Sequence record: SRR22947727_5184
Direction: 5' to 3' (one strand)
DNA: 40,775 nucleotides
Positions within the stretch are counted from its first letter, which is position 1, and each line of letters begins with the position of its first letter. Under the pieces are notes generated by a model that was not told where the DNA came from, ran no database searches, and saw only the letters and a list, made by a program, of their open reading frames with translations. Positions 1-40,775 of this stretch are shown here, one piece after another. A program made the position numbers and the translations under genes.

Positions 1-30
1 ACTCAGACAAATAGACTCAGACAAATAGAC
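1..30. repeat. 14-bp tandem repeat ACTCAGACAAATAG, 2 copies plus partial, probably truncated by the window edge
   Basis: Exact copies at 1-14 and 15-28. Confidence 0.85.
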
Positions 31-47
31 GCTACTCAGGTGACGCC

Positions 48-1286
48 ATGACATTTCCGATCGACCTCGTGAGAACGCAGTTCCCCTCGCTATTGACGAC
101 CGACGCAGGGCAGCGGCGTATTTACTTTGATAATGCCGCGGGCACACAGGTGCCGCAGCAGACGATCGATCACATTGTTGATTATTTTCAGCGCTACAAC
201 AGTAATACAGGGGTCTTCAATCCGACCTCAGTTGCGGTGGACGCGATGTATGCCGAGGCGACACAGGCGATGGCAGATTTCCTCGGTACGCCCGATCCCG
301 GCGAGGTTTTAATCGGCGCCAGTATGACAACCCTGACCTACCACTTGTCCCGCAGCTTGGCGCATCAATTTTCACCGGGCGATGAAATTATCATTACTCG
401 CATGGAGCATGAGGGGAATGTTTCACCGTGGTTGCAGATGGCCGAAGACAATGGCCTGATCGTCAAATGGTTGGAGTTTGATCGCGACAGCTGGGTGGTC
501 GAGCCGCCGATGTTAGAGGCACTACTAACAGACCGAACAAAGTTATTAGCGTTGAACTATGCGAGCAATCTGACCGGTGGTGTGAACGACGTTAAAACCT
601 TGACGGCAATGGCGCAATCGGTGGGGGCGCAGGTCTATGTTGATGCCGTACAGTACGCCTCACACCGATTGATCGATGTGAAAGACTTAGGGTGCGATTT
701 TTTAGCGTGCTCCCCTTACAAGTTTTACGGGCCTCACTTGGGCGTTGTGTATGGTCAGCGCGAGCGTCTGGAAGCACTGCATCCCTACAAACTGCGATGT
801 GCGACGGACGAGCTACCCTTGCGCTTTAGCACTGGCACCCCGGCATTTGAATTGGTCGCCGGACTCATGGGGACGTTGTCGTATTTTCAGTGGCTGGCGA
901 CGCAACGGGGAGAGCAGGGCACCCGGCGTGCTCAATTTATCGCCGCGTACCAAGCGATGGGGACGCACGAGGATGCACTATTAGCGCCATTACTATCGGG
1001 TTTACTCGCGATACCCGGTGTCACTCTGAAGGGTTCAAGGTCGATGGAAAAACGAGTCGCCACCGTTTCCTTTGTTCATGACCGTCACACTCCCAGTGCG
1101 ATTGCAGCTCAACTTTCAGCAGCGGGACTCTACTGCCACTGGGGGGACAACTATGCCTTTGAGCTGGCGCGTGCCCTCGAGCTTGATCCCGAACAGGGCG
1201 TGGTGCGATTAGGCTTGGGGCATTACAACACCGCAGAGGAAGTCAGCACGGCGCTCGACCTGATCACTCAGACGCTGGCTCAATAG
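48..1286 (+). CDS. Cysteine desulfurase-like PLP enzyme (aminotransferase class V, TIGR01976-type)
   Basis: IYFDNAAGTQVP N-terminal motif, VDAVQY, PLP lysine in SPYKFYGP, VVRLGLGHYNT C-terminus; GDNYA stands where SufS has GHHC. Confidence 0.9.
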   Translation: MTFPIDLVRTQFPSLLTTDAGQRRIYFDNAAGTQVPQQTIDHIVDYFQRYNSNTGVFNPTSVAVDAMYAEATQAMADFLGTPDPGEVLIGASMTTLTYHLSRSLAHQFSPGDEIIITRMEHEGNVSPWLQMAEDNGLIVKWLEFDRDSWVVEPPMLEALLTDRTKLLALNYASNLTGGVNDVKTLTAMAQSVGAQVYVDAVQYASHRLIDVKDLGCDFLACSPYKFYGPHLGVVYGQRERLEALHPYKLRCATDELPLRFSTGTPAFELVAGLMGTLSYFQWLATQRGEQGTRRAQFIAAYQAMGTHEDALLAPLLSGLLAIPGVTLKGSRSMEKRVATVSFVHDRHTPSAIAAQLSAAGLYCHWGDNYAFELARALELDPEQGVVRLGLGHYNTAEEVSTALDLITQTLAQ

Positions 1287-1429
1287 TGACTCACTCAAAA
1301 GTGTTCTACCTGTTAGTGGCTTAAAGCGCGAGAGTCGGGGGCCCGTTGTCGCGCTAGCGTAACCGTCTCATAGGCAAGTGGGTCTCAGGGGAATCGTGCT
1401 TCAGATGAGAGACGCGTTGACCTCTTGCT

Positions 1430-2281
1430 TCAAACGTCAGACGCACTGACCTCCCGCCATAGGTCCTCTACCCAGCGCCTGATTAAAAGTCCTTCGGACC
1501 ACCGGTCAGAGAGCTCACGTTGATCAGCCCCGGTGATGGCATAGGGCGGTGGCCCCAGCTCGACTAAAAAACGCAGCGTCGCATCTTGTGACTGGCGATC
1601 AGACCACGCCTGAACCCCTTGCTTCCACCAACGTTGGTACTGCATCACCCACGCGTCATGCTGCGGGAAGTCGAGCGCAATTTGGATTTGCTGATTGTTC
1701 GAAATGCGCCCCTGAAAAGAGTCCGAATGCTCGAGAATCCGCGTGAAATGATCGTGATCGATGGTGCTCAGCGGCAATTGTAATTCACGGTCAATGACAA
1801 AGTGGGATAAGTCGGCACAGAGACGGAGCTCGGGCAAATGCTCCAACACCTCGAGGGTGTAATACAGATCGTTTAGTGTGCCGTTACGGTGCGTTTCCAA
1901 CAGCACTGGAAAGGGAAATTTTGCTGCCATGGTCAACCACGCTTTGATCACCGGAATCGCGTCGACTGCGCTCAGTGGCATAACGCCACCGATGACATTG
2001 ACCTGCGTCGCCTGCAATTGCGCAGCCATCTCTAGGAGCGGCTCGAGGGAGTCGGTGTCGTGGGGAAACGCATTGATCATGCAGGCCAACCCTAGCGAGT
2101 CGAAAGTCTGGCCTAGCTTCAAGCAGTCGTTGATCTCTGCCACATTGGGGTCGAGGCACGCGCCGTGATAGTCCGCCGCTGCGATGCGCTCAAGCATGGC
2201 TTCCGGTGTGGCTTCTGCCTCCCCAGGGATTCGTTGCTCCATGGCCCATAGTGACTGGTAGATCTCGAGGGTGTGTGCCAT
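1430..2281 (-). CDS. Xylose isomerase-like TIM barrel protein (sugar phosphate isomerase/epimerase family)
   Basis: LLETHR, ADLSHF and VELGP motifs; starts 1 nt after the desaturase stop. Confidence 0.8.
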   Translation of the reverse strand: MAHTLEIYQSLWAMEQRIPGEAEATPEAMLERIAAADYHGACLDPNVAEINDCLKLGQTFDSLGLACMINAFPHDTDSLEPLLEMAAQLQATQVNVIGGVMPLSAVDAIPVIKAWLTMAAKFPFPVLLETHRNGTLNDLYYTLEVLEHLPELRLCADLSHFVIDRELQLPLSTIDHDHFTRILEHSDSFQGRISNNQQIQIALDFPQHDAWVMQYQRWWKQGVQAWSDRQSQDATLRFLVELGPPPYAITGADQRELSDRWSEGLLIRRWVEDLWREVSASDV

Positions 2282-2282
2282 A

Positions 2283-3305
2283 TCAGAAAGACGTTAAAAA
2301 AGACGCGGCGTTACCACCGGTGACTTGCGCCGATTGGGCTGCCTGTAAAAAGGCCTTGCCACTCACGTCCTTTAGGCCGGGTGCGTCATGAAAGATGCGA
2401 TATCGACGATATCGGTGATACATCACCAGCTGCGGCCAGAGTCGAATCACTGTATCGGGATTGTCACCGAAGCGTTCTCGATGCAACGTGGGTAAGTCGA
2501 ACCACGGTGCCGTTGGTTTGGCATGGTGGGCGTTATGGTAGCCAAAGTTCAAGATGAGCCAGTTCACCCACTCATAACGCCAAGAGAGAATGGGGCTAAA
2601 GGTATGTTCTTGTTCCCAGACAAGATCACCCTTGTTTTCAGAGACCTCATCGGTGAAGAGATTCGTCCGATACGGGTAGTCATGCTCTAGGCCATCGACA
2701 AATCGCAGTACGATGATCATCAGCATGTAGGCAACCAGGTACCCCATGAACGCCAGTGGATTGAGGAGTGCGAGCGTCAACAAGAGCCCACCACGAATAA
2801 GAATGACTGCGATGTTCCTCGGTAATTGATTACGCCGCTCTGGAATAATAAAAGCGGTGAACACCATAATGGCGTGCATTAAAATACAGTGAGCGGGGAT
2901 GTAACCTCGTTCGAGAAAAATCGTCACGCGATAAACCAGAGGGCGCTGCTGAAAAAAGCCTTCATAGTCAAACCACACCACATCGTCGTTCTCAACGTGA
3001 TGCCGGAAGTGTTTGTTACGAATATCCTCAACCGTCCCGTAGCAAGATCCGCAGATCCAACCGAGTAGGCTGGCCAGCTGCATATTGTGTCGATTGATCG
3101 TGAACAACGTGTTGTGGGCACATTCGTGGATGAGATACGCAGCGATAATCATGGCATGCCCTAGGAGGATCACGCTGGGTACAAAGGTTATCGCACTTGC
3201 ATTCAATAAGAGCCACCAGCCTAGCGCATAAACCCCCACCGAATAAGTAATGGCACCGCTATGCCATACCCGTCCCTTTGCCGTTTTAAAGGTCCAGCTT
3301 GTCAT
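2283..3305 (-). CDS. Membrane fatty acid desaturase family di-iron protein
   Basis: Three His boxes HECAH, HFRHH and HNAHH with hydrophobic segments between them. Confidence 0.88.
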   Translation of the reverse strand: MTSWTFKTAKGRVWHSGAITYSVGVYALGWWLLLNASAITFVPSVILLGHAMIIAAYLIHECAHNTLFTINRHNMQLASLLGWICGSCYGTVEDIRNKHFRHHVENDDVVWFDYEGFFQQRPLVYRVTIFLERGYIPAHCILMHAIMVFTAFIIPERRNQLPRNIAVILIRGGLLLTLALLNPLAFMGYLVAYMLMIIVLRFVDGLEHDYPYRTNLFTDEVSENKGDLVWEQEHTFSPILSWRYEWVNWLILNFGYHNAHHAKPTAPWFDLPTLHRERFGDNPDTVIRLWPQLVMYHRYRRYRIFHDAPGLKDVSGKAFLQAAQSAQVTGGNAASFLTSF

Positions 3306-3384
3306 GATGGGTGGCCTCTCATGTTGCTATGGGTGTCGCACCTGCGGTGCACGCCGTGGCGAGAGTATACGAAGGTGCATCGAG

Positions 3385-3412
3385 AAAAAAAACCAGCTAA
3401 GCACCGCCGCTG
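3385..3412 (-). terminator. Possible intrinsic terminator downstream of the NhaC-family gene
   Basis: Weak CAGC..GCTG stem followed by a T8 run on the minus strand. Confidence 0.35.
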
Positions 3413-3430
3413 CGATGCGGACTACATCAG

Positions 3431-5329
3431 TTAGACAGCGGGTCGATAGTCTTCGACGGGCTGTCCGAGCAGACGCAATGCCACGGCGGTCACTGCGGCG
3501 CTGGCGAGCATACCCCCCCACCACGGCAGGCCAAAACTGATAGGCAGGGTGCCAAATAGCAGCGCAGCGGCACCGGCTAACAGCGCATAGGGGAGTTGCG
3601 TCCGCACATGTTCAATGTGATCACACCCCGCCGATAGTGAAGACAACACGGTGGTGTCAGAGATCGGCGAGCAGTGGTCACCCCATACGGCGCCGGCAAG
3701 CACACCCGATATCGAGGCGTGGAGTAAGTAGTGATAGTGGGGGTCCGTCAATCCATGATTACCCATAATGGCCCAAGTTAGGGGCAGCACGAGCGGCAGT
3801 AAAATGCCCATGGCCCCCCAGCTACTCCCGGTTGAAAAAGCGGTGAAAGCGGCGAGCACAAACACCGTGGCGGGCAGCGCCTCTGCGGGCAAACTGTCCC
3901 CAAAACTGGCAATGAGAAAGGCAGCGGTATGGAGCTCCTGGCTGATTTCTGACATAGACCAGGCCAGCACTAAAATAATCATGGCAAGAAACGTAAACCG
4001 CGCCCCCGATACCCAGGCATCTACAATTTCATCCAGCGTGAGTAATCGCTGTGCTGCTGTCATTAACACAGCGGTGAATGCTGAAAGTAGGGAGGCCCAC
4101 ATTAGTGCGCGATACGAGTTGGCTGACCCAACAATATCGGCAATCGAATCACCCTCGCCCGTAATATAGAGTCCGGCCAAGATACCGATGACCATGACGG
4201 CGACAGGGACCAGTGCATTGACGGCTCGCGGCGGCATACCCGGTTTCATTGCTAAAGCGGCCTCGTCATCTTGGCCCACTTTCAATTTTACCGGTGGTGC
4301 GGTGATGCCAGTTGAGCGCGCGCGACGCTCTGCGGTGAGCATGGGGCCGAATTCACGACCCGTGGTGATCACCAATACGACCAATAAAATGGCCATAAAA
4401 GGATAGAAGCTATATAAAACAGAATTGAGAAACAGGCTGTAGGCGCTGGTATTGATGCCTTCTAGGGGCGCAATGGCGTCACCGATTAAGCTGACTTGAT
4501 AACCGATCCAGGTGGTGACCAACGCAACAGTCGCAATGGGTGCGGCGGTGGAGTCGACCAAGTACGCTAGCTTCTCGCGTGAAATGCGCAGTCGATCGGT
4601 GATAGACCGACTGGTATTGCCGACAACTAAGGTGTTGGAGTAATCATCGAAGAAGATGAGTAGGCCCAATGACCAGACGGCTAATTGACCGCGCTTGGCG
4701 CTATTAGCCCCTTTAATAATGAGCTCAACGATGCCGCGCATGCCTCCGTTTCGTGAAATCACGCCCACCATGCCCGCAATCATAAAGGTGAACAGCATGA
4801 TCGTAACGTGATCACGATTGGCCACCGCGTTGACCACATAGACTTCGAAGCTGCTGAACAGCCCATAAAAAAATCCTTCGAAGGTCATGCCCTCGAGTGC
4901 CCACGCCCCGAGCCAAATACCCAGCGTCAAAGCGGGCAGCACACTCCGCAATAGCAGCGCCATGCCAATGGCCACCAGCGGCGGAAGAATAGAAATCCAA
5001 GCGGCGATGACCGGTACTTCTGTGGCGGCCAGCACCTGATCATTGGAGAGGAGTTCAAGAGTAACGTTGCCTCGATCTGATATCACGACGCCAGAAAAAA
5101 CCATCGTCTGACCTGGCTCATCGGGCTCGTATTGCTGTTGATCAATGCGAAGAAAAACCGGTTGGTCGCTTGCTGCATCCAACTCGGCGGTGACGTGGTA
5201 GTGAATACCACCGAGAAAGACCTGTGGGGCCTTAATTTCCGCAGCCGTCAGATGAGTGCTGGTGACGAGGCACAGTAGTGCGCTAATCCACCACAGTCCG
5301 CTACCAATCCGTCCAAGACAGTCTCGCAT
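3431..5329 (-). CDS. Na+/H+ antiporter NhaC family transporter with an N-terminal extracytoplasmic extension
   Basis: FFDDYSN, EKLAYLVDSTAAP, TGSSWG and GDHCSPISDTT motifs; many TM helices. Confidence 0.9.
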   Translation of the reverse strand: MRDCLGRIGSGLWWISALLCLVTSTHLTAAEIKAPQVFLGGIHYHVTAELDAASDQPVFLRIDQQQYEPDEPGQTMVFSGVVISDRGNVTLELLSNDQVLAATEVPVIAAWISILPPLVAIGMALLLRSVLPALTLGIWLGAWALEGMTFEGFFYGLFSSFEVYVVNAVANRDHVTIMLFTFMIAGMVGVISRNGGMRGIVELIIKGANSAKRGQLAVWSLGLLIFFDDYSNTLVVGNTSRSITDRLRISREKLAYLVDSTAAPIATVALVTTWIGYQVSLIGDAIAPLEGINTSAYSLFLNSVLYSFYPFMAILLVVLVITTGREFGPMLTAERRARSTGITAPPVKLKVGQDDEAALAMKPGMPPRAVNALVPVAVMVIGILAGLYITGEGDSIADIVGSANSYRALMWASLLSAFTAVLMTAAQRLLTLDEIVDAWVSGARFTFLAMIILVLAWSMSEISQELHTAAFLIASFGDSLPAEALPATVFVLAAFTAFSTGSSWGAMGILLPLVLPLTWAIMGNHGLTDPHYHYLLHASISGVLAGAVWGDHCSPISDTTVLSSLSAGCDHIEHVRTQLPYALLAGAAALLFGTLPISFGLPWWGGMLASAAVTAVALRLLGQPVEDYRPAV

Positions 5330-5476
5330 TCACATCCCTCTTTTTAGACCGGCCGATTATTACAGTAATCTGGCATGATGTGTTGATTGTTCCCTGAGGT
5401 CCCTTGTGATCGGACAACACTAAGCCACCACACAACTGAACTGGGGGGCAGGCAAGAGGAGTCTTGGTGCGGGAGG

Positions 5477-5533
5477 CATAGTAGAGAACTCATAGCGGAC
5501 AAGTCATAGTGGAGAGGTCATAGTGGAGAGGTC
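5477..5533 (+). repeat. 14-bp tandem repeat (consensus CATAGTGGAGAGGT), 4 copies, overlapping the RBS of the TauE gene
   Basis: Units at 5477, 5491, 5505 and 5519; the last two are identical. Confidence 0.85.
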
Positions 5534-6301
5534 ATGCTAGAGGTGGTTTTGCTGTTTGGTGCGGGTGTGCTTGGCGGCATGATGAATGCGATTGCGGGGG
5601 GAGGCAGCTTTATTACTTTTCCAGCATTGATTGCGGCAGGTGTCCCACCGATTAGTGCCAATGCAACGAATACCTATGCCTCCTGCGCGGGTTATATCAG
5701 CGGTGCGCTGGGCTTCCGCCGCGAGCTGTGGGCGTATCGAAAATTGCTACCAAGAGTGATGTTGTCGAGTCTCTTGGGTGGTGCGCTAGGTGCGTGGTTA
5801 CTCATTCAAACGTCGCCGCTGGCCTTTGCTTTGGCGGTGCCGTGGCTTTTATTATTTGCCACTGTGTTACTGATCTATGGCCCTCGTCTGCAAGCCGCGT
5901 TACGCGACTGGTTTGGCCACTCCACCAAGGCCTCGGCGCTCGGCATGCTGGCGTTCGCCGCCGCGTTAATAATGATCGCGACCTATGGGGGATTCTTTAA
6001 TGCTGGTCTGGGCATCATCTTGCTGGGATTCCTGACGCTGGCGGGCTATACCGACGTCCATGTGATGAACGGCATCAAGTTGTTGGTATCCGCAGTGGTC
6101 GCCCTAATTGCAATAACGATTTTTGCCTCTGAGCACCTCATTGCCTGGGCTCAGGGCAGTGTCGTATTGGTGGGGACGCTTTTGGGGGGCTATGCTGCGG
6201 CGATGACGTCAAAGTGGGTTAATCCGATCTGGATCCGGCGATTGATGATTTTGATTGCCAGTGTAACAACGGCCTATTTTTTCGCCGCCTCAATGGGTTG
6301 A
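5534..6301 (+). CDS. Sulfite exporter TauE/SafE family protein
   Basis: NAIAGGGSFITFPAL, ANATN and YGGFFNAGLG motifs; about 8 TM helices. Confidence 0.9.
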   Translation: MLEVVLLFGAGVLGGMMNAIAGGGSFITFPALIAAGVPPISANATNTYASCAGYISGALGFRRELWAYRKLLPRVMLSSLLGGALGAWLLIQTSPLAFALAVPWLLLFATVLLIYGPRLQAALRDWFGHSTKASALGMLAFAAALIMIATYGGFFNAGLGIILLGFLTLAGYTDVHVMNGIKLLVSAVVALIAITIFASEHLIAWAQGSVVLVGTLLGGYAAAMTSKWVNPIWIRRLMILIASVTTAYFFAASMG

Positions 6302-6307
6302 TATCAC

Positions 6308-7579
6308 CTATGTCGGTCTTGCCTGACGCGTGAACGCCACGGCGGCCAAGGCTCCCACGATAGAAAAGACGAGTAACAGTACAAACAGGTGTTGGAACCC
6401 AAGTAACCCTGGATTTTGGTCAATCAGGTACCCCGCGACCGCGGCCACATACACGTCGGGCGTATAGCCAATCACTGAGACTAACCCCACTGCAGTTCCC
6501 GTGACAGCGAGGGGTATTTGTCCCTCCTCGAGCAGACCAAAATACAGCCCTCGCAGACCAAAAATCGCGACGCCCGTAACCAAGGTGTTTAGGAGGATCA
6601 TCGATAGGCTGCCCAGCGCCTGCCCGGTAAAGGCGAATAGTGAGTGACTGATGATCAGTAGTACAAAACAGACCAGTGCCATGCGTGAAATACCAAAACG
6701 ATCACCGAGCAAGCCCAGTGCAAGTGCCGCAATAGGACGAGTCCAGGTCCCGGCGGTGACAATTTGAGCCGCATCGATCTCGTCAAGCCCATGGCCGCGT
6801 ACGGCAAATAAAGCATATTGATCGAAGGCTTTGTAACTTGAATAGGCACACACCAAGACAGTGGCTTGGAGCCAGACGACTTTGAGCTTAATCACCGCGC
6901 GGAATTGGGTCAGCATGGTTGCCCATCCGCTGTCGTGCTCTGTTTCGGTCTCAATGGCAATGCCGCGCAACGTAAACCACACCATCACACCCACCGCAGC
7001 GGTCGCAAAGGTGTATCCGTAGATCACTTGTCTCAGTATCGCGCCTTTCTCGGCCAGACTCGCGCTGTCGTAACCCAGGGGAAAGGCGCTGGCAAAGGCG
7101 AACACGCCCAGCGAGGCTAAAACGGCGGCGAGCAAACCGCGACCACCATCGAGTAAGCCGTAGGCGAGGCCTTGTTGATGGTTGCCGCCCCAGCTGCGTG
7201 TCACCTTAATCAAGGCCGCCCAGAACAGCAGAATATTCGTCAGACCAAAAAATCCCCAAACTAACATCACGCCAATGACATCAGGAAAGGTGGCCAAATA
7301 AAGCCCCCCTAATGCGGTCGCTCCCAACGAGCCCGCTAGGAGTTTCCGGGGTTCAAAACGATCCGCTAATGGCCCACCAAAAAAGTAGGCGACCATGGCG
7401 ATCACACCGTAAGCACTCTGTGCAACACCGAGTTCGGTCGCGGTGAGATCGAATACCTCAAGAAAAGTGGGGCGAAAAAATCGTGTGACGTGATAGGGGA
7501 GGGTAAAAATGGCCTCCCCCGCACAAATGAGCGAGAAAATAACCAGGCCTCGCTGCCATTTATTGCCTGTCATCACCAA
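6308..7579 (-). CDS. MFS transporter (YihN/YqcE-like)
   Basis: GGPLADRFEPRK motif A, QQGLAYGLLDGGRG, 12-TM pattern. Confidence 0.85.
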   Translation of the reverse strand: MVMTGNKWQRGLVIFSLICAGEAIFTLPYHVTRFFRPTFLEVFDLTATELGVAQSAYGVIAMVAYFFGGPLADRFEPRKLLAGSLGATALGGLYLATFPDVIGVMLVWGFFGLTNILLFWAALIKVTRSWGGNHQQGLAYGLLDGGRGLLAAVLASLGVFAFASAFPLGYDSASLAEKGAILRQVIYGYTFATAAVGVMVWFTLRGIAIETETEHDSGWATMLTQFRAVIKLKVVWLQATVLVCAYSSYKAFDQYALFAVRGHGLDEIDAAQIVTAGTWTRPIAALALGLLGDRFGISRMALVCFVLLIISHSLFAFTGQALGSLSMILLNTLVTGVAIFGLRGLYFGLLEEGQIPLAVTGTAVGLVSVIGYTPDVYVAAVAGYLIDQNPGLLGFQHLFVLLLVFSIVGALAAVAFTRQARPT

Positions 7580-7610
7580 CTGGGCCTGTGATTTTGGGGG
7601 CTGCGTGCTG

Positions 7611-8849
7611 TCAGGCGACCCAACCCAGTAGTGCTTTGATAATCACCACATTGGCGATATCGATAAAGAAGGCACCGACCAAAGGCACGATGATAAACGC
7701 CTGGTGACAGGCGCCATAGCGCTTCGTCACCGCAGACATATTAGCCATCGCGGTAGGTGTTGCGCCCATCGAGAAACCGCCGAAGCCGGCTGAGATCACC
7801 GCCGCCTCATAATTTTTCCCCATCAGTGGGAACACGACAAAGATGATGAAGGCAATGGCGAGCAGCACCTGAGCACCTAGGATTAACATGAGGGGCCCCG
7901 CTAATCCCGCGAGTTCCCATAGCTGCATGCTCATAAGCGACATGGCAAGGAAGGCGCCCAGTGATACATCAGCGATTAACGCGATGGCGGGTGTGCGAGA
8001 CGGCCATGCGGTGCCCGTAATACGCGGTAGCGACTTGGGTCGTAAATTGCTCATCAAGATGCCTCCGAACAAGCAGCTGACGAATAGCGGTAACTGTACG
8101 CCGACGGTCTCGAGTCCCTCATCCATGAGTACGCCAATGATGATGCAAATATGGAGTGACAACACCGCATCGAGAAAATCCATATAGTGAATGTCGACTG
8201 GCGCGCTGTCTTCCTTTATTCCGACATCGAGGGTTTCGGCTGTATCGGTGGTTTCGGGTTTTAAGTTATGCCGTTGGATAAGAAATTTAGCGACTGGGCC
8301 ACCCATCAGGCTCGCCAAAACCAGACCAAAGGTAGCGCAGGCGATACCGATCTCTGCCGCGCCCGAAATGCCATACTTGTCCGAAAAAATGGGAGCCCAT
8401 GCAATTGAGGTGCCATGTCCGCCAATGAGCGACACCGTGCCGCCCAGAATGCCCACTGCGGGCTCAAGACCAATGGTAGACGCGACACCCACGCCAGTCA
8501 GATTTTGGAGCAGCATGAACAGCATGGTCGCAAGCAGCAGTATCAATAAAGGCTTACCACCCGAAAGCAGGTCGCGAAAGCTTGCATTGATACCGATTGT
8601 GGTGAAAAAGTAGACCAAGAGTATGTCTCTGGCCCCAAGCGTAAACTCGACACTGATTCCGCCAAAGACGTGTAGCGCGTAGAAGAGTGCGCACATTAGT
8701 AGCCCGCCTGTGACCGGTTCGGGGATACTGAATTCGCGGAACGCAGGCACAACTTGATTCAGCCGTTTACCGATAAACAGCACCACAATGCCCAGCGTGA
8801 CGGTAAGAAAGTGGTCGATCTTAAGTATGCCGTCTAACAATTCCATCAT
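7611..8849 (-). CDS. gltS: Sodium/glutamate symporter
   Basis: IPEPVTGG, YFFTTIG, GGHGT, GATPTAMANM and IVPLVGAFFID are GltS family signatures. Confidence 0.9.
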   Translation of the reverse strand: MMELLDGILKIDHFLTVTLGIVVLFIGKRLNQVVPAFREFSIPEPVTGGLLMCALFYALHVFGGISVEFTLGARDILLVYFFTTIGINASFRDLLSGGKPLLILLLATMLFMLLQNLTGVGVASTIGLEPAVGILGGTVSLIGGHGTSIAWAPIFSDKYGISGAAEIGIACATFGLVLASLMGGPVAKFLIQRHNLKPETTDTAETLDVGIKEDSAPVDIHYMDFLDAVLSLHICIIIGVLMDEGLETVGVQLPLFVSCLFGGILMSNLRPKSLPRITGTAWPSRTPAIALIADVSLGAFLAMSLMSMQLWELAGLAGPLMLILGAQVLLAIAFIIFVVFPLMGKNYEAAVISAGFGGFSMGATPTAMANMSAVTKRYGACHQAFIIVPLVGAFFIDIANVVIIKALLGWVA

Positions 8850-9087
8850 CTTACCTCTCTGGTTGCTTGGGTCGGACGGCTCAAACCATCATCGAATCTG
8901 CCCGCTCCGTCAAGTCTCAGTTGTTGATCTGTCACGAAAAGATGAAGCGACAGGATGCTGTTTAGTGAATAATGGGAGGTGTATAAGGTGGTTAACGAAA
9001 GTGGCTAACTCGCCACGATGAGCGCTTGGCAGGGCTCTCGTTGGCGGGTACTCGTTGGTGGGTAAATGTACTGAGGGATGTGACGCA

Positions 9088-10272
9088 ATGAGATTACTTC
9101 TTTTACGCTTGGCCGCTGCGGCCTTATCGATGTCGGTATTGTCTGGTGCGATGGCGGACGATTCCGTTGCGTTAAAAGAGACATCGCAATCCGCAAACGC
9201 GATTGTGCCGGCTTCTGAATTGAGCTGGCGTCGTCTGCCGCCGCCGGACCATACCTTGGCGAATTTTCGTCCGGGCGAAACGCCGGACTACTGTTTCGAT
9301 CGTGCCACCCAACCTTATACCGCCGTCGTAGACACCCACTTTCACCCTAAGCCATTTGGCGGTCCGGCCATGGATGCACAAGGGCTATGGGAAACCTTTG
9401 ATCGTCTGGGCGTCAGGTTTGTGAATTACTTTGGTATTGGGCAGGTGTTAGCGCTAGAAGCAAACTGTTCGTACTACCTCGACTGCCCCGGCGTCACTGC
9501 CGTCCCCAGTATTAAAAATGATTTTATGAATGGACTTGAGGTTGCAGCACATGATCCCGACAAGATTCACATTACGCTGTCGATGACGTTTATTGATCTC
9601 GCGCATGCTGAAAATGCCGTAGAGATGATTGCGCTGTATGACCGAGAGTTTCCCGGCATGTTTTCTTGGACCGGAGAACTCAACATTATGAAACAGGCGC
9701 TGCTGGGCAATAATGCTGAGCCCGCCACGATCGAGAGTATTGACGAGTGGGGCCCGTTCATGGAGGTGCTCCGAGAGCGAGGTATTCCCATCACGTTACA
9801 TTCCGATCTGGGCAATAACGCAGATCCCACTGAGTTCTTGTATTTGATGGATCATGTTTTATCACGCTACCCAGACAATAAAATTGTCTGGGCGCATATG
9901 GGCCTGTCAAAAGAACTCACGACGATGAGCCCAGCGCAGCACGTTAGGTTAATGGGCGAACGGCTGGACCAATACCCCAATTTACACCTCGATATTTCTT
10001 GGGATGTGATTTACAACTCGTATCATCGCTGGGGCGAGATTTTTGTGCCGTTTTTTAACCAATATTCAACCCGTATTTTGCCCGGTTCAGACTTTGTTGC
10101 CGCCGACTCAAAAATATGGGAGCAGTATGCGAGCGAGCTTGAAGTCACGAGTCGTGCGTTGCGTGTACTCAATGATGAGGCATTCCGTAATATTGCGCTG
10201 GGGCAAAACTACTTCGAATTAATGGACTTGCCCTATGAAGCGCCACCGTTGTGTGGTGTAGCAGAAAAATAA
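9088..10272 (+). CDS. Secreted amidohydrolase-superfamily metallohydrolase
   Basis: Signal peptide MRLLLLRLAAAALSMSVLSGAMA from ATG 9088 after GAGGGA; metal-ligand motifs DTHFH, LHSD, WAHMG and GSD. Confidence 0.8.
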   Translation: MRLLLLRLAAAALSMSVLSGAMADDSVALKETSQSANAIVPASELSWRRLPPPDHTLANFRPGETPDYCFDRATQPYTAVVDTHFHPKPFGGPAMDAQGLWETFDRLGVRFVNYFGIGQVLALEANCSYYLDCPGVTAVPSIKNDFMNGLEVAAHDPDKIHITLSMTFIDLAHAENAVEMIALYDREFPGMFSWTGELNIMKQALLGNNAEPATIESIDEWGPFMEVLRERGIPITLHSDLGNNADPTEFLYLMDHVLSRYPDNKIVWAHMGLSKELTTMSPAQHVRLMGERLDQYPNLHLDISWDVIYNSYHRWGEIFVPFFNQYSTRILPGSDFVAADSKIWEQYASELEVTSRALRVLNDEAFRNIALGQNYFELMDLPYEAPPLCGVAEK

Positions 10273-10372
10273 GATTTGAGTGCAGCGAAAAGCGCCGTGT
10301 CGAGAGGGGCGTTAATCAGAAGTGTTGTGAGGTTTGCGCTCAGGGGTGGCAGCGGTGGTTAAAAGACATCAA

Positions 10373-11695
10373 ATGATCAATCGACTCTTAGACGCGCTCA
10401 GGCGAACGCTCTGGTGCTTGTCGGTGTGCGCCATATCGATGGGTGCCGCTGCGCAAGAGCCGCTCGGTGATGAAGAGCGGGACGACGACGATGAGCCCAA
10501 TCAGCACTCGATTATCGAACCGATTGGTACCGACTCTGACCGCTCACAATGGTTTTTTGAGGGCGCCGAGCTGGTGCTCAAACCACGAACCTATTATCTG
10601 CACCGAGATTATGATGCGGCCAATACGCGGGAAGGACTCGCCTTAGGTGGTGCACTGGAATTCCGCTCAGGTTGGTGGCAAGACCGCGTTCAATTGGGGG
10701 CAACACTCTCCACCTCGCAAAAAGTGTACGGCCCGTCGAGTAAAGACGGCACGCAACTTTTTAAGCCTGGCCCCGAGGGCTTTTCGGTGGTCAGTGAAGC
10801 CTACGCCACGCTGCGTTTGGGCGGGGATCATGGTATTCGGATCGGGCGCCAATCGCTGGATTTGCCCTACCTCGGGAAGCACGATCTGCGCATGATCCCG
10901 AACACCTTTGAAGCGGTAGGCGTTGGTAACAAACCCGGTGACGGCCTCGCCTACATGGCCGGCTATGTTGACAAGATCAAATATAAAGACAGTGACGAAT
11001 TTATCCCGATGTCCGAGGCAGCCGGCGCAGCGGGCACGGATAAAGGACTCACTTTTTTTGGGGCGCGATATCGGATATCCGATCAATCGGTGTATGGCGT
11101 TTTGCACCAGAGGACCCCTGACCTTTTTGACACCACCTTCGCCAAGGCTGAAACGCGATTTAGGTTGTCTGACGCCACCAGTCTGTGGGCCGATGTGTCT
11201 TATACGAAGCAGCGTAGTATCGGCGACGAACTGATTGGCGATTTTTCGACACACCTTATTTCTGCCAGCCTTCAGTTCGTGATCGGCGCGAATAAATTTC
11301 GTATGGCAATGAGCCGTACCGATGACGGTGGCGACATTCAAAAGCCTTACGGTAATCCCGCCAATTATTTGTCGATCATCATCAACGATTTTGATCGCGC
11401 TGAGGAAGACGCCGTCATGATGGGGTTTTCCCACGATTTTGGGCAGGTGGGTCCCGGTGAGCTGAGTCTCTTTGCCAATATTGCGTGGGGAGATACGCCC
11501 GAATCAGGCCCCAATGCGAGCCCCGATGCGACCGAGCTGGATCTAACGGTAGATTGGCGATTGAACGAGGGCTGGTCTGAGCGCGTATGGATCCGATTCC
11601 GGGGGGCGTGGGTGAATCAAGATGATGCGTTCCCGGGAGCGGACAACCTCTTTGACTTCAGGATTATTGTTAACTACGACTTCGATTTACTCTAA
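10373..11695 (+). CDS. OprD-family outer membrane porin
   Basis: Signal peptide, amphipathic beta strands, RIGRQSLDLP..D.RMIPNTFE motif, C-terminal FRIIVNYDFDLL; start position uncertain. Confidence 0.82.
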   Translation: MINRLLDALRRTLWCLSVCAISMGAAAQEPLGDEERDDDDEPNQHSIIEPIGTDSDRSQWFFEGAELVLKPRTYYLHRDYDAANTREGLALGGALEFRSGWWQDRVQLGATLSTSQKVYGPSSKDGTQLFKPGPEGFSVVSEAYATLRLGGDHGIRIGRQSLDLPYLGKHDLRMIPNTFEAVGVGNKPGDGLAYMAGYVDKIKYKDSDEFIPMSEAAGAAGTDKGLTFFGARYRISDQSVYGVLHQRTPDLFDTTFAKAETRFRLSDATSLWADVSYTKQRSIGDELIGDFSTHLISASLQFVIGANKFRMAMSRTDDGGDIQKPYGNPANYLSIIINDFDRAEEDAVMMGFSHDFGQVGPGELSLFANIAWGDTPESGPNASPDATELDLTVDWRLNEGWSERVWIRFRGAWVNQDDAFPGADNLFDFRIIVNYDFDLL

Positions 11696-11798
11696 TGATC
11701 CACTGAGCACTCTGTTGGCGCTCGAGTCGCACCGCAGACAACCACTCTAATGTGAGTAGCTCTGCGTCTCGCGTGATCCTAATGCCTTAGGGTTTTGC

Positions 11799-14700
11799 TT
11801 AGTGGGGGCTTTGCTCATCAGCTAATTCTTGCGACAGTTTGCGACTCGCAGAGGCACGTGCTGAGGCAAATCGGGCAATACCCAAGTACGCGACAGGGGT
11901 GAGATACAAGGTAAACGCGGTCGCGAGGCCCATTCCACCAAATACCACCCAGCCAACTGCAGACCTCGCCTCTGAGCCGGGCCCTGTTGCCAAAATCAGG
12001 GGTAGGGCGCCGAAGATGGTAGAGACCAGTGTCATGACGATGGGGCGTAAGCGCGTGCGCGCGGCCGCTTCTATTGCCTCTCTGACGCTGTACCCCTTGT
12101 CACGCAGCTGGTCCGCAAATTCGACCAGCAGAATGCCATTTTTGGCGATCAACCCAATGAGCATCACAAGCCCTACTTGTGAATAAATATTGAGTGATGT
12201 ACCGGTTAAAAATAGGGCGAATATTGCAGCGGCTAATCCAAAGGGCACAATCGCCATGATGACCAATGCCGAGGTGATCCCCTCAAATTGTGCGACCAAG
12301 ACAAGAAAGACAATGAGTAGGGCAAAGGCGTAAGTGATCACTGTTTCACGGTTGGTCTCGACCAAGGCTGCAGCCTCGCCACGCGTAATGAGCGTGACAT
12401 GATCGGGCAATACCTCATCCGCCAAGGTAAAGAGTTCGTCGATAGCCCTTTGCATCGCAACGCCGGGTTTGATTTCGACATCGAGCTCAATAGCCCGCCG
12501 CTGAGCCCTCCGATCGAGTTGGCCAGCGACTCCTTTCTCCGAGAGCTGTACTAAGCTCGATAGGGGAACCAGCGCACCCTCGCCTGTGCGCACGTAGAGG
12601 TTCACAAGATCATCAGGATCTCGGATCTTGTCAGACCCTGCCTCGAGGACAATCGGGACGGTTTGATCGTCAGCGTTGAGATCGATCACTCGTGAACCAT
12701 CGACCATGACACGCAAGGTTTGGGCAATATCATCGAGTGACACATTCAAATCTGATGCGCGTTCGCGATCAATTTTGACTGAGAGTTGCGGTTGGGAAGG
12801 GTCGTAGCTAATACGTGGCCTGCTCACACTATCGAGGCGTGTGCGTATGTGGTCTGTGTAGTCTCGAGCGACGGCGTAAATATCGTCATAGTCAGTGCCC
12901 AATAAGGCGAGACTCAGTCCGCCGCTGGAGGCCCCCCGCAAGTTAAGGGAGTTTGCGGCGAAGATGCGCGTCGTCATGCCGGGGAGTTCGGCAAACAAGG
13001 GTTTTAACTCCGCAGCGATGGCTTGTTGGCTGCGGTCGCGATCATCCCAGTGGGCCAGTCGCGCCACCATAAAAACGATATTGGGATCCCAGCGACCAAT
13101 CACTGAGTACAAGCTGTCGATCTCACCGTTTTCGAGCAGTGGCACTAAGATGTTTTCCATGCGATCGGCTTGGCGTTCAGCGTAGTCAAGGCCGACCCCA
13201 TCGGGCCCTCTTGCGAACAGATTAATCGTGCCACGATCTTCTTTGGGGAGGAGCTCTTGATCCAATTGAGAATACAAGGCCGCGGCACTACTGGCTGCGA
13301 CGACGCAGGCAATAAAAGTTCGCCACGGAGTGTTGAGAACGAACCGGAGGGATCGATGATACTGCTCGGCCAATTGCATGCCGATAACCGCGAGCCGCCG
13401 TTCTTTGGGCGCAGCGGGCGGTAAATTCGCCATCGCTGCGGGCACCAAACTCAATGCAACAAAGGAAGAGATCGCGACAGCCACAGCGAGCACCAAACCG
13501 AATTCTTGAAATAACCGGCCTGCTGTCCCCGGCAGAAAGGCGATCGGTATAAAGACGGCGACCAGCACGGCGGTGGTGGCAATCACGGCAAAAAAGACTC
13601 TGCGAGTGCCGGTGACCGCCGCGGCGCTCGGGCCCGCACCTTCAGAGCGACGTTGCTGCACACTTTCGAGCACCACGATGGCGTCATCGACAATGAGGCC
13701 AGCTGCGAGCACCAGTGCCAGAAGCGTCAGAATATTGACCGAGAACCCGAGTGCCCAGCTCGCTGCTAAAGTCCCCAGTAAGGATACGGGTATCGCAATG
13801 GCGGGAATCAAGGTCAACCGCATTGAGCCCGTAAAAAGTCTGATGGTGCCGATGACCACCAAGATCGAAATGAGTAAGGTGGTGATGACTTCGCGCACCG
13901 ATCCGCGAATAAAAATAGAGTCGTCGGATATCACCTGCAGTGTCACACCATTCATTCTGTCATTAATGTCTTTAACGGCGGTGCGCACACCCTCGGCAAT
14001 CTCAATCGTATTGGAGCCCGCTTGCCGGATGATGCCGATGCCCACTACTCGCTCGCCGTTAAGTCTGACAAAACCCGTTGAGTCCTCCGGTGAAAAGGCG
14101 ACCTTTGCGACATTGCCGATACGGATCTGATCTCGGATGATGAGCGAGGCAATGTCTTCTTCTTTGGTGACGGCGGCATCCGCACGCACCAATAATTGTT
14201 GATCCCCTGCGCGAAAGCTACCGGCGGGGACATCGAGCGGCGCGGCGCGCAGCACGGCAGTGACATCCGCCACGGTGAGCCCATAGCTGGTGAGTCGCAG
14301 GGGGTCTAATATGATTCTGAGGACACGCTGCCGTGACCCAAATAGTGGCACATCGGCCACACCGGGGAGTGAGATAAAGCGGGGCACGATGTCCTGCTCG
14401 ATCACTCGGTTGAGCGCTTCCTCAGCATAAACGTTGGATTTGACGGCAATGCGAATGATTTCTTCTGAGCGTTCATCCGCTTTGAAGACGGAGAGTTGCT
14501 CCACTGCGTCGGGTAGGTCGCGTTCAATTCGACTGACGGCCTCGCGGACATCAGAAGCGGCCTGATCGACATCAATATCCGAGCGGAATTCGATCCAGAT
14601 GCGGGTGTTGTTCTCCTCACTGGCTGAGTTGATCTCTAGCGCACCAGAGACCCGTGCTGCGGCTCCTTCGAGTAGTCGAGTGACCTCAGCATCCATCGTC

Positions 14701-14897
14701 TCGGGCGACGCGCCTGGTAAGAAAGCGCGCACTGACACGATAGGTCGGTCGACATCGGGCAACTCTCTCACTTCAATTGCCAGCAGTGCCGCAAGTCCGC
14801 CGATGGCGATGAGCAAATTCAGAACCAGCACCAACCAAGGTCGCCTGACCCCGAGTTCGGGCAGGCCTCCTTGTAAAAAACGGCTTGGTTCAGCCAC
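11799..14897 (-). CDS. Efflux RND transporter permease (AcrB/AcrD/AcrF family)
   Basis: GLIVDDAIVVLE, AKNGILLVEFA and RLRPIVMT motifs, about 1030 aa; GTG at 14897 overlapping the adaptor stop chosen over ATG 14939. Confidence 0.95.
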   Translation of the reverse strand: MAEPSRFLQGGLPELGVRRPWLVLVLNLLIAIGGLAALLAIEVRELPDVDRPIVSVRAFLPGASPETMDAEVTRLLEGAAARVSGALEINSASEENNTRIWIEFRSDIDVDQAASDVREAVSRIERDLPDAVEQLSVFKADERSEEIIRIAVKSNVYAEEALNRVIEQDIVPRFISLPGVADVPLFGSRQRVLRIILDPLRLTSYGLTVADVTAVLRAAPLDVPAGSFRAGDQQLLVRADAAVTKEEDIASLIIRDQIRIGNVAKVAFSPEDSTGFVRLNGERVVGIGIIRQAGSNTIEIAEGVRTAVKDINDRMNGVTLQVISDDSIFIRGSVREVITTLLISILVVIGTIRLFTGSMRLTLIPAIAIPVSLLGTLAASWALGFSVNILTLLALVLAAGLIVDDAIVVLESVQQRRSEGAGPSAAAVTGTRRVFFAVIATTAVLVAVFIPIAFLPGTAGRLFQEFGLVLAVAVAISSFVALSLVPAAMANLPPAAPKERRLAVIGMQLAEQYHRSLRFVLNTPWRTFIACVVAASSAAALYSQLDQELLPKEDRGTINLFARGPDGVGLDYAERQADRMENILVPLLENGEIDSLYSVIGRWDPNIVFMVARLAHWDDRDRSQQAIAAELKPLFAELPGMTTRIFAANSLNLRGASSGGLSLALLGTDYDDIYAVARDYTDHIRTRLDSVSRPRISYDPSQPQLSVKIDRERASDLNVSLDDIAQTLRVMVDGSRVIDLNADDQTVPIVLEAGSDKIRDPDDLVNLYVRTGEGALVPLSSLVQLSEKGVAGQLDRRAQRRAIELDVEIKPGVAMQRAIDELFTLADEVLPDHVTLITRGEAAALVETNRETVITYAFALLIVFLVLVAQFEGITSALVIMAIVPFGLAAAIFALFLTGTSLNIYSQVGLVMLIGLIAKNGILLVEFADQLRDKGYSVREAIEAAARTRLRPIVMTLVSTIFGALPLILATGPGSEARSAVGWVVFGGMGLATAFTLYLTPVAYLGIARFASARASASRKLSQELADEQSPH

Positions 14898-16020
14898 TGT
14901 TAGTGGGCTCTGTCGAACCGGTGCCGATGGGCGACGCATCGGCGTCCAGTGCCTTCGAGGAGATGACCTTCAAAGCGGCGCCGGCACGAACCGCTTGAAC
15001 ACCCTCTATGACCACACGCTCGCCTTCCGTCAAATCGCCCTCCACCAATATAGAACCGGCAAACCTTTTGACTAAGCGGATCTCGCGCCGCACAGCACGT
15101 CCTTCATCGACAATCCAGACATAAGCACCATCGGCGCCCCATTGCACCGCCACATCGGGCACTGAGAGATACTGCCCCCGCGACGCGTCAACACTGATCT
15201 CAAAGGCCATACCCGGTCTGAATTGATCCTCAGTGTTGTCAATCGCGGCTCGCGCAATAAAAGAGCGAGAATTGATGTCGATACGTGAATCGACTGCGGT
15301 AACTTCTCCTTGCACCGCAATATCGGCGGCATCCCAAAGGCGAACTGCCACCGGTGTGCCACGAGTGACCCGCTCGACATAGACTTCTGGCACCGAAAAA
15401 TTCACGAGTAGCACGCTGCGATCGTCAATCGTTGTGACCAGTGTGCTGGTGTCGATTCGATCCCCCACGTCCACTTCGGTAATGCCCACGTTGCCTTGAA
15501 AAGGTGCTCTAATTCGCCGTCGATCTAACGCGACTTGCGACTGCGCCAGCGCAATACGTGTACTGTCTACGGCGGCGCGGGCATCGTCTAACTGGCTTTC
15601 GGCGATATTCATGTCCTGGGTGTTGACGGTCATGTAACGTCGCACCAAACGCTCTGCATCAGCCAGTTGCACGGTAGCCAGTTCAACCGCTAATCGCTCG
15701 TCACGATCATCGAGTTGCAGCAGCGTTTGCCCTGTTGCTACCAGGCTGTCTGCTTCAATATTAATGGCGGTGACGCGGCCGGAATTCTCGGCATAAATGA
15801 CCACACTTTTGAGTGCCCTTGCAGTGCCCACTGATGTCAGTCGCTCATTGAGGTCTGTCAGTAGCACAGGTGCCGTTACGACAGGTGCGCCTCCAGATTG
15901 CCCATCAAAGCGGGTTGGGTTGTCGCCGGTGCTGCGATCATCACCACATCCAGTCACCGCCAGCACGATGGCAATCGTCGCGGTGGCTAGGGTTGTGATC
16001 ACCCCTTGTGAGTGCTTCAT
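14890..16020 (-). CDS. Efflux RND periplasmic adaptor (membrane fusion) lipoprotein
   Basis: Lipobox LAVTG-C, helical hairpin, IRAPFQG and FRPGM motifs; directly upstream of the permease. Confidence 0.93.
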   Translation of the reverse strand: MKHSQGVITTLATATIAIVLAVTGCGDDRSTGDNPTRFDGQSGGAPVVTAPVLLTDLNERLTSVGTARALKSVVIYAENSGRVTAINIEADSLVATGQTLLQLDDRDERLAVELATVQLADAERLVRRYMTVNTQDMNIAESQLDDARAAVDSTRIALAQSQVALDRRRIRAPFQGNVGITEVDVGDRIDTSTLVTTIDDRSVLLVNFSVPEVYVERVTRGTPVAVRLWDAADIAVQGEVTAVDSRIDINSRSFIARAAIDNTEDQFRPGMAFEISVDASRGQYLSVPDVAVQWGADGAYVWIVDEGRAVRREIRLVKRFAGSILVEGDLTEGERVVIEGVQAVRAGAALKVISSKALDADASPIGTGSTEPTNSG

Positions 16021-16312
16021 CGGCAGTTGGTCTCTGACAGCGGCGAATAGCGTATTGCGAACGTGTGATGTGAGCGTGTCGCTGACGCCTAAATAGTCGA
16101 TTACTTGAAGGGATTCTACTCTAATTGGCTACCTTCGGATGTGTCAAAAATGGCCTATCGTGTGGTGAAAGCAACGCGAACTGAGCCGTTTTCCCCTTTG
16201 TCGCTGTCGCGGAGTAGTAGTCTTGCTGGTGGGTAAACGAGGCGGGCGCTAATAGGTCTGCCGAGGACGCTGGGATCGGTTACAGTAGGGTCGCAATAGA
16301 GGAACCGCTCCG

Positions 16313-16453
16313 ATGACAGAGATAACGCCTAATACCCGTCCAGCTTCGCTCCCATGCCGAGGGTGCCCGACAGACTGTATTTATCGAGATCGATGCGATG
16401 GACAGCCATGGCGCATCCCTCGCGAAGAGACCAGTACCCCACCCGAGCGCTAA
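16313..16453 (+). CDS. 46-aa Cys-rich microprotein (CxxCxxxCxxxxxC), below the ORF-track cutoff
   Basis: MTEITPNTRPASLPCRGCPTDCIYRDRCDGQPWRIPREETSTPPER*; AGAGGA RBS at 16298-16303; fills an otherwise empty gap before DUF423. Confidence 0.65.
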   Translation: MTEITPNTRPASLPCRGCPTDCIYRDRCDGQPWRIPREETSTPPER

Positions 16454-16476
16454 GTGATGCAAGCGAGGAGGTGGCG

Positions 16477-16839
16477 ATGAATCACGCTTTGGCGGTTGCA
16501 GGACTACTCGGAGCAACAGGGGTTGCGGCCGGTGCCTTTGGCGCTCATGCGCTCGAGGCCTTGGTGACTCAGGCACAATTGGATATCTGGGCGACAGCAG
16601 CACAGTATCATTTGATCCACGCCGTAGTGGTAATGACCCTTGCGCTCAGCGCCAATAACGATGGCATGTCACTGGGCCCGTGGCCGGTCATCGGGTTCAC
16701 CGGGGGTGTGGTCCTATTCTCTTTTTCCCTCTATGCCTATGTCCTAACGGGAATCGCGATGTTCGCCATGGTGACGCCGTTTGGCGGAACCCTGTTAATA
16801 CTGAGTTGGTTGTTACTCATTTATCGTGGGGTTAGGTGA
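16477..16839 (+). CDS. DUF423 (YgdD/TMEM256) family membrane protein
   Basis: GAFGAHAL, TAAQYHLIHA, LFSFSLY and TPFGG motifs; GAGGAGG RBS before ATG 16477. Confidence 0.9.
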   Translation: MNHALAVAGLLGATGVAAGAFGAHALEALVTQAQLDIWATAAQYHLIHAVVVMTLALSANNDGMSLGPWPVIGFTGGVVLFSFSLYAYVLTGIAMFAMVTPFGGTLLILSWLLLIYRGVR

Positions 16840-17016
16840 CACCGGCGAGCGATGGTGGCCATTTTGAGGTGACAAACCGTCAGCGAGAGCTGAAAATGAT
16901 GCGGCGATTCATCCTGGTCAATTGCGTGCAGTGGGCGGGAGGCTGGTAGGGGCGTTTTTGTTGACGTACTATCCACGCTCTAATTTTTTAAGGCTCACGT
17001 ATAAGGAAGTGTCGTT

Positions 17017-18096
17017 ATGATTTCAGTTTCTCTCTCGCCTGCCCGCCATGCTTTATTAGGCGCCGCCATTGCTGTTGCAGCGTCCGCAACCACCTCGGCC
17101 GACCCTGTTGGCTCAATCGACGATTTTTTTCAGCCTGGCGGGGTCACTGCTACGGTAGAGAATTACCCGACATTAGAAACGTCTCGACAGCTACTGATTG
17201 CGCAAGGTCGGGCTGCCGTGAATGACATCGCCCACAACCGAAAACTCACCCCTACAGACGATCAGCCTGTCGTGCGGATGAACCGAGATACTTACTATAG
17301 CTTTGCGGTAGTCGATGTGTCAGCGGGTGCGTCGATCACGATTCCGTCTCTGCCCGATGGAAAATACGTCTCGGTTCAGCCGGTGACGATGGATCATAGG
17401 ATTCAACCGATGTCGTACGGCAGCGGGACGTTTGAGCTGGCCACTCACTTTGGCACTCACTTGTATCTGGTGATTCGTCTCGACAATACGCTGAGCGAAT
17501 CAGAGGCTAACGCCATACAAGATGGCATGGTCATTACTGCAGTCAGCGCCGAACCCTTCGCCGCCGAGCCGGTCGACCGAGATAGTTTTGATGCGGTTGA
17601 GTTATCACTGCGTCAACAGTTGCCCGAATTGGTGGCGAAGTATGGAGGCGATATTGTCTCCGGGATGTTTACAGCGCCCACTGACGATTCACGCGGTATG
17701 TTCAATGTTGAAAAGTACACCGTGGGAGCCGCTATCGGCTGGGGCGGGGCTCAGCTGACCGATAATGTTTATGAGAGTTCGCCGAATTACCCAGCAGAGG
17801 GGTGCTACTCAGCGACTTTTGAGGACCCCGATAACGGCGCTTTCTGGTCGTTCACGGTATACGATGAAAACGGCTTCATGTTCGATGACGTCGCCCACAT
17901 GAGTTCCGATATTGCTACTGCAAATGACGATGGGACCTACACCGTAAATATGGGATGTGGCGCAGACGTAGCCAACAATTTGCCCATTTCCAACGAGACG
18001 GGCGTCTTCAACTTTATTGTGCGGCATTACATCCCGTCTGACCGGGTGAAGTTTGACGGCTACCGACTCATGCCCTTGGTTCAGAAGGCGGACTAA
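17017..18096 (+). CDS. Exported DUF1254/DUF1214 domain protein
   Basis: Signal peptide; VVRMNRDTYYS, AFWSFTVY and FIVRHYIP motifs; AAGGA RBS. Confidence 0.85.
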   Translation: MISVSLSPARHALLGAAIAVAASATTSADPVGSIDDFFQPGGVTATVENYPTLETSRQLLIAQGRAAVNDIAHNRKLTPTDDQPVVRMNRDTYYSFAVVDVSAGASITIPSLPDGKYVSVQPVTMDHRIQPMSYGSGTFELATHFGTHLYLVIRLDNTLSESEANAIQDGMVITAVSAEPFAAEPVDRDSFDAVELSLRQQLPELVAKYGGDIVSGMFTAPTDDSRGMFNVEKYTVGAAIGWGGAQLTDNVYESSPNYPAEGCYSATFEDPDNGAFWSFTVYDENGFMFDDVAHMSSDIATANDDGTYTVNMGCGADVANNLPISNETGVFNFIVRHYIPSDRVKFDGYRLMPLVQKAD

Positions 18097-18121
18097 AATG
18101 CCGAACCGCTTGCTGATTAAG

Positions 18122-18160
18122 ACCCTATCGGTAGCGCATTATGTGCCTGCCGATAAGGGT
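18122..18160. terminator. Long imperfect hairpin between convergent genes
   Basis: ACCCTATCGGTAGCGCAT pairs imperfectly with ATGTGCCTGCCGATAAGGGT; no U tract. Confidence 0.5.
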
Positions 18161-18387
18161 ATTGCTCAACGTGAGAGGTGGCATAAAGCCCAGCCAAATA
18201 AATGCCCAGCCACCCCTAAAGCTCGTTGGTAGGCTATGGGGCAACCGGGTTGATGTGAGGCGAGATGCCGCTAACTGGCGCGCGTCGCCAACATTCGAGG
18301 GAGTAAGGCTATTTTTTTGCGCCAGCCCATAGCATCGGGCCGGAGGGCATCACTTTTGCGGCGCGACGTAAAGCAACTGGTTTTCGC

Positions 18388-19335
18388 CTAGACCATTCCT
18401 GCCATTCTCACTTTGAGCGCGGGGTCGGTAGGGTCCGTCCAGTCCTGTCGCGCCGCCCATTGCTCAAATGAGGCGGGTCGGTGCGTAAAAATGTGATTGA
18501 TGTGCGCAGTGTCTGCGATCAAAGGAGACACGTCCTGCGTGTTGTAGAAACGATAAAACCCCGCCATGCGATCGTAGATTGACAGCGGTTCTACTTTTTC
18601 TGAACCGGTCACCAACAAGCTCATGCCGGAGGCAAACTGGTCCGGGGTTAGGCTATTGAAGGTAACGGTTTTTCCCGTCACCTTGCTCAGGCTTTCGGCA
18701 AGTTGATCCCCCACTAAGGCCTCTGGTCCCCCGATCGCGTAACGACCACTGGGGATATCATCGCGGCTAAGCGCCTCCACCATGTAGGCGGCGACATCGT
18801 CGAGGCAGATCCATGAAATCAATAAATCTGGTTTAGCCGGGTAGGCAAAGATGCCTTGATTAACAATGGCTGGCTTATTCCAGCTTCGGATCAGATTGTC
18901 CATGAATACCTTGGGCTCGAAAATAGCGTAGGCCGTCTCGCTGTCAATAATGGCTTGCTCGATATCGCGGCGGCCATCGTGGGCGGGGTTGCCGTTTTCC
19001 TGTTCAGCGACAAAGCAGCTGGTGTTAAAGACAATTTTTTTAACGCCATTTTCGTTGGCTGCGGCTGCGATATTATTTCCTAAGCTTGCGGCCATCTCGC
19101 GATCAAAAACAAAGGGTAGATGCGCGGCGATCGCGTCGGTACCGTGTGCCGCCTTAATCATAGATTGCGCGTCATACAGATCTGCTTGCACTGTTTCGAC
19201 ATGGGCAAACTCTGTGCCCTGTAAAGCGTCAGGATTTCGCAGCGCGGCGACGGGTGTGAAGCCCGCATCCATCAAGCGAGTCAGGAGGGGATGGCCTTGG
19301 TCTCCCGTTGCGCCAAGCACTAACACTCTGGTCAT
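18388..19335 (-). CDS. NmrA-family NAD(P)-binding protein (atypical SDR)
   Basis: VLGATGDQG Rossmann motif, FMDN and SWICLDDVA; ATGA overlap with the upstream gene. Confidence 0.85.
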   Translation of the reverse strand: MTRVLVLGATGDQGHPLLTRLMDAGFTPVAALRNPDALQGTEFAHVETVQADLYDAQSMIKAAHGTDAIAAHLPFVFDREMAASLGNNIAAAANENGVKKIVFNTSCFVAEQENGNPAHDGRRDIEQAIIDSETAYAIFEPKVFMDNLIRSWNKPAIVNQGIFAYPAKPDLLISWICLDDVAAYMVEALSRDDIPSGRYAIGGPEALVGDQLAESLSKVTGKTVTFNSLTPDQFASGMSLLVTGSEKVEPLSIYDRMAGFYRFYNTQDVSPLIADTAHINHIFTHRPASFEQWAARQDWTDPTDPALKVRMAGMV

Positions 19336-20984
19336 TCTGCATTCTCCGATTGGGCGGCTGACTTGCCGGCGATATAGCCAAAGGTGAGGGTTGGGCCTAA
19401 CGTGCCACCAGCGCCAGCATAAACGCTACCCGTTGGATTACTGATCACATTGCCCGCACCGTAAAGTCCCGGTATCACCTCGCCGTGGACATCTAGTACT
19501 TGCGCTGTGCCATTGGTTTTGGCGCCACCATTGGTGCCCAGTGCGCCCATATTGATTTCCACCGCGTAAAAAGGCCCGACTTCTACGGGTCCCAAGGTGG
19601 CGGCAGCACCGGGCCGCGAGCGGTCGCCATAGAAGCGGTCGTAGGCACTTTCACCGCGCCCAAAATCGGGGTCCTTGGCATCTGCCGCGTGGGTGTTAAA
19701 TGCGGACACCGTTGCGTCTAGCTGCTCCGCATCCACTCCCAAGGTACTCGCCAGGCTTGGCAGGTCTGCCCCTTGAATAATCCAGCCCGGCAAGGGATCT
19801 CCAGGCATCACAGAGGCAATGGGATACCGGCCAACGTATTGGCTGTCCATGATGAGATAGGCGGGCAGGTTGTGATAATCGTAGGTGGCTGGGTCAAAAC
19901 TCTGAAACGCACCGGCGAGCGCAGAGTAGTTGTTGGCTTCGTTGCAGAATCGTTTGCCCTGTCGATTTACCATCAGGCTGTGTGGCAAGGTCCGTTCGAT
20001 CAGCACCGGTAGCGACCGTTGCACTTCTTTTTGCGGGGCACCATTTTCTGGCCATTTATGTCCGCTCATAGACAATGTGGGGATCCACCAGGCGCTGGTC
20101 ATATTGCCCAATCCTGCTCCTGCACTCAGGGCCATTTTTAGCCCATCACCGGTGTTAGTCGGTGGTGATGCGGGTGCCGTTAGCGGGCCACGCATAAAGG
20201 TGGTTTTTAACGCTTCATCCCATTCAAAACCACCGGTCGCCAAAACGACTCCTCTCTTGGCGTTGATGGTTTGGTCGACGCCATCCTTTGTTACTCTGAC
20301 GCCGGTGACGCGACCCTCTGTATTGACTAACTCTCTGGCGCTGGTTTCAAGCAGCAGCTCAATGTCGCGATCTAGGCAAGCTTTCAGCAAACGTCCGATT
20401 AACGCCTGACCCCAACCCCGCAAATCGCCGTCAATACGACGTTGCATTTCTTCTGGCTCGACGATGCCGGTGCCGCCGCCTAAGGGCGTTTCAAGGAGCA
20501 TCATGCGCACTATGTCGCCACCGTTGTATATTTTGTCAGCCCAATCACCTAGTGTGCTGTAATCAAACAGGGCATTATCGAGGGCTCGTCCTCCGTCGGC
20601 AATTGCGCCGGGGCGATCGAGGTAATAGTCGGGATAGCCCTCTAGGATGTGTAACTCAAGAGCGCCCTGTTCATTTAAGAATTCAAGCGCGTTGCTCCCT
20701 TCGTCGACAAAGGCTTCCAACGTGTCAGCGCTCATTTCGCCATGATCTAAAGACCGAAAGTAAGCGAGCGCATCTTCTCGATTGTCGGCAATGCCTTTGG
20801 CTTTCATCTGTGGATTATTTGGCACCCAAACAATGCCCCCCGAAATGGCCGCGGTGCCACCGAGTCGCGGCCCTTTTTCGATGACGGTGACTGTTGCGCC
20901 GCATTGGTGAGCCGTCAAAGCCGCGGTTAAGCCCGCAGCCCCGGCTCCGATGATCAGCACATCTGTATTGAGAGGGTTTGTCAT
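19332..20984 (-). CDS. FAD-dependent oxidoreductase, 3-ketosteroid delta-1-dehydrogenase (KstD)-like family
   Basis: GAGAAG, GGTAAISGG, YPDY, LATGGFE, RFCNEANNY and YAGAGGTLG; start 20984 with GGGAGA upstream. Confidence 0.85.
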   Translation of the reverse strand: MTNPLNTDVLIIGAGAAGLTAALTAHQCGATVTVIEKGPRLGGTAAISGGIVWVPNNPQMKAKGIADNREDALAYFRSLDHGEMSADTLEAFVDEGSNALEFLNEQGALELHILEGYPDYYLDRPGAIADGGRALDNALFDYSTLGDWADKIYNGGDIVRMMLLETPLGGGTGIVEPEEMQRRIDGDLRGWGQALIGRLLKACLDRDIELLLETSARELVNTEGRVTGVRVTKDGVDQTINAKRGVVLATGGFEWDEALKTTFMRGPLTAPASPPTNTGDGLKMALSAGAGLGNMTSAWWIPTLSMSGHKWPENGAPQKEVQRSLPVLIERTLPHSLMVNRQGKRFCNEANNYSALAGAFQSFDPATYDYHNLPAYLIMDSQYVGRYPIASVMPGDPLPGWIIQGADLPSLASTLGVDAEQLDATVSAFNTHAADAKDPDFGRGESAYDRFYGDRSRPGAAATLGPVEVGPFYAVEINMGALGTNGGAKTNGTAQVLDVHGEVIPGLYGAGNVISNPTGSVYAGAGGTLGPTLTFGYIAGKSAAQSENAE

Positions 20985-21169
20985 GATGTCAGCGTTCTCC
21001 CGTGTCTGGTAAATGGTGCCTAAGCGGATTGAGCCGCTGGAATGGTATATTTTTTTCGTATCGCGTTGTAAAAAGATGTCAATATCTTCTGCATTTTGGG
21101 TCATCTCCAGAGTTCTTGGTCAACTGCTACAGATTGAGTCTCCTTGAAGGGAGTAACACGACGCTGCCA

Positions 21170-21362
21170 GCAATACGAAAAAGGCCAGGCAGGCACTATC
21201 AGTGTCTTTTGGCGCCGATGAGCTAGGATGAGGTCGATGACGTTCTGCTCCTCAATGCGGGCGATCATTGCGGCAGAGCTTTGCGGCACCCTTCGAATAG
21301 CGAGCCATCGTCAGATGCTCTAGCAATTTATAAAATCTATAAAAATGTTGGGCCCAGTGGGT
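21170..21362 (-). pseudogene. Probable degraded C-terminal fragment of an IS91-family transposase
   Basis: WAQ followed, after a frameshift, by MIARIEEQNVIDLILAHRRQK, resembling the recalled IS91/ISCR C-terminus WAQRLKRVF...VIA.IED..VI..IL.HL. Confidence 0.5.
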
Positions 21363-21373
21363 GAGCGGAGGTT

Positions 21374-22666
21374 TTAAGAGGCGTCTGTTGGCGTAAAGGG
21401 TTGATCCGCGCGAATAAATAGCCACAAGATCGCGCCCACAAAGGCGACCACTGTTCCAGTTGAAAGTGCGGCTACCCAGCCAATGTGCGCCGCAAGATAC
21501 GGCATTGAGGGTGCGACCACGATGCCTGCGAGGTTTCCCCCGGTATTCATCACGCCACATGCCGGCGCAGTGTAGGGTCCGGCGACATAGGTTTGCGCGG
21601 ACCAAAACGATCCCTCGGCAAACTGTGTGCTAGCGAAACAGAGCGATAATAAAAAGACCGCCGTATAGGGTGAGTTGGCATAAAGCCCGGCATAGAGAAA
21701 AATGCCTGCGCCCATTAGACCAATGATCGCCGGGATACGACACCCCAGACGGGGTCCTAAACGTGCACAGAGGGCATCGCAGGTGTATCCGCCAATCGAG
21801 GCCATGACGGCGCCTGAGAGCCAAGGCAATGAAGCCAGAAAGCCTGTTTCAAGAATACTGAATCCGAGCTCGGTGACGAGGTAATGAAAAAACCACGTAA
21901 AGAACAAATAGAAGACGTAGTTTTCAGCAAAATAGGCGCAGGTGAGCAGCAAGGTATTGCGATTTTTAATGAGTTGTTTCCATGCCCCGAAGCCAACGTC
22001 TTGTGTCAGTTGTTGTCGGCTTTTTTGTATGTGGGCAAGCTCAACTGCGGTCATAGAAGGATGGTCAGCAGGCTCGTCAGTGGCATACCACCACCACAGC
22101 ATGAAGAGCGCGAGTCCAAGTGGGATGAACAAGTAAAAAGAGACCCGCCATCCCCAATAAACCATGACCACTGCCACCAATGGTTGCGCAACAGCGGCGC
22201 CCAGCGTCAGACCCGTACTGCTCACCGCGTTGGGGAGTGCCCAATGTCCTACTGGAAACCAGCGTTCTACAACGGCAGCCTGAATGGGGTAAATCGGTGC
22301 ATGAGCCACTCCCACTAAAAATCGTACGATTAATAGCGAGGCAATGATGCCACTGCCGGTTGTGAAAATATGGCCAGGAAGCCAACCCGTCAGAGCCGTT
22401 GTGACGATCCAAATAAGCCCGACACTGGCGAGCGCAAGTCTGGGCCCAAAGCGTTTACCCAATATGCCGCCCGGCAGCTGGCACAGGGCATAGCCCCAGA
22501 TGAAGGCGGCGTAAATCCAACCCATTTGTATTTCGCTGATGCCGAGTTCTGGCATCATGAATTCGCCCGCGACGTGAATGTTTTGTCGCATTAAATAAGA
22601 GAGAAAGCTGAGCAGAAAGAGGATGCTAAATAGCCGCCAACGAGTGGGGATAAGAAGTTTGCTCAC
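21374..22666 (-). CDS. MFS transporter, anion:cation symporter (GudP/DgoT-like) subfamily
   Basis: LSYLMRQN, QLPGG..GKRFGPR, VERWFP and GVMNTGGNLAG. Confidence 0.88.
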   Translation of the reverse strand: MSKLLIPTRWRLFSILFLLSFLSYLMRQNIHVAGEFMMPELGISEIQMGWIYAAFIWGYALCQLPGGILGKRFGPRLALASVGLIWIVTTALTGWLPGHIFTTGSGIIASLLIVRFLVGVAHAPIYPIQAAVVERWFPVGHWALPNAVSSTGLTLGAAVAQPLVAVVMVYWGWRVSFYLFIPLGLALFMLWWWYATDEPADHPSMTAVELAHIQKSRQQLTQDVGFGAWKQLIKNRNTLLLTCAYFAENYVFYLFFTWFFHYLVTELGFSILETGFLASLPWLSGAVMASIGGYTCDALCARLGPRLGCRIPAIIGLMGAGIFLYAGLYANSPYTAVFLLSLCFASTQFAEGSFWSAQTYVAGPYTAPACGVMNTGGNLAGIVVAPSMPYLAAHIGWVAALSTGTVVAFVGAILWLFIRADQPFTPTDAS

Positions 22667-22724
22667 AAAGAAGAGGCCTTAATTAGTGACAATGAATTGA
22701 GCGGTCGCGCGCACGGTATGGCGG

Positions 22725-23825
22725 TCACTCCACCAACTCACTCAATTTGCGGTTGACGTAGTTTCGGATGTCTAAGCTTTCGTCCTCCATCGGGGCATAG
22801 TAACCATGTTGAAAGACCTTGTTCTGCATGCCGCGTTGCACACTCTCGCAAATAGCCCAGTCTTGATGATTAACCTTGTCCCAAAATTGAACGGCATCAG
22901 TGCTGTCAAAATGAGGTGTAGAGAGTTCGTCGGGATGAAACAGAAACTCACAGTGAATCAGCGTGCGAGAGGCGCTTTGGGGTAATAAAGTGAAAGCCGC
23001 AACGTGATCCATCGATAGGCTCAACATCAGATTGGGGTAAAAAAGCTCTCCCTTATGATGTGTCTTTTCGCCCTCACTGAGCCCAGGAAAAGGTGATCGA
23101 GTCGTGTTTCCGGAGACGGTAAACGTATTGGCACCAGCGCGATGGGGGACGCCATCATCCCAATTGAGCTCACTGCCACCGCCTTGTTTAAAAGCGGGAA
23201 CAAGTTCACAGAGTTCTGGGTGTATCGGTCCGCAGTGGTAGCACTCGTTGTAGTTCTCAAGGATGACCTTCCAATTAGCGGCAACGTCATAGGTGATCAC
23301 ATCGCCCACCATCAGATCGGCGAGGGGGTAACGTGCTAACCGGTCTACGCCTTCTCCCAGTGCGGCGCTGAGCGGCGTGTCGGTGGCGTCGTCCAGATGG
23401 ATAAAAAGAAAGCCTCCCCATTCAGCCAGTGGGAGGGTGTGTAAGGTGACGCCGGTGGTATCCACGCTCAGGTGGGGCGTTCCGCGCAAACGGCCATCGA
23501 GATGGTAGCTCCAAGCGTGATAAGGACACACAATACTGCGGTTGAATCGCCCCGTTATCGGACCGGGTTGGGTGAGCGGCACTAATTCGGTGCCTCGGTG
23601 ACGACAGACATTATAAAAGGCGGATAAATCGCCCTGCTCGCCGCACACGATTACTATCGATTGGTTCTGCAAGCGCAGGGCAAGGTAATCTCCTGGCTCG
23701 GATAAGGCGCTCGCGCGTCCGATACAGACCCAGCTCTGCTCAAAGATGGCGCGCCATTCTTTTTGGAAAGTGGCGTCATCTAAGTAGCTGTCTCGTGGCA
23801 GCGTTTTTTCAAGCGAGTCGAGCAT
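22725..23825 (-). CDS. Rieske non-heme iron oxygenase alpha subunit (betaine/stachydrine/choline monooxygenase-like group)
   Basis: Rieske ligands CRH...CPYH; mononuclear iron site NWK..ENYNECYHC..IH with a distal QD. Confidence 0.92.
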   Translation of the reverse strand: MLDSLEKTLPRDSYLDDATFQKEWRAIFEQSWVCIGRASALSEPGDYLALRLQNQSIVIVCGEQGDLSAFYNVCRHRGTELVPLTQPGPITGRFNRSIVCPYHAWSYHLDGRLRGTPHLSVDTTGVTLHTLPLAEWGGFLFIHLDDATDTPLSAALGEGVDRLARYPLADLMVGDVITYDVAANWKVILENYNECYHCGPIHPELCELVPAFKQGGGSELNWDDGVPHRAGANTFTVSGNTTRSPFPGLSEGEKTHHKGELFYPNLMLSLSMDHVAAFTLLPQSASRTLIHCEFLFHPDELSTPHFDSTDAVQFWDKVNHQDWAICESVQRGMQNKVFQHGYYAPMEDESLDIRNYVNRKLSELVE

Positions 23826-23855
23826 CGTACCTCTACTGTATTGTCGTACTCGGAA

Positions 23856-25985
23856 TTACCGTGGAAATACGATTTGGGGCGTTGTGGGCACGATGGGTTC
23901 ATCGCGAAGGTAGCTTGTCTCGTCATCGACCAGTCCGCGCGCAAAGCTATGGCCACTGTGAACAGCGTGCACGATCGCGCCGGGTGCCAAGGCATCGCCC
24001 ACTAAAGAGACAGATGATGCCGTACCGGGGGATTCGGTATTCGTGACTAATGCGTCATAGAGCGCATCGTTAGGGACGCGATACCCCACAATCACGACGC
24101 CATCGACCGCCAATTCGAGGGTGATCTGATTGAATAGATTGGCCACTGTGGCGTGCGTCCCCTCAAAGCTGATCAGGTTAGTGGTGGTATGGATTGCGAC
24201 GCCTTCTCTGGCCAACGCTTGGTAGACGAAAGGCAGTTCATTGGTCATGAATGTCCACGCCGACGCATGGCCCGCGGGGGTCGCATAGGTGACCTGTTTA
24301 CCGCTGATGGCAAGTTGTTCAGCGATCACGCCACCCAAATAATAGTGATCAAAATCGAATACCAGTAAGCGATCGCCGGTAACACGGCCGGCGAAGACAT
24401 CATCCGGTGTAAAGACTTGCGGCTTATTGAGTGGTGCGATCGGAATTTCTAGTGCCGAGTAAAGGCTGCGGGTCCACTGCGCCCCGGTGGCCAAGGCGAT
24501 ATGGTCGGCGCCGAAGCTCTGAATGGCGTCACAGTCTAGGTCGCTATTGGTGAACATCGAGACATTGCCCATCTGAGATAAGGCCCAAACGCGATAGTCC
24601 CGTACGCGCCGCCACGACGCCATGCCCGGTAGCTGGCTTTCTTTGAGCACGCGACCACCCCAATCGTCATCGCGTTCGGCGATGGTGACGTCAAATCCCT
24701 GTCGCGCCGCAACCAAGGCAGCCTCTAGCCCGCTGGGACCGCCGCCGACGACCAGCACGCTGCTGGGCTTGTCGGTTTTGGTAAATTTTTCTGGATGCCA
24801 TCCACGGCGCCACTCCTCACCGGCAGTCGCATTTTGCGTGCAGCGCACCGGCACGCCGTCGTGCCAGCTGGCAATGCAAATGTTGCAGCCGATGCACTCT
24901 CGAATATCGTCACTGCGGCCTTCTCTAATTTTGGTCGGTAAAAAGGGGTCGGCAATGCCAGCGCGCGCGCCACCGATGAAATCCAGTACGCCGCGGCGAA
25001 TCTGCGAAACCATCGTGTCGGGGGAGGTGAAGCGCCCCACGCCCACGACGGGGCGATCGGTCACAGTTTTGACAAAGTCGATGATGGGTTCGTGCGCACC
25101 TTCGGGGCGAAAGCGCGAGGCGCCACAGTCGTGGGGACTTGAATCCATTTTGACGTCCCATAAGTCGGGCACATCAGACAATAGTGAGACCACGCCATGC
25201 GCCTCGCTTTCATAGTGCTCAGCAGGCTTGGCACGGAGTTCTTCCAGGCTGATTCTCAGCGCGACGGCGGCGTGACTGCCGGCTTCATCACGGGTCACCT
25301 CTAACATTTCGCGAACGAAACGGACGCGATTTTCGAGTGGCCCACCATAGCCATCATCACGAAAGTTGTATTCGGGTAACAGAAACTCATAACCGAGATA
25401 TCCCATGCCCGCGTACACATACAGAATATCGAAGCCCGCATTTAATGCGCGTCGCGTCGCCAAGCGCTGCCAATGGAGCACGTCATCGATGTCGGAGGGG
25501 GTCATTTTTTTAGGGCGCAATTGACCCATGAAACCAATATGGGTGGCCGCCCACGGAATGCCAGAAGGAGAGAGTGGGGGCAGTCGAGAAGTGCGATTCA
25601 TCACCACAGCACCGCCATGCCAGAGTTCGACGGCGGCGAGACTGCCATGACGATGAATCGCCTCGGTAGAGAGCGCATGAGAGGCAATATCAGCGTCGCT
25701 CCAGAGTTTGGCAAAAGGCAGTGGAGAGTCATCGGAGCTGGGGTGGATCGAGACGGCCCCGGTGCTCACCACGCCCCAGCCACCTTCGGCCTTGGTCTCG
25801 CGAAAAGCGGCTCGCACGCGCGGATTGGCTTCGGTCATACCGCTGGCGTGGGGCACTTGATAAAAGCGATTGGGCGCCGTCACTGGACCAATTTGTATCG
25901 GTTCAAACAGGACCTGATGACTGGGGTGGCAAGCACTCAGATCATGATGCTGATCAAGCGTACTGGCGATGGCTGATTGACTCAT
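23856..25985 (-). CDS. Trimethylamine/histamine dehydrogenase-like flavoprotein (OYE barrel, 4Fe-4S, nucleotide-binding domain)
   Basis: LFEPIQIGP..NRFYQVPH, KAEGGW, CIGCNIC...CTQNATAGEEWRRGWHPE and GGGPSG; start 25985 avoids overlap with the MFS gene. Confidence 0.9.
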   Translation of the reverse strand: MSQSAIASTLDQHHDLSACHPSHQVLFEPIQIGPVTAPNRFYQVPHASGMTEANPRVRAAFRETKAEGGWGVVSTGAVSIHPSSDDSPLPFAKLWSDADIASHALSTEAIHRHGSLAAVELWHGGAVVMNRTSRLPPLSPSGIPWAATHIGFMGQLRPKKMTPSDIDDVLHWQRLATRRALNAGFDILYVYAGMGYLGYEFLLPEYNFRDDGYGGPLENRVRFVREMLEVTRDEAGSHAAVALRISLEELRAKPAEHYESEAHGVVSLLSDVPDLWDVKMDSSPHDCGASRFRPEGAHEPIIDFVKTVTDRPVVGVGRFTSPDTMVSQIRRGVLDFIGGARAGIADPFLPTKIREGRSDDIRECIGCNICIASWHDGVPVRCTQNATAGEEWRRGWHPEKFTKTDKPSSVLVVGGGPSGLEAALVAARQGFDVTIAERDDDWGGRVLKESQLPGMASWRRVRDYRVWALSQMGNVSMFTNSDLDCDAIQSFGADHIALATGAQWTRSLYSALEIPIAPLNKPQVFTPDDVFAGRVTGDRLLVFDFDHYYLGGVIAEQLAISGKQVTYATPAGHASAWTFMTNELPFVYQALAREGVAIHTTTNLISFEGTHATVANLFNQITLELAVDGVVIVGYRVPNDALYDALVTNTESPGTASSVSLVGDALAPGAIVHAVHSGHSFARGLVDDETSYLRDEPIVPTTPQIVFPR

Positions 25986-25996
25986 AACAGGCGCCT

Positions 25997-27277
25997 TTAT
26001 CGAGCAGAGGATGAGATCACGGACCCCATCAAAGTGAGGGCAATCGCCGCGAGCGCGCAACAACCGCCATACATCCAGAATACGCCATCATAGCTGCCAG
26101 TGGTGTCACTAATATAACCCGCGAGGGGGGCGCTGGTAGCGGTGATGGGAATGTGAAGTGGGTTCATCACCCCGAGCGCGCGACCCACACTCCCTGAGCC
26201 AAAAGTTCGGGCGGGCATGCTGGTCCATAGCGGCACTACCCCACCGTAACCAATACCCAATACAAAAGCACCGGCAAGGAGCCCCGGGTAGCTTTGCCAC
26301 AAAAATAAAATGAGCAAGCCGCTGCTGAGAAAGGCGCAGATTAAATAACCACAAGACTGAATGCCCAGTCGATCCATGAAGTATCCGGCAAGCGCCTTTC
26401 CGCAAAAGGAGCACGCGGCAATTAGCGTGTAGAGTAATGCCGTAGCTTGGCCAGTGACGCCGAGATCCTTAGCATGCAGACTCAAATTTGCCAGCATACC
26501 CAGTGTGACCGCAAGCAGTGAGCCCGACGCAATCATTTGAAGCCAAAATAATCGGCTCTTCAGCAGATCCGGGATTTTCCATTCGGTGGCCTCTGCGCTA
26601 GGCACAGTGTTGAGCGTTGTTTCCTGATCGGGCTCCCCTGAAAGGCCAAGATCATGAGGGTGGTTGCGCAGTAAAAAGTAGAAGACGGGCATGAAAGCAA
26701 AGCATATAAAGCCTGCTACGATCAATGCGGTGCGCCAGTCCCATTCAAGAAACATCCAGGTCATTAGCGGCGGCATGAGAAAGCCGCCGATGGAGCTACC
26801 GGTCGCGGCGAGCCCAAGAGCTAGCCCGCGACGGCGAATGAACCAGCGACTGATTACTGCTGCGCCCGGGATGGCACCAATCAAGAGCACTCCCAAAGGA
26901 ATGAGACTTGCCCAAACTGTCCAAACATGTAGGAGGGTGCCCGCTTGGCTAAGGACGATCAGGCCGAGGCCCATAGCGGTCAGTCCGATCATCATCAGGT
27001 GTCTGACCGACCAGCGATCGATAAGAATGCCGGCGATGGGAGAGAGTAAATTCGTGGAGACCGTCAGGCAGGTCTCGATGAGGTTAATTTGCGCGCGGGG
27101 CGCACCAAAAACATCCTCAAAGGCAGCGGTATAGAGACCCATGCTCCAAAATACAAAACCACCTTGTAACATCTGCCCGGAGCCAGCCGCCAAGACAATC
27201 CACCACCCTGGGTAAACCGTTTGGTCGGCGGGTGCCGGTGAGGCGTTGCCCTGATGGTGTGCGTTGTGACGGGTCAT
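25997..27277 (-). CDS. MFS transporter (MCT/OFA-like)
   Basis: YPGWWIV, GILIDRWSVR and SRWFIRRRGLALG; start uncertain (27277 or 27322). Confidence 0.85.
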   Translation of the reverse strand: MTRHNAHHQGNASPAPADQTVYPGWWIVLAAGSGQMLQGGFVFWSMGLYTAAFEDVFGAPRAQINLIETCLTVSTNLLSPIAGILIDRWSVRHLMMIGLTAMGLGLIVLSQAGTLLHVWTVWASLIPLGVLLIGAIPGAAVISRWFIRRRGLALGLAATGSSIGGFLMPPLMTWMFLEWDWRTALIVAGFICFAFMPVFYFLLRNHPHDLGLSGEPDQETTLNTVPSAEATEWKIPDLLKSRLFWLQMIASGSLLAVTLGMLANLSLHAKDLGVTGQATALLYTLIAACSFCGKALAGYFMDRLGIQSCGYLICAFLSSGLLILFLWQSYPGLLAGAFVLGIGYGGVVPLWTSMPARTFGSGSVGRALGVMNPLHIPITATSAPLAGYISDTTGSYDGVFWMYGGCCALAAIALTLMGSVISSSAR

Positions 27278-27374
27278 CGTGTCTGTCGCAGGCTCTTGGA
27301 TAGCAGCATTACCTGTCACCATAGGCGCTTTGTGGCACCATGGTAAAGCGATTCAAACGATGATGAGGCCAGCT

Positions 27375-28127
27375 ATGCGTCCCCATAAGACAATCCGAGG
27401 GCATCTCCACTATACCAGTCGCAAACCAGGGCGTGAGGGAGTGGAGCGAGGGCGAGAACACTTTGCTATCACCGTGCACGCGGATGGTCGGCGGACATTG
27501 CGCGCCCATTGCGAAATCGATGACGCACCGAATGTACTGAGAGACGTGACGCTCACTAAAAATGCGCAGTGGGACACAACGGATGCCTTTGTGAGGCTCT
27601 CAGTTGGGGATGTTGATACCGGGAGTAGTTGGTTCTGGTTCGGTGAGCAAGGTGCTGATTGCGAGGGCTGGACGGCTGCCCGAGGTCGATTCTCTGAGCA
27701 CGAAGCCTATGATCAACGACCGCTGATATTCGGCACACATCCCATTCAGGGTGATGCGTGGCACCTTGCGGTAATCGATCGTCATCAAGCGTCACCAATA
27801 CAGTTATTTGACCGTTTTCTGATGACCTCACTCGATCATCGGGGCGCTACCGGGCCGTCGTTAATTTGGCATGACGCTGGCATGCGCATTGAGTACGTGG
27901 GTGAGGAGACGATCACGGTGGCTGCCGGTACTTTTGATGCCTGGCATTTTTGTTATGGCCACCGAGACAGCAAGGCGCTTGGATCGAATGACACGAATGA
28001 GCACCCGCCCTATGAGGTTTGGGTGAGCGCGGATGGCGAGTTTATTTTACTCAAGGCACATGTATCAGGCTATATGATGACTCAGTACGAGCTGGCCTCT
28101 CTTGAGGTGCATGCAGGTGGTGATTGA
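27375..28127 (+). CDS. Hypothetical beta-rich protein, divergent from the MFS/TMADH-like operon
   Basis: Long ORF with natural-looking composition, GAGG RBS before ATG 27375, GEETITVAAGTFDAWHF motif as seen in DUF3108-like beta-barrel proteins. Confidence 0.75.
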   Translation: MRPHKTIRGHLHYTSRKPGREGVERGREHFAITVHADGRRTLRAHCEIDDAPNVLRDVTLTKNAQWDTTDAFVRLSVGDVDTGSSWFWFGEQGADCEGWTAARGRFSEHEAYDQRPLIFGTHPIQGDAWHLAVIDRHQASPIQLFDRFLMTSLDHRGATGPSLIWHDAGMRIEYVGEETITVAAGTFDAWHFCYGHRDSKALGSNDTNEHPPYEVWVSADGEFILLKAHVSGYMMTQYELASLEVHAGGD

Positions 28128-28140
28128 TTCGCAGGGCGCT

Positions 28141-28215
28141 GACGCTTAGCGCATTGACTCTCAGCAAATAGACTCTCAGCAAATAGACTCTCAGCGAATC
28201 GACTCTTAGCGAGTT
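28141..28215. repeat. 15-bp tandem repeat (consensus GACTCTCAGCAAATA), 5 copies
   Basis: Units at 28141, 28156, 28171, 28186 and 28201; the units at 28156 and 28171 are identical and the flanking units are degenerate. Confidence 0.9.
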
Positions 28216-28292
28216 GCTCGTAGCGGATTGGTCTATGACGGACCAACCGGTATTGAGGAGTTTGTGATGTCGCCACTGATCGCTGCGGGCGA

Positions 28293-29894
28293 TCATCCGC
28301 TCGGGAGTCGGTTGAAATCACCCAGTACCCCAGGATTCATGAGTCCCTCTGGATCCAGTTCTCGTTTTAGCGCACTTAACACACTGCGGCTGTCAGGGTT
28401 GAGACTCGACAACATCGGATAAGTCTTACCGATTTGATTGCTGGCTGCCCCCTGCTCGGCAAACACTGCAACAACGGTGCTGCGAATTTCATCTACCAGC
28501 GCGCGACCCTCGGGATTTGCCGCAGGCTCTTTGAGTTTGGCGAGATAAGCCGGCTCTGGTACCTGTTTATGAATCGGTAACCATTCGTCAAACCATCGTA
28601 AAACCGGTTCGTAGCTAAAAATAGATTGGGCAATAGCAATATATAAAAAGCTCATGGTCACGCCATGCTGCGCCATGCGCGCTCGATACGGATCAATCGC
28701 TGCTTCAGTGGCTGCAATGAGCGCCGCTGAATCTGAGTGAGATACTTTGGCGTTTAATGCGGCCCAGCGCTCTCCATCAGCCCCTAAAATGCCATTAAGG
28801 GGTTCAAACGGGTTAGCTCGAGCGGCCTTGGGTATGGTGTTGCTAATGATAACGCCACCGTGCGCTGTCGCCAAACGCGTTGCCTGAATGCAATCGTCAT
28901 GCACGCCCGCGGCTGAGCGTCCTGCACAGACAAAATGTAAGGTGTGAACGTTACCCTCTACGAACCGTCGCCCCGCAATGGCCATCTTTGCTCCTTCCTG
29001 AAGTCCTTTTATGAGGTTCGATTGCGAGCGAATGACATTGCTGAGTCGGTTGATGTCCTTCATGAGCGTTGCCGAGTCGAGGGAGCGCTGGGTTGTGGCA
29101 GGATCAAAACAATAGGCCTCCTCACAGAAGCCACTGCGACCAATGGCTGAGAGTGCCTCAATGGCCTCTTGCTGTGTGGCGAAGGCGAGGGAGCCGTATT
29201 CTGCTGCTTCGGGCATCGGCATCATTTTCAGCGATGCTTGCGTTTTGACACCCAAGGCGCCGGCGTCATGAACAAATAGGCCGGTGATGTCGGGTCCGTA
29301 CTGCCGGAACCCGGGGCGGCCATTATGAAACGCGGCTTGTCCCGTTCGAATGCAGCGTCCTCTGCCATCGACAACATCGACACCGACGACGATATCAGCC
29401 GCGCTGCCGTAGCGCGCTGTCCCCATAAAGAGTGCGCCATTGGATAGCCCCCCGCCGACGGTGGCGCGACTGCCAGAGAAAGTGCCAAAAAAAGGTAAGC
29501 GGAGACCGCGAGGGGTGAGTGCTTCCCAGATCTGCTGCCAGGTGACGCCCGCTTCAACCGTAATAATCAGGTCATCCTCATCAATGGATACGATACGGTT
29601 GAGTGCGCTGAGATCCAGCATCACCGTCTCAGCCCGCTGGGGCAGGTAGCCTCCGGTATAGGACATGCCGCCGCCGCGCTGCGTGATGGCCCAGCCCGCT
29701 TGCGTGCTAATCCGCACGGCATCAGCGACTTGCGCTGGTGTTGTCGGCCTCACGACGAGGCCGGGGGCTACACCGGGACTGTAGACGTCGGTTGTGTACA
29801 GCGCGGTATCGGGCGTGTTGATAAGGGTGCTGGGGCCCAAAGCTTGACTTAAGGCATCTCGCAGTAAGGCGGCTTGGTTAGCGGCGGTGTTCAT
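28293..29894 (-). CDS. FAD-binding oxidoreductase (VAO/PCMH, D-lactate dehydrogenase-like)
   Basis: RGGGMSYTGG, TVEAGVTW, ATVGGGLS and C-terminal LKRELDPEGLMNPG. Confidence 0.88.
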   Translation of the reverse strand: MNTAANQAALLRDALSQALGPSTLINTPDTALYTTDVYSPGVAPGLVVRPTTPAQVADAVRISTQAGWAITQRGGGMSYTGGYLPQRAETVMLDLSALNRIVSIDEDDLIITVEAGVTWQQIWEALTPRGLRLPFFGTFSGSRATVGGGLSNGALFMGTARYGSAADIVVGVDVVDGRGRCIRTGQAAFHNGRPGFRQYGPDITGLFVHDAGALGVKTQASLKMMPMPEAAEYGSLAFATQQEAIEALSAIGRSGFCEEAYCFDPATTQRSLDSATLMKDINRLSNVIRSQSNLIKGLQEGAKMAIAGRRFVEGNVHTLHFVCAGRSAAGVHDDCIQATRLATAHGGVIISNTIPKAARANPFEPLNGILGADGERWAALNAKVSHSDSAALIAATEAAIDPYRARMAQHGVTMSFLYIAIAQSIFSYEPVLRWFDEWLPIHKQVPEPAYLAKLKEPAANPEGRALVDEIRSTVVAVFAEQGAASNQIGKTYPMLSSLNPDSRSVLSALKRELDPEGLMNPGVLGDFNRLPSG

Positions 29895-29950
29895 GGGTAC
29901 GCTCCGTCAAGAGGTGATCTGATGCGCCAACACCGGCCGCTCTAGTGTAT

Positions 29951-30766
29951 TTATAACCTATGTTGCGCAAAAAATGCGTGGGTTTGATCGAGAATCGCCC
30001 TCGCTCTTTCGACTGGATCGGGGTAGCGCTCACGATAAAAAAGTGACCGAATCTCTAGGCTAATGGGCAAATCGTGAGGTAATGCGCGTGCCATCTCGGC
30101 GACCGGAATGGCGCCTTCTCCTGGCGCGAGCCGTCCGTCGATCGCATCAATAAAATAGGCCTCTGGGTCGGAGAGTGTCCCGCCTTGTGGCATGTCACAC
30201 AGTTGTGCATAGCTGAGCCACTCGAGCGGGATCTCGCTGATCTTTTCGGGTGCATGACCGACCCGTTCATGGTGAAAAGGATCGACCAAAATGCCTCCTG
30301 CGGGATGGCCGACGGCGGTGACCACATCGAGTGCGTCGTCCAACGTTTTAACCTCGGTGATACCCATGTATTCAAGGCAGGCACGCATGCCTGCTGCGCT
30401 CGCGTGTTCGCACAGATCTGCATACAGCCATTGAGTTCGTTCTCGATCGGGCTCTGAGCTGACGATGAGGCAGTTTTTGGCGCCAATCTCGCCGCCAATC
30501 GCGATGATTTCGTGATGAAGTGGATCGGGGTCGGCACCGGCTTGTAACCAAATCACTTCAATATCGAGGGCAACCAGTCCGGTTTCGCGTAAAGCAGCGG
30601 CCACATCAGCGCTGGTATTGGCATGCCAGTTTTCTCCTGGCGCCACCCACAGTCCTACTGCGTTGTAGCCTGCATCGGCTGCGATCCGCACCATATCGGG
30701 GGCCGAGACAATGGGCGGATTACCCTCGTGGACCCCTGAGGCGAGTGCGATTAATCGTTCGCTCAT
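29951..30766 (-). CDS. Sugar phosphate isomerase/epimerase family TIM barrel protein
   Basis: CLEYM, VDPFH, AQLCD, RLAPGEG and SLEI metal-site pattern. Confidence 0.85.
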   Translation of the reverse strand: MSERLIALASGVHEGNPPIVSAPDMVRIAADAGYNAVGLWVAPGENWHANTSADVAAALRETGLVALDIEVIWLQAGADPDPLHHEIIAIGGEIGAKNCLIVSSEPDRERTQWLYADLCEHASAAGMRACLEYMGITEVKTLDDALDVVTAVGHPAGGILVDPFHHERVGHAPEKISEIPLEWLSYAQLCDMPQGGTLSDPEAYFIDAIDGRLAPGEGAIPVAEMARALPHDLPISLEIRSLFYRERYPDPVERARAILDQTHAFFAQHRL

Positions 30767-30904
30767 ACTGGATACCTTGTCGTGACGCGGCTGCGGTGGG
30801 TCGCACATCTGGCCGCATTAATGCCGCTTTCTTAGGATAATCATGCAACGATCTGCCCGATCAATCTAGTCCTGATCGCGCTGCCTGGCATGATGGAATG
30901 GTCA

Positions 30905-30937
30905 GTTTTGATGGCTTGTTTTGATGGAGGGTTTTGA
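30905..30937. repeat. 13-bp-period repeat GTTTTGATGG, about 2.5 copies
   Basis: gttttgatggctt-gttttgatggagg-gttttga in a divergent intergenic region. Confidence 0.55.
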
Positions 30938-31142
30938 GCGAGTGAGGCGTGATTGAGTCGGTTCTTACGGTGGACGCTTCATTGGTGTATTGCTGGCACC
31001 TTGACTGCTACGGGGGGGCTCAGGGGCGGAGTTAGTGTGACGGCTTCATGCAAGGTAGCGAGGTACTGATTGTGAGGGCAGAATGTGAGGGGTAAGCTGA
31101 CTTTTTTGATTTGCGCGTGATGTCGTGGCGGGGTGATGAGCA

Positions 31143-31616
31143 GTGGTGGCAACAGTGAATCCTTTAGCAGGATTAGCGATCGTTCACACGGGGTTAGTGT
31201 GTCGAGACATGGCGGCGGCACAAGCACGCCTCAGCGAGACCTTGCACGTGTCGTGGATCGATGACAATCGAGAAGAGTGGCCTTTAACGATTTTTGGCAA
31301 GCCCGTCACGCTTAACCTTCGCATTGCCCACGCGAGTACGGGTGTGGCCAATTTTGAGTTGATTGAGGCTGTGCCTGATACTCCCTGGGTGACGACACAG
31401 GCCATCATGCAACATCACGTGTGTCTTTATAGTCCCGACTCGGCAGCGGTATGTCGATCTCTCGAGGCACTGGGCTATCAACGCCTTTTGGGTGCGGCGG
31501 GAGACCCGCAAGGCTATTTTCAGGATCCAGAGGGGTTGCTGATAGAAATCGTTGGCGACACGCTGCTCGCTTATTTAAACGCTTATTATGATCAGTCGCA
31601 AAGTGCTGTGGCATAA
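31143..31616 (+). CDS. VOC (glyoxalase-like) family protein
   Basis: HTGLVCRD, FELIE, HHVC and DPEGLLIEIV metal-ligand pattern; start uncertain. Confidence 0.82.
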   Translation: MVATVNPLAGLAIVHTGLVCRDMAAAQARLSETLHVSWIDDNREEWPLTIFGKPVTLNLRIAHASTGVANFELIEAVPDTPWVTTQAIMQHHVCLYSPDSAAVCRSLEALGYQRLLGAAGDPQGYFQDPEGLLIEIVGDTLLAYLNAYYDQSQSAVA

Positions 31617-31799
31617 GCCCCTGGCCTCTTGGGCGACAGATGGATTAAGGTAGTGGTGCACACGAAACAGGACACCGAGTGCGAACCATTAAGTCGTGCC
31701 AAATCGTGTGCCGTTACCCAGGATAATATGCGTGTGATGGCGTTGCACTGAACGTAAAATAAGGGATTCCTAAGTTCCGCTTCACTGAGAAAGGGTGCC

Positions 31800-32516
31800 A
31801 TGAACAAGACACAACCTATCCGTCCCAATGATCTTGAGTGGGAGACGTTCCATGACCCCCACGGGCGCCCGACCACTCCGACGCGCGTGTTGAAAAATAG
31901 TGACCCCTTTCTGATCGAGGCACAATTCCCGGCGCATTTTCGCGCCGATCAGCACTGGCACCCCTACGATACGATCTATGTCGTGACGAGCGGTGAAATG
32001 CGAATCGGTGATGAAGGCTCGTTTCGTCCGGGTGATGTTCGATGGGTTAAAGCAGGCCATAGCTACGGGCCAGAGGAAGCGGGCGCAGAGGGCGTTCAGT
32101 TTCACCTCTTTAGTTTGGGTGGTGAAATCGGATTAAATTGGGCCGATCTTTACGACGTGCCGAAGGCGTTAACCGAGCGACTGGCTCGATTTCAGTCGCC
32201 GTCCGGACGTCGTCGCATCGACCAAATGCCCTTGGTGACTCCAGACGGTTTATGCCCCGACTGGGATGCGATGCCTGATGAAGGCCCACTGATCTTTCGT
32301 ATGGCGCTAGCCAGTGATGCGGTTGCATCTGGTGTATCGATTCCCTTTGACGCCGTTTGGTATCTGCGTTCGGGCACGATTGAGATTGAGGGGGAGGTCA
32401 CAGTCGGTGAGGGTGAGTTTTTTTGCGCCAGTCCCGATCAACGCTATTCCTTAAAAGCGGGCCCTGAGGGCGCTGAGTGGTTGGTCTTTTCGAGCCAGAG
32501 CTTACAGCCCCTATAG
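31800..32516 (+). CDS. Cupin-domain protein (probable bicupin)
   Basis: HWHP.D..YVVTSGE and PGDVRWVKAGH; a second degenerate cupin YLRSG..GEGEF..Y...AGPEGA. Confidence 0.8.
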   Translation: MNKTQPIRPNDLEWETFHDPHGRPTTPTRVLKNSDPFLIEAQFPAHFRADQHWHPYDTIYVVTSGEMRIGDEGSFRPGDVRWVKAGHSYGPEEAGAEGVQFHLFSLGGEIGLNWADLYDVPKALTERLARFQSPSGRRRIDQMPLVTPDGLCPDWDAMPDEGPLIFRMALASDAVASGVSIPFDAVWYLRSGTIEIEGEVTVGEGEFFCASPDQRYSLKAGPEGAEWLVFSSQSLQPL

Positions 32517-32637
32517 CGACTTCTTACCATCCCTCGCGGCTCATTAAGAGCGCGCATGACAGCGATTAGTGTGCGTCTACTCATGACAGGCATCTCATCG
32601 CATACTGGTAAGCGGCGATACAAAGGATAGGGCAAAC

Positions 32638-33267
32638 ATGAGACTACTCTTAGCCGGTGGCACCGGGCTTGTTGGCCGATGGCTGATTGAGCTTGCGAAG
32701 GATCGGCAGATCCCCATCACGACGGTAGGCCGTCGTATTACCGGTGATGTTGAGAACGAGTTAGTGGTTGATTTTGCCGACCTGCCGATCTTGCCTTCGG
32801 CGGATATCGCCATTTGCACGCTTGGCACAACGATGAGCGATGCGGGCTCTAAACCCGCCTTTAAAGCGGTCGATTTCGACGCAGTGATGGCGTTCGCTCG
32901 CGCGGCTAAACAGTCGGGGGTTAGGCATTTCCTCGCAGTCACCGCTGTTGGTGCCGACACAGAAAGCCGCGCTTTTTATTCGCGCATTAAGGGTGCTGTC
33001 GAACTCGAATTAACGACTATAGGATTCGATCGCCTTGATATTTTGCGACCCGGGCTGTTGCTGGGTAAGCGTCAGTCTCGGCGCTTTGTGGAGCAGTTTC
33101 TGCAGTATTCATCGCCGGCAATCGCACTCATCACCCGCGGTCCCTGGGCTCGATATGCCAGTATCTCAGCCGAACAGTTGGCTGGCGCTTTGCTCGCGCT
33201 TTGCCATGAGACGAGCCCTGGTATTTTCTATCATCAGAGTCCCGAGTTGCAATCCTGGGGGAGATAA
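32638..33267 (+). CDS. NAD(P)-binding protein, YraR/TIP30-like atypical SDR
   Basis: GGTGLVG, CTLGTT..AGS..AF..VD, FYSRIKG and RPGLLLG. Confidence 0.88.
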   Translation: MRLLLAGGTGLVGRWLIELAKDRQIPITTVGRRITGDVENELVVDFADLPILPSADIAICTLGTTMSDAGSKPAFKAVDFDAVMAFARAAKQSGVRHFLAVTAVGADTESRAFYSRIKGAVELELTTIGFDRLDILRPGLLLGKRQSRRFVEQFLQYSSPAIALITRGPWARYASISAEQLAGALLALCHETSPGIFYHQSPELQSWGR

Positions 33268-33599
33268 GGCTTTGAACGATGATGTATTTTAGGAATACTT
33301 GGGAAGGCCGCCACTGGTGTATTCCCTTGAGTGCACACGATTATTAACAGCGTCGTACGACAAGAAAAAGTGAAAATCTCGTAATGATGGGAGTGGATAT
33401 ATCCCTACGGATAAACCCAGTTTTGAATAGAAACCGATAGTGAGCAATGTGCTACGAGTGCACGAGTGCTCATCGTAGGCACTGATCTCTTAGCGGTGCC
33501 CTCTCTGACTCGACCAGAGTCATCTATTGGTGTCTCCGGATCGAAACACAGTCGAGCCACATTATGCGGCTGCGTCGAAGTCTCCTGAGGCCGACTAAC

Positions 33600-34376
33600 T
33601 TAACGTGTGTTGGTTTGTCCCCCGTCGACCGGAATGAGTTGGCCGGTGATGAAGTGCGAGGCGTCAGAGGCAAAAAATATCATCACCGGGCCCAGGTCGG
33701 TTAACGGGTCGCCATAAGCCTTGCCAAGCGCTATGGGATGGTGATTATTCCAATATGAGGTTGTGTTTTGGTCATCAGTCATATGCTTGCGCGCCGCCCA
33801 ATACATTGGCGTTACCATGGCAGGTAAGATGGCGTTCACGCGGATTTTATCTGCGCCCCAGGCCCCTGCGGCAGAGCGAGTCCAAGAGTGAACCGCGCCC
33901 TTGGAAGCTGAATAAGCAACCGCATGGGGTTCTGCTCTCTGGCCTGATATCGACCCAAAGTTGATGATAGAGCCGCCGCCGGTCAATTTCATATGCCGGT
34001 GCGCGGCCTGATTGGTGAGCATAGTGCCGCGGACATTTACGGCAAACATCTGATCCCAAGTTTCTGCACTGACTTCGCTGGGATCTGAGGCCGCTTGAAT
34101 AGCGGCAGGATGAGCCAGTACATCTAGACCGCCGCCAAGCAGTTCGACTGCTTTTTGAAAGGCTTCGGCAACGTTTTGCTCATTTGCAACATCGACGGGT
34201 ACAAAGTGTGCTCGGTCGGAAGCGTTGTCGTTGGCTTGAGTGATAACGGCGGCGCCAAGTTCCTGATTGATGTCCATACCAACCACCTTGGCCCCTGCTG
34301 CGACGTAAGCGAGTACGGTGGCTTCGCCCATGCCGCGGCCGCATCCGGTCACAATTATGCGCTTGTTTTCGAGCAT
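33600..34376 (-). CDS. Short-chain dehydrogenase/reductase
   Basis: TGCGRGMG, INFGS, YSASK and ITGQLIPVDGG. Confidence 0.92.
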   Translation of the reverse strand: MLENKRIIVTGCGRGMGEATVLAYVAAGAKVVGMDINQELGAAVITQANDNASDRAHFVPVDVANEQNVAEAFQKAVELLGGGLDVLAHPAAIQAASDPSEVSAETWDQMFAVNVRGTMLTNQAAHRHMKLTGGGSIINFGSISGQRAEPHAVAYSASKGAVHSWTRSAAGAWGADKIRVNAILPAMVTPMYWAARKHMTDDQNTTSYWNNHHPIALGKAYGDPLTDLGPVMIFFASDASHFITGQLIPVDGGQTNTR

Positions 34377-34571
34377 CTTTAGCCGTTAATAAAAATCATA
34401 CAGGTTGTTTAGTCTGCCACATCGACAAGCTATTTAGAAAGTTTAAACGACGCTGCTTTTGCGTACTGTGATGGCGCAAATTACCCCACGGTTTTTGTGA
34501 AGAGGGGTTAACGCTGAGACGATCCCGAGAATCATGTTAACGGTGATAGTGCGTTATCCGTACGTTTGGTG

Positions 34572-35420
34572 TTAGCGGTGATAAAAGTCGGGAGCTGGAT
34601 CTCGTTTCGGCAGCACCGCCACCGTTTCATCCACCTCTCGGTAGAACAATCTGCTAAACAGCTTTTGCTCCAATGCATAGAGCGGCTCGAAGGGTTTGCT
34701 GCTGCGAGCACGGACATAATTTTCTTCGCTGTCAAACCAGTATTCAGCCATCCCATCCCAGAGGGAGTAAAAATCTTGTCGTCTTTCAATGCCTGCGAGA
34801 GTGAAACCCTCCGCATCTGGTGCGAAGAATTTGCTCATGACATCGAGCGGGGTACGGAAGTTGATAATCAGGCCTCGCAACCCTGGCATGGTTGACGCGA
34901 GCGAGGCATAACGGCCGGTCCAATATGCGCGAAACAACTCAATTGGTAGCTCAACGGGACGTTGACCGAATTGAACAAGTTTGAATAACTTTCGCTCAGG
35001 GCGCACTACTGGACGCGATATGAATTCTTCGACTTGGAATTGAAAGGGGGTTCCGGCATAAAGTTCATCCAAATCGTCGCCAAGCTTACCGACCATAGGG
35101 TCCATTTGCAGGCCTAATTCGCCAGGGAAGTCACGCGCAGGCGACCGTGCGGCGAGATAGTCCTCAAAAGTATCAAACATCAGCTGTCCCCAGCCATCCC
35201 ATTGATTGTCAAAGTCTTCGGGTTCATTGCGCGTCAGTCTGTGGACCAGATCCTTACCCAGAGAGTTTACAACTGGCGTGTTAGAGGCGACATTTAGTAG
35301 GTAGCCGCGAATGTGATTCAGGCGCCTACCAAACGAATTGTGGTAGCCAACATGACCGGCACGGTACTCGTCGTGTGATAGTTTGGAATTGCGCTTAACA
35401 AAGCCGAGAACTTTTAACAT
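34572..35420 (-). CDS. EthD-domain protein (two dimeric alpha-beta barrel repeats), paralog 2
   Basis: KVLGFVKRN..LSHDEYR..H, WDGWGQLMFD and a second repeat with FRAYW...WDGMAEYWFDS; starts 5 nt after the paralog 1 stop. Confidence 0.8.
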   Translation of the reverse strand: MLKVLGFVKRNSKLSHDEYRAGHVGYHNSFGRRLNHIRGYLLNVASNTPVVNSLGKDLVHRLTRNEPEDFDNQWDGWGQLMFDTFEDYLAARSPARDFPGELGLQMDPMVGKLGDDLDELYAGTPFQFQVEEFISRPVVRPERKLFKLVQFGQRPVELPIELFRAYWTGRYASLASTMPGLRGLIINFRTPLDVMSKFFAPDAEGFTLAGIERRQDFYSLWDGMAEYWFDSEENYVRARSSKPFEPLYALEQKLFSRLFYREVDETVAVLPKRDPAPDFYHR

Positions 35421-35425
35421 CTCAA

Positions 35426-36328
35426 TTACCGAAAGTAGAAAGCCGGGGCCGGATTGCGATTGGGCAGTACAACCAAATTTTCGTCGACTTCGACATACCA
35501 ACAAGAGGAAAAAATTCTCTGCTCGATCGCATACAACGCTTCGTGATCGCGGCGCCGCGCATTGAGATAATCTTCAGAGTTGAGAAAATGATACTCAATG
35601 GCACCGTCAAAAAAATCACAAAATTCGGCTCTGTGCGCCTGGCCGGCGGGACTATGCCCCCAGCTTTCTTCGGGATAGAAACCGCGCATCGCGGCGTCTA
35701 GGTCTGAATCCCGAAAGTTCACAATGCAGCCTTGACATTCATGCCACTTTGCAACAACTGAGGCATAGTCGGAGACTAAGGTTTGCTTGCCGCCAGTAAC
35801 ATCCTTTAGCTTGAAGAAGTGCATCAACTTGAAGGCTTTGCGTTCAGTGCGAAAAACAGGTAGCAGGACATGTTCGTGCATGCGCAAGTGGCAGGGCTTA
35901 AACTCCTGAGGCCGGTCTGGTACCGGGTCAAATATTCTAGGGCAGTCGTCTAAATTCCAGTCAGGGTCGATTACCAACCCCTCTGCGGTGGCGCGAGTGG
36001 GTTCGAGCATCACTGCATTGATCCATGCCTCTTGGTTGTCGAAGTAGACTTCAGGGAACCCGTCCCACCACTGCAAAAAATCTTCGGGCGCATTGATATT
36101 TAACGCGTCAACCCACTCCGTTCCAAGGCGTATGCCGAGAGATGTGTTAGACCAAATATTGACCAGGTAACCTCGAATATCTTTGAGTCTGCGGCTTTGA
36201 CCGCAGTGATAGCCAACGTGTGCCGCACGATAGTCGTCGTGACTTAGCAGATCTGTATTGCGTTTTAAGAAAGCAAATACTTTGAACAATTCTTCATCGC
36301 TCAGCAGCCATTCAGGGCAAGGTATCAC
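35426..36328 (-). CDS. EthD-domain protein (two repeats), paralog 1
   Basis: FKVFAFLKRN..LSHDDYR..H, WDGFPEVYFD and FDGAIEYHF. Confidence 0.8.
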   Translation of the reverse strand: MIPCPEWLLSDEELFKVFAFLKRNTDLLSHDDYRAAHVGYHCGQSRRLKDIRGYLVNIWSNTSLGIRLGTEWVDALNINAPEDFLQWWDGFPEVYFDNQEAWINAVMLEPTRATAEGLVIDPDWNLDDCPRIFDPVPDRPQEFKPCHLRMHEHVLLPVFRTERKAFKLMHFFKLKDVTGGKQTLVSDYASVVAKWHECQGCIVNFRDSDLDAAMRGFYPEESWGHSPAGQAHRAEFCDFFDGAIEYHFLNSEDYLNARRRDHEALYAIEQRIFSSCWYVEVDENLVVLPNRNPAPAFYFR

Positions 36329-36519
36329 TGGATAATCTTGTAGAACAAGTTAATTTTGTTGTTCAAAAATAGACAGAAGAACGCGCTTCACGATGGGAAA
36401 AAAGCGTGGGAATTTTGGCCTTAGCACCATGTCAGTGCTGAAACACATAATGCTTTGTGTCGACCGTCGCCCGCCAGGGCATTCGTCTTTGCTGAACGTG
36501 TGCCGTAGAGTGATAGTTT

Positions 36520-37201
36520 GATGAGCACCAACTATACTAGCTAGGGCCGCGGTAACTGCCGTGCTTGTCTCATTCTCGGCAACACCTGCTTGCACTCTGT
36601 TCATCATGCAGGTGAGCGTGATTCCGTTATCTAAGTCATTGACTACGAGTGATTCTCCCCAACCTCCCTAGTAGCACCGATTGCCGGAGGTGTTGCCAAA
36701 ACAATTTGTTGATCCACCAAGATCATCACCAAGATCATCACCAAGATCAGAGCGGACTGGCATCAGCAAAACCTGATCGGTCCCAGAGGGTTGTGGCACG
36801 AAGACGCGATTGATGGTTTCACGAGACAGCAGCTGTGTGCCTTGAGAGGCCCCTCCGTTAGAGATGGCGGATTGCGTTTTGGCGAGTGATCCGGAGTTAT
36901 CATGGCCGGTAGCTGCACTCATCGTCGCTGCTCGCTATTTTGGGGTATTTACGATGTTCGCCTCTAGTTGCGTTCCGGAGAGCGTTTTAAAGGCGACAGG
37001 TTTGTCGAGACCCGGATCAACCGGTGATGCTGCCAGCTGCGCTGCATTGCTGATTCGACAATGTTTTTCTGGTGGTGAGCCAATAGTGAAGTCAGCGTTT
37101 AAAGGTCCGGCGACTTCCCCTGAGAAGAACGGCTGTAGTCGTTGGCCATCGGTCCTGTTGATGACTTCGCGCACAAGATACTCTTGATTATGTCTGCCCA
37201 A
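36520..37201 (-). pseudogene. Truncated serine hydrolase (class C beta-lactamase/EstB-like) pseudogene
   Basis: One reading frame broken by TAG at 36935-36937 and 36668-36670: YLVREVI..FF..EVAGPLNADFTIG / NTPK*RAA..AATGH / RCY*GGWGESLVVNDLD...MMNR; the N-terminal SxxK half is missing; the 3' end is approximate. Confidence 0.82.
36715..36749. repeat. 12-bp tandem repeat CACCAAGATCAT, 3 copies, inside the pseudogene
   Basis: Units at 36715, 36727 and 36739; encodes DLGDDLGDDLG. Confidence 0.9.
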
Positions 37202-37218
37202 GTTCTCGAAGCCGGGGG

Positions 37219-37908
37219 TTAAACCTTTCTAAATACAGCAGCAAACCCCTGATCGGCCGCATGATCATCACTCGCGCTGGCGTAATACTGAACGCGGATA
37301 AACTCAACTGGCGTGATGTGTTTATCGGCTTGTAAAGCCGCAAAGTGTGAGCCGAAATGATACTGATCAAACGCCGTTCCATTGACGCCAATCACAAACA
37401 GCGCCCCAGCGCGGCATAGGCGCAACAGCTTGATGAATGCTTCCGGTCCCACATGTCCGTGGGTAAAGGTTCCAGCGCTCACCACAGCGCCATATTGCAG
37501 TTCGGATAGGTCGATCGATTGCGTCAAGTCCGCTTCAAAAAGATGTCGGTAGACGCCTTTTGCGCGGCTAACGGCTAACATTTCTGGCGAAATGTCGACG
37601 CCATCAATCGTGAGTTGTGCGTCATCGGTGTGGTGTTCCTGTAGGGCTGAGGCCACTAGGCCTGTCCCTGATCCTACGTCTAATATTGGGTTGTCATTAG
37701 GCTTTGCATGGCGGGCGTAAATGTCCGCAATCACTTGGGGATACTGATAGCCGCGATCTTGGGCGAACTCGGCATCATAGGTCTCTGCCCAGTCACGATA
37801 TAACGCGATATTATCCTCCGGTGTTTTGAGGCCGTAAGCGTCATCGAGGCTAATTTTAGGGTCATTTTGCATGTCGCTGTTCATGTCGTTATGCGTGTCG
37901 TTTGGCAT
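37219..37908 (-). CDS. Class I SAM-dependent methyltransferase (WBSCR27/METTL27-like)
   Basis: LYRDWAETYD, ILDVGSGTG, GVDISPEML and SAGTFTHGHV. Confidence 0.9.
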   Translation of the reverse strand: MPNDTHNDMNSDMQNDPKISLDDAYGLKTPEDNIALYRDWAETYDAEFAQDRGYQYPQVIADIYARHAKPNDNPILDVGSGTGLVASALQEHHTDDAQLTIDGVDISPEMLAVSRAKGVYRHLFEADLTQSIDLSELQYGAVVSAGTFTHGHVGPEAFIKLLRLCRAGALFVIGVNGTAFDQYHFGSHFAALQADKHITPVEFIRVQYYASASDDHAADQGFAAVFRKV

Positions 37909-38108
37909 GTGGGTTTACCCCCCTGTCCAGTCACTGAGAAGTCTCAAGCTTAAGTTAGCGCCCCCCGTTATACACTGACAGACGATCCATTTCGGCGCGA
38001 GGTGGAAGGTCGTCCGGTAAAGAAACGCCCGTCGGTAGAAAAGGTGAGGCAAGCCTAATGCGCGGGTCATTCCGCTTTGGCGTGACGTGTAGCGCGTGAT
38101 AGGCCGGC

Positions 38109-38981
38109 TCAGACGACTTCAGGTTTGAAAGGGATCAGTCGATAGGCATTGCCATCGCAGACAATGTGGCCTGCCGTTGCACCGGCAAAATGGGTGCCGA
38201 TGATTAAGGTAGGCGTTTCTGCGTAATCTGCAAAGACTCGTCTCCGTGTTTCATCCGCTTTGCCAGCATCGACGTCTGCCGTACTGCCCCACTCTAGCCG
38301 CGCCATTTGGCAGGGGTGGTGAACAAAGTCACCTGTTATGAGGCCCTGCTCTGATCTCGAATTGATCTGAATACTGACATGTCCTGGTGTGTGGCCTAGC
38401 GTCGGCACCAAAGCGACTTCGCTACAGACGCGGTGATCAGTCTCGACCAAGTCCATTAGCCCGGCATCAAAAATGGGCGCTACCGAATCGTTAAATACGC
38501 GTTGGTTAAATTCGGCAATATCGGTGCGCTTAAAATAGTCATATTCATCCTTGGCAATGAGGTATCGGGCATTAGGAAATGTCGGCACCCATTTCCCATC
38601 GACGAGCATGGTGTTCCAGCCCACGTGATCGACATGTAGATGCGTACACAGCACGCAATCGACGGCGGCAGGGTCGAAGCCTGCGCTGGTAAAATCCGCT
38701 AGAAAGCGGGTTTGCAAGTGATGCCAATTCTTATAAGGCATGCGCTCTTTTTCATTGCCTACGCAAGTGTCCACCACAATAAGCTGGTCTTTTGTCTCTA
38801 TGACGAGAGCATGAACACTGAACTTCAGCTCACCTGCTTCGTCCATAAAATCCGGCTTTAACCAGCTAATCTCTCGGCATGCCTCGGGAACCGCATCCGG
38901 CAGTATCCAGGCCGCGCCGCCGCAGCTCTCTAACTCCACAATCTTGGTGATGGTAACGTCGCCGATGCGCCATGTTTGCAT
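38109..38981 (-). CDS. MBL-fold metallo-hydrolase (YtnP/AHL-lactonase-like subgroup)
   Basis: THLHVDHVGWN, GHTPGH, GDFVHH and GTHF. Confidence 0.92.
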   Translation of the reverse strand: MQTWRIGDVTITKIVELESCGGAAWILPDAVPEACREISWLKPDFMDEAGELKFSVHALVIETKDQLIVVDTCVGNEKERMPYKNWHHLQTRFLADFTSAGFDPAAVDCVLCTHLHVDHVGWNTMLVDGKWVPTFPNARYLIAKDEYDYFKRTDIAEFNQRVFNDSVAPIFDAGLMDLVETDHRVCSEVALVPTLGHTPGHVSIQINSRSEQGLITGDFVHHPCQMARLEWGSTADVDAGKADETRRRVFADYAETPTLIIGTHFAGATAGHIVCDGNAYRLIPFKPEVV

Positions 38982-39379
38982 TGTCAGTTTTATCCGCAAA
39001 TGTGGAGTAAGTTGTCGCCTACAGATCACCACACTTGGAGAAATAGGCAGGCACGGTGCTGGTCATCATTGCATAAATCATCGCATGCGAGTGGGAGATT
39101 CTGCTCGCAGCGAATCCGCGCTGACTCAGGTTGCGTCAGCGCGAATCTGCATTGCCAGACTCGTCTTGAGCACTGCACGAGTCGCCAACGGTTAGCCTGT
39201 TTTAGGACGCTATCTCATTTAGCGCCCAATGTTTGATGTGTGATGATGCAGTAGATATTCATTGTTCTCGGCTAGCAGTGCTGTGTGCCAATGGGTTCAG
39301 TGTGGCGTCCGCCAGGAACAATTGGCGCCATGGTGAGTGCTGCGGCAAGCGCTTCGACGTCTCTGTTAAGCCCGTCGCT

Positions 39380-39414
39380 TTGTCACAACACCGCCAGCAC
39401 TTATAATGCGCGCC
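39380..39414 (+). promoter_or_regulatory. Sigma70 promoter with a GC-rich discriminator
   Basis: TTGTCA (39380-39385), 16-nt spacer, TATAAT (39402-39407), then GCGCGCC. Confidence 0.65.
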
Positions 39415-39494
39415 GTGTTCAAATCAGCCGCGATTCGCTATTTAATGCGCAGCGACAATCTGTTGTCGTTGCAGCAGTGCAATGAGGTGTGTTC

Positions 39495-40559
39495 ATGCGA
39501 CTTTGGACCTTTTTAAGGCCTTTTCAATACGATTCCCAAGCTTATGTACTCGAGGTATCACTGAGCCTCACCAAGACTATCGCGAGGTTGTTTCAAGGCA
39601 ATGCGTTGCTGGCCGAACAATCTCAGTCGCACCGAGAGGGGGCGGTTACGTTTACCTTTGATTTGTTACCTGATCTCACTAGCGCATCAGCTGCTGAGGT
39701 AGCCGATGACGGCCTTCATGGAGTCCCCCATGAGGTACCCGACGAAGCACCTGATACCGTGCACAGTGGCACTGCTGAGCCGACTGGGACGGCTCCTGCG
39801 CAGTTGATAGCCAGATTTGTTAACGGATGGAGCTTGGCCATCACCGTGGTCGAGGGCGGTCAGCCGATTCATGAAACCCATACCGGACGGGATCTCCACA
39901 CGGGGCAGCTAACTGTCCCACAGGCCACGCCGCCCGAGGAGCCGCCAGAGGCGGAGCTGGAGGAGGTAAGCGGACTGAATGTTGAGCAAATGACCCAGTT
40001 GAGCCAGCGTAAATGGCAGCGCAACAAATATTCTATTTATGCCGACATGGTACTTGGCGCGCTTTTTTTTATCGTCGGCAAGGTCACTGAGGATTTAGCG
40101 CTTGCCGCCATTATTGGTGCGGGTGCCGGCTTGTTGCTAGTAGTGGTGCAGCGGTTTGTCAAAGTCGATCTGCTGGGTGGCTTTGCGGTCTTTGGTACCA
40201 TCATGCTGTTGATTTCGGCGGCTTTTTCGTTGGCATTGCAGGACGATTACTGGGTGCAAATGAAAGGCACTGTGCTGGGGTTGCTGACAGCGACTATTTT
40301 CATGATCGATGGGCTACTGCGTCGCGGCGCTTATTTTGGCGCGCGCATCGAGCGCTATATGCCTTTGCCACTCGACCATGGTCGCATTGCCGTTGGCATG
40401 AGCCTCATAGGAGTGGTCATGGCATTGGCCAATTACTACGTGGCGAATCAGTTCACCGAGGATTTTTGGTTAACGTGGACGACCTTTTTGGACTTGCCTT
40501 TGAGCATGGCGCTCTTTTATGCCGTCATTTTTTGGGCACGTAAGCGCACGACTGATTAG
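39495..40559 (+). CDS. YciB/IspZ (intracellular septation protein A)-like membrane protein with a large N-terminal soluble extension
   Basis: C-terminal half ALFFIVGK...SLALQDDYWVQMKGT...ANYYVA..FTEDFW follows the YciB pattern; GAGGTG RBS. Confidence 0.78.
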   Translation: MRLWTFLRPFQYDSQAYVLEVSLSLTKTIARLFQGNALLAEQSQSHREGAVTFTFDLLPDLTSASAAEVADDGLHGVPHEVPDEAPDTVHSGTAEPTGTAPAQLIARFVNGWSLAITVVEGGQPIHETHTGRDLHTGQLTVPQATPPEEPPEAELEEVSGLNVEQMTQLSQRKWQRNKYSIYADMVLGALFFIVGKVTEDLALAAIIGAGAGLLLVVVQRFVKVDLLGGFAVFGTIMLLISAAFSLALQDDYWVQMKGTVLGLLTATIFMIDGLLRRGAYFGARIERYMPLPLDHGRIAVGMSLIGVVMALANYYVANQFTEDFWLTWTTFLDLPLSMALFYAVIFWARKRTTD

Positions 40560-40603
40560 CGCGTTAACCAGAGATCAATGAAGGCGATAGAGCGAGATAA
40601 TAC

Positions 40604-40630
40604 GCCTGATCCTGCTGGGGGGCATCAGGC
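40604..40630. terminator. Hairpin downstream of the YciB-like gene
   Basis: GCCTGAT...ATCAGGC stem; no clear U tract. Confidence 0.4.
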
Positions 40631-40745
40631 TGCTGTTGGGCGCGCACGGTGTTGCCGAGCTGTCAGTACGCAATTACGCCGTTAATCACCTACCGCCGGT
40701 GAGGATCGACTCGCCGTTCCTATGACGCATAACGCGCACTATTCA

Positions 40746-40775
40746 TGGTCGAAGTTCTGGTCGAAGTTCTGGTCG
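40746..40775. repeat. 12-bp tandem repeat TGGTCGAAGTTC, 2.5 copies, running off the window end
   Basis: Units at 40746, 40758 and 40770 (partial). Confidence 0.85.

Follow-up and report, generated by a model that had tools for sequence, protein, structure and literature searches.

The genes for a TMADH-like flavoprotein and a Rieske non-haem-iron oxygenase that lie side by side in a Luminiphilus operon are a conserved, uncharacterised pair. There is a reasonable probability that the operon serves the catabolism of a betaine-type compound, i.e. one with a quaternary ammonium group and a carboxylate, by stepwise oxidative cleavage of C-N bonds. The gene order, the protein families, the intact metal and cofactor motifs and the conservation of the pair are documented below.

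In the sea, quaternary amines (betaines and the relatives of choline and carnitine) are major currencies for carbon, nitrogen and energy; they are also sources of methylamines. Coastal Halieaceae, which are abundant, and Steroidobacteraceae of soil carry the module, and it appears in marine RNA libraries; in gene surveys it is likely mis-scored as gbcA or cntA. Its substrate, once found, would supply a further step of the marine methylated-amine cycle, and HTCC2080 and Luminiphilus sp. nBUS_07 are carriers available in culture.

The operon, its transporters and the divergent gene

The window is the whole stretch analysed (SRR22947727_5184; 40,775 nt), which belongs to a Luminiphilus (Halieaceae) genome. 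The listing of open reading frames and direct reading of the strand agree with the preliminary description: four co-oriented genes are carried by the minus strand, in the order MFS1, flavoprotein, Rieske oxygenase and MFS2, with gaps of 11, 30 and 58 nt, preceded by a divergent plus-strand gene of unknown function. The features are as follows.

25997..27322, minus strand: MFS1 transporter, first gene of the operon, 441 aa (Pfam MFS_1, 1.4e-40)
23856..25985, minus strand: FMN/4Fe-4S/ADP flavoprotein of the TMADH/histamine-dehydrogenase family, 709 aa from the ATG (Oxidored_FMN, 1.1e-60)
22725..23825, minus strand: Rieske non-haem-iron oxygenase alpha subunit, 366 aa (Rieske, 4.1e-16; Ring_hydroxyl_A, 4.5e-42)
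21374..22666, minus strand: MFS2 transporter, last gene of the operon, 430 aa, GTG start (Pfam MFS_1, 1.7e-50)
27279..28127, plus strand: divergent conserved hypothetical gene, 282-aa open frame, DUF3108-like below threshold
28148..28212, no strand: 15-nt tandem repeat, about 4 copies (Tandem Repeats Finder score 88-89)

MFS1 has an alternative ATG start at 27277, and the flavoprotein frame, as listed, extends to 735 aa from an upstream TTG within MFS1. In three RNA libraries, contigs at least 95% identical to the operon cover 30, 24 and 5 of its 30 bins; because such libraries can contain DNA, this is no proof of transcription. The tandem repeat, which separates the divergent gene from the operon that follows, is probably outside the module; one of its units is absent from a DNA contig of run X2.

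Both carriers resemble transporters of organic acids. MFS1 is predicted to be a major-facilitator transporter of the monocarboxylate/oxalate-formate type: its best NCBIfam model is that of the L-lactate MFS transporter (119.7 bits, below the cut-off of 320) and its best solved relatives are MCT2 and SfMCT. MFS2 would be an anion:cation-symporter (SLC17/DgoT-type) MFS transporter, with 196.7 bits for TIGR00893 (below the cut-off of 395) and with DgoT, sialin and VGLUT as best solved relatives. All of these nearest relatives carry carboxylates. Betaines are normally imported by BCCT or ABC systems, and acid-type MFS carriers are unusual for them. Among the 80 closest flavoprotein loci, MFS1 adjoins the pair in 17, all syntenic and of Halieaceae type (two carry other taxon names in their record titles), and MFS2 follows the Rieske gene in 30; MFS2 is also near the Rieske gene in 17 of 80 Rieske-family loci.

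In the divergent frame the alignment places the conserved part from about residue 38 (about position 27390), and the true start is probably close to that point. Its sole Pfam match, to DUF3108, is below threshold (23.8 bits for a cut-off of 26); weak matches of the same kind occur in 13 of the 18 family members, whose alignment has 45 invariant columns. A PDB search with the protein found no relative, and the Atlas clusters that it matches are hypothetical ones only. The gene stands beside the module in 16 of the 80 flavoprotein loci, and is also present in 4 Woeseia-type loci.

The two enzymes

Judged by its sequence, the flavoprotein belongs, over its full length, to the TMADH/HADH/HisD group and retains the complete set of four cluster cysteines. 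It matches Pfam Oxidored_FMN (1.1e-60) and Pyr_redox_2 (3e-13) and has the build of the group, i.e. an Oxidored_FMN barrel, a four-Cys 4Fe-4S motif and an ADP-binding Rossmann domain; the cluster cysteines (C364, C367, C370, C382) and the ADP-binding motif G414-x-G416-x-x-G419 are invariant in the alignment. Against the PDB it scores 616 bits with 3k30 (aligned full length), 574 with 6l6j and 466 with TMADH. Its identity with histamine dehydrogenase is about 50% and that with the annotated hpbA product (N-methylproline demethylase) 27-29%, the comparison with hpbA of two Paracoccus plasmids giving 27.5-28%; an HpbA/StcD identity was rejected on that basis. On reading the alignment, a second GxGxxG is absent, as in HADH, so that the protein is an amine dehydrogenase rather than an NAD(P)H-dependent one.

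Ala47, at the position of the covalent-FMN cysteine (C30 in TMADH, C35 in HADH), Met194, in place of the active-site histidine (H172 in TMADH), and G76 are each invariant across the window protein and its 77 orthologs (78 of 78). With Ala at that position no 6-S-cysteinyl FMN is possible. According to a passage of PMC11759058, the histidine replaces the OYE tyrosine and is believed to take part in proton transfer among these enzymes; its exchange for Met removes this putative proton-transfer residue, and the chemistry may therefore differ from that of TMADH. Only one of the 59 nearest long cluster representatives has the Ala and Met pair. Cys and His are retained in four Halieaceae paralogs without a Rieske neighbour, and a distant paralog having the same Ala and Met (n = 1) has a Rieske gene 2 kb away. 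One of the three residues of the TMADH 'aromatic bowl' is kept (W374). When the eight histamine-site residues proposed for HADH in a passage of PMC10180351 (Q65, I74, F77, E79, N115, Y181, W267 and D358) were mapped by sequence alignment, Y181 alone was retained (Y196 here), and the seven differences led us to reject a histamine dehydrogenase.

The Rieske protein belongs to a new, separate clade of group V (quaternary-ammonium) Rieske oxygenases. Its cluster ligands (C74, H76, C100, H103) and its 2-His-1-carboxylate iron ligands (H197, H202, D322) align with those of CntA and are invariant in 31 of 31 sequences. As set out in passages of PMC7948474 and PMC10952381, group V is marked by a bridging Glu, instead of the Asp of groups I-IV, and by an adjacent Cys-x-x-Cys; CntA position 203 is aromatic in Va (CntA, choline monooxygenase, OxyBAC) and Asn in Vb (GbcA, BmoA, Stc2), a rule based on few characterised enzymes. 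By the signature given there, E194 (CntA E205) and the C195/C198 pair place the protein in group V, and Y192, at the position of CntA Y203, in Va; all are invariant in the 31 sequences. The Paracoccus stachydrine-type Rieske protein has Asn at this position, as is stated there for demethylases. A second Rieske gene in the Steroidobacteraceae loci specifies Asp and lacks the Cys pair, so that the signature does discriminate. Since the tyrosine is of the CntA type and not the Asn of GbcA/Stc2, the first step may be cleavage of a C-N bond other than one to a methyl group.

How close the protein stands to enzymes already described bears on whether it could be one of the known enzymes GbcA, Stc2/HpbB or CntA in divergent form, using glycine betaine, stachydrine or carnitine as substrate and its usual reductase encoded elsewhere; we regard this as very improbable. 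The best NCBIfam model is indeed GbcA (NF058607), but with 175.4 bits for an equivalog cut-off of 670 and over residues 7-211 only, the N-terminal half. The best PDB match is likewise CntA (157 bits), but identity to annotated CntA is about 31%, the tree sets the family apart as a clade of its own (99% SH-aLRT support), albeit nearer CntA than the two other reference enzymes, and the polar residues with which CntA binds carnitine, Y225, N270 and Y295, have become Q214, S269 and C292; on these grounds CntA was rejected. One family member bears the JGI label 'glycine betaine catabolism A', which favours a known enzyme; the Tyr, rather than Asn, at the demethylase position does not, nor do the reductases of the two genomes described below. 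In this respect the preliminary description holds: the enzyme is not a GbcA/HpbB ortholog.

A pathway for a nicotine-type N-heterocycle or alkaloid is unlikely. In that case the substrate of the flavoprotein would be a secondary methylamine side chain, as for HisD/Pno, and the Rieske enzyme would hydroxylate or demethylate a ring compound, e.g. trigonelline, homarine or another N-methylated aromatic acid. HisD, a 6-hydroxypseudooxynicotine amine oxidase, is among the solved members of the group in a passage of PMC11759058, and 6l6j, the second-best solved relative, also has Ala at the covalent-Cys position. Acid-type MFS carriers would suit aromatic carboxylates. Genes for a glyoxalase/dioxygenase-fold protein, a cupin and an FAD_binding_4 oxidase lie upstream and fit such a route, but their synteny is confined to Halieaceae. 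The complete group V signature with its cation-binding Tyr and the proximity to CntA in the tree also speak against a ring compound, and the BCCT and BetI-type neighbours of related loci (see below) indicate aliphatic betaines.

Conservation of the pair and the source of electrons

Of the 80 closest flavoprotein loci, 63 have a Rieske ortholog beside the flavoprotein gene; of the other 17, at least 6 end at a contig edge. This recurrence makes the arrangement more than chance, and the co-occurrence in other genomes on which the preliminary description depended is thereby established. Carriers of the pair are Halieaceae, Steroidobacteraceae and further Gammaproteobacteria, together with three Bacteroidota MAGs. 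In 55 of the 66 loci having both frames the two genes share a strand and the flavoprotein gene comes first (median gap about 17 nt), and in 8 of the 66 they are on opposite strands. Pairwise distances of the two proteins over 31 loci are correlated (r = 0.93).

Viewed from the Rieske family, 37 of 80 loci have an amine-oxidising flavoenzyme within 5 kb: 25 CrtI-like, 11 TMADH-like and 4 SoxA-like (40 instances, three loci being counted under two types). The remaining 43 have no amine oxidoreductase within that distance, 11 of them being cut short. Pairing of the family with other amine-oxidising flavoenzymes as well favours consecutive steps. Six Luminiphilus loci, that of HTCC2080 among them, have a BCCT carrier gene divergent from that of the flavoprotein, a BetI-type TetR gene is present in 15 related loci, and other neighbours encode GcvT-like proteins, aldehyde dehydrogenase and more amine oxidases; an N-methylated or quaternary amine substrate fits this context.

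As first noted from the letters, the window lacks a ferredoxin or reductase gene: no Fer2, FNR-type or ferredoxin-reductase domain was detected in the 31 scanned frames of at least 150 aa (18 + 13; 38 are listed, the rest overlapping), and tblastn of the window with CntB, PaaE, NqrF and three [2Fe-2S] ferredoxins gave nothing at E ≤ 1e-4. The same queries revealed no FNR-type reductase or [2Fe-2S] ferredoxin in 160 related loci (up to 18 kb) at this threshold, and the dedicated NAD(P)H reductase partner (CntB/GbcB/HpbC type) that characterises group V was not seen. In a conspecific genome (97% complete) the only PF00175 proteins are NqrF and a protein with a 552-aa open frame; PF14759, GbcB/CntB-type reductases and homologs of the candidate ferredoxin reductase of a complete Luminiphilus genome were not detected there, and the search turned up no electron donor for the Rieske enzyme. 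The complete genome has as reductases NqrF, PaaE and a protein with a 565-aa open frame only, besides free ferredoxins and a Pyr_redox_2 protein adjoining another Rieske gene; its candidate ferredoxin reductase gene is absent from the window and from all 160 related loci. Each genome has one ETF alpha/beta pair. None of the 17-18 Rieske alpha-subunit genes of the conspecific genome has a recognisable reductase, so that the absence is genome-wide and not special to the operon; the question of the donor extends to the other 16-17 Rieske genes of this small genome. A Rieske reductase encoded elsewhere is possible.

It had been speculated that the flavoprotein itself supplies the electrons. It would then be both second pathway enzyme and Rieske reductase, with neither NAD(P)H nor a separate reductase: the two electrons from the amine product would reach the Rieske cluster by way of the flavoprotein's 4Fe-4S cluster, with quaternary amine and O2 as the overall inputs. 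If true, a quaternary amine would be cleaved twice with O2 alone. We find this improbable, and a touch more so the specific version in which loss of the covalent link and the His-to-Met change have retuned the flavoprotein to feed the Rieske cluster directly without NAD(P)H; more counts against the idea than for it. The missing reductase and ferredoxin genes in the window and the 160 loci and the short PF00175 inventory of the conspecific genome are what it predicts, but the absence concerns all Rieske genes of that genome, and the complete genome does have free ferredoxins and the Pyr_redox_2 protein. The tight, mostly fixed gene order supports it, yet the 8 opposite-strand pairs do not, and the Rieske family is also paired with CrtI-like flavoenzymes, which match no Pfam Fe-S cluster domain, with SoxA-like ones, or with none. 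The invariant Ala and Met, rare outside the family and recurring in the distant paralog near a Rieske gene, could retune the flavin potentials. The 4Fe-4S cluster of TMADH lies at about +100 mV and oxygenase Rieske clusters at about -150 mV, so that direct transfer would be uphill. Known relatives pass electrons to ETF or similar acceptors, and ETF genes stand beside Pno (PMC5500553).

A candidate route and its relation to known systems

For the betaine-type reading, one or both organic-acid-family carriers would import the substrate or export an acid product. Tyr192 of the Rieske enzyme would bind the charged N-trimethyl head, as in CntA, and the enzyme would use O2 and two electrons, from a donor not encoded with the operon, to hydroxylate a carbon adjoining the nitrogen. 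The hemiaminal would break down to an aldehyde and a tertiary amine or, less likely, to formaldehyde and a demethylated amine. At its non-covalent FMN the dehydrogenase would oxidatively convert the tertiary (or secondary) amine into an iminium ion, to be hydrolysed, and the two electrons removed would pass through the 4Fe-4S cluster to an acceptor such as the single ETF of the cell. Counting against this reading, the polar pocket of CntA, the bowl of TMADH and the histamine site of HADH are largely not kept. Of the earlier interpretation, the conserved unit, the Rieske enzyme distinct from GbcA/HpbB and the amine context stand; 'successive N-demethylations like stachydrine' does not, the flavoprotein being far closer to histamine dehydrogenase (about 50%) than to HpbA (27-29%) and the Rieske enzyme having the CntA-type Tyr and not the Asn of GbcA/Stc2.

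Among known systems, CntAB (group Va; PDB 6y8j) shares with the operon's Rieske enzyme the short, alpha-only form (about 370 aa), the ligands, the bridging Glu, the Cys pair and the cation-pi Tyr. It differs in its CntB reductase, of which the operon has no counterpart adjacent or in the conspecific genome, and in that the genes on either side of cntA are for semialdehyde dehydrogenase and BCCT carriers, whereas the partner here is an amine dehydrogenase gene. In the stachydrine route (Stc2/HpbB, StcD/HpbA), a Rieske enzyme and an FMN/Fe-S flavoprotein of the OYE '2-ER' type likewise catalyse consecutive steps, and both act on one N-methylated compound, as the annotated Paracoccus locus and passages of PMC11759058 indicate. 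That locus, however, has a reductase beside the Rieske gene and ETF beside hpbA, neither of which is in the operon, its Rieske enzyme has Asn in place of Tyr, and HpbA, unlike the operon's flavoprotein, lies outside the TMADH/HADH group. TMADH, HADH and HisD/Pno (OYE 2-ER cluster 3) have the same FMN barrel, four-Cys 4Fe-4S motif and ADP-type GxGxxG. Relative to TMADH, Cys30 is replaced by Ala, His172 by Met and Tyr60 by Ala, and Trp264 is lost; relative to HADH, Cys35 is replaced by Ala and seven of the eight histamine-site residues are different.

Gene layout and conservation of the cluster

The four minus-strand genes follow one another between 27322 and 21374 with intergenic gaps of 11, 30 and 58 nt; the co-orientation and spacing noted in the preliminary description were confirmed by the ORF listing and by reading the minus strand, and the protein families by Pfam and NCBIfam. 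The features are:

27322-25997, minus strand, MFS1, 441 aa, with a second in-frame ATG at 27277
25985-23856, minus strand, TMADH-like (trimethylamine dehydrogenase-like) flavoprotein, 709 aa counted from the ATG; the longer listed ORF starts at a TTG within MFS1
23825-22725, minus strand, Rieske oxygenase, 366 aa
22666-21374, minus strand, MFS2, 430 aa, GTG start
27279-28127, plus strand, divergent ORF, its real start probably near 27390 since orthologs are alike only from about residue 38 onward

Two orthologs of the divergent gene carry in-frame stops inside the matched stretch (two stops in L099:5860-6705, one in L116:5771-6580), which may be either assembly errors or true breaks. A 15-nt tandem repeat of about four copies (28148-28212), one unit of which is absent from one DNA run, separates the divergent gene from the FAD_binding_4 gene. 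A promoter and terminator scan gave counts not above those of shuffles. The closest public contigs are Luminiphilus or Halieaceae MAGs, with 95-99% protein identity. In three RNA libraries, drawn from two or more studies, contigs with at least 95% identity covered 30, 24 and 5 of the operon's 30 bins; this hints weakly at transcription in the sea, since such libraries can contain DNA and, among the contig pieces listed, none bridges the flavoprotein-Rieske junction.

Two sets of genes flank the module. Downstream, 270 nt from MFS2, lie genes for a KstD-like FAD dehydrogenase (best model 4-oxocyclohexanecarboxylate 2-dehydrogenase, 470 bits, under the cut-off of 1000) and an NmrA-like protein (18388-21104). 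They were rejected as operon members: they are absent from syntenic relatives, and a match (43%) was seen in just one of 80 loci. At their place the syntenic Luminiphilus loci continue directly with DUF423 and HlyD, and the segment looks like a local insertion. Upstream (28293-32516) are genes for an FAD_binding_4 oxidase, a xylose-isomerase-like TIM barrel, a glyoxalase-fold protein and a cupin, whose synteny with the module extends to 11-14 of the 80 loci, all of the Halieaceae-type syntenic kind; processing of the carbon skeleton is a possible role for them, but they may be mere neighbours.

Co-occurrence of the cluster in other genomes, implied by the initial operon proposal, was found for the enzyme pair. 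Among 80 loci retained with the flavoprotein as seed (48-99% identity per search table), a Rieske ortholog (47-99% identity) directly adjoins the flavoprotein gene in 63, and of the 17 without this neighbour six or more have a contig edge beside the flavoprotein gene. The loci stem from Gammaproteobacteria (Halieaceae, Steroidobacteraceae and others), apart from three MAGs labelled Cryomorphaceae or Flavobacterium. In the 66 loci with both ORFs called, the flavoprotein gene precedes the Rieske gene on the same strand in 55, the order is reversed in three, and the two are on opposite strands in eight, the estimated gap having a median of about 17 nt. The accessory genes are patchier: MFS2 comes after the pair in 30 of the 80 loci, and MFS1 and the divergent gene are beside it in 17 and 16, respectively, both only in loci of the Halieaceae type that share synteny with the window (under other taxon names in two record titles). 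The two enzymes thus make up the core, usually accompanied by an ACS-type MFS carrier. The module is patchily distributed even within Halieaceae: of 151 genomes sampled, 23 have a match at E<=1e-150, about 18 of these reaching at least 62% identity, and in the window's own genus 6 of 11 have one. Luminiphilus sp. nBUS_07 has the module at 77% identity and HTCC2080 at 66-67%. An Ensifer chromid, in an unannotated record (H41), gave a match at 65% identity.

The Rieske oxygenase and the flavoprotein

The best solved relative of the Rieske protein is the carnitine oxygenase CntA (157 bits), ahead of 3n0q and the stachydrine enzyme Stc2; identity to annotated cntA is 31%, and the score against the equivalog model of GbcA, the glycine betaine enzyme, was 175 bits, below the cut-off of 670. 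A quick maximum-likelihood tree of 110 rows (LG+G4, with SH-aLRT as the only support measure) groups the family in a single clade (99% support), separate from CntA, the Paracoccus stachydrine-type Rieske and the GbcA-like Luminiphilus paralog, these three reference branches being long and their order uncertain. According to PMC7948474 and PMC10952381, which give the criteria for group V (quaternary-ammonium) Rieske oxygenases, CntA grips the quaternary ammonium through a cation-pi contact with a Tyr; in the demethylases GbcA and Stc2, Asn takes its place. Three features, namely the bridging Glu, the Cys-x-x-Cys pair and the CntA-type Tyr, are present without exception in 31/31 orthologs, and our control, the Paracoccus stachydrine-type Rieske, has the Asn. 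The residues with which CntA binds the polar groups of carnitine are not retained in the Luminiphilus protein. With the group V features and the Tyr kept and the carnitine polar site lost, the enzyme therefore looks, from its sequence, like a CntA-type quaternary-amine oxidiser with a different substrate.

The flavoprotein aligns over its whole length with histamine dehydrogenase (HADH; 616 bits), 6l6j (574) and TMADH (466), and retains the four 4Fe-4S cysteines and the ADP-type dinucleotide motif. The TMADH residues Cys30, Tyr60 and His172 are replaced by Ala47, Ala77 and Met194, Trp264 is lost and Trp355 is kept as W374. Of the eight histamine-site residues proposed in PMC10180351, only one is retained. 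A47, G76 and M194 are invariant in the window protein and its 77 orthologs (78/78). Specificity of the Ala+Met combination was assessed on the 59 long representatives among the top 150 matches in a library of 1.84 billion proteins: only one of them, at 64% identity, shares it, and after that match the score drops from 998 to 603 bits. In four Halieaceae paralogs (45-48% identity) Cys and His are retained, and no Rieske gene lies within 4 kb of them.

One further paralog (47% identity) has Ala+Met. Its surroundings differ (L194:4021-9290, in genome G011): a Rieske gene of 29% identity lies at a distance of 2 kb, and the other neighbours are XdhC, MobA-like, malonyl-CoA decarboxylase and SnoaL genes. 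Here the same type of flavoprotein may serve a second, distinct purpose linked to a Rieske enzyme.

Electron supply

The absence of a ferredoxin or reductase gene from the window, already remarked on in the preliminary description, was borne out by a domain scan of 31 of its larger ORFs and by tblastn with six electron-transfer proteins, neither of which gave a match; nor were such genes found in 160 related loci. A role of the flavoprotein itself as NAD(P)H-dependent reductase was rejected: the second dinucleotide motif is missing from the small domain, as in HADH.

Two genomes were surveyed for donors. The conspecific MAG G001 (99% identical proteins, 97% complete, 2.5 Mb) encodes 17-18 Rieske alpha subunits. 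It encodes only two FNR-type (PF00175) proteins, NqrF and one with an open frame of 552 aa, along with three small [2Fe-2S] ferredoxins (one in the isc cluster) and no Reductase_C domain (PF14759); no recognisable Rieske reductase was found, a missed gene being possible in a MAG of 290 contigs. The complete genome of Luminiphilus sp. nBUS_07 (G002) has nine Rieske genes, three FNR-type proteins (NqrF, PaaE and one with a 565-aa open frame) and free ferredoxins; a Pyr_redox_2 protein adjoining another of its Rieske genes is a weak HcaD-like candidate, with no match in G001. The lack of a reductase is thus genome-wide and does not single out the operon. The simplest answer is a shared, unlinked electron donor for the Rieske enzyme.

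The speculation that the flavoprotein passes its electrons directly to the Rieske cluster, which would make the two steps redox-neutral, finds some encouragement in the fixed and tight gene order, the family-wide lack of a reductase and the clade-specific changes at the flavin site. We nevertheless consider it improbable: the partner enzyme is interchangeable across the Rieske family, some pairs are on opposite strands and, given the potentials of TMADH and of oxygenase Rieske centres, the transfer would be uphill. ETF, of which each genome has one pair, is a plausible acceptor for the flavoprotein, in line with the ETF genes alongside hpbA and, according to PMC5500553, alongside Pno.

Substrate class and relation to known systems

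In HTCC2080-type Luminiphilus loci a BCCT carrier is divergent from the flavoprotein gene, and a PhyH-type dioxygenase, a GbcA-like Rieske and a GcvT-like gene come next. In Steroidobacteraceae-type loci the genes after the pair encode a BetI-type TetR, a second, unrelated Rieske and a CrtI-like amine oxidase, with aldehyde and alanine dehydrogenase genes in the vicinity. This extended cluster (L145-L173, e.g. L164:8001-14900) comprises four oxidative enzymes, enough for complete stripping of a trimethylammonium group. Its second Rieske has a bridging Asp and is not of group V.

With the Rieske protein as seed, 37 of 80 loci have an amine-oxidising flavoenzyme within 5 kb (25 CrtI-like, 11 TMADH-like and 4 SoxA-like, i.e. 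40 instances, three loci being entered under two types, one of them with CrtI-like and TMADH-like genes). Proline-specific peptidases, peptide ABC systems and amino-acid permeases are other common neighbours. The nearest relatives of MFS2 are DgoT, sialin and VGLUT; those of MFS1 are monocarboxylate carriers. Together, the neighbour genes, the flavoenzyme pairings and the kinship of the carriers point to a carboxylate-bearing quaternary amine as the probable substrate.

A full-text literature search found no paper on an operon pairing a Rieske enzyme with a TMADH/HADH-type protein. The pathway first envisaged, on the model of stachydrine demethylation, was right in kind but not in detail: HpbA, the N-methylproline demethylase of the stachydrine route, is only 27-29% identical to the flavoprotein, and the Rieske enzyme has the CntA-type Tyr instead of the demethylase Asn. 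Judged on sequence comparison, the module is a conserved new variation on a theme known from betaine catabolism, in which a Rieske oxygenase is paired with an OYE-type flavoprotein; it combines a new Rieske clade with a new TMADH/HADH clade, without linked reductase or ETF.
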